Notes under the pieces: generated by a model | Database searches by the model: none | Told to the model about the DNA's origin: nothing | What the model saw: the letters and a program-made list of their open reading frames with translations, nothing else | Virus genome (UHGV): UHGV-0265340 | DNA length: 13,709 nt | From: a virus | Reading direction: 5' to 3' (one strand) | Program-made: the position numbers and the translations under genes | Shown: in pieces, positions 1 through 13,709 of the stretch | How positions within the stretch are numbered: the stretch's first letter is position 1 | Layout of the letters: each line of letters starts with the position of its first letter

Positions 1-155
1 TCGCTTAGGCATGGAAGTTTTGCGGCATTCTGGCTACACAATAACAAGGGAAGACTCACTCGTGGCTGCAACCCTGCTTACTCAAAATCTATTCACACAT
101 GGTTACGTTTTGGGGAAATTATGAGGGGATCTCTCAGTGCTTCGTCGCTGTCGTC

Positions 156-566
156 TCATTCGTACCTCCTGTCGGTAAATCTGACACCCTGATCCACGGC
201 CCAGGATGTTGTGTACTCAATCAGGCTTGCCATACGCTTCACGCTCATTTGCGCACTGCTTTCGCGGATATTGACGTATTCACCTTCAAGACCTGGCAAA
301 ACATCAGCTTCCTGTTTTGTCGCCACGGCATGACCGCTGATTAACAAAACTTTCCACTGTTCTGGTTTTAGCCACCTGCCGCACCACTTAACCTGGCGGG
401 ATATATCAGCGACCATCGCGTGAAATTTTGCATTTTGAGCGAGATTACGCTTGTAATCGGTGATACGGATCGTAACGGGTTTGTCTTTATCAAGAGTTGT
501 TGCAAGGATGGCGTTAATGGCGAATTGTTGCTGCTGCTTACTTCGGAGGAAGATAGTCTGGTTCAT
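156..566 (-). CDS. ninB: NinB (Orf-family) recombination protein
   Basis: 136-aa ORF; translation runs colinear with lambda NinB as recalled (core ...DQN.K..A...D.SRQV.W.GRWL...); last gene of the minus-strand early operon in the window; stop overlaps the ATG of a short downstream ORF (ATGA at 156-159). Confidence 0.88.
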   Translation of the reverse strand: MNQTIFLRSKQQQQFAINAILATTLDKDKPVTIRITDYKRNLAQNAKFHAMVADISRQVKWCGRWLKPEQWKVLLISGHAVATKQEADVLPGLEGEYVNIRESSAQMSVKRMASLIEYTTSWAVDQGVRFTDRRYE

Positions 567-620
567 TATTCCCTCTCACTGGATTTTCCCAACAAAAAAG
601 GAGCCGAAGCTCCTTTAGTT

Positions 621-1313
621 TCAGAATTCAAATTGTCTTGCCCGCAGGCTTTTCAGCATTGGCGTGGCCCGCTGGATAACGGAACTTGACATGTCGAGAC
701 GTGTTACCTCCCTTAGTAGCGCGTCTCTGTTCTTCGTCACCATGTAGATAGTCTCAAACGCAATGTCATACAGCTTGTTCGTGTATGAGGAGTTCAGCTC
801 TTTCATTATGGGGTACAGCTGCTTGCTAAGGTCCTGGGCTTTTTCCATCCAGAGTTGCATGTAACAAAGGAGGATGATTTCCTCGGCTGTGAATTGTGGC
901 TGAATCTGCGGCTGCTGTTCGGTTGGTGCTGTTTTTCCCTGGCTGAAATAGCAGTCTTCCAGTTTTTCGAACACTTCCCACGCCTGATCGGTTTCTAGCA
1001 TTTTGGCGTGACGGGCTGCGCCTCGTTCTGTCCAGAGGATGAGGGAGCGGGCTTTCGGGGAAATTTGTAACCCTCTTAAAGATGGTTGCAAATTTTGTGA
1101 GTAGTTTAAAGCTACCCGCAAATTTTTCAGGGCATCGCCAGCCACTTTGAAAAAATGCTTTCCTTCAATAAAGCGCTCAGCATTTCTGGCGTAGTTATTT
1201 TGAATGTTCTTAACTTCAGCACCGTACAACTGCGCCAAAAGTTCGGTGGTAATAACAGGAATCTGGTTATGGGTGATCGGGGAGAGAGTTTCAACAGAGA
1301 TTTGAGTTGTCAT
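621..1313 (-). CDS. Roi/antirepressor-like phage DNA-binding protein (Bro-N/ORF6N-type N-terminus)
   Basis: 230-aa ORF with ATG at 1313 and SD-like GAGGG upstream; N-terminal segment (NYARNAERFIEGKHFFKV) resembles ORF6N/antirepressor N-domains; sits just upstream of ninB where lambdoid phages carry roi/ant-like genes. Family call is from recollection only. Confidence 0.7.
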   Translation of the reverse strand: MTTQISVETLSPITHNQIPVITTELLAQLYGAEVKNIQNNYARNAERFIEGKHFFKVAGDALKNLRVALNYSQNLQPSLRGLQISPKARSLILWTERGAARHAKMLETDQAWEVFEKLEDCYFSQGKTAPTEQQPQIQPQFTAEEIILLCYMQLWMEKAQDLSKQLYPIMKELNSSYTNKLYDIAFETIYMVTKNRDALLREVTRLDMSSSVIQRATPMLKSLRARQFEF

Positions 1314-1473
1314 AATGACGCCCTCGAGTGGTTTCTTAATAACTCACCACCGACGACGCCAATCGTCTGGTGGTGAACTGTGCAGGGTTGGCGTAACCGG
1401 GAAACCGACCGGCGCGGATCTCTCCGCCCCCACACAGCCCACCATAATTCAGATGTGCGCGTGCATACGACAA

Positions 1474-1496
1474 TAAAAAACACGCTCGCGGCGTGT
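1474..1496 (-). terminator. Intrinsic terminator on minus strand (tR2-like position)
   Basis: Minus strand reads ACACGC-CGCGA-GCGTGT followed by TTTTTT (plus-strand A-run 1475-1480, stem 1480-1485 / 1491-1496); lies between the cargo island and the antirepressor/ninB genes. Confidence 0.5.
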
Positions 1497-1594
1497 ATCT
1501 GTCGCGGTCTCTATCCAGGACGCCAATCCCGACGCCAGATTTTGCTGGCGTGCGGTGAATATAATCCCGGATACCTATTTTTGTCAAACAACCG

Positions 1595-1622
1595 TTGCGC
1601 ATTACACAACAGTCGCTATAAT
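1595..1622 (+). promoter_or_regulatory. Putative sigma70 promoter of higBA
   Basis: -35 TTGCGC (1595-1600), 16-bp spacer, perfect -10 TATAAT (1617-1622), about 28 bp upstream of the higB ATG. Confidence 0.4.
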
Positions 1623-1650
1623 GATTCGCGTAACGCAACAGGAAACAAGC

Positions 1651-1929
1651 ATGATAAAAAGCTGGAAACACAAAGGACTTCAACGTTTCTTTGAAACAGG
1701 AAATGCATCAGGCATAAATCCCAATCACGTTAAACGCCTGAGAACGCGCCTTCAGGTAATAGATCAAGCTGAAATCATTGATGATATTAACCTTGCCGGG
1801 TACAGGCTGCACCAGTTGCAGGGGGACAGATCCGATACATGGTCTGTCACCGTCTCCGGTAACTGGAGAATCACATTCGAGTTTCGGAACGGCGATGCTT
1901 ATATTCTTAACTACGAGGATTACCACTAA
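1651..1929 (+). CDS. higB: HigB toxin (RelE/ParE-fold mRNA interferase, plasmid-killer family)
   Basis: 92-aa ORF from ATG 1651 with SD AGGAAACA (1640-1647); near-colinear with Rts1/Proteus HigB as recalled (MIKSxKHKGL ... GNWRITFxFxNGDAYILNYEDYH); stop TAA overlaps the next ATG (TAATG 1927-1931); toxin-first order typical of higBA. Confidence 0.9.
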   Translation: MIKSWKHKGLQRFFETGNASGINPNHVKRLRTRLQVIDQAEIIDDINLAGYRLHQLQGDRSDTWSVTVSGNWRITFEFRNGDAYILNYEDYH

Positions 1930-2234
1930 TGGCGATGTTTAACCCCCCTCATCCCGGAGAAATTATTGCTGATATTCTGGAAGATCAGAATATTGGAATC
2001 AGGGAACTGGCAAGAGCGCTTGATGTCGCGCCTTCCACTGTTCAGCGACTGGTTTCAGGTAATGCGACAATATCTCCTGAAATGGCTGTTCGTCTCGCTG
2101 CTGTCCTGGGTGGAACTCCGTCTTCATGGATTCGTCTCCAGACGGCATGGAGCCTCGAAAAAGCGGAAAGAGAAGTTGACGTATCTCATCTCTCAACAAA
2201 ATACCGCCCGGCAGAAATTTCGCCTCATGCTTAA
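1929..2234 (+). CDS. higA: HigA antitoxin (XRE-family HTH)
   Basis: 101-aa ORF translationally coupled to higB; HTH segment IRELARALDVAPSTVQRLVSG; overall similarity to HigA antidote proteins (PHPGEII...LED motif at the N-terminus). Confidence 0.9.
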   Translation: MAMFNPPHPGEIIADILEDQNIGIRELARALDVAPSTVQRLVSGNATISPEMAVRLAAVLGGTPSSWIRLQTAWSLEKAEREVDVSHLSTKYRPAEISPHA

Positions 2235-2281
2235 CCACCGCGCCGTCATTCTGGCGGCGCTTTACCCCAGAGAAATATCAA

Positions 2282-2527
2282 TCACCGGATTACCACATCC
2301 CACTCCGGCTCCTGCCATCTCAAATCCGGTGAATCATTTCTCTCAGGAATAACCATTACGTCCTTTTCCCTTCGCTCCCTTTCTATCGCCATCACAGCCA
2401 ATGCTGTAACCATGATGTATTTTTGTTCGTCGGTTCCTGTTTCATAACGACGCATGAGGGTAAACTCGGGGCGATCAGTAACCTCAATGATTTCGTTAAT
2501 TTCTTTAATTTCGCGAGGAATATCCAT
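2282..2527 (-). CDS. Hypothetical small charged protein (81 aa), divergent from the DUF4145-like gene
   Basis: ATG at 2527 preceded on the minus strand by a strong SD (AAGGAGA, 8-nt spacing); translation is E/R-rich and protein-like; no recognisable family. Its start overlaps the plus-strand start at the CCATGG palindrome (2524-2529), so it may be spurious. Confidence 0.3.
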   Translation of the reverse strand: MDIPREIKEINEIIEVTDRPEFTLMRRYETGTDEQKYIMVTALAVMAIERERREKDVMVIPERNDSPDLRWQEPEWDVVIR

Positions 2528-3200
2528 GGGTTTAGTCTCCTTTGATATCACATGCCCGCACTGTTTAAAAGAGCGAGCTGTTATTGAGGCATTTGCCGAA
2601 AAACAAATTGAAAAAACACCTTTTTTTAACGTCGCTTTTGTATGCAGAAGTTGTCATCGAGGAGGTGTTGCTATTGTTGAAATCCCATCAGACCACTATC
2701 ACGGTCCCATGGCGGAAAGCCAGAAAAAAGACCTCGATATTCTGATTTCAGGAAATAGCCAGTACCGTTTCCGCAAGATCTATCCTGTGGTCAAAAAAAT
2801 TACCGCACCAGAATATACACCCCCGGTTGCAGACCGTACTTTTGTTGAGGCAAAAGAGGATTTACAGAGGAGGCGGTACGACACAGTGGTTATTCTTTGT
2901 CGCAGAGTCCTCGATATCTCCACGAAAAAACTGCTCGGCGATGAAGCAGGAAAAGAATCGCTGTCGCAACGTATTCAGATGATTTACAAAAAAGGCCTGA
3001 TCACTGAACAGATGAAGGAATGGGCTCATATTGTACGAATTGATGCCAATAAAGCAGTTCATACAGATGAAGTTTTCACACCAATTGAGGCAAGCCAGAT
3101 CCTGAGTTTTACCGAAATGTTTTTAGTCTACGCCTTCACTCTGCCTGCAATGGTGGAAGCCAGACGTGAACAAAAAAGATCAGATTCAGCCTCTATATGA
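2526..3200 (+). CDS. Zn-ribbon + DUF4145-like (putative HEPN-type) protein, candidate defence effector
   Basis: 224-aa ORF from ATG 2526 with SD GAGGAA (2515-2520); N-terminal CPHC (C10,C13) ... CRSC (C40,C43) zinc ribbon; C-terminal helical region with R171-x7-H179 (RIDANKAVH) matching the DUF4145 signature as I recall it. Confidence 0.85.
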   Translation: MGLVSFDITCPHCLKERAVIEAFAEKQIEKTPFFNVAFVCRSCHRGGVAIVEIPSDHYHGPMAESQKKDLDILISGNSQYRFRKIYPVVKKITAPEYTPPVADRTFVEAKEDLQRRRYDTVVILCRRVLDISTKKLLGDEAGKESLSQRIQMIYKKGLITEQMKEWAHIVRIDANKAVHTDEVFTPIEASQILSFTEMFLVYAFTLPAMVEARREQKRSDSASI

Positions 3201-3222
3201 ATCACTTTTCTGAACACGTAAG

Positions 3223-3244
3223 CCCCCGTCATTCACGACGGGGA
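3223..3244. other. Perfect 8-bp stem hairpin between convergent genes
   Basis: CCCCCGTC (3223-3230), loop ATTCAC, GACGGGGG (3237-3244); no U-tract on either strand, so at most a weak bidirectional terminator or RNA-stability element; overlaps the stop of the 3233-3664 gene. Confidence 0.4.
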
Positions 3245-3664
3245 GAACATCAATCCCTCTGCACTCCCTCGCCAGAATGCCAGCACACGCTGCATCGTTT
3301 CGCTGTTACGGCACTCGCGACAAATTGTGTTGTAGCGTCTGTCGTAGCGCCGTATTTCCCCATCTGGTAATGCCCGGATAAGGTCTGGATCAACGACAAC
3401 CGGTTTCTTCGACTTTGCCCTTGAGAGTTTTTTGCGGGCATTTTGCCAGTCCTTACGAGCCTGTTCAGACGGGAATACTCCGTAACCGGAATTGTAAACA
3501 TCACCACTGGCGGCCAGCTCCATGCATAAACGACCGACAGACGCATGACTGACACCAATTTCATCCGATAACTGCCGAATCGTGCCTCGTCCGTTAAGGC
3601 GTACGAATTCCACGATCAGCCCCTTAATTTTTTCCCGCTCTTCTGGTGTAAATGCTCTTGTCAT
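3233..3664 (-). CDS. Hypothetical prophage protein with winged-helix-like N-terminus
   Basis: 143-aa ORF from ATG 3664 (GGAG SD region 3675-3678; alternative GTG at 3670); HTH-like TIRQLSDEIGVSHASVGRLCMELAASGDV; part of the minus-strand early operon downstream of the replication genes. Confidence 0.7.
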   Translation of the reverse strand: MTRAFTPEEREKIKGLIVEFVRLNGRGTIRQLSDEIGVSHASVGRLCMELAASGDVYNSGYGVFPSEQARKDWQNARKKLSRAKSKKPVVVDPDLIRALPDGEIRRYDRRYNTICRECRNSETMQRVLAFWRGSAEGLMFSPS

Positions 3665-3679
3665 AAGCACCTCCGGAGA

Positions 3680-4429
3680 TCACTTTGTTGTCGGTGAATG
3701 AACCGGAATATCAGCAATCGAACTGAAAATATCCCGGTGTTTATTCAGCTCCCGCAGCGCGGCGCAGACTCGCTCCCACTTCTGAACATCACTTTTCGCC
3801 CTGCGCAGGGACGGAAAAATCAGCTCATCTGCTTGCGTTTCGGTAAACGATGGCAACGACTGCACAATGTCCGCCACAGTTTCTGTTTTAATTTCTTCCT
3901 GTGTTGCGGCTTCCCGGACTGGTAACGCAGCACCTGCTGGCTGAGGAAAGGCCTTACCATCATTTTCCGTTACCGGCGCGGTTTTCGGATCTGCTGGTAA
4001 ATTACCCCCCGGCATGCAGTAACGAAATTTACCGTTCTGATTAACGCGTGCCAGCCGCCCCGTTGCGGTTACCACCGCCAGCGTGGAAGCAACCTTGCGA
4101 GTGGTAACTCCGAACTTACCCGCTATTTCTTCACAGGTTTTAGCCCCCTCCTGAGAGATAAACTCAATCATCATGTCAGCGCTAACTTTTGGAGCGACCT
4201 CTTCGGTCAGCATATCCTGTGTTTCAGATTTTACTGGCCGCTCTTCGGTTACCCGGGATTCACCTTCGACAGCCAGAAACCAGGTGTGACCCGTTTTATC
4301 AACAACGCCATTTTTTTTGAGTTCCCACAGTTCGTTGAGAACTTCTTCACGGCTGATATCAAGCCGCGCCGCCAGTTCAACAGAATTGGCTTTTCCCATC
4401 GCTTTCAGTGCATGCAATACGGTTTCCAT
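3680..4429 (-). CDS. Hypothetical prophage DNA-binding protein (winged-helix N-terminus, acidic C-terminus)
   Basis: 249-aa ORF; ATG at 4429; follows the dnaC-like gene with a 25-bp gap; N-terminal wHTH-like segment SVELAARLDISREEVLNELWELKKNGVV; internal second HTH-like segment. Confidence 0.75.
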   Translation of the reverse strand: METVLHALKAMGKANSVELAARLDISREEVLNELWELKKNGVVDKTGHTWFLAVEGESRVTEERPVKSETQDMLTEEVAPKVSADMMIEFISQEGAKTCEEIAGKFGVTTRKVASTLAVVTATGRLARVNQNGKFRYCMPGGNLPADPKTAPVTENDGKAFPQPAGAALPVREAATQEEIKTETVADIVQSLPSFTETQADELIFPSLRRAKSDVQKWERVCAALRELNKHRDIFSSIADIPVHSPTTK

Positions 4430-4454
4430 CGAAAATTTACCTCGTCAAAAATTC

Positions 4455-5195
4455 TCACATACCCTGACGTCCAACGTTTGACCGCCAGCTCTCCCAGTTA
4501 AAATTCACCCAACGACCACCGTTCATGGTCATCCGGTCCATAATCCTCTCACCAAGAAGCGTGCTCATTGCGGCATGATTCAGGTTTGTCAGCATCCCGA
4601 CACTGCGCAGTGATGCCGTCCGGCGGTCAACAATCTGGTGCAGTACCACCTGCTCGTTTTTCGTCTCACGCTGGATGCCAATTTCGTCAAGAACCAGGAG
4701 GTCCACTTCGCACAGTTCACGCAAAAATTTTTCCCCTGACAGTCCGTCGTCATAGCTGGCATGTAACGCGCTCATCACATCCGCCACGGTGACCACTATC
4801 ACGGATTTACCGGCCTTCAGCAGACGATTACCCACAGCCGCCGCCAGATGATTTTTTCCGGTTCCCGGATTCCCGCTGAACACGAAGTTTGTACACCCGG
4901 TCATCAATTCATCGGCAATGGATTTCGCCTGGCTCAGAGCATGGCGCTGACCGTCGTTCTGCACCCGGTAGTTCCCGAATGAGCACTTCCTGTGAAGCGG
5001 CTGGATGCCCGCACGGTTCAGGATTTTTTCAACCCGCGCCTGATGATTCAGGCGGTTAATTTCCTCGCTGCGCTTACGGCCCTCAGCCAGTTGCCATTCC
5101 CGCCATTCGTCGGTCGTCCGGAACGGTGCTGCCACGTGCGGTGGTGCCAGACGGCGCACCCGTTCAAGAATCCCTCCTGTCGAAATGTTTTTCAT
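4455..5195 (-). CDS. DnaC-like replicative helicase loader (AAA+)
   Basis: 246-aa ORF colinear with E. coli DnaC as recalled: MKN... start, Walker A GNPGTGKNHLAAA, Walker B DLLVLDEIG, MLTNLN motif, C-terminal ...WVNFNWESWRS; SD AGGGGG upstream. Confidence 0.92.
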   Translation of the reverse strand: MKNISTGGILERVRRLAPPHVAAPFRTTDEWREWQLAEGRKRSEEINRLNHQARVEKILNRAGIQPLHRKCSFGNYRVQNDGQRHALSQAKSIADELMTGCTNFVFSGNPGTGKNHLAAAVGNRLLKAGKSVIVVTVADVMSALHASYDDGLSGEKFLRELCEVDLLVLDEIGIQRETKNEQVVLHQIVDRRTASLRSVGMLTNLNHAAMSTLLGERIMDRMTMNGGRWVNFNWESWRSNVGRQGM

Positions 5196-5201
5196 GGCTG
5201 A

Positions 5202-6278
5202 TTACCCCCTGAAACCCGGCGGAATTTCGGTGTCCGGTTCAGAAATGTGATTCACGCAACGCAGGCTGACTGCGCCAGCCTTCGGCAGCGACCACGGATT
5301 TTCGAAATTCCTGTTCGGGCCAAAAAACGTCGATGCCTGCTGAACAAATTCAGTTCCCGCTTTCCCGGTAGCCTCCAGGTATCTTGCGTAACGCCTCACG
5401 CCATCCAGCACGACATCCGGTGACACCCCTTCGCGTAATCTGGCCCTCCAGGCATTGAACGCGGATTTCTTCGGGTTTGACCCTGCCCGATGCGGATATT
5501 CACGCCAGACCCGTTCGAACACGTCAGGATAATCAACTCGTCCCGCAGACGGTCCCGGCATCGCCCGGGTTAACCCAATCGGCTTCCCGCTCATCGCGGA
5601 ATCGGCTTCAGGCTGCTGCGGTTGGCGTTGTTGCTCCGGTTCGACGATCAGCACCTGCTGCACACAACGCCCGGAATCTGCTTCCGGTGTCGTGCCAGCT
5701 GGTCCTGGACGTTCAGTCAGAACAGGACAAAAATCCCCCTGCGGGTCCGTGGCGATTTTTTCGCCATGGACCAGAAGGGTTTTATCCCTTTCCTGTTCTT
5801 GTTCCTGTTCTTGGCTTGAAAGGGGCTCTGAAGGGGCTTCAATTTTCCGACATGATTCACGTCTGACATCCAGGTGGAAATCATCCTTATATCTATCATA
5901 AAAGGATGATAAAAAAGGATTTTCCAGCAACACGGAATATTCATTTCTTACCCCAGCACAACGGTTATCGCCAGGTTTCAGCGATTCACCAACCTGCCAT
6001 GCTGCCATTTCATGCACCCATACAACCTCAGAATCATGGTCATAGCTGCAAAAACCAGCCTCGCAAGCCATTTGAAGCCCCTTAGAAGCCCCTTCAGGAT
6101 CAAGTCCGGTTTCGTGAGCAATGTACAAAACAGGCAGGTAATAAAGGCCCAGCATATTGGAATGAGGCGAGGTCATCATATACAACGCCACTACCATACA
6201 TTCCGGACCAGACTTCCTTAGTTTTCTCCCTGTTTCGCCTAACCAGAACTGAGGTGAAATTGTTGCGTAATTACGCAT
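5202..6278 (-). CDS. Phage replication protein with DnaT-like C-terminal domain
   Basis: 358-aa ORF with SD GAGGGG; C-terminus ends ...SEPDTEIPPGFRG, paralleling the C-terminus of primosomal protein DnaT as recalled; stop lies 7 bp before the dnaC-like start; contains low-complexity EQEQEQ and one copy of the upstream ~60-bp repeat. Confidence 0.85.
   Translation of the reverse strand: MRNYATISPQFWLGETGRKLRKSGPECMVVALYMMTSPHSNMLGLYYLPVLYIAHETGLDPEGASKGLQMACEAGFCSYDHDSEVVWVHEMAAWQVGESLKPGDNRCAGVRNEYSVLLENPFLSSFYDRYKDDFHLDVRRESCRKIEAPSEPLSSQEQEQEQERDKTLLVHGEKIATDPQGDFCPVLTERPGPAGTTPEADSGRCVQQVLIVEPEQQRQPQQPEADSAMSGKPIGLTRAMPGPSAGRVDYPDVFERVWREYPHRAGSNPKKSAFNAWRARLREGVSPDVVLDGVRRYARYLEATGKAGTEFVQQASTFFGPNRNFENPWSLPKAGAVSLRCVNHISEPDTEIPPGFRG
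5546..5640. repeat. Diverged third copy of the ~60-bp repeat, inside the replication gene
   Basis: CAGACGGTCCCGGCATCGCCCGGGTTAACCCAATCGGCTTC...AGGCTGCTGCGGTTGGCGTTGTTGCTCCGG matches the two copies at 6312-6472 apart from an internal 23-bp insertion. Confidence 0.8.
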
Positions 6279-6311
6279 AGTCCCCTCGCATACAAGATTT
6301 ACTCCATACCG

Positions 6312-6472
6312 CAGACGGTCCCGGTATCTCCCGGGTTAACCCAATCGGCTTCAGGCTGCTGCGGTTGGTGTGACTGCACATTGGTGTGACTGCACATCTT
6401 CACAGACGGTCCCGGTATCTCCGGGTTAACCCAATCGGCTTCAGGCTGCTGCGGTTGGTGTTGTTGCTGGCG
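6312..6472. repeat. Two direct copies of a ~59-bp repeat (91-bp period) plus an embedded 16-bp tandem duplication
   Basis: Copies at 6312-6370 and 6403-6460 (CAGACGGTCCCGGTATCTC(C)CGGGTTAACCCAATCGGCTTCAGGCTGCTGCGGTTGGTG); TTGGTGTGACTGCACA duplicated in tandem at 6365-6396; located between the cII-like gene and the replication gene. Confidence 0.85.
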
Positions 6473-6531
6473 AAATTCTTCCAGATGTGGCAGAATTATT
6501 CCCGTGTATTGCTCCATGCCCTGCCTGAATA

Positions 6532-6828
6532 TCAGATATTCATCAGGATTTGCTCAGAACGTCCGGCCCCAACCGGACGTTTTTTATTTGCATGAACGTT
6601 AATGGCATGCTGGAAAGCCCGGCTGATCGGACTGATATCAGATGCCATCTGGAACGCGCATAAAATCGCCGCGATGTATCGCCAGTCGGTACGACTGATC
6701 TTCGATTCATGGCAGCCAATCATCTTTGCCAGTCCCCTTTGCGTCAGAGCTGACAGGTTGATAAGTAAATCCGTTTCAGCGCGATCGATATCGCGCTGTG
6801 ATAGTTTGCTGTAACTTGTTTGTGACAT
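6532..6828 (-). CDS. cII: CII-like transcriptional activator
   Basis: 98-aa ORF; C-terminus ...NKKRPVGAGRSEQILMNI parallels lambda CII ...NKKRPAATERSEQIQMEF as recalled; central HTH; canonical position between the cro-like and replication genes. Confidence 0.85.
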   Translation of the reverse strand: MSQTSYSKLSQRDIDRAETDLLINLSALTQRGLAKMIGCHESKISRTDWRYIAAILCAFQMASDISPISRAFQHAINVHANKKRPVGAGRSEQILMNI

Positions 6829-6913
6829 TTCTTATGATTCCAAATAGTGAATAGTTAGTTGAAAGGTATGCGTGGAAACGCATATGGCCTTAGTAGGTCA
6901 GATATCTTGGGGC

Positions 6914-6959
6914 TCGCTTTTCAGCGACGTAGGACGAATGTCCATTGTGAAAAGAGCAG
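6914..6959 (-). promoter_or_regulatory. nutR-like site (boxA, small hairpin, boxB)
   Basis: Minus strand reads boxA-like CTGCTCTTTTC (6959-6949), hairpin GGAC-ATTC-GTCC, then boxB-like TCGC-TGAAAA-GCGA (6927-6914); same architecture and loop as the nutL candidate at 8305-8350. Confidence 0.5.
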
Positions 6960-6971
6960 TGTTAATTGAGC

Positions 6972-7211
6972 TTATCGTTGACGATCAGGATTCGCTACAT
7001 TGCGTAACCATTCGGCGGTAAATTTGCCATCAGATGCATTGGCGAGAATTTCCGAATAGTTGGTTTTCATCGTGTATTCGGTGCGAGGTAACGCTCCGTT
7101 TTTAACCCACTTATGAATTGCAACATTTGACAACCCGCATAAACGGGCAGCGACTGTTTGACCACCAACAGCTTTTACTGCGAATTGTATCGGATTCATA
7201 CTGCTATCCAT
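6972..7211 (-). CDS. cro: Cro-like HTH repressor
   Basis: 79-aa ORF (75 aa if translation starts at ATG 7199, which has a weak GGA SD); HTH QTVAARLCGLSNVAIHKWV; divergent from the cI-like gene across the operator region; pR-like -35 TTGACA on the minus strand (7263-7258). Confidence 0.8.
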   Translation of the reverse strand: MDSSMNPIQFAVKAVGGQTVAARLCGLSNVAIHKWVKNGALPRTEYTMKTNYSEILANASDGKFTAEWLRNVANPDRQR

Positions 7212-7283
7212 TAATTTAATTAACTTCGAGTTAATGTTAACTATTAGCTGACAGTTATGTCAACTATGTTTGATAATTAACGT
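7212..7283. promoter_or_regulatory. oR-like operator region with divergent pR and pRM
   Basis: Perfect palindrome TTAACTTCGAGTTAA (7220-7234) plus further TTAACT/AGTTAA-type inverted repeats (7236-7265); minus-strand pR -35 TTGACA (7263-7258) and -10 TAACAT (7239-7234); plus-strand pRM -35 CTGACA (7248-7253) and -10 GATAAT (7272-7277) ending 6 bp before the cI ATG, implying a leaderless cI mRNA as in lambda. Confidence 0.7.
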
Positions 7284-8054
7284 ATGGTTAAAAAAGATGA
7301 ACTAAAAGAAGCGTTCTCAAAGAGACTACTACAGGCATTATTAGATGCAGGTGTGGGCGGACGCGGTCAGGCTAAGCGGATTCAGAATGCAATGAAACTG
7401 CGAGGCATTGATATCTCTGAACCGGGGATCTGGAAATGGCTTAATTCTGCATCAATTCCAGAAAAAACAAGTATTTTGGCACTTAGTGACTGGCTTTCCG
7501 TGAAGCCGGAGTGGTTGGAGTATGGCAGTAACGAGCCATCCGTAAAACAGCGACCTTCTATTCCAAACGAATCAGAATGGGGTTCCCTTGAAACTTGGGA
7601 CAGAAATACACAACTACGAGATGATGAAGTTGAGGTGCCATATCTGAAAGACATTGAGTTTGCATGCGGTGACGGAAGAGTTCATTGCGAAGATCATAAT
7701 GGTTTTAAATTACGCTTCTCAAAAGCAACCCTGCGCCGTGTCGGAGCTAACAGTGATGGTTCTGGTGTGCTTTGTTTTCCGGCTACTGGTGATAGCATGG
7801 AACCCGTGATACCAGATGGAACAACAATCGCAGTAGACACAAACAACAAACGTATTGTTGACGGCAAACTCTACGCCATCGCACAGCCTGGTGTCGGTGA
7901 TGAAAAACTGAAGCGTATAAAGCTATTGTACAGACGCCCCGGTGGAAAACTAATCATACGCAGTTATAACAGTGAAGAGTACCCTGACGAAGAAGCAGAT
8001 ACTCAAAGCGTGGAGATTATCGGAAAAGTTTTCTGGTATTCAGTTCTGCTTTAG
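7284..8054 (+). CDS. cI: CI-type prophage repressor (HTH + LexA-like S24 autopeptidase domain)
   Basis: 256-aa ORF; C-terminal S24 motifs (GDSMEP, downstream catalytic Lys region KLKRIK); N-terminal DNA-binding region; no SD, start directly downstream of the -10 (leaderless). Confidence 0.92.
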   Translation: MVKKDELKEAFSKRLLQALLDAGVGGRGQAKRIQNAMKLRGIDISEPGIWKWLNSASIPEKTSILALSDWLSVKPEWLEYGSNEPSVKQRPSIPNESEWGSLETWDRNTQLRDDEVEVPYLKDIEFACGDGRVHCEDHNGFKLRFSKATLRRVGANSDGSGVLCFPATGDSMEPVIPDGTTIAVDTNNKRIVDGKLYAIAQPGVGDEKLKRIKLLYRRPGGKLIIRSYNSEEYPDEEADTQSVEIIGKVFWYSVLL

Positions 8055-8060
8055 CCCTCT

Positions 8061-8087
8061 CCCCCGGCCTCAGAGCCGGGTTTTTTA
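8061..8087 (+). terminator. Intrinsic terminator after cI
   Basis: Stem CCCGGC (8063-8068) / GCCGGG (8075-8080), 6-nt loop, followed by TTTTTT (8081-8086), 7 bp after the cI stop. Confidence 0.75.
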
Positions 8088-8215
8088 TTAACCCAGCTAG
8101 CCAAAACTCATCTATCCTAGCTTCTATACCCCTTCATACTTGATAACCGTCGCTCACCGAACAAGCAATAATAATTAACTAAAAATCAAAAACATAGAAT
8201 TTCCCCACAATAATT

Positions 8216-8258
8216 TTAACTTTAGGTTATTGACTAACACTAACCAACAGTTAATAAT
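8216..8258 (+). promoter_or_regulatory. pL/oL-like promoter-operator
   Basis: TTAACTTTAGGTTAT (8216-8230) matches the oR palindrome at 12 of 15 positions; -35 TTGACT (8230-8235), 16-17-bp spacer, -10 TAATAAT (8252-8258); AT-rich; directly upstream of nutL and N. Confidence 0.5.
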
Positions 8259-8304
8259 CATTTTACCAACAGGTCACCGATAACAACGCGGTCCCAATTG
8301 GAAA

Positions 8305-8350
8305 GCTCTTTAAACAACGTCGAACACTCGACTACGTGGCTGAAAAGCCA
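8305..8350 (+). promoter_or_regulatory. nutL-like site (boxA, small hairpin, boxB)
   Basis: boxA-like GCTCTTTAAACAA (8305-8317); hairpin GTCGA-ACAC-TCGAC (8319-8332); boxB-like TGGC-TGAAAA-GCCA (8337-8350); about 100 nt upstream of the N-like ATG. Confidence 0.55.
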
Positions 8351-8450
8351 GATCACCCAACCACATAAGCTGTGGGATGCAATGCTGAAGCAACCGTCTC
8401 AGGGGGTGGCTTCGAGACTGCATCACCAGAGTTTATTCGGAGAGAAGTCT

Positions 8451-8723
8451 ATGTCCAGAAAGACAGAATTTAAAGGAACCGCAACTTCCCGCCGCAGAGC
8501 ACACCGGGCTGAGCTTCAGAGTCTGGAGGCATCAAGCGCTGATAAACTGCACCGCCCCACGCCTTCACGGGTGTACTTACAGTGCAAGCGCAAAGCCGCA
8601 ATGCGAGCTGAAGTAGTCACGATAACGACATTAACCAGAAAATATGAAGGCTCCACTTGTCTTCCAAACACTGCACTTTACGCAGCTGGCTATCGCAAAT
8701 CCGGAACAATAACAGCGAGGTGA
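8451..8723 (+). CDS. N: N-like transcription antiterminator (P22 gp24 / lambda N family)
   Basis: 90-aa ORF from ATG 8451 (SD GGAGAGA 8439-8445); arginine-rich motif TSRRRAHRAELQ resembling the lambda N ARM (QTRRRERRAEKQ); C-terminus LPNTALYAAGYRKSGTITAR parallels P22 gp24 as recalled; matching nut sites on both operons. Confidence 0.8.
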   Translation: MSRKTEFKGTATSRRRAHRAELQSLEASSADKLHRPTPSRVYLQCKRKAAMRAEVVTITTLTRKYEGSTCLPNTALYAAGYRKSGTITAR

Positions 8724-8726
8724 TTG

Positions 8727-9440
8727 ATGACCACACCTTCAGTTTTGCCGCAAAAATTATGGCGTCCGCTTGCAGAGATTAAAAACTTCGTTGAAAAAAT
8801 GCCTGATGGTGTTCGCCTTACGGAGGTTACAAAAAAAGTTAAGACGTTTGCCGAACTGTCAGGAAAAGAGAGAAACCAGCTCATAGATTTTATCGATAAA
8901 CGGGAAAGCATCATTGTATTTAAGGTCAGAAAAGAAGGTTCTGGTAACGGAGTAACCTTTTTCCGCCACAAAAAATATGGATATCCCAAACGGGAAGGAA
9001 ACGTCACAATCATTAAGGACCTTCAATCAAAATTATGTACCAGATGCGGGCAGACAAAATCAGTCAATGATTTTTATTCAGATGCCAGCAAGCGTGACGG
9101 GAGAGCCATTTATTGCAAGAAGTGCGAATCTGCAATGAAACGCTCACGCAGAGAATGCAACAAATTAATTCTGCAACAACAGGAACCTGAAATGAATAAC
9201 CTCAAAGCAGTTTCACCTTCACCAGAAATACTCAGAAAACAGGCTGAAGAATTGCTGAAAGCCGCCGAAATTGCGGAGAAAAAACGCCAGGAAGATGATG
9301 CATTCAACAAAAAACTTGCGCCCTTAAAACTTGAAATTCTTCAGGCCGCCGGAAAAATGCAGCTTAAACTGGACGAATTCATCGACTGTATGGATGAAAT
9401 GAATAAAGCAGTTCAGAAGCTTAAAGAGCTGACCGCCTGA
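8727..9440 (+). CDS. Hypothetical protein with CxxC...CxxC zinc ribbon and coiled-coil-like C-terminus
   Basis: 237-aa ORF from ATG 8727 (SD GAGG 8717-8720, 6-nt spacing; starts 4 bp after the N stop); CTRCG...CKKCE motif; K/E-rich helical C-terminus; AT-rich codon usage typical of phage cargo; no family recognised. Confidence 0.75.
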   Translation: MTTPSVLPQKLWRPLAEIKNFVEKMPDGVRLTEVTKKVKTFAELSGKERNQLIDFIDKRESIIVFKVRKEGSGNGVTFFRHKKYGYPKREGNVTIIKDLQSKLCTRCGQTKSVNDFYSDASKRDGRAIYCKKCESAMKRSRRECNKLILQQQEPEMNNLKAVSPSPEILRKQAEELLKAAEIAEKKRQEDDAFNKKLAPLKLEILQAAGKMQLKLDEFIDCMDEMNKAVQKLKELTA

Positions 9441-9471
9441 TATTAATAAATTGCAACTACCGGAGTTAACT

Positions 9472-9831
9472 ATGAACGAAACAGAACTGAAGCACATTAT
9501 CGCCCTGCTTCTGGAAGATGCCGGACAGGTTTATCGACTTAGCCCAAATTCCGCAACGCTGACACGCATCCAGATGGCAGAAAAAGCACTGAAACAGGAT
9601 AATGAAAACAGCGCATCCGAAGTTGATGCTAATGGTGAAAATGAAGTAATAGAAATAAACAGCAATATCAGCGACAGTTGCATCGCTTACAGCCACCAAA
9701 TAATTCGTGTAAGTGCAAGAATAATGGAAGTGATGGCAAGTGAGCTTGAAAAGAACAACATCAAGCCCACTGATTGTTGTTTAAGAACCGTAATGAACGT
9801 TATTTATTACTCGATGTTCCGAAGCCGCTAA
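9472..9831 (+). CDS. Hypothetical protein (119 aa)
   Basis: ATG 9472 with SD GGAG (9462-9465); acidic, AT-rich; no family recognised; 3' end overlaps the convergent ORF 9800-10009. Confidence 0.65.
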   Translation: MNETELKHIIALLLEDAGQVYRLSPNSATLTRIQMAEKALKQDNENSASEVDANGENEVIEINSNISDSCIAYSHQIIRVSARIMEVMASELEKNNIKPTDCCLRTVMNVIYYSMFRSR

Positions 9832-10009
9832 CAGCGTCGAGTTTTTCATTAAAAAATGATTCAAATGCATCGTAAAATACGGCAATAGCACCGCCCTTAT
9901 CTACCGCGGCAGGAACTGCCTTTTGAGGTATATCTTTCTCCCTGAATTGTGTGTTGTAGGTATCGACAGCCAGCCGCATCAGAAACATCACTTTTTCTTC
10001 TTGTGTCAT
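9800..10009 (-). CDS. Hypothetical small protein (69 aa), convergent with the upstream gene
   Basis: ATG at 10009 preceded on the minus strand by a strong SD (AAGGAGAG, about 7-nt spacing) and a structured GC-rich leader; overlaps the 3' end of 9472-9831 by 32 bp. Confidence 0.45.
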   Translation of the reverse strand: MTQEEKVMFLMRLAVDTYNTQFREKDIPQKAVPAAVDKGGAIAVFYDAFESFFNEKLDAVSGFGTSSNK

Positions 10010-10248
10010 AAATTCACTCTCCTTACGGGGTTTGTAGTTGAGGAGTTCTCCACGGGTGAGGTGGAGATCGTGCGCCGGACACGGGTAAGTTCCGGCACTC
10101 TCAGTTTACTGAACAGACATTACCCTGAAAGCCAGGGTACAACACGAAAGTGCACGGCGAAGACTCTTTCCCATTGAAGGCTTGTCGTTAGATTTCTTCG
10201 ACCGTGCGCTTCCGGTTGTGAATAACAACATTGCTGTGTGTAGCCCTT

Positions 10249-10290
10249 GGCGGACATCGGTTTGCCGATTGCTGATGTCCGCCCTTTTTA
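10249..10290 (+). terminator. Strong intrinsic terminator with no adjacent upstream CDS
   Basis: Stem GGCGGACATC (10249-10258) / GATGTCCGCC (10274-10283) with an inner ATCGG/CCGAT pairing, followed by CTTTTT (10284-10289); nearest upstream plus-strand CDS ends at 9831. Confidence 0.6.
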
Positions 10291-10465
10291 AAGTGAATTT
10301 TGTGATGCGGTGAATGCGGCTATGCGCACGCGGAACAGTTAAACCGACAGGATGTCACGGAAAGTCATCGTCCCCTGACCCGGCGTTAGTTGTTAACTGG
10401 TTAACGTCACCTGGAGGCACCAGGCACCGCATCAACAAAGTTCATTTGTGAAAATGGAGATAATT

Positions 10466-10687
10466 ATGATTGCTCATCACTTCGGAACTGATGAAATACC
10501 ACGTCAGTGCGTGACGCCTGGCGATTATGTTCTTCATGAAGGTCGGACATATATCGCTTCAGCAAACAATATTGAAAAGAGAAAACTCTATATTCGTAAC
10601 TTCACAACAAAAACATGCATTACCGACTGCATGATTAAAGTTTTCATCGGGCGCGATGGCTTACCCGTAAAAGCAGCGTCGTTGTGA
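10466..10687 (+). CDS. Hypothetical small protein (73 aa)
   Basis: ATG 10466 with SD GGAGA (10456-10460, 5-nt spacing); in-frame alternative ATG 10454 and GTG 10448; Cys-containing, AT-rich; no family recognised. Confidence 0.5.
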
Positions 10688-10770
10688 CGAGTAATAAAAT
10701 ACACCTTCCATATCTGTAACAGACAAGCCGAAATAAAACCGCATTAATTATCAATCACGGAAAAATCAAA

Positions 10771-11157
10771 ATGAAAGAGCTTGCGCAAAATGAAATATTT
10801 TCCGAAACCAGTCCTGATGCAATAAATGAACTCAAAGAAATTGCAGAACGCATCAGTAAAATATGCAAAGAATACAAAATCGACTTTGTATTTTCTTTTT
10901 CAGTGCTTACAGAAGTTGGAAATAACGAATATAAGGACAGCCGTTTTGTTTTATGTGGGTTAAATGGCAAAACACCAAGCCCATATATTCATGCTGCACG
11001 TGAAGTTGTCAGAAGCAACATTGGAGTACAACAAATCCATACACTTGCACAGGCTCTTGAGTTTGCAAGAGAAAATTCTGAGTGCGACTGCCCTGAATGC
11101 CAGCACGAAAAGGGAAAAACAACTCACAAAACAGCAAACCAGGCAACCTTCCACTGA
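10771..11157 (+). CDS. Hypothetical protein (128 aa) with C-terminal Cys cluster
   Basis: ATG 10771; helical acidic N-terminus; CDCPECQHEKGK near the C-terminus; very AT-rich; no family recognised. Confidence 0.65.
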   Translation: MKELAQNEIFSETSPDAINELKEIAERISKICKEYKIDFVFSFSVLTEVGNNEYKDSRFVLCGLNGKTPSPYIHAAREVVRSNIGVQQIHTLAQALEFARENSECDCPECQHEKGKTTHKTANQATFH

Positions 11158-11264
11158 AATAAAAATCCGGCAGCGCAGGCTACCGGATTTCTCCCTGCGT
11201 CACCGTATTCGGAGAAATCAGACAAAGGGCCGCTAATTCTAATCCAGCCAGAGGTTTAAATACA

Positions 11265-13337
11265 ATGAGCGCTGATAAACAGACTTTTGCACTACACTGC
11301 GAAGCAAAAAACGATAAAGTCAGAAAACGCCTTGGCATCAAAGGCGGTTTTTTCTGGACCGAGGCCAGAAAACTTTCTGTCGCAGTTTCCCGCTGCATTG
11401 CAGCCATGGACGATGCAGGCTACGACGAGGATGATTTCAAAAAACCCGTTCGCGTAAATTTCCCCGTCGTGAATGACCTTCCACCGGAAGGCGTGTTTGA
11501 TACTGAATTCTGCAACCGCTATGAAAAAGGCGGTAACGATGGCATCACCATGATGGCTATCCCCTTCGATGACAACATCAACGGTGAAGATGCCACAACT
11601 GCTGGCGATGACAACGATAACCTGGACGGAACTATTCCGGATGATGTGGAGAAAAGCGAATCCCCGGACAGCGACGATGACTGTTCTGAGTGTGAAATTC
11701 CCGTCGCCACTCTGAGCCTTACTCATCGCTTCCTTCACCTCTTCTTATTCAGCAAAGATGAAGATGGAAAATACCGGCATCATGCCACACCAGAACAACG
11801 CAATAACGTGATCCGTATGGAGATGGACACAGAGGACAGTTACCTTCAGAGCCTGCTTACTGCTGTGCGCGCCGCGCATCATGAACTGGATAAACTGACG
11901 AACTATCACCTTAGTCGCCTGGCTGAATCTGTAGGGAAAGCATTCCCCCACTCTGCAAATCATCGCATCAGCCCGGCTGAATTCGACAAGTTCATTTCCA
12001 CCTGGATGAAAACTGACTACCTTGATCAGGGCCTGCTGACAAAAGAATGGCAGAACGGAAATTATGTTTCAGGCATTACCCGTACGCCTTCCGGTGCTAA
12101 CGCTGGCGGCGGAAATATTACCGATCGTGGTGAAGGATTCAAACATGATAAGACATCACTCGCACGAGATGTAGCCACCGGCGTTCTGGCCCGTTCAATG
12201 GATGTGGATATTTATAACCTGCACCCAGCACACGCAAAACGCGTTGAAGAAATCGTGTCAGAGAATAAGCCGCCCTTTTCTGTTTTTCGCGACAAATTTA
12301 TCGCCATGCCCGGTGGGCTGGATTATTCCCGCGCCATTGTGGTGGCTTCCGTGAAAGAAGCACCAATCGGCATTGAGGCCATCCCGGCACGCGTGACTGA
12401 ATATCTCAACAAAGTGTTGACCGAAACCGATCACGCTAACCCGGATCCGGAAATCGTGGAAATTGCCTGCGGTCGCTCATCAGCACCGATGCCGCAGCGC
12501 GGAACAGCAGAAGGAAAACATGGCGATGAAGAAAAGCAACAAGCATCGGACACAATGGCTAATGAACAGGCAGCGCCTGAATCAGTGGAAGAAATTCCAG
12601 TTAAACATAATGAGGACACGCAATCACTGGAAAATGTCTCATCTGTAGAAACGAAATACCAGGAACTGAGGGAGGAACTCAATAAAGCCAGGGAAAACAT
12701 CCCCCCAAAAAATCCAGTCGATGCCGACAAATTACTGGCTGCCTCGCGTGGAGAATTCGTTGAAGGCATCAGTAACCCTGCTGATCCGAAGTGGGTGAAG
12801 GGGATCCAGACTCGCGACACTGAGGACCAGAATCAGTCCAAAGTGGAACAAATTGCCCCAGAAGCGGGACAAAACAGCCCGGATACGCAACAAAACGGGC
12901 CAGAAGAGCAACAGCCAGGGCCAGTAGCGCAACCGGAGCTGGAAAAAAACTGCCGCGTCTGTGGTCAGACTGGCGGGGGTAACTGCCCTGACTGTAGTGC
13001 GGTAATGGGCGATAGCACTTACACAGAAACTTTTGGAGAAAATGACGCCGCTGATGGAGAAGACTCAGCACAAACTGAGGAGAAGATCATTCAGGAAAAC
13101 TCTGTTGATGCCGCTCAGGAGGGCGAAACCGTTGTTCAGAACGAGCCAGGCAGTGATACGTCCGGCGATGACGCCAATTCTGAGCCAGTAACTCTCGACT
13201 GGAAAAGACAGCTCGTGATTGCCGCCGTCTATGGTTTGTGCGCCAACCCCGCATGTATAGCCACAGCGCCAGCAATCCCTGATATCGCCATCATGATTGC
13301 CAACAGGCTTGAAAATTTCGGAGGTGATAAATCATGA
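11265..13337 (+). CDS. Large acidic protein resembling the non-catalytic N-terminal region of RecE (exonuclease VIII) family prophage proteins; nuclease domain apparently absent
   Basis: 690-aa ORF from ATG 11265 (GAGG 11251-11254); D/E-rich low-complexity stretches; CRVCGQ...CPDC motif; segments such as NFPVVNDLP and [16 protein letters not shown]...[16 protein letters not shown]...[10 protein letters not shown]...[12 protein letters not shown] match my recollection of the Rac RecE N-terminal region (unverified); stop overlaps the gam ATG (ATGA 13334-13337). Confidence 0.8.
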
Positions 13338-13630
13338 ATGCCTGGCTTATCCCCGATCGCATTGAAGAGCAGTCATGGGCACGACACTACCAGCAAATTG
13401 CCCGTGAAGAAACTGAAGCTGAGCTGGCAGACGACCTGGAAAAAGGTCTGCCCCAACACCTGTTTGAATCGCTATGCATCGATAATCTGCAACGTCACGG
13501 GGCCAGCAAAAAAGCTATTTCCCGTGCATTTGATGACGATGTCGATTTTCAGGAACGCATGGCAGAACACATCCGCTACATGGCTGAAACCATCGCCCGT
13601 CACCAAATTAATATTGATTCAGAGGTATAA
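13334..13630 (+). CDS. gam: Gam host-nuclease (RecBCD) inhibitor, lambda type
   Basis: 98-aa ORF almost colinear and near-identical to the short (GamS) form of lambda Gam as recalled ([44 protein letters not shown]...[23 protein letters not shown]). Confidence 0.95.
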
Positions 13631-13635
13631 AACGG

Positions 13636-13709
13636 ATGAGTACAGCACTCGCAACGCTGGCAGGGAAGCTGGCTGAACGTGTCGGCATGGATTCTGTCGA
13701 CCCACAGGA
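13636..13709 (+). CDS. bet: Bet (Red-beta) single-strand annealing protein, 5' fragment (runs off the window)
   Basis: ATG 13636 six bp after the gam stop; first 24 codons MSTALATLAGKLAERVGMDSVDPQ match the lambda Bet N-terminus as recalled; ORF is open to the window end. Confidence 0.9.
   Translation, partial: MSTALATLAGKLAERVGMDSVDPQ

Follow-up and report, generated by a model that had tools for sequence, protein, structure and literature searches.

Two separately exchanged accessory modules in an E. coli lambdoid prophage: a HigBA toxin-antitoxin operon and a gene for a probable distant relative of the anti-phage RNase RAZR

The PD-T7-4 system of E. coli UMB1727 has been renamed RAZR, for ring-activated zinc-finger RNase, and its structure is available as PDB 9y9c (PMC13017515, PMC9519451). 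RAZR is a single-protein abortive-infection RNase composed of a zinc finger and a DUF4145 domain, and it works as a single gene (PMC13017515). The protein is non-toxic alone and is activated when 24 copies assemble around phage proteins that form rings (portal, Erf-like recombinase); it then cleaves single-stranded RNA nonspecifically and the infection is aborted (PMC13017515). Substitution of R146 or H154 abolishes defence. The zinc-finger domain is the most variable region of RAZR and sets its specificity, and the linker between this domain and the HEPN domain is conserved and packs on the latter (PMC13017515). A HEPN domain and a zinc finger also occur together in DS-38 (HEP2, WP_001313577.1), a validated defence protein of E. 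coli reported with DefensePredictor. According to its authors, DS-38 differs from PD-T7-4 in the zinc-finger part; it is an example of how proteins combining HEPN and zinc-finger domains can differ mechanistically.

We analyzed a window of 13,709 nt of UHGV-0265340, in which the region 1595-3244 of an E. coli lambdoid prophage was studied. The early-right operon (cro, cII, O-like, DnaC-like, DUF1627, DUF977, Ant/ORF6N and ninB) occupies the minus strand. Against it, on the plus strand, run the genes of HigB (1651-1929), HigA (1929-2234) and a 224-aa protein (2526-3200). The first-pass annotation had placed cargo opposite the early-right operon, which holds for these three genes, and had taken the interval from the replication genes to ninB as a variable slot, which agrees with the differing slot contents across related prophages. 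Its reading of this cargo as one self-contained island did not survive. There are two independent variable slots around a backbone gene, orf81 (2282..2527, minus strand; 81 aa, function unknown; phrog_8371, 2e-55; RefSeq-annotated); higBA and the DUF4145 gene assort separately, and solitary DUF4145 homologues occur in other genera. A divergent small ORF, listed earlier as possible, does exist and corresponds to orf81, but its strand is that of the early-right operon, so that the plus-strand block is interrupted. Across related prophages the toxin-antitoxin (TA) slot holds four different, unrelated RelE-type TA modules. We consider it probable (roughly 0.6) that the region combines, in mosaic fashion, two independent accessory ("moron") modules of a Stx-phage-like E. 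coli lambdoid prophage, situated in the slots either side of orf81, and that the second module is a RAZR-like single gene. The two modules are swapped independently, as opposed to being one new multi-gene defence system.

The limits of similarity to other phages place the boundary between the modules. A GC-rich inverted repeat at 2240..2260 (plus strand), just 3′ of higA, forms a 9-bp hairpin followed by UUUA, a weak terminator-like element (-16.5 kcal/mol, z = -3.9; none of 200 shuffles equally stable). Similarity to phage 75/02 Stx begins at window position 2237, and similarity to the higA module of a Stx2a phage stops at 2259. Judged by these alignments, the mosaic joint at which the TA module meets the orf81-DUF4145 module lies at 2240..2260. 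The GC content of the DUF4145 gene is 41-44%, compared with about 47-58% in adjacent stretches of the window.

The matches to profiles and structures identify module 1 as a canonical HigB/HigA operon, a type II toxin-antitoxin system, and the translationally coupled pair recognized earlier was confirmed. The higB gene (1651..1929, plus strand) encodes a HigB-type toxin of 92 aa with a RelE fold (PF05015, 4.2e-22, 78.9 bits against a cut-off of 27; phrog_3066, 1.8e-37). It matches HigB of Proteus vulgaris Rts1 (4mct_B) over the full length with an E-value of 4.6e-32, and the C-terminal NGDAYILNYEDYH is identical. The higA gene (1929..2234, plus strand) encodes a 101-aa HTH antitoxin (HTH_3, 4.9e-10; TIGR02607 antidote_HigA, 88.4 bits, cut-off 47.7) with structure matches to 2icp_A (8e-28) and 4mcx_A (1e-19). 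The higB stop and the higA start share one base within TAATG (1927-1931). PADLOC returned no match for HigB or orf81 and weak HTH matches only for HigA. A putative higBA promoter was located at 1595..1622 (plus strand), with a -35 element TTGCGC at 1595-1600, a 16-nt spacer and a -10 element TATAAT at 1617-1622. The sigma70-like promoter of the first-pass annotation stands as far as its TATAAT is concerned, but the -35 element is weak (3/6 consensus), and the site, with 9/12 matches overall in a relaxed scan, was not called by a stricter consensus scan. The operon is probably self-regulated from this TATAAT promoter at 1617.

The putative higBA promoter is back to back with that of an isrK-like sRNA. 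The latter is a strong promoter, TTGACA-18-TATATT, found by promoter scan at 1587-1558 on the minus strand. The same strand carries the C4 targets a1/b1 (1564-1512), the isrK-like sRNA with its terminator (1551-1475; Rfam RF01394, 74.7 bits vs gathering 50) and, also detected with Rfam, a C4 antisense RNA (1449-1366). Scores above gathering were likewise obtained for RF01695 (66.7 vs 45) and RF03163 (47.1 vs 46.7). An ORF6N/P22_AR_C antirepressor gene (1313-621, minus strand; Pfam and PHROG) follows downstream. The 1366..1587 segment of the minus strand is a C4/isrK-antirepressor module, which is a neighbour and lies outside the cargo. The minus-strand terminator that had been set at 1474-1496 as the left bracket of the island is real (1480-1496), but it belongs to the isrK-like sRNA and does not mark an island boundary. 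On the right, a perfect 8-bp hairpin had been proposed at 3223-3244. This was not borne out: the element (3224..3243) has 7 Watson-Crick pairs, 3224-3230/3237-3243, and a 6-nt loop (-14.5 kcal/mol, z = -2.4), lacks a T tract and is not a canonical terminator. It is located between the convergent DUF4145 and DUF977 genes and partly overlaps the end of the DUF977 ORF (3233).

The gene of module 2 (2526..3200, plus strand) was correctly described at first pass as encoding a 224-aa Zn-ribbon and DUF4145/HEPN-like protein, as seen from the match to PF13643 (DUF4145, 3.9e-9) and the four cysteines; its overall profile is defence-like. NCBIfam has no model for this protein or for orf81. The zinc-ribbon domain, a putative sensor, comprises aa 1-52 (2526..2681, plus strand; Cys codons at 2553, 2562, 2643 and 2652); C10, C13, C40 and C43 do not vary among 38 relatives. 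A confident structure model consists of a beta-ribbon (pLDDT 89-96; predicted strands at residues 4-6, 20-27, 33-40 and 46-52) and then a helical bundle; pLDDT falls below 50 at exactly residues 173-179, the catalytic loop. The zinc-ribbon region gave a weak profile match (E 0.29) to the RPB9 zinc ribbon, which is the fold that the RAZR authors used for comparison (PMC13017515). In the alignment of relatives it is followed by a hypervariable segment (aa 53-86) and a proline-rich linker (aa 87-99), together at 2682..2822 (plus strand). The remainder (2823..3197, plus strand) is a HEPN (DUF4145) domain, a putative RNase, in which alignment to RAZR predicts R171 (3036-3038), N175 and H179 (3060-3062) as catalytic; all three are invariant in the 38 relatives.

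Pairwise identities average 0.22 in aa 53-86 and 0.67 in the HEPN domain, and the sensor region (0.2-0.35) is the most variable part of the protein. An otherwise 97-100% identical prophage carries a DUF4145 allele only 65-82% identical over 2550-3100. Such variability of the sensor region, together with allele swapping and the lower GC content given above, resembles the behaviour of an immune gene and suggests a defence-like role. Phages PhiR5_2 and PhiR12_3 carry an identical or 97% identical protein; a literature search on these two phages returned no relevant paper.

The first-pass annotation did not recognize the combination as a named defence system. However, zinc ribbon plus DUF4145 is the architecture of PD-T7-4/RAZR (PMC13017515, PMC9519451). 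Joining the overlapping database fragments P0130 and P0102 gave the full RAZR-Ec sequence, the numbering of which agrees with the published residues and with the 219-aa PDB chain. BLASTP against RAZR showed 24% identity over 141 aa (E 3e-5), confined to the linker and HEPN domain, and hhalign gave an E-value of 2e-5 at a probability of only 76.6%. The family profile weakly matched PDB 9y9c chain OA (the DUF4145 protein, 24 copies), with IVRIDsNgAVH aligned to ICRIVGNQAVH; a phmmer search of PDB sequences with the 224-aa protein alone gave no match. In the 9y9c profile alignment, in BLASTP and in hhalign, R171/N175/H179 align with RAZR R146/N150/H154. Our own reading of the BLASTP alignment puts the invariant P87, P95, P99, E108 and A109 opposite RAZR linker prolines (about P66, P74 and P79) and E88/A89. 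The PADLOC PD-T7-4 model matched the protein weakly (E 0.0022, 15.5 bits), and defence pipelines may not call it; the same model matched 22/38 relatives at E <0.1 (best 2.8e-7), and for the HEPN domain the generic Pfam DUF4145 match is better. On these alignments, the 224-aa protein is most likely a distant relative of the anti-phage RNase RAZR (PD-T7-4). By analogy, it is most likely an RNase that aborts infection as a single-gene system, belongs to a divergent RAZR-like clade and lies beside an unrelated TA module.

Alternatively, HigBA and the zinc-ribbon/HEPN protein, perhaps together with orf81, could make up a single integrated multi-gene defence system whose two RNases cooperate. The genes higB, higA and DUF4145 share a strand, and a sigma-70 promoter scan just upstream of the DUF4145 gene found none convincing (best 7/12). 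Moreover, a same-strand RelE-type TA operon lies upstream of the E. coli DUF4145 gene in every variant seen, and the gene may be transcriptionally coupled to the TA promoter. Read-through of the weak 2240-2260 hairpin could then yield a single higBA-DUF4145 transcript. The distribution of the genes nevertheless makes this explanation very improbable. A survey of 5,426 complete E. coli genomes found 37 with the DUF4145 gene, 22 with intact higBA and 14 with both in adjacent positions; consistent co-occurrence, as for a multi-gene system, was not found in this set. Only 14 of the 36 full-length DUF4145 loci adjoin intact higBA, and 8 of the 22 intact higBA copies lie away from the DUF4145 gene, some genomes carrying both about 1 Mb apart. 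The TA partner is exchanged among the four unrelated versions, an opposite-strand backbone gene separates the modules, and RAZR itself is a single-gene system (PMC13017515). In Atlantibacter, Enterobacter, Pantoea and Yersinia the DUF4145 homologues are solitary, occupy three different slots of their prophages and have no TA neighbour. The DUF4145 family as a whole has no conserved neighbour, and this is the genomic basis for proposing that the RAZR-like protein works as a single gene.

A functional pair of orf81 and the DUF4145 gene is unlikely as well. Here orf81 would be an inhibitor, an antitoxin or a self-immunity factor, expressed from the lytic operon and silencing the RNase at induction of the prophage. 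The two ATG codons overlap head to head (CCATGG), and the DUF4145 gene is present in 6 of 7 phage records with orf81. The arrangement is kept in Atlantibacter and Yersinia prophages, where a homologous small ORF (motif DRPEFxLMxRYET) occupies the same head-to-head position beside DUF4145 homologues only 47-51% identical. In the commonest orf81 variant, however, listed in 255 blocks of the collection, the backbone is the same and a 166-aa same-strand ORF replaces the DUF4145 gene. Other DUF4145 homologues are found in lysis/terminase and int/xis slots without orf81, and the identity of orf81 is still about 95% where that of a swapped DUF4145 allele has dropped to 71%. Since orf81 is widespread without the DUF4145 gene, its role as an obligate partner was ruled out; an antitoxin would not be needed if the protein, like RAZR, is non-toxic alone. 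We give an equally small chance to the DUF4145 protein serving the prophage's own biology instead of defence, for instance as a nuclease in lytic growth or as a regulator that binds DNA or RNA. The label of phrog_1305 is "DNA binding protein", and a zinc ribbon is able to bind nucleic acid. No experimental basis was found for this PHROG label, though, and the gene always runs against the flanking lytic operons, in differing non-core slots. It is carried by only 37 of the 5,426 E. coli genomes, its alleles are swapped, and invariant HEPN catalytic residues are combined with a hypervariable N-terminal surface.

If the RAZR-like protein works as RAZR/PD-T7-4 does, it would be made in the lysogen and be inert alone. 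During superinfection, its zinc-ribbon region, with the four cysteines and the hypervariable surface as an infection sensor, would bind an oligomeric phage protein. This binding would reposition HEPN dimers into an active RNase with the predicted active site R171-x3-N175-x3-H179; cleavage of RNA would then shut down translation and the infection would be aborted. The DUF4145 gene opposes the pR operon in orientation, so that transcription during lytic growth of this prophage would be directed against it. A more speculative proposal, which we hold only tentatively, is that the 224-aa protein founds a distinct RAZR-like clade, so far unannotated, which is restricted to Enterobacterales lambdoid prophages and has relatives in phages of Burkholderia, and that its enlarged hypervariable zinc-ribbon region recognizes phage assemblies other than those recognized by RAZR. 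The position of the gene, in antisense to pR transcription and head to head with orf81, would turn it off when the prophage itself is induced, so that portal or recombinase rings of that prophage would be no trigger.

Should the RAZR-like protein prove active, RNase activation by assembly on phage protein rings would extend to a divergent clade, which occurs in lambdoid and Stx-type prophages of E. coli and Shigella and to which the current PADLOC model gives only a weak match. The gene would then bear on superinfection exclusion among Stx-like phages. The natural allelic series, with sensor regions swapped in otherwise identical prophages, would provide ready material for mapping how the zinc ribbon chooses its trigger. 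As regards annotation, this much-used variable region is two slots around a backbone gene, with diverse RelE-type TA modules cycling through one of them.

Module 1 is similar to HigBA of plasmid Rts1 (Proteus vulgaris; PDB 4MCT/4MCX) and to E. coli CFT073 HigA (2ICP) in toxin-first order, in stop/start overlap and in matching both proteins over their full length. Unlike the plasmid-borne Rts1 pair, it is situated in a prophage accessory slot. The adjacent minus-strand module has the same components as the IsrK/anrP locus of Salmonella Gifsy-1 and the c4-ant immI region of P1/P7, namely a promoter, an isrK-like sRNA with a terminator, a C4 RNA and an antirepressor gene, and differs in standing back to back with the putative higBA promoter. 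Read-through of IsrK controls antirepressor translation (PMC4825925).

HEPN-MNT type II/VII toxin-antitoxin systems share with the 224-aa protein the HEPN fold and an R...H active site and include the closest solved folds (5yep, 7ae6/7ae2). Their motif is Rx4-6H, in contrast to R-x7-H here, where a zinc-ribbon sensor is fused instead; a domain search of the window ORFs found no MNT nucleotidyltransferase domain in any neighbouring ORF. DS-38 also combines a HEPN domain with a zinc finger; identity with it was ruled out, the DS-38 gene being 1,101 nt long (about 366 aa). In comparison with RAZR, the zinc ribbons are not alignable by sequence, the knuckle spacing is 26 residues here vs 29, and the C-terminal tails differ. 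From the second zinc knuckle to the linker RAZR is shorter by about 25-30 residues, and the extra ones here make up most of aa 53-86. The two proteins are nevertheless alike in size (224 vs 219 aa), in being encoded by a single gene and in an N-terminal Cys4 zinc ribbon with CPHC as the first knuckle. Both continue with a proline-rich linker, an EA motif and a C-terminal DUF4145/HEPN domain with R-x3-N-x3-H at aligned positions. In both the N-terminal sensor is the most variable part, and relatives of the RAZR clade, too, are carried by temperate phages and plasmids.

The E. coli JNEC-KY204 chromosome carries a prophage 99.9% identical to the window, and Stx-converting and related lambdoid phages match parts of the window. 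The minus strand encodes the early-right operon: cro (6972-7211), cII (6532-6828), an O-like gene (5202-6278), a DnaC/IstB-like gene (4455-5195), a DUF1627 gene (3680-4429), a DUF977 "Ren-like" gene (3233-3670), an ORF6N/P22_AR_C antirepressor gene (621-1313) and ninB (156-566). Divergent from the operon, on the plus strand, is the repressor gene cI (7284-8054). Direct repeats of 40-50 nt are common to the O-like replication gene and a small ORF upstream of it; with a perfect 16-nt tandem duplication, they lie at 5543-5628, 6309-6371, 6403-6461 and 6365-6396. These repeats may be iteron- or origin-related.

Three plus-strand genes are located between the DUF977 and antirepressor genes: higB (1651-1929), higA (1929-2234) and a gene with a Pfam DUF4145 match (2526-3200). 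The first-pass annotation treated them as one self-contained unit occupying a variable-cargo slot. Between higA and the DUF4145 gene, however, lies orf81 (2282-2527), an 81-aa ORF on the operon strand, which is annotated in RefSeq and corresponds to phrog_8371 (2e-55). In its commonest variant the prophage backbone is the same, the DUF4145 gene is absent, a 166-aa ORF on the strand of orf81 stands in its place, and higBA is replaced by a RelE plus two-HTH module. Since both neighbours are swapped, orf81 belongs to the backbone and has a variable slot on either side, the upstream one holding either the DUF4145 gene or this 166-aa ORF and the downstream one any of four RelE-superfamily modules. 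The 166-aa ORF (L018 2686-3186 and L022 2199-2699 in two related loci) had no domain match and is alternative cargo.

A survey of 5,426 complete E. coli genomes detected the DUF4145 gene in 37 (36 full length) and intact higBA in 22. The two adjoin in only 14 genomes, with HigB replaced in three more, and strains G1/2 and UCPROB-001 carry both, about 1 Mb apart. Variable cargo is thus borne out by the differing occupants on both sides of orf81 in related prophages, but the single unit is not: the locus is a mosaic, not a system, in which a backbone gene separates a HigBA module from a HEPN effector encoded by one gene.

The proposed borders of the unit were also re-examined. The right-hand hairpin, described as a perfect 8-bp stem, has seven Watson-Crick pairs (3224-3243) and no T tract. 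The minus-strand terminator is real (1480-1496), but Rfam assigns it to an isrK-like small RNA (1475-1551, minus strand, 74.7 bits), and it marks no island boundary. A near-consensus promoter (TTGACA-18-TATATT, 1587-1558, minus strand) precedes that RNA, and a C4 antisense RNA (1366-1449, minus strand) comes after it; an a1/b1 target element lies at 1512-1564. The minus strand of 1366-1587 is the known isrK/C4-antirepressor regulatory module (PMC4825925). It is complete and stands upstream of the ORF6N/P22_AR_C gene; its promoter adjoins the putative promoter of higBA back to back. The joint between modules is a GC-rich 9-bp hairpin directly 3′ of higA (2240-2260; -16.5 kcal/mol, z = -3.9), where homology breaks: the 75/02 Stx match starts at 2237 and the Stx2a-phage match stops at 2259. 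It looks like a recombination joint common to the modules. The 3′ end of orf81 is overlapped by an imperfect inverted repeat whose 30-nt arms (2262-2291/2323-2352) are 77% complementary and separated by 31 nt.

HigBA is an ordinary toxin-antitoxin (TA) module. HigB (PF05015, 4e-22) aligns over its full length with the prototype, Proteus vulgaris Rts1 HigB (4mct_B; E 4.6e-32), and the C-terminal NGDAYILNYEDYH is identical in both. HigA scores 88.4 bits against the NCBIfam equivalog TIGR02607 (cut-off 47.7) and is matched by solved HigA structures; the two genes overlap at TAATG. The TATAAT claimed for their promoter is present (1617-1622), but the best -35 is only TTGCGC with a 16-nt spacer, and a consensus scan did not call it. 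In genomes with higBA but no DUF4145 gene, such as STEC2018-553, higBA still adjoins an ORF6N antirepressor gene, so it moves with that part of the mosaic. Between orf81 and the isrK/antirepressor module, the slot at 1560-2260 is a TA hotspot. Comparison of the window with loci L002, L019, L020 and L022 revealed four different opposite-strand RelE-superfamily modules in otherwise similar prophages: HigBA in the window, RelE/ParE-HTH plus extra genes in phage 75/02 Stx and strain EC2, ParD-x-HigA in O22:H8 strain 154, and RelE-HTH-HTH. Only the higA part is left in about 46 E. coli genomes, O157:H7 Stx2a prophages among them.

Immediately upstream of the DUF4145 gene, the window showed no good sigma-70 promoter. 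E. coli copies always follow a TA operon on their own strand and may be transcribed by read-through from its promoter; in other genera the gene is solitary and would need expression signals of its own. The ATGs of orf81 and the DUF4145 gene overlap head to head, and in Atlantibacter and Yersinia a recognisable orf81 homologue (DRPEFxLMxRYET) has the same arrangement, which suggested a partnership; orf81 may have a role in self-immunity. An obligate functional pair is nevertheless made unlikely by the wide occurrence of orf81 without the DUF4145 gene, by DUF4145 genes of other slots without orf81, and by the failure of orf81 to co-vary with a swapped DUF4145 allele.

That allele is in a second E. 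coli prophage, where higBA, orf81 and the 3′ flank are 97-100% identical to the window and 2550-3100 only 65-82%. This is a local replacement of the allele within the DUF4145 gene (L010 5001-5675 versus window 2526-3200). The gene has 41-44% GC, versus about 47-58% in neighbouring stretches of the window. Homologues of 44-53% identity are solitary, invariably opposite to the flanking lytic genes, and occupy three prophage slots: replication/ninB (Atlantibacter, Yersinia), lysis/terminase (Pantoea, Enterobacter) and int/xis (Enterobacter kobei). Adjoining the lysis/terminase homologue in Enterobacter (L007-L009, 5776-5985) is a 69-aa fragment of the small terminase subunit (Terminase_2), which suggests that the insertion duplicated or truncated terS. 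Remoter relatives are carried by Klebsiella and Burkholderia phages, and RAZR-clade relatives by Streptococcus temperate phages and plasmids.

DUF4145 is recognised as a HEPN family, and its fusion to zinc ribbons is known (PMC3710099). Database search yielded 83 relatives of the protein, nearly all of 212-225 aa and from Enterobacterales; C10, C13, C40, C43, R171, N175 and H179 are invariant in the 38 aligned. Variability peaks at residues 21-90 (pairwise identity 0.2-0.35); mean identity is 0.67 over the HEPN domain and rises to 0.84 around the predicted catalytic motif. The AlphaFold2 model (pLDDT 90, below 50 in the predicted catalytic loop, residues 173-179) shows a beta-ribbon at the N terminus and a helical bundle at the C terminus; its best Foldseek matches were 1o3u, 7ae6 and 5yep.

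DS-38, a DefensePredictor HEPN and zinc-finger protein, was ruled out as the identity of this protein, its gene being 1,101 nt (about 366 aa). RAZR, formerly PD-T7-4, is an E. coli system of one protein, in which a Cys4 zinc ribbon at the N terminus precedes a C-terminal DUF4145/HEPN domain; it is non-toxic alone, needs R146 and H154 for defence, and is activated by 24-mer assembly around phage portal or Erf-like rings, followed by ssRNA cleavage, its specificity being set by the zinc-finger domain, its most variable part (PMC13017515). With E 0.089, the family profile matched the chain of RAZR in PDB 9y9c, placing IVRIDsNgAVH opposite ICRIVGNQAVH, and R171 and H179 therefore correspond to R146 and H154. 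RAZR-Ec was rebuilt from two database fragments, with numbering that fits the paper and the 219-aa chain. BLASTP against it gave 24% identity over 141 residues of the linker and HEPN domain (E 3e-5), and profile-profile comparison with RAZR gave 76.6% probability (E 2e-5). The PADLOC PD-T7-4 model matched the protein at E 0.0022 and 22 of the 38 relatives, at best 2.8e-7. In our reading of the BLASTP alignment, P87, P95 and P99 face the linker prolines of RAZR (about P66, P74 and P79), and E108-A109 faces its E88-A89; judged by sequence, a proline-rich linker appears common to both proteins. The zinc ribbons, in contrast, are not alignable by sequence, and between ribbon and linker the DUF4145 protein has about 25-30 extra hypervariable residues. 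Overall, the protein is a single-gene HEPN effector and a divergent relative of RAZR/PD-T7-4, and from homology, conserved residues and genomic behaviour like that of an immune gene we infer its defence function and mode of activation.

Follow-up and report, generated by a model that had tools for sequence, protein, structure and literature searches.

The HigB/HigA module of the virus genome UHGV-0265340 is probably a self-contained moron of the Rts1 type, whose backward orientation probably stems from its linkage to a neighbouring antirepressor (ant) cassette and from the general insulation of morons rather than from a dedicated switch. The window, by which we mean the whole stretch of 13,709 nucleotides that was analysed, is the early region of a lambdoid Escherichia coli prophage in which pR reads the minus strand, and the element that hosts higBA is a Stx-phage-like member of this group. 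Over 2 kb (1300-3300) the window shows 100% identity with the E. coli JNEC-KY204 chromosome, where PGAP labels higB as a 'type II toxin-antitoxin system RelE/ParE family toxin' and higA as a 'HigA family addiction module antitoxin'. The higBA genes are already named in RefSeq and in GenBank phage records, and no feature described below falls outside known kinds.

The module consists of two genes:

1651-1929, plus strand: higB, encoding 92 aa; matches Pfam PF05015 (HigB-like_toxin) end to end with E=4.2e-22
1929-2234, plus strand: higA, encoding 101 aa; an HTH-XRE protein matching Pfam HTH_3 and TIGR02607

It is a member of the HigBA family on every sequence criterion tested, and the matches that identify the genes are much too strong to be due to chance. 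HigB aligns without gaps over all 92 residues with the HigB of Rts1 (60% identity; E=4.6e-32 against PDB 4MCT) and belongs to PHROG 3066, 'toxin of TA system'. [quoted passage not shown] HigB is accordingly predicted to be a ribosome-dependent mRNA endonuclease toxin with the RelE fold. HigA scores 88.4 bits against TIGR02607 (antidote_HigA; cut-off 47.7) and is the predicted antitoxin and autorepressor of the pair. It is 42% identical to the Rts1 HigA (E=1e-19), and its nearest solved structure is PDB 2ICP (8e-28, residues 1-89), one of two entries (2ICP/2ICT) for the HigA of E. coli CFT073, a chromosomal copy from another strain. The activities proposed for higBA are thus read across from Rts1 proteins that are 42-60% identical. 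The gene order is the reversed, toxin-first one, with the HTH-XRE gene immediately 3' of higB and the TAA stop of higB overlapping the ATG of higA by a single base, as in Rts1. PHROGs places both proteins in the category 'moron, auxiliary metabolic gene and host takeover'. HigB had no match in NCBIfam and none in PADLOC, and its absence from the PADLOC matches leaves a defence role unsupported.

The cassette is bounded by a control region on one side and a hairpin on the other:

1594-1640, plus strand: higBA control region, read from the sequence; followed by the ribosome-binding site GGA at 1641-1643
2240-2260, plus strand: GC-rich hairpin after higA, with a 9-bp stem and then UUUACCCC; fold -17.1 kcal/mol, z=-2.1

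The first-pass annotation had given higBA a promoter of its own, and the control region bears this out at the level of sequence. A -35 element, TTGCGC (1595-1600), is separated by a 16-nt spacer from a perfect -10 element, TATAAT (1617-1622); the promoter scan missed this promoter because its -35 matches the consensus at only three of six positions. Two operator-like imperfect palindromes flank the core, O1 at 1594-1610, overlapping the -35 element, and O2 at 1622-1640, and their outer half-sites form the inverted repeat GTTGCG/CGCAAC. When the region is aligned with Phig of Rts1 and with the homologous chromosomal copies of Yersinia, Mixta and Pantoea, the TTGC of the -35, the -10 and the outer half-sites stand in register, and both palindromes fall upon O1 and O2 of Phig. 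The HigA of Rts1 represses Phig through those two operators (PMC12266136), and by analogy the higBA promoter is likely to be autoregulated through two putative HigA operators. Outside this control region, the O1 pattern was found nowhere in the window, including the vicinity of pR, pL and the core promoter of the antirepressor cassette.

The likeness to the Rts1 system, which was described from a Proteus vulgaris plasmid (PDB 4MCT/4MCX), thus comprises the toxin-first order, the one-base overlap, a HigB of 92 aa and a promoter flanked in register by two operator-like palindromes. The two differ in the operator half-sites, which read ATTACA/TGTAAT in Rts1, and in location, Rts1 being plasmid-borne whereas the present copy is chromosomal and resides in a prophage.

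Homology to other phages ends near 1591 on the left and at about 2237-2259 on the right. The interval of about 670 bp from roughly 1591 to 2260 is, as far as its sequence goes, a compact unit of promoter, operators, toxin, antitoxin and hairpin, a textbook moron. In base composition the cassette does not stand out from its surroundings. The hairpin at 2240-2260 has a short U tract, and the terminator scan passed over it; it may be a weak terminator and may mark where the cassette ends on the right. With so weak a terminator after higA, plus-strand transcripts may continue into the next gene, which encodes a DUF4145 protein. The unit resembles other phage morons (for example STMMW_20121 of ST64B) in having its own promoter, in lying antisense to lytic genes and in being variably present among related phages, while in respect of a moron terminator the higBA hairpin is weak or uncertain.

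The surrounding early-right region, in the order in which pR would read it, contains the following features, with cI given first:

7284-8054, plus strand: cI
7211-6972, minus strand: cro
6828-6532, minus strand: cII-like gene
6278-5202, minus strand: O-like gene
5195-4455, minus strand: DnaC/IstB-like gene
4429-3680, minus strand: DUF1627 gene
3670-3233, minus strand: DUF977 gene
3224-3243: hairpin at the 3' end of the DUF977 gene
2526-3200, plus strand: DUF4145 gene, the second antisense gene in the island; Pfam PF13643, E=3.9e-9; PHROG 1305
2282-2527, minus strand: ORF of 81 aa, annotated as a CDS by PGAP in the identical RefSeq region; PHROG 8371 (E=1.4e-55), unknown function
566-156, minus strand: ninB

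Most neighbours of higBA therefore lie on the minus strand, with cro, the cII-like, O-like and DnaC-like genes and the DUF1627 and DUF977 genes upstream and ant and ninB downstream, and the plus strand is common to higBA and the DUF4145 gene. The 81-aa ORF is the sole gene within the island that reads with pR, and its start overlaps head-to-head with that of the DUF4145 gene. The promoter scan returned no promoter for either of these two genes. The DUF4145 protein has a weak PADLOC match to PD-T7-4 (E=0.002). In the identical RefSeq prophage ninB is followed on one strand by ninE, rusA, ninH and a Q-like antiterminator (PHROG 753, E=3e-68).

The components expected of antitermination are also present:

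8451-8723, plus strand: N-like antiterminator gene; PHROG 271, E=9.7e-21; named 'transcriptional antitermination N peptide' by PGAP
6914-6958, minus strand: nutR-like site, read from the sequence; boxA TGCTCTTTT at 6958-6950, boxB hairpin TCGCTGAAAAGCGA at 6927-6914
8305-8350, plus strand: nutL-like site, read from the sequence; boxA GCTCTTTAA at 8305-8313, boxB TGGCTGAAAAGCCA at 8337-8350

The promoter scan found pR-like and pL-like promoters, and the two nut-like sites, which share one motif pair, lie downstream of pR and pL respectively. Two minus-strand intrinsic terminators called by the terminator scan, at 1496-1480 and 616-597, stand between pR and the Q-like gene. Since both lie on the path of pR to ninB and Q, antitermination is plausibly required there. 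The N gene, the nut sites and the terminators before Q together make up an early-right operon of the lambda type that is predicted to be antiterminated by N. The placement of HigB/HigA antisense within such a unit, as the first reading of this DNA had it, is confirmed as far as geometry goes by gene order, strands, the N-like gene and the nut sites.

The 340 bp that separate higB from the antirepressor gene hold a minus-strand promoter and RNA elements, which the earlier reading had overlooked:

1558-1587, minus strand: promoter of the antirepressor cassette, PisrK-like; TTGACA, 18 nt, TATATT, with 11 of 12 consensus matches
1475-1564, minus strand: isrK/c4-a1b1 leader RNA (Rfam), ending in an intrinsic terminator with its stem at 1496-1480 and a T run
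1366-1449, minus strand: C4-type antisense RNA of the P1/P7 immI type; Rfam RF01695, 66.7 bits (gathering score 45), E=2e-11
621-1313, minus strand: ant, the antirepressor gene; Pfam ORF6N and P22_AR_C; PHROG 377, E=5e-85; followed by the strong terminator at 616-597

Within the leader, the Rfam isrK model matches 1551-1475 with 74.7 bits (gathering score 50), starting 7 nt downstream of the -10 element, and the c4-a1b1 model matches 1564-1512 with 47.1 bits (gathering score 46.7). The succession of promoter, a1b1/IsrK leader with terminator, C4 and antirepressor is that of P1/P7 immI (c4-icd-ant) and of Gifsy-1 (isrK-orf45-anrP). In Gifsy-1, some of the transcription that starts at the isrK promoter runs past the IsrK terminator and so reaches the antirepressor gene, anrP (PMC4825925). 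Unlike P1/P7 immI and Gifsy-1, the present cassette has no clear ATG-started equivalent of orf45 or icd; the sole frame that ends in ATGA at the start of ant lacks an ATG. A design of this kind makes the antirepressor independent of pR, so that only the ninB-Q segment needs transcription across the island. The earlier claim that pR must cross the island to reach both the antirepressor and ninB consequently stands for ninB, and with it for the genes up to Q, and lapses for the antirepressor, which has its own near-consensus promoter and the IsrK/C4 cassette. The useful practical result of this work is this corrected map, in which the antirepressor is under IsrK/C4 RNA control and its own promoter.

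The antirepressor promoter stands back-to-back with that of higBA, its -35 element (1587-1582) lying only 6 nt from O1. As the antirepressor promoter points with pR, higBA is antisense to pR by virtue of this arrangement. The linkage is a constant one: in all seven loci whose HigB is at least 93% identical (L002, L004 and L006-L010, comprising the RefSeq prophage, phage GER2 and five IMG/VR contigs), the cassette adjoins isrK-C4-ant and diverges from it, even though the Ant proteins range from 48 to 100% identity and the unit occupies differing positions within the nin region.

So close a juxtaposition raises the question of a shared control node, in which HigA or HigBA bound at O1 would modulate the antirepressor promoter, and the status of the TA pair (altered, for example, by proteolysis of the antitoxin under stress) would be passed on to Ant output and induction. 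The spacing is suggestive. O1 covers about -43 to -59, counted from the isrK start, the distance of 6-7 nt is kept in all close copies of the cassette, and phage PhiR5_2 places a different HigBA type in the equivalent divergent position. Yet a single insertion, spread by recombination through the conserved isrK flank, can also explain the juxtaposition, and no HigA operator-like site occurs inside the antirepressor core promoter or elsewhere in the window. Most isrK cassettes of IMG/VR, moreover, do without a TA pair. Of 120 loci retrieved with the isrK motif, about 100 were usable, and these mostly have a co-directional Q-like gene upstream, where the present cassette has a divergent TA; a divergent gene is found in about 15 of the roughly 100. 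A general linkage of TA systems to isrK/C4 antirepressor cassettes was considered and set aside, the divergent ORFs examined in IMG/VR (few in number) being other than TA genes. We regard a shared node as very unlikely. No greater weight attaches to an elaboration of it, in which the 100-bp region between higB and isrK would act as such a node, with O1 occupancy tuning IsrK, C4 and Ant and with read-through from pR after induction stripping HigA from the DNA, thereby linking TA status to antirepressor output and to induction.

The slot that higBA occupies, between the replication genes and the nin genes, is itself variable. Phage 75/02 Stx carries a different RelE/ParE toxin and a regulator there, and PhiR5_2 its other HigB/HigA type, likewise divergent. 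In PA2-type Stx2a phages it is filled by genes for a ParD antitoxin and a lipoprotein, and of the HigBA pair only higA is intact there, higB being reduced to its last ~25 bp. The site next to the antirepressor is a hot spot: TA cassettes enter it, replace one another and degenerate until an orphan antitoxin is left. The presence of orphan ParD and HigA genes in EHEC phages has drawn comment in the literature (PMC12502783); beyond such notes, our literature search found no transcript or functional data on the higBA cassette. The intact cassette is rare, being present in 22 of 5426 complete E. coli genomes, in none of them on a plasmid, and in one of 50,697 phage records. The toxin-less form that keeps higA is commoner, with 46 further E. 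coli genomes and 45 phage records, and this imbalance argues against strong selection for the toxin.

From the rarity of the cassette, the frequent loss of higB with retention of higA, and the orphan genes of the EHEC phages, one might conclude that higBA is a decaying passenger, its toxin inactive or unexpressed and without a role for phage or host. The copy in the window speaks otherwise, for both frames, the four critical catalytic residues, the promoter and the operators are intact, and intact copies elsewhere remain 93-100% identical in protein sequence across differing phage backgrounds. Decay of this copy thus seems most improbable to us.

If higBA is the self-contained moron that we favour, its behaviour in the lysogen would be that of the Rts1 system, with low, HigA-repressed transcription from its own promoter and with HigB held inactive in complex with HigA. 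The likely benefit would be addiction to, and hence stabilisation of, the prophage region, or defence by abortive infection. After induction, on the lambda paradigm, N-modified polymerase would pass the hairpin at 3224-3243, cross the DUF4145 gene and higBA in the antisense direction, and read on through the terminators at 1496-1480 and 616-597 into ninB-Q. Strong transcription from pR would meet the weak, repressed higBA promoter head-on and probably lower higBA transcription, whether by collision, by promoter occlusion or through double-stranded RNA; such an effect would be a by-product of the arrangement. On the classical model of type II TA systems, a shut-off of transcription depletes the labile antitoxin and could free the toxin. 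The effect of pR could for this reason either silence the system or release HigB.

The first-pass annotation had seen in the same geometry a built-in switch between prophage-state defence and lytic growth. Taken as an evolved 'noncontiguous operon', this reading would have higBA on in the lysogen for defence or stability and silenced by pR in lysis, through polymerase collision or antisense RNA, so that the phage avoids harming itself. We consider a switch of this kind unlikely. The geometry is right for it, as pR has to traverse the island for ninB-Q, and the three different TA cassettes seen in the slot all point against pR. The prophage 80alpha of Staphylococcus aureus supplies a precedent for a prophage defence gene, the antisense 'noncontiguous operon' Tha/Ith having been shown experimentally to couple such a gene to the choice between lysogeny and lysis (PMC11087260). 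Comparison nevertheless gives the switch no backing. Of 41 viral contigs with Rts1-type HigBA, 22 have the module reading the same way as the adjoining genes, 14 have it antisense and 5 are mixed (counts that rest on crude ORF-based gene calls), so that no conserved orientation emerges among homologous phage-borne copies. In one viral group a single strand carries every gene of the stretch that spans cro, the replication genes, higBA and terminase. Antisense placement is characteristic of moron loci in general (PMC7067206), and within the lineage of the present cassette the orientation follows from the divergent linkage to the antirepressor. The best explanation of the backward orientation would accordingly be that linkage combined with the general transcriptional insulation of morons. 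The switch is further weakened by the predominance of the toxin-less form and by the lack of any PADLOC support for HigBA as a defence system. Moreover, halting the transcription of a type II system would, on the classical view, exhaust the antitoxin and not turn the toxin off.

The parallel with 80alpha is close in layout and loose in its parts. In both, an accessory gene of the prophage faces opposing transcription of a phage operon (here it has its own promoter and is nested antisense within one), and the mutual interference that ties expression to lysogeny or lysis in 80alpha is the mechanism proposed for higBA. In 80alpha, however, the gene for defence is part of the cI operon, and what opposes it is a gene for a protein inhibitor (PMC11087260), whereas higBA brings an antidote of its own, is opposed by transcription of the pR early operon, and has an arrangement known from sequence. 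An antisense switch, though plausible, would not be new in principle, Tha/Ith being the precedent (PMC11087260). A second relative in layout is paaR2-paaA2-parE2 of the cryptic prophage CP-933P (PMC8630535), a type II TA system within a lambdoid regulatory layout that has been proposed to stabilise its region. Its place is the immunity region, where analogues of CI, Cro and CII control it (PMC8630535), whereas higBA is found downstream of the replication genes and is apparently self-regulated.

As it stands, the finding concerns an annotated member of a well-studied TA family in a standard moron configuration, and matters little. Should the antisense geometry prove to gate HigB on induction, the 'noncontiguous operon' principle would extend from staphylococcal to lambdoid and Stx-type phages, and would bear on how prophages that carry toxins avoid or exploit self-intoxication.

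A transfer of the module from plasmid to phage, which had been suggested on the strength of its likeness to Rts1, finds no support in comparison. A search of 72,556 plasmids yielded no near-identical DNA, only short pieces at 67-74% identity, and a recent plasmid transfer is rejected on the protein level as well, identity among the same plasmids reaching at most 68.5% for HigB (a Pantoea homologue), with 59.8-60% for the HigB of Rts1 itself. The similarity to Rts1 is one of family membership, with no traceable passage from plasmid to phage. The closer relatives of HigB are chromosomal, in Yersinia (78%) and in Mixta and Pantoea (71-74%).

Directly 5' of the antirepressor gene, ant, lies a complete antirepressor control cassette of the P1 immI / Gifsy-1 type, for which the RefSeq record carries no annotation:

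1366-1587, minus strand: ant control cassette, consisting of a promoter (11 of 12 consensus positions), an IsrK/c4-a1b1 leader with terminator and the C4 antisense RNA.

At window positions 1310-1483 (minus strand), just one frame ends on a stop that overlaps the start codon of ant (ATGA), the same stop/start overlap that joins orf45 to anrP in Gifsy-1; this frame contains no ATG start. A separate 33-aa ORF that does begin with ATG is found inside the C4 element (1445-1344, minus strand). No clear counterpart of orf45 or icd beginning with ATG is seen.

The variable slot adjoining isrK/C4, filled in the window by the HigB/HigA toxin-antitoxin cassette (higBA), contains in phage PA2 (4283-5314) genes for an antitoxin resembling ParD and for a small lipoprotein, together with a complete higA and only about 25 bp from the 3' end of higB. 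The same arrangement recurs in 45 other phage records and is that of O157-type Stx2a phages; intact higBA is rarer than this decayed form, which retains antitoxins only.

At window positions 2282-3200, an 81-aa ORF (minus strand) and the DUF4145 gene (plus strand) have head-to-head starts that overlap by 2 bp (CATG, 2525-2528) and, therefore, the promoter of each must be within the other gene. Several phages carry the two together as a pair. The DUF4145 protein has a CxxC...CxxC motif at its N-terminus, and PADLOC matches it weakly to PD-T7-4 (E=0.002).

Beyond the 2-kb core that it shares with the E. coli JNEC-KY204 prophage, the window differs from that prophage, its DUF1627 gene (3680-4429) being 21 bp shorter and its O-like replication gene (5202-6278) 6 bp shorter; the window thus represents a distinct, though closely related, prophage. 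A repeat of 60-90 bp occurs in three copies, 87-100% identical, one within the O-like gene (5543-5628) and two (6309-6371 and 6403-6461) in a short ORF (6299-6517) immediately upstream of it, their translation there giving a repeated QPQQPEAD peptide. These may be iteron or origin-related repeats.

In the pL operon, adjoining Rfam matches to DicF (29.5 bits against a gathering score of 48) and STnc100 (31 bits against 47), both sub-threshold, span 10235-10480 (plus strand) and may represent diverged prophage small RNAs.

Follow-up and report, generated by a model that had tools for sequence, protein, structure and literature searches.

The gene at positions 2526-3200 of the window (the whole 13,709-nucleotide stretch analysed here, from the viral genome UHGV-0265340) probably encodes a prophage-borne, RAZR-like abortive-infection RNase that forms a distinct and distant branch of the zinc-ribbon plus DUF4145/HEPN proteins. 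This domain architecture has already been characterised through RAZR, the ring-activated zinc-finger RNase, which is identical to PD-T7-4 from E. coli UMB1727 (PDB 9Y9C/9Y6U; Zhang et al., Nature 2026, PMC13017515; Vassallo et al. 2022, PMC9519451). What is new here is a conserved partner gene placed head-to-head with the RNase gene, the start codons of the two genes overlapping. The features discussed below are as follows.

2282-2527, minus strand: small partner gene encoding 81 aa (WP_000354247; phrog_8371, no annotated function), supported by conservation and dN/dS
2515-2519, plus strand: GAGGA, Shine-Dalgarno sequence for the HEPN gene, within codons 3-5 of the small gene (junction survey)
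2525-2528, no strand assigned: CATG, overlapping divergent starts, with ATG 2526-2528 on the plus strand and ATG 2527-2525 on the minus strand
2526-3200, plus strand: zinc-ribbon plus DUF4145/HEPN gene (open reading frame, RefSeq CDS WP_032144013, Pfam, phrog_1305)
2526-2783, plus strand: N-terminal zinc-finger domain, residues 1-86 (secondary structure of the AF2 model)
2537-2542, minus strand: AAGGAG, Shine-Dalgarno sequence for the small gene, within codons 4-6 of the HEPN gene (junction survey)
2553-2564, plus strand: first zinc knuckle, C10-P-H-C13 (sequence; C10 and C13 invariant)
2643-2654, plus strand: second zinc knuckle, C40-R-S-C43 (sequence; C40 and C43 invariant)
2784-2825, plus strand: proline-rich linker, residues 87-100 (invariant columns; BLASTP and hhalign alignments)
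2826-3161, plus strand: DUF4145/HEPN helical domain with a long C-terminal helix, residues 101-212
3036-3062, plus strand: predicted catalytic motif R171-I-D-A-N175-K-A-V-H179, Rx7H (invariance; RAZR alignment)
3223-3244, no strand assigned: 8-bp G+C hairpin CCCCCGTC-attcac-GACGGGGG, read from the sequence

Positions 2526-3200 translate on the plus strand into a single 224-aa open reading frame, in which CPHC at residues 10-13 and CRSC at residues 40-43 are followed by the segment KKGLITEQMKEWAHIVRIDANKAVH carrying R171 and H179. Exactly the same coding sequence is annotated in RefSeq as a 'DUF4145 domain-containing protein' (WP_032144013), and the protein matches phrog_1305 (E = 1e-63), which is labelled 'DNA binding protein' in PHROGs. 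The start at 2526 is preferred over an in-frame ATG at 2454, because the methionine encoded there (M1) is invariant in all 24 homologues and a GAGGA Shine-Dalgarno sequence lies 7 nt upstream. The longer 248-aa reading frame from ATG 2454 was rejected, as every homologue starts at the methionine of 2526.

An earlier note, made from the sequence alone, had read the translation as a four-cysteine ribbon followed by a DUF4145 domain with an R171-x7-H179 pair, and both elements recur across homologues. The Pfam DUF4145 profile (PF13643) matches residues 118-197 over profile positions 11-88 of 88, with 36.9 bits (E = 3.9e-9) against a gathering cut-off of 23.1 bits. C10, C13, C40, C43, R171, N175 and H179 are invariant in the 24 homologues, down to 37% identity, and the two CxxC pairs together with R-x3-N-x3-H recur in register in nearly every full-length member of a set of 150 representatives, each less than 50% identical to the others. 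Judged from these alignments, the cysteine and R/N/H motifs of the 224-aa protein are more than a chance resemblance. With respect to the HEPN superfamily, the helical-bundle fold and the conserved arginine and histidine are present and the canonical R-x4-6-H is absent; the spacing between R171 and H179 is seven residues, one above the canonical range, as the earlier note had observed, and the same Rx7H is catalytic in RAZR. In the AF2 model the catalytic loop is of low confidence, with pLDDT below 50 for residues 173-177.

Variability within the family is greatest in the N-terminal zinc-finger domain, with mean pairwise identities of 0.44 and 0.22 versus 0.65-0.68 in the HEPN part, and this domain is presumed to be the sensor. 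The AF2 model places the strands of the Cys4 ribbon at residues 4-8, 18-27, 33-40 and 46-52, and extends the domain beyond the ribbon by a helix (61-68) and a further strand (81-86). Profile matches of the domain to RPB9/TFIIS-type ribbons were weak. The linker that follows contains three prolines, P87, P95 and P99, all of which are invariant in the family.

Homology to RAZR was found over the linker and the HEPN domain, in both BLASTP and hhalign comparisons. The RAZR sequence used was reconstructed and is 100% identical to chain 9y9c_OA. BLASTP gave 24% identity across an alignment of 141 aa (pairwise E = 3e-5), in which R171 falls opposite R146 and H179 opposite H154, and hhalign gave a probability of 97.0% (E = 1.2e-10, 121 columns) with a 130-sequence profile and 66.7% with shallow profiles. 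The PADLOC model for PD-T7-4 (PDLC04109) matches residues 85-183 only, at 15.5 bits (E = 0.0022), compared with 339.7 bits for RAZR itself. For 12 of 24 family members, PD-T7-4 ranks first among the PADLOC families (E <= 0.01, best 2.8e-7). The two zinc-finger domains show a collinear 8-bit match, which is not significant, and this domain is absent from the hhalign alignments. The order of strands around the zinc knuckles is the same in both proteins, as far as can be read from a poor RAZR model (22-sequence alignment, pLDDT 62.6) that was used only for this purpose, in its more confident part. A PDB sequence search with the single protein returned nothing even at E <= 10; with the profile as query, 9y9c_OA came second at E = 0.15, a value without significance when taken alone. 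9Y9C was not among the PDB matches given by Foldseek, the best of which were HEPN toxins at E of about 0.1, and a BFVD search gave two unnamed significant matches that were uninformative. Taken at the sequence level, the 224-aa protein is a distant homologue of RAZR.

RAZR has been shown by experiment to be an anti-phage ssRNA nuclease consisting of a Cys4 zinc ribbon and a DUF4145/HEPN domain (PMC13017515). It is activated when its zinc-finger domain binds ring-shaped phage proteins; RAZR then forms a 24-mer assembly and cleaves ssRNA non-specifically, and its defence is abolished by either R146A or H154A (PMC13017515). The zinc-finger domain acts as the sensor for phage proteins, swapping it swaps the phage specificity, and it is the most variable region within RAZR itself (PMC13017515). 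The closest characterised relative thus shares the Cys4 and DUF4145 layout and the Rx7H motif, and by this analogy the suggestion of the earlier note that the gene encodes a defence effector is supported. Its view of the ribbon as a nucleic-acid-binding module is not supported, given the protein-sensing role of the RAZR zinc-finger domain and the variability of the N-terminal domain here.

The description of the gene as a single-protein system is likewise doubtful, as a conserved small gene is paired with it head-to-head. A small gene of about 60-80 aa occupies this position in 67 of 104 related loci. In 64 of these 67 the starts overlap at CATG, the junction being shared by Enterobacterales, Paraburkholderia and a Zoogloeaceae metagenome-assembled genome. 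The small protein has a conserved core of about 55 aa with an invariant R19-P20-E21, and the dN/dS of this core, estimated from multiple alignments, is 0.245. When loci were retrieved through the small protein itself, 47 of 55 had an adjacent HEPN gene. The possibility that the small reading frame is an annotation artefact was rejected, since its amino acids are conserved from E. coli to Paraburkholderia with a dN/dS of 0.25. The protein had no match in Pfam, NCBIfam, PADLOC or PDB. The partner does not appear to be obligatory, because the small gene is absent from 37 of the 104 related loci and one lineage retains it without the RNase gene.

The small gene is co-directional with the lytic pR operon, and the HEPN gene opposes this early-right operon of the prophage. 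A consensus scan ahead of the HEPN gene gave no promoter on the plus strand, and a promoter survey of 39 distinct loci yielded weak candidates only, whose conservation was not clear; a -10-like element ending 75 nt upstream of the gene is common to several distinct loci, but it lies inside conserved codons. As no promoter could be assigned, it is the orientation of the gene alone that speaks for expression of the RNase in the lysogen. On the downstream side, the hairpin at 3223-3244 separates the convergent ends of the HEPN gene and a DUF977/Ren-like gene. It has no T-run and was not called by the terminator scan, so that a role as terminator is only a guess.

With regard to genomic setting, the gene does not lie in a defence island or restriction-modification context, with which the earlier note had linked DUF4145 domains in general; it is a lone inverted gene inside a temperate-phage operon, and its neighbourhood in the early region holds replication, Ren-like and nin genes. 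Its neighbours include the small protein gene, HigB/HigA and DUF977, and a nucleotidyltransferase gene is not present. The family comprises 3,373 clusters at 50% identity, and its carriers include Stx phages of E. coli and Shigella, Burkholderia phi644-2 and prophages of Citrobacter, Yersinia and Paraburkholderia. Klebsiella phage 2b has the gene at the junction of its lysis genes with terS, and in the P2-like phage Cartapus it occupies the interval from cos to the portal gene, where P2 phages are known to have a defence hotspot. The Yersinia prophages also carry, as a separate gene beside the repressor, a gene with a BstA_C domain. The position of the family gene varies among phages, being the replication/nin region, the lysis/terS junction, the P2 cos/portal hotspot or the early-left region. 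Its orientation is always inverted, the flanking long open reading frames amounting to 44,229 residues on the opposite strand versus 3,045 on the same strand. The slot of the HEPN gene is occupied by different DNA in phiSTEC1589-Stx1c, and the allele group was found in 37 of 5,426 complete E. coli genomes.

Several other explanations of the gene were considered. The HEPN-like domain could be catalytically inactive, the protein serving as an adaptor or a DNA-binding regulator; the Rx7H spacing differs from the canonical Rx4-6H, the motif loop is poorly modelled and many domains of the HEPN clan are non-catalytic. However, R171, N175 and H179 are invariant across the family and the same Rx7H is both catalytic and essential in RAZR, which makes this explanation highly improbable. 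A stand-alone nuclease in the sense of the earlier note, whose zinc ribbon would attach to nucleic acid and direct the HEPN part to an RNA or DNA target, also appears distinctly unlikely. Contacts with nucleic acids are common among Cys4 ribbons of the TFIIS/RPB9/NrdR type, although the profile and Foldseek matches to them are weak, and the PHROGs label points in the same direction but is a putative annotation. The zinc-finger domain of RAZR, the sole characterised relative, binds phage proteins and changes specificity when swapped, and in the present family this domain evolves fastest, as would be expected for an arms-race sensor and not for a nucleic-acid-binding module.

Because the RNase gene has a small divergent neighbour, the pair might also be regarded as an addiction module resembling toxin-antitoxin systems, with the HEPN RNase as toxin and the small protein as antitoxin, that stabilises the prophage without sensing phages. 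This is unlikely, since toxin-antitoxin genes are normally co-transcribed and not divergent with overlapping starts, and the partner is not an MNT nucleotidyltransferase and has no Pfam or PDB match. Moreover, occurrence of the RNase gene without the small gene in more than a third of the related loci (37/104) would be lethal for a constitutive toxin, and RAZR is not toxic when overproduced (PMC13017515). The early-region location of the gene, close to replication, Ren-like and nin genes, and its carriage by active temperate phages would fit a phage life-cycle factor, that is, an RNase or regulator acting on the phage's own gene expression, host takeover or lysogeny control and not on defence. 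Nevertheless, the gene differs in position between phages, is always inverted relative to the surrounding operon, belongs to an allele group that is rare among complete E. coli genomes and is replaceable by other DNA; it therefore behaves as accessory cargo and not as a core phage function, and a life-cycle role is very unlikely.

Under the preferred reading, a RAZR-like abortive-infection RNase, the protein would be made in the lysogen and would be inactive alone. By analogy with RAZR, its zinc-finger domain would recognise a superinfecting phage by one of its proteins or protein assemblies, and binding would position the HEPN dimers so that R171 and H179 form an active RNase; the RNA cleavage that follows would stop translation and abort the infection. 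As a working inference, lytic transcription would silence the RNase gene by antisense and supply the small protein as a regulator or inhibitor, and the prophage could thus replicate without triggering its own defence. The role of the partner may accordingly be one of prophage self-immunity.

In known 'excludon' loci a long operon transcript opposes one gene as antisense RNA and at the same time acts as the mRNA of neighbouring genes. It is possible, if rather doubtful, that the RNase gene and the small gene constitute a comparable two-gene switch of temperate phages, in which the RNase guards the lysogen through a zinc-finger domain responding to a phage protein assembly other than the triggers of RAZR, and lytic antisense transcription together with the small protein disarms it. 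In such an excludon-like switch, the small protein would bind and disarm the RNase on induction, providing immunity to the phage's own defence, and the start overlap with reciprocally embedded ribosome-binding sites would make the expression of the two genes mutually exclusive.

RAZR is of interest because it showed that a bacterial RNase can become active through assembly around large rings of phage protein. The present family is phage-borne and is currently missed by defence-finding models, and its partner gene offers a testable handle on how an abortive-infection prophage avoids self-killing when it turns lytic. The practical consequence is modest: E. coli and Shigella carry the genes in Stx-converting and other lambdoid prophages, where they may influence the range of phages able to infect such strains.

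Among known systems, the fusion of DUF4145 with a zinc ribbon was already listed in the survey of the HEPN clan CL0291, where an RNase function in defence and in abortive infection was predicted (Anantharaman et al. 2013, PMC3710099). Most DUF4145 proteins of that survey combine the domain with restriction endonuclease, helicase, AbiJ-NTD or transmembrane modules and are associated with restriction-modification or Ter systems, whereas the 224-aa phage protein has two domains in a compact arrangement, with a linker and a partner gene of its own. DS-38 (HEP2; DefensePredictor; WP_001313577, 366 aa), a validated E. coli defence protein that its authors compared with PD-T7-4, also combines HEPN with zinc fingers, but in reversed order, its zinc-finger region being C-terminal (206-364, with a CTCF-like match) and the ribbon here N-terminal. 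Membership of DS-38 in the same family was rejected, as it is a different, 366-aa protein. The HEPN-MNT type II toxin-antitoxin systems (7AE2, 5YEP) possess an MNT partner that is absent here; in addition, the two genes here are divergent with overlapping starts and do not form an operon, and the protein has an extra zinc-ribbon sensor domain.

BstA with its aba element is a prophage defence with built-in self-immunity. The present system would be similar as an abortive-infection gene that is expressed in the lysogen and that the carrier phage must avoid triggering; there is no sequence relationship between the two, and the parallel is hypothetical.

The closest comparison is with RAZR. Both proteins have an N-terminal Cys4 ribbon starting with CPHC, a proline linker (P87, P95 and P99 within residues 87-100 here, aligned with the invariant P66, P74 and P79 within residues 66-79 of RAZR), an Rx7H motif in which R171/N175/H179 align with R146/N150/H154, and an xTxP motif in the last helix (F204-T-L-P207 versus I182-T-R-P185). 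They are also alike in size (224 aa, compared with 219 aa for the deposited RAZR chain and 206-221 aa for RAZR homologues), in carriage by mobile elements and in combining a variable N-terminal domain with a conserved nuclease domain. The N-terminal domain here is about 20 residues longer and has an extra helix-strand extension at 53-86 that RAZR lacks. In RAZR, D179, D180, R184 and V21 are the residues for dimer-dimer (higher-order) assembly (PMC13017515). The first three, which form the salt bridges of the oligomer, correspond to V201, Y202 and L206 here, and ring-driven assembly is therefore not to be assumed; V21 has no assignable counterpart. The examined RAZR loci lie directly downstream of an integrase gene, on the same strand and without a divergent small gene, whereas the gene studied here is inverted inside phage operons and has a head-to-head partner in most relatives. 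Since the family retains the linker and catalytic core of RAZR and changes the sensor domain and the assembly surface, it provides a natural comparison for defining which features of RAZR are essential.

The window comes from a lambdoid prophage of E. coli that resembles Stx phages and covers its early region; it shares 99.6% identity with E. coli JNEC-KY204 over 13.6 kb. The minus strand carries the pR operon (in order, cro-like, cII, O-like and DnaC-like replication genes, DUF1627, DUF977/Ren-like and NinB), and the plus strand carries the pL operon (N, kil, RecE and Gam-like). The candidate RNase gene (2526-3200, plus strand) opposes the pR operon; its neighbours are the DUF977/Ren-like gene on one side and a small minus-strand ORF on the other. 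The surrounding features are as follows.

621-1313, minus strand: ORF6N + P22_AR_C antirepressor-like gene, with a weak match to the PADLOC candidate family PDC-S05 (E = 9e-8)
1651-1929, plus strand: HigB-like RelE/ParE toxin, opposing the pR operon
1929-2234, plus strand: HigA HTH antitoxin, opposing the pR operon
2282-2527, minus strand: small ORF, the neighbour on the start-codon side of the RNase gene
3223-3244: hairpin with a perfect 8-bp G+C stem and no T-run
3233-3670, minus strand: DUF977/Ren-like gene (phrog_142 'Ren-like exclusion protein', E = 4e-40)
8724-9440, plus strand: 238-aa pL-operon protein (phrog_2539, function not annotated)
11265-13337 and 13334-13630, plus strand: RecE-family exonuclease and Gam-like gene

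The HigB/HigA pair is a second inverted cargo slot adjoining the RNase gene; the same slot holds a RelE/ParE-antitoxin pair of different size in Shigella phage 75/02 Stx and two other small inverted genes in phiSTEC1589. Ren is a lambda gene said to shield lambda from Rex exclusion. The RNase and DUF977 genes converge on the hairpin, which overlaps the DUF977 stop codon. Residues ~100-190 of the phrog_2539 protein resemble Lar-like restriction-alleviation and endonuclease VII/HNH zinc-binding modules.

The translation of 2526-3200, identical to a RefSeq CDS, is 224 aa long, with CPHC at residues 10-13, CRSC at 40-43 and the R171...H179 pair. The earlier note had read it as a zinc ribbon joined to a DUF4145 domain, and this was essentially right: the Pfam DUF4145 profile matched at 36.9 bits against a gathering score of 23.1 (E = 3.9e-9), and C10, C13, C40, C43, R171, N175 and H179 were invariant among 24 homologues, down to 37% identity. 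Homologues formed 83 clusters, nearly all full length (212-224 aa). An exhaustive profile search recovered 3,373 representatives at E <= 1e-3, of which 214 reached E <= 1e-30; their length is nearly always ~205-230 aa, and almost all full-length representatives carry two CxxC pairs and R-x3-N-x3-H at conserved positions. The N-terminal domain is the fastest evolving, with pairwise identities of 0.44 and 0.22 vs 0.65-0.68 for the HEPN part. The nucleic-acid-binding job once proposed for the ribbon is wrong or unproven. The suggested effector role appears essentially right by analogy, the closest known kind being RAZR/PD-T7-4, a zinc-finger HEPN RNase (PMC13017515).

The E. coli allele group was present in 37 of 5,426 complete genomes, every copy being chromosomal, and among sequenced temperate phages the gene was found in PhiR5_2 (100% identity) and the Shigella Stx phages 75/02 and POCJ13. 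More distant members occupy other positions in other temperate phages: between the lysis genes and terS in Klebsiella phage 2b and Citrobacter prophages, near cII and the replication genes in Burkholderia phi644-2, in a P2-like phage between cos and the portal gene, a site known in P2 as a defence hotspot, between the replication and nin genes in Yersinia, and in an early operon of a Paraburkholderia prophage. When the long ORFs lying no more than 3 kb away were summed over 39 distinct loci, those opposite in strand to the gene came to 44,229 residues and those on its own strand to 3,045. PhiSTEC1589-Stx1c and eight near-identical IMG/VR contigs have unrelated DNA in the slot. Because its positions vary, its strand is inverted, its slot is replaceable and it occurs in so few genomes, the RNase gene has the hallmarks of accessory cargo whose expression does not depend on the lytic operon. 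No promoter could be assigned to it by a consensus scan or in the survey of 39 distinct loci.

Two further observations concern individual genomes. In one E. coli genome (NZ_CP145707.1) the match to the gene, at 99.7%, stops after its first 375 nt, which places a recombination or deletion breakpoint inside it, roughly at the linker end and the start of the HEPN domain. Two Yersinia prophages carrying the RNase/small-gene cassette have a BstA_C-domain gene beside a cI-like repressor (12490-13410 in both fetched loci), and so carry, as a second gene besides the cassette, a relative of the prophage defence protein BstA.

That the RNase gene acts alone, as was earlier supposed, is likewise wrong or unproven, since a conserved small gene lies head-to-head with it in 67 of 104 fetched loci carrying a relative, always directly so. 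Here its product is an 81-aa protein (phrog_8371) with no annotated function, and the two ATG codons overlap as CATG at 2525-2528, an overlap found exactly in 64 of the 67 loci. The Yersinia and Paraburkholderia prophages share the arrangement and a homologous small protein. The 38 distinct small proteins, from Enterobacterales, Paraburkholderia and a Zoogloeaceae MAG, share a ~55-aa core (MN..LSNEI...L.SaDRPEFTLmQRYET...QK..FV.ALIGKLIEQDR) with R19-P20-E21 invariant, and had no match in Pfam, NCBIfam, PADLOC or PDB. The small gene is always co-directional with the surrounding operon; its dN/dS is 0.245 (294 usable pairs), that of the RNase gene 0.183 (68 pairs), and the divergences of the two correlate (r = 0.77). 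Each gene has its SD-like sequence embedded in the opening codons of the other (GAGGA, 2515-2519; AAGGAG, 2537-2542, minus strand), with the core motif found for 25/39 RNase genes and 20/39 small genes. Searching from the small-protein side, the RNase gene adjoined in 47 of 55 IMG/VR loci, the other eight all coming from the single replacement lineage. The small gene is absent from 37 of the 104 loci, mostly a ~212-215-aa subgroup beside terS; these loci and the orphan small-gene lineage show that the partner is not indispensable. The paired small gene is previously undescribed, and a literature search found nothing on the family or its partner.

The ~212-215-aa subgroup (N-terminus MAMMS...; 8001-8639 in loci L007/L008, 4001-4630 in L002, and some 30 IMG/VR loci) is encoded on the strand opposite to terS, 33-129 nt from its start, without a small partner gene; its Citrobacter loci have a convergent downstream 119-aa ORF of no known function. 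In the replacement lineage (phiSTEC1589-Stx1c, 3065-3438; L141, L143, L160-L165) the RNase gene is swapped, up to the start-codon junction, for unrelated DNA with a possible 96-aa inverted ORF (MDKKLNQARWNFHYE...), and the small gene is kept with a GTG-extended start.

Architecture, fold, conservation of catalytic and zinc-ligand residues, homology to RAZR, phage carriage and gene pairing are all documented here. By analogy with RAZR, the protein would be a latent RNase in the lysogen, whose variable zinc-finger domain (ZFD) would bind a protein of an incoming phage and activate HEPN dimers, so that RNA is cut and infection aborted. Ring-scaffolded 24-mers are not assumed for the family, because the aligned assembly residues differ from those of RAZR. 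With lower confidence, lytic-operon transcription would counter RNase expression by antisense and would also yield the small protein, which would act as an inhibitor or a regulator; if true, this would solve the carrier phage's self-targeting problem. In the matching genome (16526-17988), Bet and a lambda-exonuclease family gene come next after the RecE and Gam-like genes, so that two recombination exonucleases are neighbours. RAZR is triggered by ring-forming recombinases, a point relevant to how the present prophage escapes self-activation.

For comparison, two database fragments were joined to rebuild the RAZR-Ec sequence, which agrees exactly with chain 9y9c_OA. BLASTP aligned the two proteins at 24% identity over 141 aa (target 80-212, RAZR 59-190), pairing R171/R146 and H179/H154, and profile-profile comparison gave 66.7% probability with shallow profiles and 97.0% with a 130-sequence profile of the target family (E = 1.2e-10, 121 columns). 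Three common features of the sequences reach past the generic DUF4145 core: the ribbon start CPHC, a linker with three conserved prolines (P87, P95, P99; in RAZR P66, P74, P79), and an xTxP motif in the last helix (FTLP; in RAZR ITRP). The N-terminal domain also evolves fastest in both (RAZR pairwise identity 0.45 vs 0.87). However, the PADLOC PD-T7-4 model scores 15.5 bits for the target and 339.7 for RAZR, the ZFDs give no significant alignment, that of the target has an extra ~30-residue extension, the RAZR assembly residues D179, D180 and R184 align to V201, Y202 and L206, and RAZR loci are located downstream of an integrase without a divergent small gene. As likenesses and differences are equally clear, the protein is best placed in a distant sister family that most likely works like RAZR, and not taken for a RAZR orthologue. 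DS-38, a validated HEPN and zinc-finger defence protein, was rejected as an identity, being a different protein of 366 aa with C-terminal fingers. The kind of system, RAZR/PD-T7-4, is already known, and the present family is an uncharacterised, divergent and widespread phage-borne variant of it.

Follow-up and report, generated by a model that had tools for sequence, protein, structure and literature searches.

In the 13,709-nucleotide stretch of virus genome UHGV-0265340 analysed here (the window), a small minus-strand open reading frame (ORF) begins on the very start codon of a plus-strand gene that encodes a DUF4145 protein. This arrangement raises the question whether the small ORF is a gene at all and, if so, what it does for a phage that carries it head to head with a putative defence gene. 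The small ORF (2282..2527, minus strand; ATG 2527-2525, TGA 2284-2282) encodes 81 amino acids and is rich in Glu and Arg, as described in the initial annotation (13 Glu and 10 Arg by our count), whereas the plus-strand gene (2526..3200) encodes a protein of 224 aa that consists of a zinc ribbon and a DUF4145/HEPN domain. Reading of the sequence confirmed that both ATGs (plus, 2526-2528; minus, 2527-2525) are located in a single CCATGG hexamer (2524-2529), and the start codons overlap by 2 nt (AT) within its CATG core (2525..2528, both strands). The hexamer itself, originally singled out as a palindrome, was ruled out as a meaningful element: it occurs 4 times in the window against 3.8 expected, only this window, among the compared loci, has the CATG core embedded in CCATGG, and what is kept in relatives is CATG alone. 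Three CATG sites in the window, this junction included, are flanked on each side by an ORF of at least 50 aa; the overlap of the starts is considered non-random because the CATG core and both ORFs recur in related viral loci.

The same gene starts were obtained by other routes. In an E. coli chromosome that is 99.9% identical to the window, PGAP calls both coding sequences (WP_000354247.1 for the small ORF and WP_032144013.1 for the plus-strand gene) with the identical 2-nt overlap. The ORF list also contains longer start options, with the minus ORF beginning at GTG 2551 and the plus ORF at ATG 2454; alignments of homologues of the pair begin at CATG. The longer DUF4145 start at ATG 2454 was rejected given that an in-frame upstream ATG exists in just 4 of the 31 unique loci; in 16 of the 31, stop codons occur in this frame 1-13 codons upstream of the start. 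The gap between higA, which ends at 2234, and the DUF4145 gene measures 291 bp, in agreement with the approximately 290 bp given previously, and contains no known ncRNA detectable with Rfam, the Rfam matches lying elsewhere, at 1366-1564. The genes higB (1651-1929, plus strand; Pfam HigB-like_toxin) and higA (1929-2234, plus strand; Pfam HTH_3) represent a neighbouring antisense insertion (1651..2234) outside the pair; they are absent from the homologous loci elsewhere, where ninB or other genes directly follow the small ORF.

Comparative data identify the minus-strand ORF as a real, conserved protein-coding phage gene, and decide in this direction between the two possibilities originally considered, a gene or an SD (Shine-Dalgarno) sequence occurring by coincidence inside a promoter region. 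The analysis of conservation and dN/dS that had been proposed for this ORF was performed, yielding a pN/pS of 0.37 in the ORF frame, which is open in about 30 unique diverged homologues. Four control frames gave values of 1.0-1.4, and the antisense frame with the same wobble positions as the ORF gave 0.50. Variable columns are distributed over the three codon positions as 28/26/45. The invariant R20 is encoded by all six Arg codons across the homologues, the likewise invariant L25 by six codons and P21 by four, and four codons each also occur at A43 and G46; at codons 22-23, 30-31 and 35-37, synonymous sites are unusually invariant. Over its full length, the small ORF matches the profile of PHROG 8371, a phage family without an assigned function (residues 1-81 against 1-81 of 81, E 1.4e-55), the sole family recognised, with no match among Pfam, NCBIfam, PADLOC and PDB sequence profiles. 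Among 1.84 billion representatives searched exhaustively with HMMER, only 40 matched, all of them small proteins except for two repeat-like false positives, and no link to a larger family was revealed.

The protein comprises a conserved core of three helices (residues 1-55; motif DRPEFTLM.RYE..(D/E)QK...A.IG.LIE.DR) and a variable tail (residues 56-81) that is predicted to be disordered and is basic in most members of the family, but acidic in the window type. The AF2 (AlphaFold) model of the three-helix core is confident, with pLDDT >93 at residues 1-50. A fold search with this model produced no informative match; in particular, DNA-binding folds such as HTH or RHH did not rise above noise.

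The plus-strand gene has the architecture of RAZR (PD-T7-4), the ring-activated zinc-finger RNase (Zhang et al., Nature 2026, PMC13017515; Vassallo et al. 2022). This RNase is described as an abortive-infection (Abi) protein that is non-toxic alone and is activated by rings of the phage portal or of Erf-like recombinases (PMC13017515). Both proteins are of approximately 210-225 aa, are carried on mobile elements, and combine an N-terminal Cys4 zinc ribbon with a C-terminal DUF4145 domain, a divergent HEPN fold. In the RAZR-like protein of the window, the ribbon (CPHC...CRSC), with C10, C13, C40 and C43 invariant in 35 homologues, is modelled by AF2 as a beta-strand domain and weakly matches the Rpb9 zinc ribbon in a profile comparison, and the C-terminal half was assigned to DUF4145, with the HEPN fold. 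The alignment of 35 sequences of this family contains 37 invariant columns, and R171-x7-H179 is invariant, with the same spacing as the catalytic R146 and H154 of RAZR. Variation within the protein is greatest in the zinc-finger and linker region, as seen in a divergent allele from one locus (L122) and as reported for RAZR. However, sequence similarity is marginal, the PADLOC model of PD-T7-4 (PDLC04109) giving a weak partial match (E 0.0022, 15.5 bits), and RNase activity and ring activation are predictions for this clade. Because neither the sequence search nor the fold search of PDB with the RAZR-like protein retrieved RAZR, the assignment rests on architecture, fold and motif; given the weak PD-T7-4 match, RAZR-like behaviour of this protein is an extrapolation.

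Since the start codons overlap, the ribosome-binding site, the 5' UTR and the promoter of each gene must sit inside the other gene. The SD of the small ORF (AAGGAGA, 2542-2536, minus strand) precedes the minus ATG by 8 nt and falls within codons 4-6 of the RAZR-like gene; the SD of the RAZR-like gene (GAGGAA, 2515-2520, plus strand) precedes the plus ATG by 5 nt and falls within small-ORF codons 3-5. Thus, the good SDs reported for both strands in the initial annotation are indeed present in the window, but the minus-strand one is only moderately conserved in the family, being absent in about 4 of 30 loci. Over the 30 unique loci, the anti-SD pairing of the small ORF averages -4.6 kcal/mol, compared to -2.4 kcal/mol for synonymous recodings of the partner codons; the corresponding values for the RAZR-like gene, in all 30 unique loci, are -5.7 and -4.0 kcal/mol. 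Leu4 of the RAZR-like gene is encoded by CTC or CTT in 24 of the 25 Leu codons and never by CTG, and in the 12 of 31 loci with Ser as residue 5 of the small ORF, this Ser is invariably encoded by TCC. Judged by these comparisons, both SDs are maintained against synonymous drift, on both strands.

A search for a consensus sigma-70 promoter on either strand of positions 2150-3350 found none, and a relaxed scan of the 30 homologous upstream regions detected no positionally conserved promoter. The sequence TAAACT (2461..2466, plus strand), antisense of small-ORF codons 22-23, is a speculative candidate for the -10 element of the RAZR-like gene. A TTGATC sequence at -103 recurs in four loci only. 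Minus-strand hairpins inside DUF4145, examined as potential terminators, did not exceed the expectation from shuffled sequences and were not conserved.

The 2-nt overlap is kept in 56 of the 61 viral loci in a census centred on DUF4145 and in 49 of the 52 in a census centred on the small ORF, which ties the small ORF evolutionarily to the DUF4145 gene, as the proposal of a partner would have it. These loci extend down to approximately 30-50% protein identity, and the overlap is also found in bacterial genomes, those of Enterobacter, Symbiopectobacterium, Alcaligenes, Proteus (in three phage backgrounds) and Klebsiella. This is a genuine head-to-head overlapping pair, with both frames under protein-level selection and the overlap preserved from E. 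coli to Alcaligenes. The pair was observed in at least five phage contexts, with positions after the replication genes and before ninB, in the late region in Klebsiella between the lysis genes and the terminase, and in a separate context in Alcaligenes. The best explanation is that the small ORF moves together with the RAZR-like gene, as a mobile two-gene cassette carried by temperate phages.

In six loci (L069, L070, L086, L087, L089 and L105), an intact DUF4145 gene lies beside a decayed small ORF, and more distant DUF4145 clades are without the small ORF altogether, so the small partner is dispensable in some settings. The L122 allele of the RAZR-like gene differs by 29% while the small ORF next to it is unchanged, and therefore, the pair does not tightly co-vary. 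Where DUF4145 has been replaced, the small ORF gained a new GTG start with an SD and is intact at 85 aa; this orphan form is widespread in E. coli, including copies in Stx-type prophages. Its preservation is as expected for a counter-defence gene that is useful alone.

The orientation of the pair follows a rule, in that the small gene invariably points the same way as the lytic operon around it, and the RNase gene points the opposite way. Among the flanking ORFs of at least 100 aa, 197 are co-oriented with the small ORF compared to 35 with DUF4145. In the window, the early-right pR genes (cro, cII, O-like, P-like, DUF1627 and DUF977) are upstream of the small ORF, and ORF6N and ninB are downstream, all on the minus strand, which also carries the N gene; in many loci, the stop codon of the small ORF abuts or overlaps the next gene of the operon. 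Expression of the small ORF by read-through from pR, as surmised in the initial annotation, is plausible because it shares the orientation of the pR operon. The prophage encodes Bet, RecE and Gam; no portal was seen in the stretch examined, although one is expected to be encoded by this prophage, as by a tailed phage.

This organization points to, without proving, a functional pair of genes that are expressed alternately, one in lytic growth and the other in lysogeny. We propose, with a probability of roughly 40%, that in this two-gene cassette, lytic read-through silences the RNase gene by antisense and at the same time makes a small counter-factor against the RAZR-like RNase. The RAZR-like gene, directed against the phage operon, would presumably have a promoter of its own, from which it is expressed in the lysogen to provide abortive-infection defence, and the small gene would presumably be transcribed and translated in lytic growth, here from the N-antiterminated pR operon. 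The mutual embedding of the genes makes any small-ORF transcript antisense to the 5' end of the defence mRNA, and a read-through transcript of the operon would be antisense to this entire mRNA. Lytic transcription would shut the defence gene down, both by transcriptional interference and through an RNA duplex, and would at the same time yield the small three-helix protein. This protein might then counteract the RAZR-like RNase, in a self-immunity or anti-defence role, such that the ring-forming proteins of the phage itself (portal, recombinase) would not trigger abortion of its own lytic cycle. In a more far-reaching version, which we put forward only tentatively, the small protein would be the first dedicated inhibitor of RAZR-type ring-activated HEPN RNases ('anti-RAZR'), and the shared-start architecture a hard-wired toggle that makes defence in lysogeny and counter-defence in lytic growth mutually exclusive via obligatory antisense transcription.

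The notion of an antitoxin-like partner, as first suggested for the small ORF, fits the locus poorly in its classical form. Unlike the co-transcribed genes of a type II toxin-antitoxin operon, the two genes are divergent in every locus; a type II toxin is not maintainable without its antitoxin, whereas DUF4145 is intact in the six loci with a decayed small ORF; RAZR is non-toxic alone; and the small ORF has neither a recognisable DNA-binding domain (HTH, RHH, AbrB) nor a known antitoxin fold.

Alternatively, the small protein could regulate the RAZR-like gene, as a repressor or translational regulator acting at the promoter or 5' UTR inside its own coding sequence, rather than inhibit the RNase. 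Such a regulator would be consistent with the tight linkage to DUF4145, whose promoter and 5' UTR must sit inside the small ORF, and with the basic C-terminal tails of most family members; the invariant synonymous sites are compatible with an embedded operator or promoter, and a divergent defence gene pair with face-to-face promoters is described for Ecl18kI (PMC2760811). We nevertheless regard this explanation as unlikely, considering that no DNA-binding fold (HTH, RHH or another) stood out from noise in the fold search, that the window-type tail is acidic, and that the orphan small ORF persists intact without an adjacent DUF4145 gene to regulate. A regulator of this kind would resemble the controller proteins and face-to-face promoter circuits of some restriction-modification systems.

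Less likely still, the small gene is an ordinary phage early gene that is unrelated to the RNase and linked to it only because the promoter, 5' UTR and SD of DUF4145 are physically embedded in it and inseparable without damage. A mere carrier of a promoter would be expected to lose its reading frame, but the small ORF is intact and constrained at the protein level in regions as different as the Klebsiella late region and the Alcaligenes phage. It is true that either gene can exist without the other, that the small ORF does not co-vary with the 29%-diverged DUF4145 allele, and that its stop codon, abutting or overlapping the next gene in many loci, is typical of a normal operon member. However, homologues of the small ORF are away from DUF4145 in only 3 of 52 cases, none outside the single E. 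coli orphan lineage, and the size of this tiny family (40 representatives in 1.84 billion) matches one DUF4145 clade.

The strong co-occurrence and co-transfer of the two genes, and the multi-gene composition of many defence systems, would also be compatible with the small protein being a second defence component, such as a sensor, an adaptor or a chaperone, that is required alongside the RNase in the lysogen. This appears improbable: co-acting parts are normally co-oriented in one operon, whereas these two genes are divergent in every case, their 5' ends being antisense to each other, and the small gene is invariably aligned with the lytic operon; furthermore, RAZR works as a single gene (PMC13017515), and DUF4145 is intact where the small ORF is decayed.

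That the minus ORF is no gene is highly improbable and already contradicted by the comparative data, whether it is taken as a fortuitous ORF with an SD in the promoter or 5' UTR region of DUF4145 or as the shadow of an N-terminal extension from ATG 2454. In favour of this view, CCATGG is at chance frequency, two other CATG sites in the window are flanked by ORFs of at least 50 aa on both strands, and pN/pS is also lowered (0.50) in the wobble-sharing antisense frame. Against it, the ORF frame has the lowest pN/pS and is uninterrupted in about 30 diverged loci; residues are invariant although every synonymous codon for them occurs; stops break the frame upstream of DUF4145 in most loci, with an ATG in 4 of 31; a new start codon and SD were gained when the original start was lost; and the AF2 fold is confident.

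The proposed combination of antisense silencing and counter-defence has partial parallels in other phages. In phage lambda, ren is a small gene of the pR operon that directly follows the replication genes and precedes ninB, the same map position as that of the small ORF, and protects the phage from an Abi system (rexAB) expressed by the lambda prophage. In that case, rexAB is located elsewhere in the genome, without an overlap of start codons, and we know of no sequence relationship between ren and the small ORF. Switches based on face-to-face (convergent) promoters are found in coliphages 186 (pR/pL) and P2 (Pe/Pc), and excludons and the antisense pairs of type I toxin-antitoxin systems are similar.

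A comparable logic, that of a prophage defence with cognate self-immunity, has been described for BstA-aba (Owen et al. 2021, PMC8585504), but aba is a DNA element rather than a protein, no genes overlap head to head in that system, and its proteins bear no relationship to those of the cassette. By contrast, HepS of the Gifsy-1 prophage, another HEPN Abi system, evades self-targeting by means of a non-triggering tail-tip variant, without a partner gene or inhibitor (Sargen et al., Nature 2026, PMC13043305), which counts against the small protein being an inhibitor. The face-to-face promoters of Ecl18kI-type restriction-modification systems drive divergent genes with 5'-overlapping transcripts and mutual interference, resulting in two alternating states (PMC2760811). 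In such face-to-face systems, the untranslated leaders alone overlap, whereas here the coding regions meet, with two bases common to both start codons, and each of the RNAs is an mRNA. The locus also differs from RAZR, for which the available part of the report mentions no partner gene (PMC13017515), by the conserved small gene placed head to head over the start.

Divergent coding overlaps are the rarest class of gene overlap, with 331 cases compared to 12,737 codirectional ones in 58 genomes (PMC2174442). The pair described here is a well-supported, conserved case of this rarest bacterial arrangement, with shared start codons and each ribosome-binding site in the first codons of the other gene, and, whatever the function, provides a natural model in which two mRNAs are coupled by antisense of necessity. 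A 'hypothetical protein' beside a defence gene is, accordingly, not to be written off as an annotation artefact. RAZR has been described as a single-gene system, which raises the question how a carrier prophage spares its own portal and recombinase rings; the conserved small gene on the start codon of the RAZR-like gene, always aligned with the lytic operon, is an obvious candidate for the missing self-immunity or counter-defence factor. If this is the case, the orphan copies in Stx-type prophages would be free-standing anti-defence genes.

The DUF4145 gene (2526-3200, plus strand; 224 aa) and a small ORF on the minus strand (ATG at 2527-2525 to TGA at 2284-2282; 81 codons, 13 of them Glu and 10 Arg) are arranged head to head, and their start codons (ATG at 2526-2528 for the DUF4145 gene) overlap by the two nucleotides AT. 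The initial annotation had correctly placed these divergent ATGs in one CCATGG hexamer (2524-2529), with Shine-Dalgarno (SD)-like sequences on both strands: GAGGAA (2515-2520, plus strand), 5 nt 5' of the plus-strand ATG, and AAGGAGA (2542-2536, minus strand), 8 nt 5' of the minus-strand ATG. Its E/R-rich 81-aa ORF likewise fills the space between higA (end 2234) and the DUF4145 gene, which measures 291 bp. The palindrome to which it drew attention is a chance-level feature, with four occurrences in the window against 3.8 expected, and among related loci the bases flanking CATG vary, CATG alone being kept. Because the hexamer is at chance level and ORFs of at least 50 aa also occur on both strands at two other CATG sites in the window, the window alone was not decisive, and the question was taken to related loci. 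A GC-rich hairpin (GCGCCG-N8-GGCGGCGC, then TTTA) lies directly 3' of higA, at 2240-2262.

The pattern of substitution shows that the minus ORF encodes a protein. When its conservation and dN/dS were examined, as had been proposed, the first 53 codons aligned without gaps across 12 diverged loci, with pN/pS of 0.37 for the frame of the ORF, 1.0-1.4 for four controls and 0.50 for the antisense frame that has the same wobble positions; variable columns numbered 28, 26 and 45 at the three codon positions. This protein-level constraint speaks against the suggestion that the minus-strand SD is a coincidence within the plus-strand promoter region. Purely nucleotide-level constraint, from a promoter or RNA structure, is excluded by the many synonymous codons at invariant residues: among 31 unique sequences, six are in use at R20 (all Arg codons) and six at L25, and four each at P21, A43 and G46. 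Conservation of an N-terminal DUF4145 extension from ATG 2454 was rejected, since no more than 4 of 31 unique loci have the upstream ATG and 16 of the 31 have stops 1-13 codons from the annotated start. That in-frame ATG, in a second CATG (2454-2456; 248-aa ORF), is the antisense of the Met25 codon of the small ORF, and the seemingly conserved 'MxVNSG' extension, rejected as a start, is an antisense shadow of the small-ORF DRPEFTLM motif.

The NCBI pipeline annotates both coding sequences with the exact 2-nt overlap in an E. coli chromosome that is 99.9% identical. End to end, the small ORF aligns with PHROG 8371 (E 1.4e-55), and it matches no family in Pfam, NCBIfam, PADLOC or PDB. Close relatives are confined to E. 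coli and Shigella, and homologues with 30-50% identity occur in IMG/VR contigs and genomes. The family is small, with 63 clusters in a set of 5.8 billion and 40 representatives in one of 1.84 billion proteins, and its members are all annotated as hypothetical; named members come from Enterobacterales (Escherichia, Yersinia, Serratia, Klebsiella, Enterobacter, Proteus, Morganella, Photorhabdus, Arsenophonus and others), Alcaligenes and Paraburkholderia. An AlphaFold2 model from a 35-sequence alignment contains three helices (residues 3-16, 20-30 and 33-57), with pLDDT above 93 up to residue 50, followed by a tail predicted to be disordered; the predicted fold is uninformative. The tail past residue 55 varies from clade to clade, and six homologous loci (L026-L028, L063-L065) carry a window-type variant with a frameshifted 93-aa C-terminus. 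The three-helix core appears to be the sole constrained part of the protein.

The 224-aa partner has CxxC...CxxC cysteines and an R171-x7-H179 motif, all invariant, together with a DUF4145 domain recognised by Pfam, the same zinc ribbon plus DUF4145/HEPN architecture as in RAZR (ring-activated zinc-finger RNase; PD-T7-4), whose catalytic residues are R146 and H154. RAZR is reported to be an RNase that is non-toxic alone, becomes active by polymerising around ~170-Å rings of phage portal proteins or an Erf-like recombinase and causes abortive infection; no mention of a partner gene was found in the sections consulted (PMC13017515). The PADLOC PD-T7-4 model matches the window protein weakly (E 0.0022), and PDB searches with the partner did not retrieve RAZR, so we name it RAZR-like rather than RAZR.

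Judged by their joint distribution, the two genes behave as a cassette with fixed polarity. A census seeded with DUF4145 found a small-ORF homologue starting at the common CATG in 56 of 61 viral loci; in three of the 56 the small ORF is incomplete, cut short twice by stops and once by the end of the contig. Of the five exceptions, four retain a decayed small-ORF remnant whose ATG has become ATC. In a second census, for which the small ORF was the seed, the DUF4145 gene stood in exactly the same register at 49 of 52 loci. Independent gene finders call the 2-nt overlap in Alcaligenes, three Proteus phage backgrounds and Klebsiella, and genomes of Enterobacter and Symbiopectobacterium have it too. 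Among bacterial gene overlaps, divergent coding ones form the rarest class (331 versus 12,737 codirectional overlaps in 58 genomes), which has been ascribed to the need for upstream regulatory signals (PMC2174442).

In many lambdoid backgrounds with differing replication modules, the cassette follows the replication genes and precedes ninB; Klebsiella prophages carry it among their late genes, in the accessory region that separates lysis genes from terminase, and in Alcaligenes its neighbourhood is an unrelated one. At two of the Klebsiella loci (L114, 1786-2070; L117, 1777-2070), a gene with an Acb2/Tad1-hairpin (anti-CBASS/Thoeris) domain lies ~1.3 kb from the cassette. In every context, the xis/int loci described below included, the small ORF runs along the phage operon and the DUF4145 gene opposite to it; flanking ORFs of at least 100 aa run with the small ORF in 197 cases and with DUF4145 in 35. 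The window itself is a lambdoid prophage, with an annotated N antiterminator gene (Pfam) and an early-right (pR) operon on the minus strand, against which the higBA pair and the DUF4145 gene are inserted. Upstream of the locus are a cro-like gene, cII, O-like and DnaC/P-like replication genes, DUF1627 and DUF977, and downstream are an ORF6N/P22-antirepressor-like gene, ninB, ninE, rusA, ninH and lysis genes. The earlier proposal of expression by pR read-through is thus plausible, the small ORF being co-directional with the operon. At 1366-1564 (minus strand), Rfam gathering-level matches to isrK (1475-1551), C4 antisense RNA (1366-1449) and a1/b1 targets (1512-1564) lie directly upstream of the ORF6N/P22_AR_C antirepressor-like gene (621-1313, minus strand), and together these resemble the P1 immI or Gifsy isrK-anrP-type antirepressor control module.

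The two genes are not always linked. The small ORF is missing from more distant DUF4145 clades: one of 212-aa proteins, next to the small terminase subunit, and that of Burkholderia phages. In an E. coli/Stx-phage lineage, DUF4145 is lost, a co-directional 166-aa ORF is in its place and the small ORF is kept. In these orphan loci (L018-L025, L118-L121; corresponding to 2282-2523 of the window), a form common in E. coli assemblies, homology to the window ends right at the start codon, and the 85-aa small ORF has a new GTG start with a GAGG SD; one copy (L025) has a premature stop. Conversely, at four loci (L086, 664-2835; L087, L089, L105), the small ORF is a decayed remnant (ATG to ATC, early stop) and the RAZR-like gene adjoins xis/int at the prophage end, recalling PD-T7-4 homologues, which, as an earlier screen notes, often overlap an integrase gene. 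At an E. coli locus (L122, 4001-4600; corresponding to 2526-3125 of the window), identity is 98-100% in the small ORF and in the flanks on either side, and the RAZR-like coding region is 29% diverged (71% protein identity), the divergence beginning exactly at the start codon, a pattern suggestive of a replaced allele or of diversifying selection acting on its sensor part.

Because the start codons overlap, each gene must contain the SD, 5' UTR and promoter of the other, and the two mRNAs are necessarily antisense at their 5' ends; a read-through transcript of the operon that includes the small ORF is antisense to the RAZR-like mRNA over its whole length. Codons 3-6 of each gene contain the SD of the other, and both SDs appear to be maintained through codon choice. 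Across 30 unique junctions, predicted anti-SD pairing is -5.7 versus -4.0 kcal/mol in synonymous recodings for the DUF4145 gene and -4.6 versus -2.4 kcal/mol for the small ORF; CTG never encodes Leu4 of the DUF4145 gene, 24 of its 25 codons being CTC or CTT, and Ser at small-ORF residue 5 (12 of 31 loci) is always TCC. Phylogeny is left uncorrected in these tests, but the loci are close to saturation in synonymous divergence (pS 0.6-0.8). Small-ORF codons 22-23, 30-31 and 35-37 (2416-2466) have unusually invariant synonymous sites (F23 TTT, 24/24; T31 ACA, 18/18; D35 GAT, 15/15; Q36 CAA, 27/27), with 4-6 codons in use at neighbouring invariant residues; D35-Q36 form a GATC Dam site in the 15 loci with Asp at residue 35, and a -10-like TAAACT occupies 2461-2466. 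These sites may mark the place where the RAZR-like gene has its promoter or operator; a search for consensus sigma-70 promoters on both strands of 2150-3350 found none, and none recurred at a conserved position in relatives. Two terminator-like minus-strand hairpins inside the DUF4145 gene (2931-2971), neither above shuffle expectation nor conserved, could keep non-antiterminated transcription from reaching the small ORF.

To the weaker claim, of a real small gene with a functional link to its RAZR-like neighbour, we give a probability of roughly 0.75-0.9. In the full model, our preferred explanation, the RAZR-like gene would be expressed in the lysogen as a defence; on induction, N-antiterminated pR transcription (in Klebsiella, late transcription) would interfere with it and yield the small protein, which would counteract the RNase and in this way keep ring-forming proteins of the phage itself from triggering abortion. 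The logic has precedents in lambda ren versus rex, ren being at the same map position, in face-to-face promoter switches and in BstA-aba self-immunity (PMC8585504). The failure to find a promoter, the uninformative fold and the occasional solitary occurrence of each gene count against the full model, as does HepS, with which a prophage avoids self-targeting without any inhibitor (PMC13043305), and we consider the model tentative, at somewhat below even odds.

We found no description of the head-to-head pair in the searchable literature. On comparative grounds, it is a conserved pair of a predicted RAZR-like abortive-infection RNase gene and a small gene with start-codon bases in common, which gives a RAZR-like defence gene a previously unnoticed partner and architecture, with the small gene aligned with the lytic operon.

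Follow-up and report, generated by a model that had tools for sequence, protein, structure and literature searches.

The spacer between cII and the replication gene rep of virus genome UHGV-0265340 contains repeated units of about 60 bp, and a further copy lies within rep itself, which raises the question of whether the repeats are an origin of replication, the scar of a disrupted initiator gene or DNA of little consequence to the phage. The features identified in the 13,709-nt stretch that was analyzed (the window) are summarized in Table 1. We consider it likely that the units are non-essential, minisatellite-like paralogues of DNA encoding the linker of the Rep protein, that the open reading frame running through them is accidental, and that the origin is more probably located within rep.

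Table 1. Features of the cII-rep region, in window coordinates
Feature	Position	Strand	Remark
DnaC/IstB-like helicase loader, second gene of the module	4455..5195	-	IstB_IS21, E 8e-20
rep, replication initiator / replisome organiser, 358 aa	5202..6278	-	phrog_1701, E 1e-149
Copy C, source-like, in rep	5543..5636	-	encodes linker residues ~215-246 of Rep
Candidate iteron site 2, AAGGGGCT(T/C) x2	5820..5842	+	opposite strand; N-domain/linker boundary
A+T-rich stretch, candidate unwinding element	5870..5960	.	GC 0.33-0.38; between the iteron sites
Candidate iteron site 1, AAGGGGCTT x2	6072..6094	-	11-bp period; in N-domain coding sequence (EGASKGL)
72-aa ORF, PHROG 2751	6299..6517	-	ORF list, PHROG match; reads through the units
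Upstream unit B, 60 nt, terminal	6312..6371	-	92% identity to copy C over 49 nt
16-bp tandem duplication, TTGGTGTGACTGCACA x2 (+ strand sequence)	6365..6396	-	inter-unit junction; copy number varies
Upstream unit A, 59 nt, non-terminal	6403..6461	-	lacks one G (cccgg-agata); paralogue of Rep linker-coding DNA
Unique spacer after cII	6462..6531	-	remnant of lambda-type cII-O junction (oop-like RNA start region)
cII, left neighbour of the array	6532..6828	-	Pfam Phage_CII, E 2e-26
Oop-like intrinsic terminator, antisense to the cII 3' end	6556..6583	+	11-bp stem, then T run

The repeat array and its probable source in the rep linker

The original prediction of ~60-bp repeats at the cII-replication junction, with two upstream units, a 16-bp duplication and a third copy in rep, was borne out by a repeat search. 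Positions 6331-6371 and 6421-6461 are 100% identical over 41 nt, while 6312-6341 and 6403-6432 differ by one missing G, so that the period is 90-91 nt. The 16-bp duplication is exact (6365-6380 and 6381-6396), and the third copy was recovered as matches at 5543-5591 (92% over 49 nt) and 5588-5628. Copy C is interrupted by an additional 23 nt with a direct repeat at both edges (GAAGCCGATT...GAAGCCGATT duplication). Every unit holds a perfect 10-bp palindrome, GGGTTAACCC, and unit B ends 33 nt from the rep start codon. The distinction between a non-terminal and a terminal unit seen in the window was also observed in L003.

Rep has two domains, an N-domain at residues 4-146 and a C-domain at 248-335, which are joined by a disordered linker (147-247); a DnaT-like tail forms the C-terminus. 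In the AlphaFold2 model the linker has a pLDDT below 50 and the C-domain is confident; the linker residues encoded by copy C directly precede this C-domain. The N- and C-domains also match separate PHROGs, among them a PHROG 'primosomal protein' match to residues 240-327 (E 5e-13), and a Foldseek search of the Rep model against the PDB returned weak winged-helix-like matches only (E at least 0.14). The third copy was correctly assigned to the linker, but in the "DnaT-like domain" that it was said to precede, similarity to DnaT itself is limited to the final ~25 residues (ISEPDTEIPPGFRG; E 1e-3 to 9e-3). Indels of 24 nt and a frameshift with its compensation are tolerated in the linker; being disordered and indel-tolerant, it is encoded by DNA that would be prone to repeats and weakly constrained.

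Units A and B share 92-100% identity with copy C, and two 1-nt indels (-1/+1) relative to the linker of Tritos and L011 are common to copy C and the upstream units. The 3' part of the 16-mer junction, GTCACACCAAC, matches the Tritos/L011-type linker allele. A gapped alignment of junction and linker suggests that the inter-unit junction was derived from the upstream part of the linker by deletions, the comparison being convincing only over ~14 nt (GCAGTCACACCAAC).

Copy number was compared among near-identical prophages whose flanking genes are 96-100% identical. One unit was found in L002, L006, L094, L097, L109 and L110, two in the window and about 30 contigs, and three in P0001 as well as in L003, the latter with the 23-nt segment. 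The 16-mer is present in 2-5 copies, with five in P0002 (implied by its 88-aa ORF). The copies have evolved in concert, all four in L003 carrying GATGCC and all three in the window GAAGCC. In L001 the 766 bp between an upstream unit and copy C are deleted, and its rep is annotated as a frameshifted pseudogene without the N-terminus. Head-to-tail polymorphic units, paralogy to a source with concerted changes, and a recombination product are together what characterizes a minisatellite or duplication scar. Upstream-versus-linker matches are confined to loci with at least 96% identical Rep; none was found in the 600 bp 5' of rep in homologues whose Rep is 68-71% identical (L011-L020), nor in the same interval of more distant N-domain homologues. 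C-module relatives with other N-domains have the linker only within the gene.

On the cII side, the unique spacer aligns with ev017 at the collinear position (24 of 32 positions identical; two of 1000 shuffles scored equally well). This lambda-type cII-O similarity stops near 6485, just ahead of unit A, and the upstream units start at most about 15 bp from its end. The proposal of a duplication or recombination scar therefore holds in its core, given the linker paralogues, the shared indels and the edge at the end of cII-O similarity; its second half, a split initiator, is not supported. Located in the cII-rep spacer, the array marks the left edge of the replication module. The units probably arose when the rep-dnaC ('Eru4') module took the place of a lambda-type O-P module beside cII. 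Slippage or unequal crossing-over may then have produced the alleles with one to three units (90 or 113 bp) and two to five junction 16-mers, gene conversion would keep the upstream units and copy C alike, and a crossover joining an upstream unit to copy C would account for the loss in L001, which includes the DNA-binding domain and the candidate origin described below. Because the array has its source in rep linker DNA, conversion and crossing-over would feed back on an essential phage gene. The 60-bp units themselves presumably lack a function.

The 72-aa reading frame

The minus-strand ORF of 72 aa exists as described, its ATG lying 14 nt past the cII stop codon. As the 5' remnant of a split initiator it finds no support, since among 5.8 billion protein sequences its N-terminus is shared only by short ORFs from E. 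coli that differ in length and frame, and a single long initiator ORF spanning 6517-5202 was sought in homologues and none was found. The homologous ORFs fall into ten clusters, all from E. coli, with lengths of 42, 46, 51, 58, 62, 72, 76, 88 and 102 aa and three different C-terminal frames; the constancy of length and frame and the spread past one lineage that mark a conserved gene are absent. Judged from sequence, the ORF is most likely an accidental frame, a by-product of the repeats, which explain the 'hypothetical protein' PHROG 2751 called by annotation pipelines in this prophage family.

We regard it as improbable that the frame is a genuine gene for a small protein or leader peptide, acting as a decoy for the linker's partner or as an upstream ORF coupled to rep. 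Such a role would fit the AGG located 6 nt 5' of the ATG, the constancy of residues 1-28 in all ten clusters (single-residue substitutions aside), and the position of the stop, which in most alleles lies 25 nt short of the rep ATG or overlaps the rep start. The non-terminal unit A, moreover, is exactly 90 nt or 30 codons, a length that may be a sign of coupling or translation, expansion of the 16-mer (+48 nt) keeps the frame, and the ORF has its own PHROG and carries one or more copies of the linker motif QPQQPEAD. Apart from its variable length and C-terminal frame, however, the version in L003 stops within the first unit, the family is restricted to a single, young lineage of E. coli prophages, Pfam and NCBIfam searches gave no match, and the constant N-terminus shares its DNA with the oop-like region, whose conservation has other causes.

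It is likewise improbable that the array is non-neutral in another way, with the QPQQPEAD peptide (1-3 copies) tuning initiator-loader assembly or rep translation, or with the flanking direct repeats serving as a built-in switch able to excise the origin-specificity cassette and so ground the prophage. Copy number would in that case be a heritable, fast-mutating replication control in a family of Shiga-toxin phages. All genomes carrying this rep allele retain at least one upstream unit, and in a scan of IMG/VR for other contexts the segment following cII was array-linked in every case. Selection might lie behind this retention, yet in a lineage of such youth (at least 98% identity) linkage suffices as an explanation. 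A scan of genome contigs for CAGCAGCCTGANGCCGAT (18 nt, of which 17 bases are specified) was too unspecific and gave chance matches in unrelated phyla.

A candidate origin inside rep

Iteron origins are recognized by several short direct repeats (about 10-22 bp) in helical phase with an A+T-rich neighbour; in lambda, ori is formed by four 19-bp iterons and an A+T-rich region, located in O between its two domains. The suggestion that the ~60-bp units are iteron-like origin repeats did not withstand this comparison, given their excessive length, their high G+C content and the lack of co-conservation with the DNA-binding domain of the initiator. They measure 59-84 bp with a period of 90 or 113 bp and occur in 1-3 copies even among near-identical prophages. 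No A+T-rich element adjoins the array either; GC is 0.55-0.62 across 6320-6469, and A+T-rich DNA is first encountered at 5870-5960, within rep. That the units are iterons or auxiliary Rep sites (for titration or autoregulation), with copy C as ori proper, is consequently very unlikely. Copy C does belong to the section of the initiator gene that encodes the linker, which is the same relative position as that of lambda ori, the units hold the short repeat GAAGCCGATT and a palindrome that could bind a protein, and the lineage is never without an upstream unit. However, the GAAGCCGAT motif follows the C-module and not the DNA-binding N-domain, and it is also present in initiators that have unrelated N-domains and GTCAC iterons of their own (Tritos, L004). 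The palindrome is not kept in the Tritos and L011 linkers, the units are absent 5' of the homologues at 68-71% identity, and a much better iteron candidate is found in the AAGGGGCTT motifs within rep.

These motifs show the features expected of an iteron origin at the sequence level: repeats phased at 11 bp at both sites, an A+T-rich neighbour and co-conservation with the N-domain. The motif is kept at both sites in 65 of 67 distinct N-domain homologues, whereas the orientation of site 2 varies among them (+ in 12, - in 46 and mixed in seven), so that one conserved DNA motif is translated into different peptides (EGASKGL versus EAPSKPL). In 17 homologues, extra copies are located at -60 to -1; the background frequency of the motif is 0.3 per kb. 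The A+T-rich stretch holds a small inverted repeat, ATCATCCTTATAT/ATAAAAGGATGAT, and a GC minimum at gene nt 340-400 is kept across the 67 homologues; site 2 is followed by a (GAACAG)n hinge. The origin of the module is thus more likely to reside inside rep, as two inverted AAGGGGCTT pairs (GGGGCTT) around the A+T-rich stretch. Conservation in either orientation in 65 of the 67 homologues is evidence at the DNA level for this candidate origin and is directly testable.

DnaA boxes were not found near the region, and the units contain neither a consensus promoter nor CII-type TTGC-N6-TTGC sites, the only relevant CII-type match being a pRE-like site at 6806-6819. Sense RNA of the cII-rep spacer folds no better than shuffled sequences (z = -0.43); the antisense strand of 6279-6600, a stretch that contains the oop-like terminator hairpin, gave z = -2.69. 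An Rfam scan of 4400-8200 at E<=1 returned no match.

Occurrence and relation to known systems

The 253-bp cII-rep spacer is found in 76 complete E. coli genomes (at least 99% identity), in 33 IMG/VR contigs and in the phages POCJ13, 75/02 Stx, PhiR5_2 and phiSTEC1589-Stx1c; counted by layout, about 80 complete E. coli genomes share it. The window belongs to the Eru4 replication region of Stx phages, whose type phage is Shigella phage 75/02 Stx (PMC8951638), and over cII-rep-dnaC it shares 97.5-98.7% identity with 75/02 Stx, POCJ13 and phiSTEC1589-Stx1c. The study that classifies the Eru4 region states that nothing is known on the replication of Eru phages (PMC8951638); the words 'iteron' and 'repeat' are absent from the main text of this paper and of another on Eru phages, and 'origin of replication' is also absent from the main text of one of them. 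The repeats as such are an ordinary finding, and the candidate origin for the Eru4 module of Stx1 phages such as 75/02 Stx and POCJ13, together with the negative result on iterons, is the more useful outcome. The array nevertheless provides a ready VNTR marker, and it points to a simple route by which replication competence may be lost, namely direct-repeat deletion of the initiator N-domain together with the candidate origin.

The region resembles that of lambda in having a two-domain initiator with a flexible middle, repeats inside the gene and an N-domain that is exchangeable relative to the C-domain, and in the location of the module next to cII and oop. Unlike lambda ori, the 60-bp units do not fit the definition of iterons and are for the most part located outside the gene; the counterpart of lambda ori would be the AAGGGGCTT/A+T-rich arrangement at 5820-6094. 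In this candidate origin two inverted pairs of 9-11-bp repeats are separated by ~230 bp, whereas lambda has four tandem 19-mers, and the initiator is unrelated in sequence to lambda O (no match in Pfam). In their head-to-tail arrangement, polymorphism, concerted evolution and inter-copy deletions, the units resemble minisatellite or VNTR loci and the junction scars of mosaic lambdoid phages, but unlike usual minisatellites they originate from coding DNA, that of the disordered linker of the neighbouring gene.

The 'phage replisome organizer' of the Rac/Tritos type has linker and C-module in common with Rep (~82% identity at the DNA level), as well as the DnaT-like tail, and also has iterons within the gene; it differs in its N-domain, in the GTCAC(G) sequence of the iterons and in having no linker copies upstream. 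A linker and C-module common to initiators with different N-domains could mean that the linker repeats were selected as homologous joints for the exchange or excision of an N-domain-plus-origin cassette between lambdoid phages. The array does coincide with the module's left boundary, and the predicted excision product exists in L001. We nevertheless give this little credence, slightly less even than the reading of the units as iterons, because the sole product observed is a gene inactivated by a frameshift, no case was found in which the N-domain between the repeats had been replaced, the arrangement is restricted to one lineage, and a scar can be explained without selection for evolvability. 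An assembly artefact, with repeats collapsed or expanded, would have nothing in its favour beyond the general risk that repeats pose to assembly and is practically excluded, since some 76 closed E. coli genomes, produced by many laboratories on various platforms, have the same structure, as do four phages that were sequenced independently.

The C-terminal ~25 residues of Rep share a near-identical pattern, VNxxSEPDxxIPPGFRG, with E. coli DnaT (primosomal protein I), and the remaining C-domain has no DnaT match. The GenBank label 'primosomal protein I' for rep derives solely from this tail.

The replication module and its repeats

The window is the part of a lambdoid prophage that serves immunity and replication; its features are collected in the table. 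Over the cII-rep-dnaC segment, identity is 97.5-98.7% with two Shigella phages, 75/02 Stx and POCJ13, and two Escherichia phages, PhiR5_2 and phiSTEC1589-Stx1c. This segment is at least 80% covered at one place in 75 complete E. coli genomes, and the best matches among complete E. coli genomes show 98.3-99.6% identity. In Fagerlund et al. (PMC8951638) the replication region goes by the name Eru4 and has 75/02 Stx as its type; the authors stated that nothing is known about the replicating proteins of Eru phages; a word search of the main text of that paper found neither "iteron" nor "repeat". Between the cro-like gene and cII, a boxA-like TGCTCTTT (~6951-6958) and a boxB-like hairpin TCGCTGAAAAGCGA (~6914-6927, minus strand) together resemble a nutR site. 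In addition, the first cII codons carry on their antisense strand TTGCTGTAACTTGT (6806-6819, plus strand), which is a TTGC-N6-TTGC-like repeat but for one mismatch; its position matches that of the CII-binding site of lambda pRE.

Features of the window, with the repeats and the candidate origin elements
Feature	Position	Strand	Remark
Exonuclease VIII-like gene	11265-13337	+	
N	8298-8723	+	
cI	7284-8054	+	
cro-like gene	6972-7211	-	
cII	6532-6828	-	
72-aa ORF	6299-6517	-	
Unit A	6461-6403	-	
16-bp tandem duplication	6365-6396		exact
Unit B	6371-6312	-	
Replication protein Rep	5202-6278	-	358 aa
Iteron site 1	6094-6072	-	candidate; AAGGGGCTT x2, 11-bp-phased
A+T-rich stretch between sites	5870-5960		GC 0.33 at 5870-5929
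Iteron site 2	5820-5842	+	candidate; reverse complement of AAGGGGCTT x2
Copy C	about 5636-5543	-	within rep
DnaC/IstB-like loader	4455-5195	-	
DUF1627, DUF977 and DUF4145 genes; antirepressor-like gene; NinB			also in window

The repeats described in the original prediction are borne out. Upstream of rep, unit A equals unit B minus one G in the coding orientation, and owing to this missing G the period, given as 91 bp, was measured as 90-91 nt. The 16-bp tandem duplication lies between the units as reported, and the 72-aa ORF reads across both of them. The third copy (copy C) is 92-97% identical to the units and contains 23 extra nucleotides flanked by the direct repeat GAAGCCGATT. An identical 253-bp spacer is found in 76 closed E. 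coli genomes, four sequenced phages and 33 IMG/VR contigs, and the repeats are therefore not an assembly artefact.

Linker-coding DNA and the upstream units

In an AlphaFold2 model of Rep built on 31 homologues, an N-domain (residues 4-146, pLDDT 82-93) and a helical C-domain (residues 248-335) are confidently predicted, while residues 147-247 are unstructured (pLDDT<50). PHROG matches split the protein likewise, with N-domain families covering residues 1-166 or 1-186 and C-module families covering 159-358, 205-358, or 246-335. The C-domain is widespread among phage initiators of Escherichia, Salmonella, Klebsiella, Burkholderia, and Vibrio; conservation of the linker is limited to close relatives. 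The DnaT-like domain proposed earlier holds only in part, as likeness to DnaT is confined to the last ~25 residues of Rep, ISEPDTEIPPGFRG. This tail, VNHISEPDTEIPPGFRG (window 5202-5276, residues ~334-358), almost equals the C-terminus of E. coli DnaT (PDB 2ru8, 6aep, 9zbt), which suggests that the phage initiator mimics the DnaT tail and thereby engages the host helicase-loading machinery.

Copy C encodes residues ~215-246 of Rep, the end of the disordered linker. Compared with the homologous linkers of the Tritos and L011 types, it has -1 and +1 indels that amount to a compensated frameshift changing about 19 codons. The linker DNA is slippage-prone, since the 23/24-nt indel seen in copy C, bounded by GAAGCCGAT, is also polymorphic in the linkers of other initiators (E. 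coli OkiPb01711 versus Tritos). Given the compensated frameshift and this polymorphic indel, the linker is barely constrained at the protein level.

The upstream units are paralogues of this linker-coding DNA and behave like a minisatellite. Their number differs between near-identical prophages: two are present in the window and about 30 contigs, one in strain 05-3629, the L006 locus and four other IMG/VR loci, and three in strain 23CRST049 and in protein cluster P0001 (102 aa, 25 contigs). In strain 23CRST049 every unit also contains the 23-nt segment, which extends the period to 113, and the flanking genes are 96-100% identical to those of the window. The 16-mer reaches five copies in cluster P0002. 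Concerted evolution is seen in CCTGATGCCGAT, found in 4/4 copies of strain 23CRST049, and CCTGAAGCCGAT, found in 3/3 copies of the window. The upstream units also carry the derived -1/+1 indels of copy C, and copying or homogenisation thus took place within this lineage. In three wastewater isolates, including E. coli SW071611 (NZ_CM129855.1; 2563-2974 of the locus), recombination between an upstream unit and copy C has removed the intervening 766 bp, leaving a frameshifted rep pseudogene that lacks both the N-domain and the candidate origin. A prophage can easily lose its replication through such a deletion.

Function and origin of the array

The 72-aa ORF is not conserved as a gene. Among 5.8 billion proteins searched, only ten clusters of homologues were found, throughout from E. 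coli, with lengths of 42, 46, 51, 58, 62, 72, 76, 88, and 102 aa and three C-terminal frames (...GDTGTVCGME, ...AVWSKSCMRGDYA, and ...RRYRDRL), and no longer protein with the N-terminus MEQYTGIILPHLEEF. In strain 23CRST049, the frame terminates within the first unit. The first 28 codons, constant bar single-residue substitutions, fall in the one stretch of the spacer that lacks repeats, where an oop-like antisense RNA also has its start region. Its intrinsic terminator (6556-6583, plus strand) lies antisense within the 3' end of cII, as does that of oop in lambda; no convincing po-like promoter was identified.

A function for the upstream units, all functional alternatives taken jointly, is unlikely. 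Three points could still speak for a function: at least one unit is kept throughout this very young lineage, the small ORF is open as far as the rep start in most alleles, and each unit contains the 10-bp palindrome GGGTTAACCC. No consensus promoter, CII-type site or DnaA box was found in or at the units, no Rfam family in their region, and their sense transcript has no exceptional fold. The repeats are a by-product, ordinary and unstable, of the mosaic way in which phages evolve.

The proposal of iteron-like origin repeats is rejected, as the units are long, G+C-rich, variable in number, and without an adjacent A+T-rich stretch. Their short internal motif GAAGCCGAT accompanies the C-module, also in initiators that differ in the N-domain and have GTCAC iterons of their own, and not the putative DNA-binding N-domain. 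The replisome organizer gene of E. coli OkiPb01711 encodes a Rac/Tritos-type initiator with linker and C-module common to Rep. Within the N-terminal half of this gene (1992-2300 of the locus), GTCAC(G) repeats are densely spaced at a period of ~10 bp and are probably the iterons of Rac/Tritos-type initiators.

Relatives whose cII is ~81% identical have a lambda-type O gene that begins 32 nt past cII. The post-cII segment of the window (6485-6531) is weakly homologous to this junction (24/32 nt; 2/1000 shuffles score equally), with CTG at the position of the former O start codon. The likeness stops near 6485, about 15 bp ahead of unit A, from which we infer that the array marks the left end of an incoming rep-dnaC module. 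In its 5' flank, GCAGTCACACCAAC, the internal unit is closer to the Tritos/L011 linker allele GCAATCACACCAAC than to copy C of the window, a hint of an older linker copy. Upstream linker copies were found in no other lineage among the homologue loci and IMG/VR. The core of the scar hypothesis, a partial duplication, is supported, but not its form as a split ancestral initiator, as no homologue has a single ORF from cII to the C-domain.

A candidate origin inside rep

The part worth testing is a candidate origin found beside the repeats. Inverted AAGGGGCTT pairs flank an A+T-rich stretch within rep, and this arrangement, like that of lambda with its origin inside the initiator gene, may constitute the origin of the Eru4-type module. 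A lambda-like origin had been considered for this interval, and the candidate does lie there, but it is built on repeats other than the ~60-bp units. The 80 IMG/VR loci with Rep relatives comprise 67 distinct N-domain sequences, whose identity goes as low as ~50% and whose C-termini are often unrelated. In 65/67 of these sequences, GGGGCT(T) occurs 11 bp apart at both sites, in two copies at site 1 (nt ~186/197 of the gene) and in two or three at site 2 (nt ~430-475). Elsewhere in the loci, the motif has a background density of 0.3 per kb. At site 2, the motif is in plus orientation in 12 sequences, minus in 46, and mixed in seven, so that the peptide is EGASKGL-like in some and EAPSKPL-like in others, with the DNA motif retained; it is therefore the DNA that is conserved and not the peptide. 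Extra copies occur just 5' of the start codon in 17 sequences, and a G+C minimum at nt 340-400 of the gene is conserved across homologues.

Directly after site 2, a (GAACAG)n/12-bp tandem repeat (5790-5813) encodes an SQEQEQEQ hinge that is kept in nearly all homologues. The repeat length differs among close relatives, with genome matches of 1801, 1807, and 1813 bp, and the EQ runs are longer in two of the compared loci (L007 and L009).

Follow-up and report, generated by a model that had tools for sequence, protein, structure and literature searches.

Probable nutL and nutR sites in a lambdoid prophage of the Shiga-toxin type, with a boxB better read as a GNRA tetraloop hairpin

Several cognate pairs of an N protein and its boxB RNA have been described among lambdoid phages. 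In lambda, the boxB pentaloop (GAAAA or GAAGA) adopts a GNRA fold with one base extruded (PMC12027372), and the spacers between boxA and boxB consist of 8-9 unstructured nucleotides (PMC2724277 Table 1). In the N/boxB pair of P22, likewise, an arginine-rich helix of gp24 recognises a GNRA-like fold, and the looped-out C of the pentaloop contacts the peptide (PMC12550061). The nutR site of phage H-19B has been described as 'two hairpins', and footprinting showed binding of N with NusA/G at the spacer and boxB (PMC3526286). For epsilon34, 'a novel BoxB specificity' was only predicted, from the N-terminal 27 residues (PMC2629481).

Here, nut sites are described in a 13,709-nucleotide stretch of viral DNA (UHGV-0265340; the window), which shares ~98% identity with the Stx phages POCJ13 and 75/02. 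The window very probably carries the two N-utilisation sites of a lambdoid prophage of the Shiga-toxin type, nutL and nutR, with binding and antitermination predicted to proceed as set out below. Both are ordinary regulatory elements in a layout already known from H-19B; the unusual detail is the 4-base GNRA loop of boxB.

Genomic setting and composition of the nut sites

A sequence-only reading of the window had proposed a nutL upstream of an N-like gene and a nutR with the same three-part layout on the other operon. The sequences it described are present to the base, the gene belongs to the N family by its Pfam N_peptide match, and the layout does recur on both early operons (Table 1). Their placement on the early transcripts is typical of nut sites, with nutL between PL and N, and nutR after cro and before cII. 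Both boxA elements resemble CGCUCUU(U)A and the rrn sequence UGCUCUUUAACAA (reference sequences: PMC2724277), a purine-rich GNRA-like boxB hairpin with compensatory changes lies downstream of boxA, the two sites share the boxB loop GAAA, and the gene beside nutL encodes an N protein whose N-terminus bears an arginine-rich motif.

Table 1. Positions of the nut sites and neighbouring features in the window
Feature	Coordinates	Strand	Sequence or content	Basis and remarks
cII gene	6532-6828	-		Pfam Phage_CII, E = 2e-26; first gene downstream of nutR
Candidate tR1-region hairpin	6867-6884	-	UAUGCG-UUUCCA-CGCAUA	Between nutR and cII; putative function
nutR	6958-6914	-	boxA, short spacer hairpin, UACG, boxB hairpin	
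nutR boxA	6958-6945	-	(T)GCTCTTTTCACAA (RNA UGCUCUUUUCACAA; also given as TGCTCTTTTCACAA)	Homologue annotated 'nutR boxA' in mEp234 record
nutR spacer hairpin	6943-6932 (arms 6943-6940, 6935-6932)	-	GGAC-AUUC-GUCC	Identical to H-19B nutR spacer hairpin
nutR TACG linker	6931-6928	-		
nutR boxB	6927-6914	-	UCGCU-GAAA-AGCGA	Fold; identical 14-mer annotated in g341c
cro-like gene	6972-7211	-		ORF list; helix-turn-helix or Cro annotation in relatives
PR-like promoter	7234-7263	-	TTGACA-18-TAACAT	Consensus scan; upstream of cro; putative function
PL-like sigma-70 promoter	8230-8258	+	TTGACT-17-AATAAT	Consensus scan, 10/12 matches; putative function
nutL	8305-8350	+	boxA, short spacer hairpin, UACG, boxB hairpin	
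nutL boxA	8305-8317	+	GCTCTTTAAACAA (RNA GCUCUUUAAACAA)	rrn/lambda-type; GCTCTTTNNACAA exact match
nutL spacer hairpin	8319-8332 (arms 8319-8323, 8328-8332)	+	GUCGA-ACAC-UCGAC	In minimum-free-energy fold
nutL UACG linker	8333-8336	+	Single-stranded	Between spacer hairpin and boxB
nutL boxB	8337-8350	+	UGGCU-GAAA-AGCCA; 5-bp stem and GNRA tetraloop	Minimum-free-energy fold
N-leader hairpin	8361-8440	+	Long hairpin, outside nut	Between nutL and N ribosome-binding site
N antiterminator gene	8451-8723	+	90 aa; arginine-rich motif GTATSRRRAHRAELQ	Pfam PF25694 N_peptide, E = 1.2e-25

The composite core CTACGNNGCTGAAAAGC, searched with up to two mismatches, occurs twice in the window, at nutL and nutR, against 0.01 matches expected by chance, and none of 200 shuffles reaches two occurrences. 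Exact matches to GCTCTTTNNACAA are confined to the two boxA elements. The nutL boxA, a putative NusB-NusE/S10 site, is kept in VT2-Sakai and the IMG/VR relatives, and VT2-Sakai homology starts exactly at this element. The UACG linker is common to nutL and nutR of the window, H-19B, VT2-Sakai and g341c; it is invariant in our alignment of related sites (A2), partly by ascertainment, as the scans and the site filter required it.

Folded with ViennaRNA, the nutL and nutR RNAs have a minimum-free-energy structure of two hairpins (-12.8 and -11.5 kcal/mol, respectively), with z-scores that are modest for isolated elements (-2.1 for nutL, -1.7 for nutR). In nutR, the centroid structure, in which the 3' half of boxB is paired with boxA instead, is an alternative of nearly equal energy. 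Neither 6914-6958 nor 8305-8350 is hit by any Rfam 15 family, even at E <= 5. Elsewhere in the window, Rfam 15 matches the unrelated RNAs isrK and C4, together with a weak DicF-like match.

The PL-like promoter lies downstream of the cI terminator (8063-8080), and transcription from it would start near 8265, ~40 nt upstream of the nutL boxA. Between nutL and the N gene, which are ~100 nt apart, the leader (8351-8465) folds at -38.5 kcal/mol (z = -2.1); its long hairpin shows a paired change in one relative (GTCTC/GAGAC vs ATCTC/GAGAT in L007) and is possibly analogous, also in function, to the lambda N-leader hairpin. An indel relative to VT2-Sakai shifts the frame here, which shows the leader to be non-coding. 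An N start at the upstream in-frame ATG (8382) was rejected on the same indel, the conserved start being MSRKT. Compared as a whole with PDB entries, the N protein gave no match; a profile of its arginine-rich motif was needed, and this matches the lambda N motif (RRRERRAxxQ) in 5LM7, 6GOV and 1QFQ. On the other operon, the cro stop codon (6972) is 14 nt upstream of the nutR boxA, and a homologue of the hairpin preceding cII is annotated 'Putative tR' in g341c.

These elements suggest how the sites may work. The PL transcript would carry nutL, and the PR transcript nutR just after cro. On each, boxA would be the landing site for host NusB-S10, and NusA may contact the conserved single-stranded ACAAY and UACG that flank the spacer hairpin, by analogy with lambda and H-19B. 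The boxB hairpin, predicted to have five base pairs, closed by U-A and capped with a GNRA tetraloop (GAAA), would be bound at stem and loop by the lambda-like arginine-rich motif of N (SRRRAHRAELQ) folded as an alpha-helix. Kept on RNA polymerase through RNA looping, the N-Nus-RNA complex would let polymerase pass the early-operon terminators, namely the tR1 region before cII and the terminators beyond N. We infer the binding partners, the activity in antitermination and what the spacer hairpin does.

The boxB loop and its relation to N

Related sites were collected in several ways. An N-based scan of IMG/VR returned 80 near-identical relatives, and DNA-pattern scans were therefore used to obtain comparative sites. 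Searching GTDB genomes with the N alignment yielded four loci, too few for a survey, among them a Tatumella homologue (L326). Most comparative sites were found through patterns fixing CTACG and the inner GCU/AGC of boxB, and these positions consequently carry no independent information. Motif conservation in homologous phages had been set as a check by the sequence-only reading, and comparative alignment bears it out.

The same reading had described boxB as a hairpin with a purine-rich loop, which is present, and had parsed it as a 4-bp stem (UGGC/GCCA) with a 6-nt UGAAAA loop, which folding and comparison replace with five base pairs and GAAA. A six-base loop would place boxB closer to the hexaloop known from phi21 (PMC12550061) than to a GNRA tetraloop, and the terminal U-A pair beside the loop is indeed thermodynamically weak. 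This parse is nevertheless very unlikely. ViennaRNA pairs U8341 with A8346 in nutL, giving the stem TGGCT/AGCCA and a GAAA loop, and pairs the equivalent U and A in nutR. All five positions pair in 90/90 related sites, the inner GCU/AGC having been fixed in most retrieval patterns, and the outer pairs vary among them (UA/GC/AU/CG and CG/GC/AU). The closing pair is U-A in 89/90 sites, with the same limit on its independence, and C-G in the remaining one, the Tatumella homologue (UGGCC-GAAA-GGCCA), in a double compensatory change. The second loop base varies between A and C, as the N of GNRA should: the window has GAAA and its closest relatives GCAA, a polymorphism found among N loci that are 94-99% identical. 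Moreover, the closing U-A pair of lambda is needed for N binding (PMC12027372), and the arginine-rich motif here is lambda-like. Five base pairs, with a Watson-Crick pair closing a GAAA tetraloop, are thus the better reading of boxB. At 4 nt in both nutL and nutR, the loop also falls outside the lambda/P22-type pentaloops (GNRNA or GACAA).

This difference of one nucleotide follows the N protein across relatives. In 158 nutL-N pairs, a GAAA or GCAA loop accompanies a lambda-like RRRxRRAxLQ arginine-rich motif, and in 83 a GACAA loop accompanies the motif RRRERLKAKALANG, with no exception in the 241 pairs. The loop type of nutL and nutR also agrees within loci: 117 are GAAA/GAAA, 10 are GAAA/GCAA and about 70, including some with an additional unrelated hairpin, are GACAA/GACAA. 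Two loci have mixed loops. One (L138) is a same-strand tandem array; the other (L272) is a pair of non-nut sequences, one without the family spacer hairpin and the other without boxA and the CUACG linker. On these pairings, boxB loop length (GNRA tetraloop or GACAA pentaloop) is the feature matched to N class, a match that the sequence-only reading missed because of its parse of boxB into four base pairs and six loop bases.

A nut array was also seen in one satellite island. As an explanation of helper induction of the PICI EcCICFT073, a nut array was rejected, EcCICFT073 having no boxB array.

With the loop GAAA and the motif RRRAHRAELQ in place of the GACAA pentaloop and RRRERLKAKALANG that mark H-19B specificity, the window belongs, by sequence, to a sister specificity subclass outside the H-19B group. 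VT2-Sakai/Sp5, POCJ13, epsilon34/g341c and many enterobacterial prophages combine a GAAA/GCAA boxB with RRRxRRAxLQ. We lean slightly towards this combination being a distinct natural N-boxB specificity group, in which the loop recognised by N would be a true GNRA tetraloop, no base being extruded. If so, the tetraloop and GACAA (H-19B/P22) groups would be orthogonal, and the tetraloop group would do without the extruded-nucleotide contact of the solved lambda and P22 complexes, implying a different N-NusA-boxB interface or a different host-factor dependence.

More broadly, these sites point to a natural boxB class that joins a canonical GNRA tetraloop to a lambda-like arginine-rich motif. As every solved N-boxB complex has either a pentaloop (lambda, P22) or a hexaloop (phi21), the tetraloop class offers an easy test of the part that the extruded base plays in specificity and Nus-factor recruitment. 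Our literature search found no experiment on this phage or on any tetraloop-class nut site, and no paper describing the nut sites of VT2-Sakai-type phages. In the records of these prophages N is annotated and the nut sites usually are not; the present comparison gives the exact positions of nutL and nutR in a widespread prophage family, Shiga-toxin prophages and their relatives. N-dependent antitermination lies upstream of late-gene, and hence Stx, expression, which makes the practical relevance real but indirect.

Conservation and possible roles of the spacer hairpin

The hairpin between boxA and boxB, together with a boxA-boxB spacing of roughly 20 nt, had been put forward as a variant architecture matched to this N protein. 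It would then be novel and co-evolved with N, and the layout does differ from that of lambda and is found at both nut sites of the window. Such novelty is, however, highly improbable. The nutR spacer hairpin is identical in H-19B, 933W-type phages, HK97 and mEp234, whose N motif is RRRERLKAKALANG and whose boxB loop is another, and the two-hairpin nutR of H-19B has already been published (PMC3526286). Since H-19B nutR has the same spacer hairpin, the 'extra hairpin' is no new architecture, and since the hairpin occurs with two classes of N arginine-rich motif, it is not the feature matched to this N. Both nutL and nutR of the window have a structured spacer of the H-19B type, and the hairpin is, as far as these comparisons reach, a family trait.

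Among 90 distinct related sites defined by their context, 89 have a spacer hairpin, against 7.5% of shuffles. The stems differ widely: GUCGA/UCGAC, GGUGA/UCACC, GAUUC/GAAUC and GAAGA/UCUUC are found at the nutL position in relatives, and GGCC(G)/(C)GGCC and GGCA/UGCC, with loops of 2-5 nt, at the nutR position. At least six different stems covary across the sites. In 89 distinct sites, 91% of cells are paired, compared with 68% in shuffles, and two-sided changes affect four of five spacer pairs and three of five boxB pairs. The covariation score is 0.535 vs 0.127 for shuffled sequences, and 0/500 shuffles reach 0.535. Because the compared sequences are related, all these shuffle controls overstate significance. 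The strong covariation shows that the spacer hairpin is under selection.

Three readings of its role were weighed. The first, which we hold tentatively and with somewhat less than even confidence, is that the hairpin is a selected structural spacer that would hold boxA and boxB in a set geometry and its own flanks in single-stranded form, and would not be a sequence-specific protein site. Against it, deletion of the hairpin or mutation of one arm barely alters the probability of boxB formation in silico, and deletion of the H-19B dyad reportedly had little effect on antitermination.

In the second, the hairpin has no positive function, and its arms are complementary only to avoid misfolding with boxB or boxA. 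This is possible but rather unlikely. The dyad symmetry of the H-19B nutR spacer was reportedly analysed by Neely & Friedman (2000), and a role against misfolding is said to have been proposed for it; single-arm mutants were reportedly inactive, compensatory mutants active and deletion tolerated, a pattern that we count in favour of this explanation. The title of that paper mentions 'alternative NUT RNA structures', covariation of the spacer arms goes with drift in the length and sequence of the loop, and some random single-arm mutants of the window sites bring boxB pairing probability below 0.2 in silico. On average, however, random arm mutants leave boxB unsequestered in silico (mean pairing probability 0.63-0.85 vs 0.64-0.85 for wild type). 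A dispensable hairpin should also be lost often, yet it is kept at nearly every site, fixed beside UACG, with its many different stems.

In the third, the palindromes act as DNA, either as operator-like protein sites or as a terminator of antisense transcription. A terminator scan does flag the reverse complement of the nutL spacer hairpin with a T-rich run (8332-8319, - strand), but this candidate is weak (5 bp, three of them G-C pairs), and no counterpart was seen at nutR. The covarying arms and a loop of 2 to 6 nt fit RNA pairing, unlike the fixed spacing of DNA half-sites, and the elements follow the transcription starts, fixed relative to the sense-strand boxA and boxB at both divergent operons. 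A role as DNA is therefore extremely unlikely.

Likeness to known systems

The phi21 system is also a lambdoid cognate N-boxB pair. Some tetraloop-class N proteins have C-termini (…GRQK..SIPLI) that resemble the phi21 N type. In its boxB, phi21 has a CUAACC hexaloop with a U-turn mimic (PMC12550061), unrelated in sequence to the boxB of the window. The boxB of P22 (GCGCU-GACAA-AGCGC) is identical to the nutL boxB of H-19B, and its loop has an extra base that the boxB of the window does without.

With lambda, the window shares the CGCUCUU(U)A type of boxA, a boxB of five base pairs closed by U-A beneath a purine loop (G-A-A...A), and an N motif of the RRRERRAxxQ type. The unstructured spacer of lambda is a hairpin in the window. 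Glu26 of the window N aligns with Trp18 of lambda N, leaving no Trp at that position.

Salmonella phage g341c belongs to the same class as the window by its N motif (GRRRERRAALQ). Its nutR is identical to that of the window in the spacer hairpin, UACG and the 14-nt boxB (TCGCTGAAAAGCGA), which is annotated there as 'Putative NutR (similar to NutR Epsilon34)', and its nutL boxB is CGGCU-GAAA-AGCCG. Both g341c and epsilon34 are P22-like Salmonella podoviruses, and differ from the window in having no good boxA core at either nut site and a longer central region in N.

The layout of H-19B, shared by 933W, HK97 and mEp234, likewise consists of boxA, a spacer hairpin, UACG and a 5-bp boxB, with nutR again after cro. 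The nutR regions of H-19B and the window are 93.6% identical over 109 nt, with GGAC-AUUC-GUCC and its flanks unchanged, and that of mEp234, in which boxA and boxB are annotated, is 94.5% identical. The N proteins of H-19B and the window belong to the same Pfam family and have a common C-terminus (...CLPNVALYAAGYRK). They differ in the arginine-rich motif (RRRERLKAKALANG in H-19B, RRRAHRAELQ in the window), and the H-19B nutL has no recognisable GCUCUU boxA core, whereas the window nutL has one. In boxB, the H-19B pentaloop (UCGCU-GACAA-AGCGA) gives way in the window to GAAA, one nucleotide shorter.

Nut sites in the immunity region

The window comes from a lambdoid prophage, of which it represents the immunity and early region (see table). 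Its segment 6850-8750 aligns over its full length with Shigella phage POCJ13, phage 75/02 Stx and Escherichia phage phiSTEC1589-Stx1c at 98.3% identity, and is 99.9% identical to a prophage in an E. coli isolate. Within it, nutL and nutR are a genuine, correctly located nut pair of the H-19B-type structured-spacer kind. All nut sequences given in the sequence-only reading were found exactly, at both sites. The core CTACGNNGCTGAAAAGC, allowing up to two mismatches, occurs in the window just at nutL and nutR (0.01 expected by chance; none of 200 shuffles gave two), and exact matches to the boxA pattern are confined to the same places. An Rfam scan of the window returned no family over the elements of either site.

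Features of the immunity and early region
Feature	Position	Strand	Sequence or support
C4 antisense RNA	1366-1449	-	Rfam, above gathering score
C4 a1/b1 targets	1512-1564	-	Rfam, above gathering score
isrK	1475-1551	-	Rfam, above gathering score
Antirepressor gene	621-1313	-	ORF6N/P22_AR_C
Replication genes		-	
cII	6828-6532	-	Phage_CII, E = 2e-26
nutR boxB	6927-6914	-	TCGCTGAAAAGCGA
nutR linker	6931-6928	-	TACG
nutR spacer hairpin	6943-6932	-	GGAC-ATTC-GTCC
nutR boxA	6958-6945	-	TGCTCTTTTCACAA
cro	7211-6972	-	
PR-like promoter	7263-7234	-	
cI-type repressor	7284-8054	+	Peptidase_S24
cI terminator	8063-8080	+	
PL-like promoter	8230-8258	+	
nutL boxA	8305-8317	+	GCTCTTTAAACAA
nutL spacer hairpin	8319-8332	+	GTCGA-ACAC-TCGAC
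nutL linker	8333-8336	+	TACG
nutL boxB	8337-8350	+	TGGCTGAAAAGCCA
N-leader hairpin (long, stable; between nutL and N Shine-Dalgarno)	8361-8440	+	-38.5 kcal/mol, z = -2.1
N protein, 90 aa	8451-8723	+	Pfam N_peptide PF25694, E = 1.2e-25

The minimum-free-energy structure of both nut RNAs consists of two hairpins, with boxB forming a 5-bp stem and a 4-nt GAAA loop. For nutR (6909-6964, minus strand), an alternative fold is almost isoenergetic (-11.2 vs -11.5 kcal/mol); here, boxA GCUCUUUUC pairs with the boxB 3' half and flank (GAAAAGCGAGC), enclosing the spacer hairpin.

Further candidate regulatory elements lie elsewhere in the window. The N-leader hairpin recalls that of lambda, which controls N translation, and, compared with close relatives, has changed on both arms (GTCTC/GAGAC vs ATCTC/GAGAT). 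A frame-shifting indel distinguishes the N leader of the window from that of VT2-Sakai, so the annotated VT2-Sakai N start (114 aa) is probably too far upstream. Within the PR operon, C4 and isrK matches lie just upstream of the antirepressor gene, a layout suggestive of antisense control by an immI-like module of the P1/P7 type. In the PL operon, two Rfam matches below threshold fall at 10235-10480 (plus strand), one to DicF (29.5 bits, E = 0.005) and one to STnc100 (31 bits); they may be small-RNA genes like those of Qin-type prophages.

The boxB loop and the class of N

The sequence-only reading had drawn boxB as UGGC-UGAAAA-GCCA, with a 4-bp stem, but three observations favour UGGCU-GAAA-AGCCA. 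The energy model pairs the closing U-A. GCAA replaces GAAA at nutL of loci with an N 94-99% identical to the N of the window, and it also occurs at nutR of another locus; this change falls on the N position of GNRA, as expected for a tetraloop. Finally, the boxB of a Tatumella prophage, UGGCC-GAAA-GGCCA, shows a compensatory U-A to C-G swap at the closing pair. The loop of lambda boxB, a GNRNA pentaloop, adopts the GNRA fold with one extruded base, and the hairpin requires its U-A closing pair (PMC12027372). P22 boxB has a GACAA pentaloop whose looped-out C contacts the peptide, and phi21 boxB a CUAACC hexaloop (PMC12550061). No natural tetraloop boxB is found among these studied lambda, P22 and phi21 cases.

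Comparison loci, several hundred in total, were collected by IMG/VR pattern scans and N-based scans. Across 241 nutL-N pairs, loop type corresponds to the N arginine-rich motif with no exception: GAAA or GCAA accompanies RRR[AEDV][RHQ]R[ASL]x[LVMF]Q (158 pairs, 39 distinct motif variants), and GACAA accompanies RRRERLKA[KQ]A[LI]A (83 pairs, seven variants). The motif of the window, SRRRAHRAELQ, belongs to the GAAA/GCAA class. Loop class is equal at nutL and nutR within a locus, bar two mixed loci. One (L138) is a same-strand tandem array; the other (L272) comprises two non-nut sequences, one without the family spacer hairpin and the other without boxA or the CUACG linker. The motif profile matches that of lambda N (GNAKTRRRERRAEKQA; native lambda N in 5LM7, 6GOV and 1QFQ), so the tetraloop class combines a lambda-like arginine-rich helix, stem and closing pair with absence of the extruded base. 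Consistent with the loop/motif pattern is a prediction in the epsilon34 genome paper, based on the 27 N-terminal residues of that phage's N, of 'a novel BoxB specificity' (PMC2629481). Since the spacer hairpin occurs with both N classes, the specificity determinant lies elsewhere, which speaks against the earlier proposal that hairpin and spacing form an architecture matched to the N-like protein.

Similarity between the window and VT2-Sakai (L005) begins exactly at nutL boxA (window 8300-8310, L005 3500-3510), a mosaic junction that separates immunity-specific PL/OL sequence from the shared nut-N module. Tetraloop-class N proteins have at least three unrelated C-terminal halves (loci L089, L128 and the Tatumella homologue L326, compared with the window). 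Together, these observations indicate that the arginine-rich motif and nut are exchanged as a modular unit.

The N of locus L327 (IMG/VR 2534681954_000010) belongs to the H-19B class (RRRERLKAKALANG). At nutL of this locus, the usual GAUUC hairpin and UACG precede GCUCCGUCAACGAGC, a sequence of neither GAAA nor GACAA type that may represent a third variant or a boxB that has degenerated. A U-G pair closes the boxB loop of the L327 nutR, UCGCU-GACAA-GGCGA (sites at ~8208-8245, minus strand, and ~4117, plus strand).

A nut array in a satellite island

A PICI-like satellite island at tRNA-Thr (P4-type integrase, AlpA-like helix-turn-helix gene, AntA/B, ash, TOPRIM/DUF927 primase) contains nut modules arrayed in tandem in the stretch from int to the AlpA-like gene, each in the orientation of alpA (locus L348 9100-9570, E. 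coli NZ_LR898874.1, reverse-complemented; also L138 1500-1830 and L137 1420-1560). At least four specificities are represented: tetraloop (boxA, hairpin, UACG and CAGCU-GAAA-AGCUG), P22 (GCGCU-GACAA-AGCGC plus boxA), H-19B nutL (GAUUC-hairpin-UACG-GCGCU-GACAA-AGCGC) and the exact lambda nutR boxB (GCCCU-GAAAA-AGGGC). A fifth, phi21-like, is possible (CACGC-CUAAUA-GCGUG). A strong terminator-like hairpin lies 3' of the array (L348 9532-9566), and the alpA ATG is at 9652. Part of the int-alpA intergenic region is present in 663 of 5426 complete E. coli genomes.

In published work on PICIs, alpA transcription is reported to be turned on by helper phages through an unidentified phage factor (PMC6092414, PMC11773190). 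We hypothesise that the island senses lambdoid helpers via N-mediated antitermination into alpA. Among the papers searched, none linked PICIs to nut sites or antitermination. The array is absent from EcCICFT073, the island of those PICI papers (L350 8150-8540), limiting this idea to the thrW-type island.

The spacer hairpin and published nut sites

For the structural comparison, nut sites were defined by context alone, as divergent pairs 0.8-4.5 kb apart, giving 90 distinct sequences. A spacer hairpin of at least 4 bp stands directly before UACG at 89 of the 90 sites; upstream segments, once shuffled, contain one in 7.5% of cases, a comparison to be read with the phylogenetic relatedness of the sequences in mind. 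Stems differ widely (GGAC/GTCC, GTCGA/TCGAC, GATTC/GAATC, GGTGA/TCACC, GGCC(G)/(C)GGCC, GGCA/TGCC; GAAGA/TCTTC in the satellite island), and loops span 2-6 nt. When 89 sites were aligned with MAFFT, pairing held in 91% of cells (68% in shuffles), and the covariation score of 0.535 (0.127 in shuffles) was reached by none of 500 shuffles. Sliding the partner columns gave 25-47% pairing, and four of the five spacer pairs have changed on both sides. All five boxB positions pair in 90/90 sites, the inner GCU/AGC being set by the search patterns, and covariation is seen in the two outermost pairs (UA/GC/AU/CG and CG/GC/AU). Where boxB looks 'unpaired' in the alignment, in ten rows, this is an artefact of how MAFFT placed gaps at GACAA nutL sites. 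ACAAY and UACG, 5' and 3' of the hairpin, are conserved and single-stranded, the CUACG linker again being fixed by the patterns. The comparative alignment proposed earlier as a check came out in favour of the motifs, which are kept in homologous phages, with both helices covarying. Such strong selection for spacer pairing argues for a function of, or constraint on, the hairpin. In-silico spacer-arm mutants left a simple model of protecting boxB from misfolding unsupported.

What the analysis shows for the sites is where they lie, how they fold, that they are homologous to a validated nut site, that both helices covary and that loop type varies together with the N motif. By analogy with lambda and H-19B, boxA would recruit NusB-S10, NusA would contact the spacer region and the N arginine-rich motif would bind boxB, a complex expected to let RNA polymerase resist termination in the tR1 region and at the leftward terminators.

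The nutR site and its flanks share 93.6% identity over 109 nt with H-19B, 96.3% with HK97 and 94.5% with mEp234, whose GenBank record annotates nutR boxA and boxB at homologous positions. H-19B nutR (CGCTATTTTCACAA-T-GGAC-ATTC-GTCC-TACG-TCGCT-GACAA-AGCGA) has an identical spacer hairpin and linker, and its boxB differs solely by an extra loop C; two hairpins are described for this site in PMC3526286. H-19B nutL is GATTC-GAATAT-GAATC-TACG-GCGCT-GACAA-AGCGC. Neely and Friedman reportedly described dyad symmetries in the H-19B spacers in 2000; single-arm changes are said to have been inactivating, compensatory changes restorative and deletion tolerated. In Salmonella phage g341c, nutL is GATTC-AGTGAT-GAATC-TACG-CGGCT-GAAA-AGCCG, and an exact TCGCTGAAAAGCGA is annotated 'Putative NutR (similar to NutR Epsilon34)'. 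The tetraloop-boxB subclass is annotated in g341c, modelled on epsilon34; no experimental study of it was found. VT2-Sakai has the same arrangement as the window, with GAAA loops at both sites. The 'extra small hairpin', initially read as part of a possible variant architecture, is therefore a known trait of the nut family, shared with H-19B, VT2-Sakai and g341c.

Follow-up and report, generated by a model that had tools for sequence, protein, structure and literature searches.

A putative mobile cassette of two convergent genes behind an N-associated early gene in a lambdoid prophage

Results

Gene content of the locus

The window, a stretch of 13,709 nucleotides from the viral genome UHGV-0265340, represents the early region of a lambdoid prophage, with the plus strand running in the direction of pL. 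While the S24-type repressor and the N-type antiterminator are encoded on this strand, the minus strand carries cro/cII-type genes and O/DnaC-type replication genes. Among database records, an E. coli chromosome comes closest with 99.8% identity, and the Stx1c phage phiSTEC1589 is 96.6% identical across the region. Three genes coding for proteins of 237, 119 and 69 amino acids (p237, p119 and p69) lie between N and a small RNA element (Table 1), and the last 32 nt of p69 overlap the 3′ end of the convergent p119. The small RNA element is followed by a KilR-type gene, a 128-aa gene (p128), a gene for a RecE N-terminal protein and gam.

Table 1. Features of the early-left region discussed in the text. 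Positions refer to the window.
Feature	Position	Strand	Remarks
S24-type repressor	7284-8054	+	early region
N-type antiterminator gene	8451..8723	+	Pfam N_peptide 1.2e-25; context, outside the locus itself
p237, basic early-left protein, 237 aa	8727..9440	+	phrog_2539 family, PHROG E 7e-131
p237 winged-helix domain (aa 9-81)	8751..8969	+
p237 CxxC...CxxC zinc ribbon (aa ~99-134)	9021..9128	+	inserted in only some family members
p237 long C-terminal helix (aa 166-236)	9222..9434	+	most conserved part of the family
p119, 119 aa	9472..9831	+	phrog_2982 at 3.5e-76
Partner C-terminal domain (p119 aa 68-119)	9673..9831	+	part that constantly accompanies p69
Hairpin, candidate 3′ end/terminator of the p69 transcript	9739..9771	-	MFE folds
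p69, small acidic protein, 69 aa	9800..10009	-	phrog_2605 at 2.8e-44; convergent to the pL operon
p69 Shine-Dalgarno sequence AAGGAG	10019..10024	-	nine bases before the ATG (sequence)
Conserved region upstream of p69, two hairpins at 10048-10098	10030..10234	-	conserved in L008, Qin-type loci and K-12 Qin, partly in Rac
DicF/KilS-like small RNA	10235..10284	+	Rfam DicF 29.5 bits (gathering score 48, not reached); the slot ends here on its downstream side

p237, p119 and p69 are real genes, but they do not constitute a single unit. A first-pass annotation of the same DNA had described the three reading frames, a CxxC...CxxC motif and a K/E-rich tail in the largest product, the acidic character of p119, a strong Shine-Dalgarno (SD) sequence in front of p69 and the 32-bp convergent overlap, and all of these were found exactly where it had placed them. 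The three genes are annotated by PGAP in the closest genome, where p69 ends six residues earlier at a premature stop (63 aa). Each product has a full-length match among the PHROGs, all of unknown function. In Pfam (E ≤ 0.1), NCBIfam and PADLOC, no meaningful model match was obtained for any of them, the exception being a weak and non-significant JetB match of p119 (E 0.013), and none matched a Ral, SieB, Ea, toxin-antitoxin or defence model. PDB sequence searches with family profiles returned only noise (E ~0.2 or worse), and a literature search yielded no publication on these genes. The earlier statement that the three proteins were unrecognised thus agrees with the absence of a characterised family in Pfam, NCBIfam, PADLOC and PDB, and the homology to Ral, SieB or Ea-type proteins that had been named as evidence to the contrary was not found.

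Marked AT-richness of the locus had been claimed as well. With a GC content of 0.414, as opposed to 0.479 in the window, 0.513 in N and 0.536 in the replication genes, the difference is real and common to all three genes, but it is modest, because kil (0.423), p128 (0.390) and cI (0.447) are equally AT-rich.

The small RNA element downstream of the locus ends in a terminator-like GC hairpin with a T-run at ~10249-10289, as read from the sequence; the terminator scan did not list it. Its score does not qualify it as a DicF RNA (RF00039; Table 1), and the syntenic elements of the locus L008 (45.9 bits) and of Rac (39.1 bits) also lie below the threshold. The Rac element carries the annotation kilS, and by sequence the element of the window is best called DicF/KilS-like.

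Frequent association of the early gene p237 with N

The start codon of p237 follows the N stop codon by 3 nt, and its SD sequence (GAGGTG) is contained in the last codons of N. Transcription of p237 would be early and driven by pL, and its translation is probably coupled to that of N. The protein is basic (pI 9.5), carries two cysteine pairs, CTRC (aa 104) and CKKC (aa 130), and K, E, R or D make up 38% of its C-terminal 77 residues. An AF2 model with a mean pLDDT of 80.7 predicts, in this order, a winged helix with the characteristic topology of three helices and a beta-hairpin, the ribbon, a helix, a disordered linker (aa 145-161) and the long C-terminal helix. We collected 67 homologues, all from Enterobacterales. 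The N-terminal domain and the C-terminal helical region are both conserved in the family alignment, and 16 of the 17 invariant columns fall within the C-terminal helix, which also matches phrog_2565 at 1.4e-19. Two relatives possess an N-terminal AlpA helix-turn-helix.

The ribbon highlighted in the first-pass annotation is present in p237, but it turned out to be dispensable within the family. It is limited to forms of ~243-252 aa, whereas the forms of ~172-205 aa and altogether about 40 of 66 aligned members lack it. PHROG matches of the ribbon (1e-9 to 2.6e-6) lead to ribbons of phage HNH and endonuclease VII-type proteins, and a BFVD fold search with p237 likewise produced only ribbon-level matches to phage HNH-type proteins, superimposing ~50 aa at ~1 Å rmsd. 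The likeness ends there. The matches span only aa ~96-189, i.e. the ribbon and the next helix, the AF2 model contains only helix after the ribbon and no nuclease domain with a catalytic beta-beta-alpha-metal fold, and neither the HNH nor the Endonuclease_7 model of Pfam was matched, so that we rejected an identity as HNH or endonuclease VII protein. An identity as Ral (PF11058) or Lar was discarded too. No Pfam match was obtained, and the Lar-like phrog_5558 is matched only by the optional ribbon (2.5e-9), to which nuclease-associated ribbons match as well or better. The predicted build of p237 suggests an oligomeric nucleic-acid-binding or adaptor protein; the winged-helix fold also serves protein-protein contacts, for instance in RPA32C and the cullin WHB domain, which counts against the binding reading.

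In four of the seven contexts that we read, 2-8 nt separate the start of a p237-type gene from N, or from a gene of N size, before it. The gap between the N stop codon and the start is 2-4 nt in the window and in two further loci (L070, L072), and 8 nt in L061/L062, where the preceding N-sized gene has no N_peptide match. Other p237-type genes are placed deeper in the early-left operon, and one short form is found outside of it, beside a Q-type antiterminator. The family occurs in the early-left operon of prophages from several Enterobacterales genera that do not carry the p119/p69 pair. From these N-adjacent and early-left positions we conclude that p237, rather than being a cargo gene, belongs to the early genes, is frequently linked to N and is independent of p119 and p69. 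Neither p237 nor p119 shows independent transcription signals or signs of being independent cargo.

p69 accompanies the C-terminal domain of p119

In three alleles with a synonymous divergence of 49-56%, the p69 frame is the only open one of six; its absence from homologues had been named in the first-pass annotation as an argument against its proposal. Omega is 0.35-0.45 among these alleles, and pN is well below pS across ~14 allele types. p69 is thus a real gene and not a chance frame. Wherever the sequence in front of the start was aligned or listed, the allele types of p69 retain a purine-rich SD sequence. The family is small. When 1.84 billion representatives were scanned in full with an HMM, no more than 15 clusters (50% identity) emerged, each made up of short proteins; family members measure 37-94 aa, and distant ones retain the pattern MT-x-EEKVMFLMRLAV...Y-x-K-x-E-x-L-x-KKL. 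One relative was confirmed among species-representative genomes, a partnerless copy in Buttiauxella beside IS fragments. A likeness of p69 to Hha/YmoA (YLMRL and AVFY motifs) was considered and dropped, with an hhalign probability of 2% over 9 aligned columns and no Pfam match in 13 family members.

In p119 (pI 5.0), two helical hairpins, one at each terminus, are joined by an acidic disordered linker. Its AF2 model has a pLDDT of 58 overall, too poor for a fold search, and of 71-78 for aa 71-110. p119 and p69 have few relatives each; the N-terminal 46 aa of p119 match further PHROGs too. The proteins encoded opposite to p69 in other loci, here called partners, differ in their N-terminal parts and are 64, 71, 118, 119, 121, 128, 130, 158, 171 or 201 aa long. 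They end in the same motif of ~45 aa, L-x-I-S-S-x-x-L-x-x-x-K-x-x-L-(5)-K-P-T-P-x-x-L-R-x-V-M-x-I-I-x-x-S-L-P, which is looser in the window type. AF2 predicts a helical hairpin for this domain, and the 64-aa stand-alone partner consists of little more than the motif.

We found ~14 divergent allele types of this arrangement in Escherichia, Edwardsiella and uncultured phages. The 3′ ends of p69 and its partner overlap by 23-33 nt in all types except the partnerless Buttiauxella copy, and every intact pair examined keeps the convergent overlap; the count refers to p69 homologues read with their neighbours, the exceptions being decayed copies and the Buttiauxella one. Both the partner domain and p69 are under purifying selection (pN < pS). 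The pair resides in three operon contexts, namely after p237, after ydfABC in Qin-type prophages, and as the first unit after cI, terminator and pL in the Edwardsiella phage EPP-1 and in L110 and L121. The Qin-type prophages and EPP-1 lack p237. Comparison of the window with L008 revealed a divergent patch at ~9640-9960 with 48-80% identity in most of its length, whereas the surrounding sequence is mostly 90-100% identical, with a short dip in the stem-loop of the small RNA. The patch corresponds exactly to the partner C-terminus and the body of p69, so that the mosaic boundary is located inside p119.

These comparisons provide good support for the view that p69 and the ~45 C-terminal residues of the convergently encoded p119 make up a conserved, putatively mobile two-gene cassette. 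p69 is coupled only to this domain and not to the whole protein. The coupling of the 119-aa and 69-aa genes proposed in the first-pass annotation is thereby retained as far as the conserved overlap and a hairpin inside the partner gene (see below) are concerned, but narrowed to the C-terminal end of p119.

Several loci have lost parts of the cassette. The inducible Stx phages POCJ13 and 75/02 retain the partner and have a deletion in the 5′ part of p69, indicating that p69 is dispensable for the phage. In the decaying prophage L063, p69 is intact, p237 deleted and p119 frameshifted, and both cassette genes have disappeared from K-12 Qin. p69 and its partner are ~150 bp apart, and their co-variation could be simple linkage.

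A hairpin of the p69 strand inside the partner gene

On the p69-sense strand, an 11-bp hairpin is located 28-60 nt past the p69 stop codon, within the p119 codons for S-E-L-E-K-N-N-I-K-P-T. Covariation was assessed in a gap-free alignment of 14 types. Pairing was possible in 85.7% of cells compared to 77% in shuffles, none of 500 shuffles reaching the observed value, and in 29-56% when the pairing partner was slid as a control. Four pairs display compensatory changes. The p69 strand accounts for 132 paired cells and the opposite strand for 112, and it pairs better in every sequence because of G-U pairs. In the types with a 64-aa partner, the hairpin is followed by an intrinsic-terminator-like U-run, UUUU(U)AAAA. 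There is no U-run after the hairpin of the window type, and the Edwardsiella types do not form a good hairpin (6 of 11 pairs). The best-conserved patch of the partner DNA, 9725-9771 with 83% identity to the Qin type, contains the hairpin; no separate alignment was obtained for the remainder of the divergent patch.

The signals upstream of p69 are less uniform. The conserved region in front of its SD sequence (Table 1) may serve p69 as leader and promoter, or it may be where the pL transcript is processed ahead of the small RNA, and a consensus fold of the p69 leader from the E. coli types contains too little variation to be informative. A minus-strand promoter scan of 10010-10460 in the window returned none at 9/12 or better, and candidates picked by hand were weak. 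All non-E. coli types share the extended −10-like motif TGGTAT(C/T)(T/C)T ~35 nt before the p69 ATG, with which the window type aligns a poor extended −10. In EPP-1 and L121, the post-cI terminator and a strong promoter are located directly upstream of the partner gene, so that pL and p69 face each other. Transcripts of p69 ending at the hairpin would overlap the partner mRNA by ~100 nt.

Discussion

The sieB slot of lambdoid phages is a familiar home of genes acting in the lysogen. In lambda it holds sieB and ral, and sieB is oriented convergent to the pL operon after N in lambda, before kilS-kilR in Rac and in a Providencia prophage (L059). The first-pass annotation was hence right in assigning the locus to a slot of exclusion or host-modulating genes. 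The comparison with related prophages that it had recommended places sieB at the same position and in the same orientation as p69, and shows p237 and the pair to be separable. The cassette lies at the start of the early-left operon or close to it.

p69 shares with the sieB genes of lambda, Rac and P22 the location ahead of kil and behind N or the first early genes, the orientation convergent to pL and the abutting or overlapping 3′ end of the preceding gene. It does not share their sequence. A SieB identity (Pfam PF14163) was rejected, since no Pfam match was obtained at E ≤ 0.1 and BLASTP against Rac SieB gave no alignment at E ≤ 100; in contrast to SieB proteins of ~160-190 aa (162 aa in Rac), p69 measures only 69 aa and is acidic, not hydrophobic (GRAVY −0.24) and soluble. 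p69 and sieB resemble each other only in position and logic. Prophages express sieB (PMC10883804), and P22 keeps its own sieB in check by means of the sas antisense RNA and of Esc, an antagonist, so that antisense control has a precedent at this position (PMC12197685, PMC7067206). Esc is encoded within sieB itself, whereas the candidate partner of p69 is a separate convergent gene. Typical features of prophage morons are also found in p69. It has a strong SD sequence of its own, an orientation opposite to the operon, low GC content and a hairpin as candidate 3′ end, and the non-E. coli types add a motif resembling a promoter. Unlike in morons, the candidate terminator of p69 lies inside a neighbouring coding sequence, and p69 is always tied to the C-terminal domain of this neighbour.

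Some coupling between p69 and its partner, with a putative antisense component, is plausible because the 3′ overlap is conserved and a structured element of the p69 transcript is embedded in the partner gene. As the explanation that fits best, we tentatively propose that the locus combines the early gene p237 with a mobile p69/partner cassette, in which p69 is expressed in the lysogen and shut off in the lytic cycle. p69 would form its own transcription unit, active in the repressed prophage, and its transcript would terminate at the embedded hairpin, leaving the antisense overlap with the partner mRNA. Upon induction, N-modified transcription from pL would cross the whole p69 gene. Polymerase collision and formation of an RNA duplex might then silence p69 while the partner protein is produced, and the helical-hairpin domain of the partner might bind or counteract the helical p69. 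Such a logic would be akin to the escape of P22 from its own SieB via sas RNA and Esc. Exclusion of other phages is our leading guess for the role of p69 in the lysogen, judged by position alone.

Carried to its full extent, this proposal would make p69 and the C-terminal domain of the partner a previously undescribed prophage module for self/non-self recognition. p69, made in the lysogen from a promoter facing pL, would be directed against incoming phages or leaky early-left expression, and the first or an early product of pL would be its allele-matched antagonist. Converging transcripts would render expression of the two mutually exclusive, the p69 terminator being written into the coding sequence of the antagonist. 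In our estimation this elaborate version is unlikely. The structural statements on the cassette, by comparison, are well supported.

Possible, if rather doubtful, is a coupling at the level of RNA or transcription only. Here, p69 would be an independent accessory gene expressed in the lysogen, its terminator would lie in the neighbouring gene by chance, and the partner C-terminus would travel with p69 as the carrier of its 3′ UTR, and not through contact between the two proteins. The position of the hairpin within the best-conserved DNA patch of the partner, the G-U pairs that fit the p69 strand alone and the free exchange of partner bodies upstream of the motif are all consistent with this scenario. 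It does not readily explain why the protein motif starts ~10 codons before the hairpin, runs to the stop codon and is under purifying selection, why a stand-alone partner should contain little beyond the motif, or why the motif persists in the Edwardsiella types, where no clear hairpin is seen.

We consider it improbable that p69 and its partner are unrelated neighbours, with an overlap due to genome compaction and a shared divergent patch that is a recombination block without function. Both proteins are least conserved in their overlapping tails, p69 of the closest genome is truncated by six residues, and the genes are too close for missing recombinants to inform. However, pairing and overlap recur in ~14 allele types with saturated synonymous sites, and the pairing does so with varied partner lengths, unrelated N-terminal bodies and three operon contexts. 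The compensatory changes in the hairpin likewise argue against this reading.

A toxin-antitoxin-like or abortive-infection pair, with one small helical protein doing harm and the other neutralising it, is very unlikely. Such modules are common in the immunity regions of prophages, where the cassette resides, and two small co-varying proteins constantly found together would meet the expectation. Yet the genes are convergent and form no co-directional operon, neither protein is hydrophobic, nothing but the non-significant JetB match of p119 emerged from Pfam, NCBIfam and PADLOC, and either gene can stay intact after loss of the other, the partner in POCJ13 and 75/02, which lack p69, and p69 in L063, where the partner is frameshifted. 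That p237, p119 and p69 were inserted after N as one cargo unit, as the first-pass annotation had assumed, is scarcely credible even though the trio occurs together at high identity in 29 of 32 close IMG/VR loci (p69 at least 96% identical) with sequence reaching far enough and has its low GC content in common, because p237 homologues exist in other genera without the pair, the pair exists without p237, and the mosaic boundary between the window and L008 runs inside p119 and not around the trio.

If the proposed expression of p69 in the lysogen and its lytic shut-off hold true, p69 and the partner domain are candidates for a new pair acting in exclusion or self-immunity. The cassette would be a second, unrelated occupant of the sieB slot with the same orientation, and as such would offer a compact and testable case of control by convergent transcription. 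Even without a phenotype, the annotation of the region is clarified, with p237 as an N-associated gene, the zinc ribbon as an accessory, and the partner C-terminus plus p69 as the unit.

The cassette lies immediately 5′ of the cell-division inhibitors DicF/KilS, Kil or DicB, an arrangement reminiscent of the dicBF module of Qin and the kilS-kilR module of Rac, in which an sRNA of the DicF/KilS type and kil or dicB follow directly. The upstream leader of p69 is conserved in K-12 Qin, although both cassette genes are missing there, and Rac carries sieB instead. The cassette is also present at loci where neither kil nor dicB was detected. Among 5,426 complete E. coli genomes, ~81 match the window-type cassette sequence, including O104:H4, whose strain 2011C-3493 has a copy ~96% identical, and some with only the p119 part, and eight contain the Qin-type cassette. 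Its carriers include Stx-converting phages (phiSTEC1589-Stx1c) and a prophage of the O104:H4 outbreak lineage.

RNA elements downstream of the cassette

Downstream of the cassette formed by the C-terminus of p119 (the 119-aa gene product) and the convergent 69-aa gene p69, the window carries a DicF/KilS-like small RNA followed by an STnc100-like leader of the cell-division inhibitor gene kil (see table). Together, these two elements (10235-10480) are syntenic with Rac kilS-kilR and Qin dicF-dicB, and KilS has been verified as an sRNA by northern analysis (PMC8175672). The DicF/KilS-like RNA ends in a terminator-like GC hairpin followed by a T-run. The loop of its stem differs between the window and L008, a locus with a divergent allele of the cassette; identity over 10241-10300 is 75%.

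Within the element (10182-10293, plus strand), AUUGCUGUGUGUAG matches the Rfam RprA consensus, in its 3' part, at 14 of 14 positions; the RprA model itself reached 29.7 bits versus 70 (E 0.12). Most of this RprA-like motif is also found in the Rac kilS region as AUUGCUGUGUGU, and it may represent a shared seed or a mimic.

Features annotated in the window
Feature	Position	Strand	Basis
Small ORF, 5' of the HigA-family gene	within 1555-1929	+	
HigA-family antitoxin gene	1929-2234	+	annotation
DicF/KilS-like small RNA	10235-10284	+	Rfam, 29.5 bits, below the threshold of 48
STnc100-like leader of kil, 3' of the small RNA	10286-10480	+	Rfam, 31 bits, below the threshold of 47
RecE-family protein, 690 aa	11265-13337	+	match to the N-terminal Exonuc_VIII region only

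Variation of the cassette

At least three recombinant forms of the central part of p119 (aa ~30-57; window 9520-9640) occur among cassettes that are otherwise nearly identical (L017-L044). This points to frequent intragenic recombination 5' of the region encoding the conserved C-terminal domain. In the IMG/VR locus L017, a dicB-like gene (67% identity, about 3549) lies 3' of a window-type cassette, whereas the other window-type loci carry kil at this place; thus, either of the two division inhibitors can accompany the cassette. In Buttiauxella sp. B2 (L015 4001-4180), a p69 homologue of 59 aa stands isolated, with the promoter-like motif and no partner gene. It is located next to IS fragments and ordinary chromosomal genes and is probably a prophage remnant.

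Recombination genes, a possible addiction module and repeats

The 690-aa RecE-family protein shows no trace of a C-terminal nuclease portion. Its gene immediately precedes a full set of gam, bet and exo, so lambda-type Exo appears to provide the nuclease function. The small ORF and the HigA-family gene (1650-2234, plus strand), which lie past the replication genes on the rightward side of the prophage, may constitute a HigBA-type addiction module.

A 41-49-nt segment within the O-like replication gene (5543-5628) recurs in two further copies, 90 nt apart, at 6309-6461, inside a small ORF (6299-6517) between cII and O. A tandem duplication of 16 nt is present at 6365-6396. These repeats could represent iterons or other origin elements, or else a partial duplication of the O gene.

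Follow-up and report, generated by a model that had tools for sequence, protein, structure and literature searches.

The plus strand of the window (the whole 13,709-nucleotide stretch of DNA analysed here) very probably carries a gene for a KilS-family prophage small RNA (sRNA) at about 10201-10289, in the pL operon and 175 nt upstream of kil, judging from sequence comparison. The first-pass annotation had seen in this region a candidate prophage sRNA in a position like that of DicF in the Qin prophage. That part of the proposal stands, as there is an sRNA gene in the pL operon and in the slot of DicF, but the RNA is not undescribed, being a homologue of KilS (b4833, PMC8175672).

In Escherichia coli K-12, kilS (b4833) lies in the Rac prophage; Hfq RIL-seq data led to the prediction of its RNA, which a northern blot then confirmed (Bar, Argaman, Altuvia and Margalit 2021, PMC8175672). 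The transcription start of K-12 KilS has been mapped to 1418502 and an internal RNase E site to 1418471; otherwise its characterisation is thin, with three RIL-seq interactions and one proposed target, yncL (PMC8175672). A covariance model (R1) was built from 18 Rac-type KilS sequences only, with window-type sequences excluded. It matches the window at 10201-10289 with 67.3 bits (E 1.4e-15), and scores 21-23 bits on DicF loci and 20 bits on rprA. Global identity between the window sRNA, of about 80-93 nt, and K-12 KilS is 77%, and the two copies hardly differ in the core GUGCGC...UGCUGUGUGUAG and in the 3' stem arm. A five-way alignment with Rac KilS and the Qin DicF loci places positions from about 10130 to 10289 as homologous to the KilS locus. 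The genes are on the same strand, at the same distance of 175-176 nt from kil or kilR, and are followed by the same leader: kilS ends 176 nt upstream of kilR in the K-12 record, and in the window the last T of the run is 10289 and kil starts with an ATG at 10466. The predicted 93-nt fold of the window RNA (z -3.5) has the classic layout of an Hfq sRNA, in which some 30 open nt separate a 5' hairpin from the terminator.

A covariance-model search of Rfam, which had been suggested as a check, gave no family at gathering thresholds on the segment, nor anywhere in 9700-10800; a permissive search returned only sub-threshold matches to DicF, RprA, and STnc100, which served as leads and not as identifications. 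KilS-type copies, counted where at least 80% of the 93 nt were covered, occur in 1765 of 5426 complete E. coli genomes (about a third), and 63 of these 1765 genomes have at least 95% identity to the window variant. One copy, at 504259-504351 of NZ_CP027394.1 (E. coli O104:H4 FDAARGOS_349), is 100% identical to window positions 10198-10290. None of the 25 matches listed has an annotated feature under the KilS-type copy, and among the records examined only that of K-12 MG1655 annotates kilS. When an exact 18-mer anchor was searched in genome contigs, matches outside Escherichia and Shigella were mostly due to chance, so the exact anchor is confined to those genera, and cross-genus covariation was not obtained.

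The window comes from an E. coli prophage of lambdoid, Stx-like type and corresponds to its immunity and early-left region; pL transcription runs along the plus strand. Positions 8658-13709 are 98-99% identical to phage PhiR5_2, and 10010-10465 has a 100% match in the chromosome of a pig E. coli. Rac KilS sits in a cryptic remnant; the element here looks like an intact phage of lambdoid, Stx-like type and has 99% identity to PhiR5_2. Along the plus strand come cI, N, genes at 8724-9440 and 9472-9831, a 634-bp gap, kil, an unknown gene, and a gene for a RecE-like exonuclease, which in relatives is followed on the same strand by gam-bet-exo-int. The kil gene (10466-10687, plus strand) encodes a 73-aa FtsZ/cell-division inhibitor that matches phrog_294 ('Kil protein for bacterial septation inhibition', E 8e-36) and is annotated as kil in PhiR5_2 and by PGAP. 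The gene at 8724-9440 encodes a 238-aa pL-operon protein (phrog_2539), whose residues ~100-190 match endonuclease VII, HNH, and Lar-like zinc-ribbon PHROGs. On the minus strand, a 69-aa gene (9800-10009) has a full-length match to phrog_2605 (E 3e-44) and a PGAP call (WP_000189936.1), with AAGGAG 8 nt ahead of its ATG, and it shares 32 nt with the 3' end of the 119-aa gene on the plus strand (9472-9831). This minus-strand gene holds the place of sieB in Rac, both being on the opposite strand upstream of the sRNA. Between these genes G+C content is higher than in the surroundings, as had been remarked (0.48-0.52 over 9900-10500 against 0.33-0.45 in the flanks). Upstream of the terminator, the closest plus-strand CDS stops at 9831, which agrees with the distance of about 420 bp to the terminator given earlier.

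Two further features were noted elsewhere in the prophage. On the minus strand at 1366-1564 there are Rfam gathering-level matches to C4 antisense RNA (1366-1449, 66.7 bits) and isrK (1475-1551, 74.7 bits), together with c4-a1b1 targets (1512-1564). They lie directly upstream of a 230-aa ORF (621-1313, minus strand) that has sequence in common with an ORF6N-domain gene, and by its sequence the whole looks like a P1/P7-type RNA-controlled antirepressor module. Secondary BLAST matches revealed two direct repeats of about 60 nt, 98% identical, in the replication-gene region (6312-6371 and 6403-6461), which are probably origin iterons.

The 3' end of the sRNA gene is a Rho-independent terminator on the plus strand (10249-10289) with a 13-bp stem and a 9-nt loop. 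Its arms, GGCGGACAUCGGU and GCUGAUGUCCGCC, span 10249-10283 and are followed by C and UUUUU at 10284-10289, the U tail consisting of five U only. The predicted fold has -23.9 kcal/mol (z -6.4), compared with -9.2 +/- 2.3 for shuffled sequences, none of which was as stable (0/200), in line with the strong plus-strand terminator described from the letters alone. The minus-strand version has no U tract, so the terminator would act on the plus strand only. It escaped a consensus terminator scan only because of its 9-nt loop, the limit of that scan being 8 nt. Among 22 KilS-type sequences, the variants of the terminator stem stay paired (ACAUC/GAUGU versus AUAUC/GAUAU), so the compensatory base changes that a comparative alignment was to look for are present here. 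The terminator of Rac KilS has a bulged U and a loop of about 19 nt, whereas the window copy has a perfect stem, its extra A pairing with the U that is bulged in Rac.

Upstream of the open stretch, positions 10139-10220 form a long imperfect hairpin of about 22 pairs whose 3' arm is the 5' end of the sRNA. With -34.1 kcal/mol (z -5.2), it is much stronger than the upstream hairpins named in the first-pass annotation, which overlooked it. The hairpin is kept in 49 distinct homologues despite wholly different apical regions; across these, 91.5% of the alignment cells are paired, and sliding the 3' partners leaves no more than 43.5% paired. Both-sided changes occur in three pairs, essentially in one lineage split (Rac type versus the rest), and the frequent U-G variants fit an RNA from the plus strand only.

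The Qin prophage offers a precedent for how such a hairpin may be used. There, a 190-nt DicF species depends on RNase III and a 53-nt form on RNase E, and no internal promoter was found (PMC10448788). Counting 190 nt back from the DicF 3' end leads to the 3' arm of the homologous hairpin (locus L003, 1746-1751, GACCGUGCG/CUUCC/GG), a placement made from the 190-nt size only, the exact cut being colour-marked in the supplement (PMC10448788). The sequence in Fig. S1 of that study starts in the hairpin loop, which is consistent with a cut inside the homologous hairpin (PMC10448788). Given that the Qin hairpin would hold the start of the 190-nt DicF, we infer that the hairpin at 10139-10220 is the RNase III entry site. 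By this analogy the 5' end cut by RNase III would fall at about 10209-10214, and a putative RNase E cut at 10229/10230 would give a short form of about 60 nt. A third candidate 5' end, at about 10198, comes from alignment to the K-12 KilS start. In Rac copies the hairpin loop has an extended -10 sequence, TGtTAAATT, in agreement with the mapped KilS start, whereas the window has CGtTAGATT, as does Qin. Lacking the TGn extended -10, the window copy is probably made mainly by processing of the operon (pL) transcript. A consensus scan predicted no sigma-70 promoter upstream of the window sRNA, which makes its abundance in a lysogen uncertain, although the same simple scan also misses the K-12 KilS promoter.

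A sensitive search found 10012-10195 to be about 78% identical to PPompW-, Evi-, and Qin-type phages; in the homologous stretch of these phages, the only coding gene to overlap is the end of a minus-strand 'hypothetical protein' gene. Positions 10030-10222 are homologous to the ydfC-dicF spacer of Qin, with about 80% identity, up to ...CCGGUUGUG. After this point the window continues into the KilS seed, and Qin continues for about 125 nt more and then into DicF. The distance from the RNase III hairpin to the terminator is accordingly about 125 nt shorter in the window than in Qin DicF, while the upstream spacer, including that hairpin, is homologous in both. The DicF 5' seed UUUCUGGUGACG is absent from the window, and in the locus alignment the KilS seed is in its place; the window sRNA has a different seed and no ftsZ/xylR/pykA pairing region. 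In contrast to Rac KilS, the 5' part of the window copy and all sequence upstream of it are of the Qin type. On these alignments, the window copy is a mosaic in which Qin-type sequence upstream is joined to a seed of the KilS type.

KilS, DicF, and the window sRNA all end 175-177 nt upstream of the genes that follow them (kilR, dicB, and kil, respectively), the distance from the DicF end to dicB being 175 nt in the K-12 record of Qin. A near-invariant flank (UUUUUAAAGUGAAUUUUGUGAUG...) and the leader of about 175 nt that runs to the start codon are common to the three loci. DicF (Rfam RF00039, Qin dicBF operon) shares with the window sRNA its slot, a similar terminator, and an identical downstream flank. 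DicF also precedes a cell-division inhibitor gene and is made by termination and processing of the operon transcript, to which we liken the window sRNA. Using the invariant flank as an anchor in viral contigs (loci L006-L125), we surveyed the slot equivalent to 10200-10289 and found at least four seed types on the same terminator-leader scaffold: DicF, KilS, a CCAUGUUGAUU type, and a CCAUGUGUAGU type. Downstream of the leader comes dicB, kil, or a gene for an Ash/Rha-family regulator. Seed and gene are mostly linked as DicF-dicB and KilS-kil, with exceptions in which DicF precedes kil or KilS precedes dicB. In these viral contigs the slot upstream of kil/dicB is a hot spot of seed swapping.

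The leader itself (10290-10465, plus strand), from the sRNA terminator to the kil start codon, is conserved and has a consensus fold, in which three hairpins, together with a hypervariable 32-58-nt insert, lie inside a closing helix (GUGAUGCGGUG/CACCGCAUCAC). It was found in 4616 of 5426 E. coli genomes, and in different phages it precedes three unrelated genes (kil, dicB, and the Ash/Rha regulator). Changes in its helices are one-sided changes to G-U, plus two compensatory pairs in Rac. Rfam STnc100 matches 10286-10480 with 31 bits (gathering score 47). The match to this prophage-associated RNA (RF02076) covers the full-length model and includes the same closing helix and CACCUGGAGGCACCAGG hairpin; STnc100 is, however, a stand-alone sRNA, and the stretch in the window is the 5' leader of kil. 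The Pas sRNAs were considered and set aside, as PasD/STnc100 of a 2026 preprint sit in the late region near Q and not at the kil locus.

The single-stranded seed region (10221-10248, plus strand) resembles a host sRNA. Positions 10230-10243 (ATTGCTGTGTGTAG; the conserved KilS seed is AUUGCUGUGUGUAG) are identical to nt 60-73 of RprA, and Rac KilS is identical to RprA at 24 of 26 positions. The local alignment scores of RprA with the window and Rac copies were reached by none of 3000 dinucleotide shuffles. In the 22 KilS-type sequences the seed is near-invariant, while the terminator stems and loops vary. A processed form, RprA60-105, is known (PMC3465796, citing Argaman 2001). The seed identity begins exactly where RprA60-105 begins, and the K-12 KilS RNase E site at 1418471 aligns there. 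At the cut point all three RNAs have RN/AUU (GA/AUU, AC/AUU, and AC/AUU, with the slash marking the cut), which, at the start of the seed, we take to be the RNase E consensus. The window and Rac KilS have the same seed and the same AC/AUU.

The likeness to RprA is confined to this part of the RNA. RprA (Rfam RF00034) is a core-genome, RcsB-dependent sRNA whose 5' stem-loops and rpoS- and hdeD-pairing regions are missing here, and its terminator, promoter, and genomic context differ from those of the window sRNA. Membership of the RprA family was rejected: 10182-10293 scores 29.7 bits against a gathering score of 70, and only nt 47-79 align. Rac KilS (locus L004, 1906-2003, minus strand) and rprA (locus L126, 173-278) encode RNAs of similar size. 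In the literature searched we found no paper naming KilS together with RprA. Northern probe 2 for KilS in Bar et al. 2021 is complementary to the stretch shared with RprA, and their other probe is specific. With 24 of 26 positions in common there, probes to the seed and short RIL-seq reads may fail to tell the two RNAs apart.

The shared seed lends itself to target prediction. Site I in the csgD leader pairs with nt 60-97 of RprA, the GCUG:CAGC pairing (-90..-87) having been proven by compensatory mutations, and the same region of RprA contributes to pairing with ydaM/dgcM (PMC3465796). The 14 nt that the window has in common with RprA include this GCUG. RNAduplex structures with long internal loops were uninformative, and we replaced them by a search for contiguous complementary runs. 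The window seed has 15 contiguous predicted pairs with csgD -97..-83, CAGC included (-23.9 kcal/mol), compared with 16 for the Rac copy and 15 for RprA. For dgcM, runs of 9-11 pairs are predicted at +3, and for yncL, the RIL-seq target, runs of 9-10 pairs at about -37. RNAduplex energies for pairing to yncL, rpoS, and the kil leader lay within the range of shuffles. Three candidate partners were rejected: pairing of the sRNA with its own kil leader is not above shuffles; with ftsZ, a DicF target, there is only a weak, G-U-rich match of 10 bp near the ftsZ start; and for the rpoS leader the RprA core AACGAAUU is interrupted (AACAACAUU), leaving no contiguous run of more than 9 bp at the rpoS site. 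We tentatively suggest, as a possibility that we hold with less than even confidence, that KilS-type sRNAs mimic processed RprA and repress csgD and dgcM/ydaM, and that the slot ahead of kil/dicB is a seed-swap cassette.

Taken together, the RNA may be made and act as follows. Transcription of the pL operon, or local transcription, would stop at the terminator at 10249-10289 and give the 3' end of the sRNA. RNase III would cut the long hairpin at 10139-10220 to give a 5' end, as for the 190-nt DicF precursor in Qin, and RNase E may cut at AAC/AUU (10229/10230), leaving a form of about 60 nt with the seed at its 5' end. With Hfq, the seed would then pair with host mRNAs in trans. In cis, the terminator would bar unprotected transcription from the toxic kil gene, and N-modified polymerase would read through it in lytic growth. 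Trans action, processing, and RprA mimicry are what we infer for the window sRNA from homology and complementarity.

These cis and trans roles are compatible, but the segment might have the cis role only, as a tL-type terminator or attenuator that shields kil unless N antitermination is active, with the short RNA an inert by-product. The terminator does lie inside the pL operon directly ahead of kil, the scaffold precedes dicB, kil, or the Ash/Rha gene regardless of seed type, and the sRNA has no predicted promoter of its own. We nevertheless consider this unlikely: the 30 nt upstream of the stem, which a mere terminator would not need, are near-invariant in the KilS type, Hfq-bound chimeras of K-12 KilS with mRNAs have been recovered (PMC8175672), and DicF, the Qin occupant of this slot, has been proven to act in trans (PMC5069750, PMC10448788). 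That the window RNA could itself be a DicF family member, targeting ftsZ/manX/xylR, is suggested by the common slot, terminator flank, and downstream leader, and by a sub-threshold match to Rfam DicF (29.5 bits, E 3.7e-4). This is highly improbable, as the score is below the gathering score of 48, the match covers the terminator hairpin only, and neither the DicF seed nor more than the weak ftsZ match is present.

The other readings leave the sRNA aside. The first-pass annotation had alternatively proposed a structured leader of the 69-aa minus-strand gene, and the segment could also hold that gene's promoter region. The gene (9800-10009) looks real, with its phrog_2605 match, strong Shine-Dalgarno (SD) sequence, and PGAP call, and its promoter must fall somewhere in 10010-10200. 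Next to it is the Qin-type spacer (10030-10138, plus strand, about 80% identity to Qin, PPompW, and Evi), with three small hairpins at 10047-10067, 10074-10096, and 10121-10139. The first two, TCTCCAC/GTGGAGA and GCCGGA/TCCGGC, are present as described earlier, but the plus-strand fold of 10010-10130 is not more stable than those of shuffled sequences (z -1.08); the minus-strand fold is marginally stable (z -2.42). Across 43 homologues there is no real covariation in the three hairpins, only sequence conservation: the second is 99% paired but invariant, and the first and third have only 66-71% of cells paired. The leader proposal fails for the terminator and sRNA, which lie 190-280 nt from the gene start and on the opposite strand. 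The terminator has its U tract on the plus strand only, and the U-G wobble variants in the conserved helices would be A-C mismatches on the minus strand. The same spacer also occurs in K-12 Qin, where there is no annotated minus-strand gene. A minus-strand leader or promoter region is thus a very unlikely account of the segment and could hold at most for 10010-10130, not for 10139-10289; that shorter stretch may contain the promoter or 5' UTR of the 69-aa gene. To a small protein encoded in the segment we give next to no credence. As had been noted, there is no convincing plus-strand ORF: 9832-10465 is gene-free, and the ORFs found mechanically in 10010-10465 (10182-10313 and 10314-10451) reach only 43-45 aa, have no ribosome-binding site (no SD at proper spacing), and in one case cross the terminator. 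Their frames are not kept in homologues, where stop codons and indels (32-58 nt, in lengths not divisible by three) interrupt them, and no such gene is annotated in the records examined. The sRNA suggestion had been left dependent on this point; the homologues have no conserved coding frame across the region, the leader insert again being 32-58 nt and not a multiple of three.

Reading the segment as a KilS-family sRNA gene places it in a validated, Hfq-associated sRNA family; about one in three complete E. coli genomes has a member, which among the records examined only that of K-12 MG1655 annotates. The mosaic structure ties KilS to the RNase III/RNase E processing pathway of DicF and offers a testable model for the biogenesis of this copy. 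The identity of the seed with that of RprA gives the first mechanistically grounded target predictions for KilS, namely csgD site Ib and dgcM, and it raises the idea that phages copy the seeds of host sRNAs. If the proposed mimicry is true, KilS would act on the curli/biofilm pathway upon prophage induction or through leaky expression from pL or its own promoter. The kil division-arrest module would then be coupled to a shut-down of the matrix, independent of the Rcs signal that controls RprA, and lambdoid phages would swap seeds while keeping the scaffold of processing hairpin, terminator, and leader unchanged.

Follow-up and report, generated by a model that had tools for sequence, protein, structure and literature searches.

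KilR, the product of the Rac prophage gene b1352 of Escherichia coli K-12, is a highly toxic protein that acts on FtsZ and also on MreB (PMC12482147); its expression leads to filamentation or rounding of the cells, which is suppressed by extra FtsZ (PMC12482147, PMC5793797), and its toxicity requires the length of an unstructured C-terminal tail of approximately 12 residues (PMC12482147). Lambda Kil is ZipA-dependent and causes filamentation only, whereas KilR is ZipA-independent and rounds cells through MreB as well (PMC12482147). An OxyS-NusG-kilR silencing pathway has been worked out in K-12 (PMC5793797), the small RNA KilS has been described (PMC8175672), and KilR is among the features found to correlate with the outcome of O157:H7 infections (PMC12711010). 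The place of KilR in prophage biology, namely lethality when Rho/NusG silencing fails and division arrest triggered by OxyS, is already published.

Here we analysed a 13,709-nt stretch of the virus genome UHGV-0265340, referred to as the window, in which an original prediction had singled out positions 10466-11157 as an AT-rich two-gene cassette upstream of the recombination genes. Both small open reading frames are found (73 and 128 codons, hereafter ORF1 and ORF2), as adjoining genes on one strand of the early-left (pL-type) operon, after N and ahead of the recombination genes, which is indeed the lambda cIII/kil-like position that had been pointed out. The reported AT bias is also borne out: GC content is 0.423 in ORF1, 0.325 in the spacer and 0.390 in ORF2 versus 0.479 in the whole window, and only 0.7% of 692-nt windows have a GC content below that of 10466-11157. 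In related prophages, the gene order reads N, two hypothetical genes, kil, ORF2, recE, gam, bet, exo and int. We consider it very probable that the region represents two neighbouring genes in a lambdoid prophage's early-left (pL) operon, which is subject to N antitermination, and not a self-contained cassette, with ORF1 being kilR and ORF2 a genuine orphan gene. The region is mostly ordinary, in that ORF1 is already known and ORF2 has no assigned function.

Following the lambda paradigm, the whole segment is presumably transcribed from a pL-like sigma-70 promoter on the plus strand (8230-8258; TTGACT, 17-nt spacer, AATAAT; 10/12 matches in a promoter scan), upstream of which lie the cI gene (7284-8054, Pfam Peptidase_S24) and its terminator. 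The promoter is followed by a nutL-like site on the same strand (8305-8350), read from the sequence as a boxA-like element (GCTCTTTAA, 8305-8313) and a boxB-like hairpin (TGGCTGAAAAGCCA, 8337-8350), and then by an N gene of 90 amino acids (likely ATG 8451 to 8723; Pfam N_peptide, 90.2 bits), the same length as the N genes of homologous loci. Further along the plus strand, positions 10198-10289 align to K-12 coordinates 1418405-1418502 and correspond to a homologue of the small RNA KilS (b4833), with a folding energy of dG -32.7 kcal/mol (z = -2.8). The terminator that had been proposed upstream of the two frames is present as a strong intrinsic one at 10249-10289, with perfect 10-bp arms (10249-10258/10274-10283) followed by C and TTTTT to 10289, and is, by this alignment, the 3' end of the KilS homologue; the hairpin scores a sub-threshold 29.5 bits against Rfam DicF (threshold 48), from which its 5' seed region differs. 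The ensuing kilR 5' leader (10290-10465, plus strand) is 96-98% identical in all related loci and gives a full-length, sub-threshold match to Rfam STnc100 (31 bits). A leader-spanning query matched 4,466 of 5,426 E. coli genomes, where the partial matches among those listed align to 10300-10446. It is through the matching leader region that Rho/NusG silencing of K-12 kilR is reported to act (PMC5793797, PMC12482147). Extrapolating the whole regulatory picture of the kilR segment from lambda and K-12 Rac, we infer that in the lysogen kilR expression would be shut off by CI at pL, by the KilS-like terminator and by Rho/NusG termination in the leader, and that N-modified polymerase would read past these blocks, with ORF2 expressed along with the operon. 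Prophage induction, or relaxed Rho/NusG silencing, would then lead to a KilR-driven stop of division and elongation.

The assignment of ORF1 (10466-10687, plus strand; ATG 10466, TGA 10687) draws on several concordant comparisons. Its product matches the NCBIfam model NF008465 ('FtsZ inhibitor protein') at 154.9 bits against a cut-off of 92, with residues 1-72 falling on positions 1-72 of the 73-position profile, matches phrog_294 with E = 8e-36, and shares 66/73 residues (90%) with E. coli K-12 KilR in an alignment that runs ungapped to the last residue, with 73 amino acids in either protein and an intact C-terminal tail. Furthermore, its orthologues carry Pfam PF27398:KilR, the PGAP label in 99.6%-identical loci is kil, and dN/dS across related loci is 0.03-0.13. 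By homology ORF1 is a Rac-type KilR, an inhibitor of FtsZ and MreB, and adds only an allele of an already characterised protein. The phenotype of this allele, with its seven substitutions and two extra cysteines, is extrapolated from the K-12 protein, to which it is closely homologous: the product would act on FtsZ and block Z-ring assembly, and at higher dose MreB would be mislocalised too.

The absence of any resemblance to lambda Kil or CIII had been noted from the sequence and is confirmed here: neither ORF1 nor ORF2 yields a Pfam match (Lambda_Kil) or more than approximately 0 bits in BLASTP and phmmer against lambda Kil, neither aligns to P22 Kil, and neither hits a PADLOC defence-system model at E <= 1. 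The original prediction had guessed at functional analogues of the lambda genes, a division inhibitor or a protease inhibitor, and of this the division inhibitor holds for ORF1, though not as a novelty given that ORF1 is the known KilR, and nothing supports a CIII-like role for either frame. That one of them inhibits the FtsH protease in the manner of lambda CIII, shifting the lysis-lysogeny decision, would suit the position, as lambda cIII adjoins kil in the same operon, and the conserved N-terminal amphipathic helix predicted in low-confidence AlphaFold models of ORF2. We nevertheless hold it to be extremely improbable: comparison with lambda CIII gives negative phmmer bit scores and no BLASTP alignment, ORF1 is firmly KilR, and ORF2, over twice as long as CIII, scores above threshold with no Pfam, NCBIfam or PADLOC family and, among the PHROGs, with phrog_2016 only.

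ORF2 (10771-11157, plus strand; ATG 10771, TGA 11157) encodes a 128-residue, acidic (pI 5.7), soluble orphan protein, which is covered over its full length (residues 1-128 of 128) by phrog_2016, a family of unknown function (E = 2.2e-78, 261.8 bits), and is 99% identical to RefSeq WP_000660961.1. The profile searches suggested with the original prediction name ORF1 and leave ORF2 with this family only. The ribosome-binding sites deemed plausible for both frames proved uneven, with a GGAG for ORF1 (10456-10459, 6 nt ahead of the ATG) and a weak GGA for ORF2 (10759-10761, 9 nt 5' of the ATG) that is nevertheless kept in all homologous loci; a pattern scan of the kilR-ORF2 spacer found no promoter proper to ORF2. 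Dinucleotide shuffling of the region produces an open frame of 128 codons or more in 6.6% of cases, and one of that length together with another of 73 codons or more in 4.4%. Length alone is therefore compatible with chance (~5-7%), and gene status is judged from homology, strict synteny and dN/dS. The view that ORF2 is an open frame devoid of function, arisen by chance or in decay within AT-rich spacer DNA, could further appeal to the weak Shine-Dalgarno sequence, to a structure that is not predictable (pLDDT 47-51) and to the lack of detected homologues beyond a narrow E. coli/Shigella phage group. It becomes hardly credible in light of the comparative data: the frame is intact in 16/16 loci examined despite up to 41% amino-acid divergence (protein identity falling to 59%), dN/dS is 0.19-0.61 overall with dS up to 0.99, and codons 1-35 show a dN/dS of 0.07 versus the two most divergent loci. 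Indels keep the frame, long invariant blocks persist (e.g., DFVFSFS...YKDSR and SPYIHAA), and the 26 protein clusters, the named ones all from E. coli, include a single frameshifted singleton (P0025). On this evidence, ORF2 is a genuine conserved gene, and both frames are intact in related prophages.

The distribution of ORF2 is narrow. It occurs in 81 of 5,426 complete E. coli genomes, annotated as 'hypothetical protein' with no pseudogene flag among the matches listed from that search, and its family is confined to a narrow E. coli/Shigella phage group: a one-genome-per-species scan returned no relatives, a plasmid search no match, and an exhaustive HMM search across 1.8 billion representative proteins only its own family together with a repetitive hydrophobic protein (P0027), which was judged spurious. 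Phage PhiR5_2, with K-12 MG1655 as recorded host, carries a 98%-identical ORF2. ORF2 and the RecE-like gene also occur together in Stx-converting phages and in prophages carried by pathogenic lineages, O104:H4 among them.

The notion of a two-gene cassette does not withstand comparison across loci. Sequences resembling kilR are common among complete E. coli genomes and ORF2 is rare; the gene after kilR is, in the majority of E. coli loci sampled, ydaE and not ORF2, and K-12 Rac itself reads kilR-ydaE-racC-recE without ORF2. The kilR-ORF2 spacer (10688-10770), whose 59-96% identity makes it the most variable flank, contains, by a three-way DNA alignment, a degenerate remnant of the 5' end of ydaE, a gene that both Rac and phage phiSTEC1589-Stx1c retain intact, the latter with the order kilR-ydaE-ORF2-recE. 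Other loci hold kilR-ydaE-recE or dicB-DUF1482-exonuclease, and racC accompanies the Rac-type recE 5' end in place of ORF2. Judged from these gene orders, ORF2 fills a hypervariable accessory slot that extends from the division inhibitor to the RecE-type gene and is occupied elsewhere by ydaE, racC or a DUF1482 gene. These arrangements also bear on whether ORF2 modulates KilR, as antidote, chaperone or timer in a functional toxin-modulator pair. Such a role would be plausible given the high toxicity of KilR (PMC12482147), the two genes are adjacent on one strand in one operon, and kilR lies upstream of ORF2 in every locus read. It is nonetheless very unlikely: beyond the prevalence of ydaE after kilR, the ORF2-free Rac and the scarcity of ORF2, a ydaE gene or remnant sits between the two genes, KilR remains 94-100% identical while ORF2 diverges to the extent noted above, with no sign of co-evolution, and silencing of K-12 kilR is transcriptional, via Rho/NusG (PMC5793797).

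On its other side, ORF2 is separated from recE by a 107-nt intergenic region (11158-11264, plus strand) that comprises a hairpin and the recE ribosome-binding region and, at 84-100% identity, is better conserved than ORF2 itself. The hairpin originally placed after ORF2 is confirmed at 11163-11190 (12-nt arms, 92% complementarity, dG -15.6 kcal/mol, z = -4.97 versus shuffles), with a core that is invariant across loci and a T-tail that varies; as the stem is invariant, covariation support is not obtainable. We rejected it as a classical intrinsic terminator, given the non-conserved T-tail, the lack of a call in a pattern scan and a wider 121-nt spacer that folds no better than its shuffles (z = -0.98). 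Rac has a different hairpin at the corresponding place, after racC. The RecE-family gene that follows (11265-13337, plus strand) encodes 690 amino acids (682-700 in the loci), with a Pfam Exonuc_VIII match to residues 55-197 only. Residues 58-601 match K-12 RecE at 53.5% (tblastn), which covers the N-terminal and middle part of the latter only, and no nuclease domain was detected in the 690-residue protein. Next comes gam (13334-13630, plus strand; Pfam Gam, 216 bits), a RecBCD inhibitor gene and the first of a lambda Red-type gam-bet-exo module, with bet and exo following it in orthologous loci.

The linkage between ORF2 and this recE variant is tight: the full RecE variant is found in 79 genomes versus 81 for ORF2, the same six phage records carry both, and breakpoints fall between kilR and ORF2, at the ydaE remnant, or inside recE (locus L019), with none between ORF2 and recE. 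By these comparisons, ORF2 is co-inherited with the recE 5' end, and kilR and ORF2 are two independent modules. This brings forward the main alternative for ORF2 function, an accessory factor of the adjacent recombination module that binds or regulates the nuclease-less RecE-like protein (or Bet/Exo), in a position like that of P22 Arf. The linkage, with the invariable location of ORF2 just 5' of the 682-700-aa gene, the conserved 107-nt spacer and the pairing of the Rac-type recE 5' end with racC instead, fits such a role at least as well as it fits a host or defence target, and the P22 record places arf ('Erf recombination cofactor') between kil and erf. Adjacency alone, however, predicts linkage over ~100 nt, the GC3 of ORF2 (0.31) versus that of recE (0.49) suggests a different origin, unrelated genes fill the slot in other phages, some of which run from ydaE straight to recE, and ORF2 is unrelated in sequence to Arf (hhalign probability 0.3%), RacC or YdaE. 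On balance, we view this accessory function as unlikely, if worth keeping in sight.

Searches for relatives of assigned function have been uniformly negative. ORF2 matches nothing above threshold in Pfam, NCBIfam or PADLOC, the weak matches being DUF1281_C, DUF711 and YnfU, the last a zinc-binding family (NF038384) at 13.3 bits against a cut-off of 36. Direct comparisons with lambda Kil, CIII, Ea10, Ral and Gam are all negative, an ORF2 profile run against six-frame translations of the Rac, Qin-type, ORF2-bearing and L019 loci retrieves orthologues only, and literature searches yielded no paper on ORF2. Searching the PDB with a sequence profile gave spurious matches only, the best being the designed protein Ika8 (E = 0.005, no significant stretch). 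AlphaFold models reach a pLDDT of 47.3 with the ORF2 of the window as target and 50.7 with a divergent homologue (P0018), and Foldseek found nothing in the PDB below E = 2 for the first model, as expected from its poor quality. The cysteine cluster CDCPECQH, to which attention had been drawn, is present at residues 105-112, with only C107 and C110 (CxxC) invariant in the alignments, whereas C105 and H112 vary; full-length members also keep C32, H74 and H128 without exception. These residues are candidate ligands of a Cys/His metal site, whose geometry the models, at a pLDDT of 47-51, are too poor to show. Finally, ORF2 stands out as an island of divergence, in which codons 81-104 are hypervariable, with 57-62% nucleotide identity in 4/5 loci versus 84-98% in the flanks. 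Positive selection was considered and not retained, as regional dN/dS values of 0.2-1.1, from small counts, never clearly exceed 1.

We tentatively propose that ORF2 is a small soluble early protein whose fold would be stabilised by a zinc or disulphide site (C107/C110 plus C32, H74 or H128) and whose fast-evolving predicted helix (~81-104) may neutralise a host or defence target by binding to it, which would make the protein accessory cargo and not a partner of KilR; independent cargo is indeed a live reading for this gene. A bolder version, in which ORF2 would be the founding member of a family of metal-stabilised early proteins of E. coli/Shigella lambdoid phages, including Stx-converting ones, with the ~81-104 helix tracking a fast-evolving partner, either a host/defence target or the nuclease-less N-terminal part of RecE, strikes us as distinctly doubtful. 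Were the N-terminal part of RecE truly the partner, ORF2 would offer the first functional handle on that enigmatic domain. ORF2 is one among many conserved orphan genes of phage early operons, worth a look for its easy study in PhiR5_2, its sharp variable patch and its complete linkage to an unusual RecE-like gene with no detectable nuclease domain. For annotation purposes, PGAP's name 'cell division protein FtsZ' is wrong for kilR, the 'terminator' should be described as the 3' end of a KilS homologue and the 'cassette' as two independent modules.

Set beside the described systems, the locus is closest to K-12 Rac, with which it shares a 73-aa KilR of the same family at 90% identity, the leader, the KilS-type RNA and terminator and a recE-type gene downstream. 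It differs from Rac in the seven KilR substitutions, which include F51C, R55C and a C-terminal change from AESW to AASL, in the ydaE gene, which overlaps the kilR stop codon in Rac and is a remnant here, and in its overall state, as Rac is defective and the prophage described here is apparently a complete N/CI lambdoid one with gam-bet-exo. The Qin-type DicB/DicF locus similarly has a small RNA ahead of a division inhibitor, with a terminator hairpin and leader homologous to those of kilR, and a small accessory gene followed by an exonuclease gene downstream. DicB, which acts through MinC, is nevertheless a protein distinct from KilR. The Kil proteins of lambda and P22 are also small, FtsZ-directed division inhibitors, encoded in the pL operon just 5' of the recombination genes (PMC12482147, PMC5793797), yet have no sequence similarity to ORF1.

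Counterparts of ORF2 are positional. RacC and YdaE of Rac and the DUF1482 gene of the O157:H7 Qin-type prophage all occupy its slot, downstream of the division inhibitor and ahead of the RecE-type gene; a stable hairpin and then the recE leader come directly after racC, as they do after ORF2, and YdaE, annotated as zinc-binding, has conserved Cys/His residues. RacC nonetheless gives no BLASTP alignment to ORF2 (hhalign probability 0.08%) and YdaE no similarity (0.15%), while the DUF1482 protein was compared only within the profile search of the loci, where orthologues alone were found. P22 Arf, the Erf recombination cofactor, is likewise the product of a small gene between kil and the recombinase in the early-left operon and sets a precedent for a recombination-accessory role; it differs in length, at 47 versus 128 residues for ORF2, and in the system it serves, which is the Erf recombinase in P22 and a RecE-like protein plus Red here.

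Two small open reading frames occupy positions 10466-11157, exactly where the original prediction had placed them: ORF1 extends from an ATG at 10466 to a TGA at 10687 (+, 73 aa), with a GGAG motif 6 nt 5' of the start, and ORF2 from an ATG at 10771 to a TGA at 11157 (+, 128 aa), so that of the two ribosome-binding sites initially judged plausible the first stands and the second amounts to a weak yet conserved GGA 9 nt 5' of the ATG. The strong AT bias is likewise borne out: the two-gene segment has a GC content of 0.393 versus 0.479 for the whole window, only 0.7% of windows of equal size fall below it, and the GC3 of ORF2 is 0.31. As frames of 128 codons or more occur in 6.6% of dinucleotide shuffles, length leaves the gene status of the two frames unproven and comparative evidence decides.

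ORF1 is KilR. Its full length fits the NCBIfam NF008465 model ("FtsZ inhibitor protein") with 154.9 bits (cut-off 92), PHROG 294 ("Kil protein for bacterial septation inhibition") is matched as well, and an ungapped alignment to the Rac-prophage KilR of E. coli K-12 has 66 identical residues out of 73. PGAP applies the label kil in loci that share 99.6% identity with the query (window 10300-11260), from E. coli O104:H4 and others; the phage PhiR5_2 record names the orthologue Kil, and kilR dN/dS is 0.03-0.13. ORF1 orthologues carry the Pfam family PF27398:KilR, and ORF1 itself lacked a Pfam match because the Pfam copy searched predates that family. A division inhibitor is thus present, as suspected, but as an already known protein rather than a new analogue. 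The KilR allele in the window features C51 and C55, where K-12 KilR has F51 and R55, so the cysteines remarked upon in ORF1 are real but allele-specific and not shared by the family. KilR disrupts Z-rings, extra FtsZ suppresses its toxicity, and high doses mislocalise MreB and round cells; the length of its ~12-residue C-terminal tail is critical for toxicity, and, unlike lambda Kil, with which it shares no sequence similarity, it does not need ZipA (PMC12482147; PMC5793797). Direct comparison of ORF1 and ORF2 with lambda Kil, CIII, Ea10, Ral and Gam and with P22 Kil revealed no similarity, in agreement with the initial impression for lambda Kil and CIII, and a CIII-like inhibitory role for ORF2 is unlikely.

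Both kilR and ORF2 reside within an N/pL-type early operon. The layout is lambda-type, with cI (7284-8054) and its own terminator followed by a pL-like promoter (8230-8258), boxA-like GCTCTTTAA and boxB-like TGGCTGAAAAGCCA hairpin elements, N (probable start 8451), two hypothetical early genes (8724-9831, +; listed ORFs of 238 and 126 aa, both with TTG starts), kilR and ORF2, a RecE-family gene and gam; bet, exo and int come next in related prophages. The two hypothetical genes have no match in Pfam, and related genes recur in the N-kilR interval of ORF2-bearing prophages, encoding 237 aa (82 aa in one locus) and 118-119 or 220 aa. Antisense to the operon, between these genes and the KilS homologue, lies a 69-aa ORF (9800-10009, -), also without a Pfam match, which corresponds to hypothetical protein WP_000189936.1 in related prophages and has the same orientation as sieB of lambda and Rac. 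Elsewhere in the window, Rfam matches above the gathering score to a C4 antisense RNA (1366-1449, -), the Hfq-binding RNA isrK (1475-1551, -) and a c4 a1/b1 target element (1512-1564, -) identify the 1366-1564 (-) cluster as a module of the P1/P7 type for antisense immunity and antirepressor control, located within this lambdoid prophage.

The terminator noted upstream of ORF1 has perfect 10-bp arms (10249-10258 and 10274-10283) with a T-run behind them. KilS (b4833), a northern-verified small RNA, maps to the kilR 5' UTR in K-12 (PMC8175672); it aligns to the window from ~10198 to 10289, and the terminator is the 3' end of a KilS homologue. The hairpin aligns to that of the DicF 3' end at a sub-threshold 29.5 bits, with a different 5' seed, and the 176-nt kilR leader (10290-10465) to the full STnc100 model at a sub-threshold 31 bits. 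The leader is 96-98% identical across all related loci, a query spanning it finds matches in 4,466 of 5,426 complete E. coli genomes, and some of the partial matches listed adjoin dicB in other prophages. These sequences suggest that a single ancestral unit of small RNA, terminator and leader came to stand before unrelated division inhibitors in KilS/kilR and DicF/dicB. Rho/NusG keeps kilR silent in K-12 until OxyS lowers NusG (PMC5793797). By analogy, Rho/NusG and OxyS-type control, CI at pL and N antitermination may also act here: induction would lead to antiterminated read-through of the KilS terminator and to kilR and ORF2 expression, and KilR, once expressed, would block FtsZ and MreB.

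ORF2 is a conserved protein-coding orphan gene. Where the profile searches initially proposed place ORF1 in characterised families (NF008465/PHROG 294), they link ORF2 only to phrog_2016, a group with no assigned function (full-length match, E = 2e-78), with nothing above threshold in Pfam, NCBIfam or PADLOC. An index of 5.8 billion proteins holds 26 ORF2 clusters, with identity as low as 59% and E. coli as the source wherever one is named, and when 1.8 billion cluster representatives were searched exhaustively with a profile, only the ORF2 family and one spurious repeat protein came up. The gene was not found in a one-genome-per-species or a plasmid collection; it is present in six phage records, representing four E. 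coli/Shigella lambdoid phages (three named Stx phages), and in 81 of 5,426 complete E. coli genomes, always chromosomally and, among the matches listed, annotated as "hypothetical protein" in every row. One complete genome (NZ_CP045712.1) matches the ORF2 query at two places. Conservation of intact frames in relatives, another check proposed, is seen in 16/16 extracted loci: indels are in-frame, the regions inspected contain no pseudogene flag, and dN/dS for ORF2 as a whole is 0.19-0.61, with a value of 0.07 when codons 1-35 are compared with the two most divergent loci. That ORF2 is a non-gene, a reading that its length alone leaves standing, is unlikely. A singleton variant from a Logan assembly (P0025) lacks the N-terminal ~30 residues, and its frameshifted C-terminus runs into the downstream spacer.

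With a pI of 5.7, the ORF2 protein is acidic, and it lacks hydrophobic segments. Its CDCPECQH cluster is present as described, with C107 and C110 invariant but C105 and H112 variable; full-length members all keep C32, H74 and the C-terminal H128, and a putative metal or disulphide site is plausible. Two AlphaFold models of the family reach pLDDT values of only 47 and 51, which accounts for the absence of any Foldseek match. At the nucleotide level ORF2 is a divergence island: identity is 96-98% in the leader, 91-95% in kilR and 84-100% in the ORF2-recE spacer, and 57-62% over ORF2 codons 81-104 in four of five loci. For the same locus pairs, KilR proteins are 94-100% identical, RecE 77-98% and ORF2 down to 59-84%. 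Against the most divergent loci ORF2 dS is ~0.85, roughly twice that of the flanks, and regional dN/dS over codons 81-104 is 0.2-1.1. Though no proof of positive selection, this pattern is consistent with an exchange of old alleles within conserved flanking sequence and with a patch, on a predicted helix, that is either relaxed or diversifying.

Contrary to the original prediction, kilR and ORF2 do not form a two-gene cassette. The 83-nt spacer between them (10688-10770) corresponds in alignment to the initial ~55 nt of ydaE and is therefore a degenerate deletion remnant of that gene; the order is kilS-kilR-ydaE-racC-recE in K-12 Rac, kilR-ydaE-recE or dicB-DUF1482-exonuclease in other prophages, and kilR-ydaE-ORF2-recE in phage phiSTEC1589-Stx1c. 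Some part of a kilR-ORF2-recE 5' query is matched in 2,540 genomes and ORF2 in 81, with about two-thirds of the sampled rows containing only kilR and then ydaE. ORF2 is instead inherited together with a RecE-family gene encoding 682-700 aa and with the conserved spacer that separates the two, the full RecE variant occurring in 79 genomes and the same six phage records. A role for ORF2 as a KilR modulator is unlikely. The ydaE deletion also altered the KilR end, from AESW to AASL, with protein length, the property reported to matter for toxicity (PMC12482147), unchanged.

The hairpin anticipated after ORF2 (11164-11189) is found at 11163-11190 (dG -15.6 kcal/mol, z = -4.97). Its core, ATCCGGCAGC(G/A)CAGGCTACCGGAT, is invariant even at 59% ORF2 identity; its T-tail is not conserved, and we therefore reject a classical terminator. 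This invariant stem may plausibly affect the stability or processing of RNA where the recE leader begins. Directly 3' of racC, at the corresponding site, Rac carries a perfect 8-bp hairpin that differs from this one but has the GCGCAGGCTA segment in common.

The downstream 690-aa "RecE family exodeoxyribonuclease" (11265-13337, +) matches in Pfam only Exonuc_VIII (residues 55-197), and its residues 58-601 align to K-12 RecE in the latter's N-terminal and middle part. Given the lack of a detected nuclease domain and the complete gam-bet-exo set that follows, the annotated exonuclease activity is doubtful. In E. coli 2013C-3342, a prophage (L019, 3466-7679) encodes a chimeric 1,049-aa RecE with a PD-(D/E)XK nuclease domain, whose gene includes a 551-nt segment 98% identical to the window's recE; the neighbouring recT, interrupted by an internal stop, is a pseudogene. 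The chimeric recE combines a window-like middle with a Rac-type 5' end, downstream of a racC-like gene and with no ORF2, and shows that recombination breakpoints lie inside recE.

The locus is ordinary and largely known, and the initial observation of it was accurate. In lambdoid pL operons, genes in this position are mostly host modulators. Because of this setting, because unrelated accessory genes fill the slot in different phages, and because its composition is foreign and AT-rich, we tentatively propose that ORF2 is a small, possibly metal-stabilised early protein that would bind a host or defence target through its predicted variable helix. The main rival, a recombination-accessory factor tied to the nuclease-less RecE-like protein, is favoured by complete linkage with the RecE-like gene and by the P22 arf precedent, and strikes us as rather doubtful. 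Neither sequence nor profile relates ORF2 to RacC, YdaE or P22 Arf; unrelated as it is, Arf ("Erf recombination cofactor") occupies the same slot in P22, between kil and erf.
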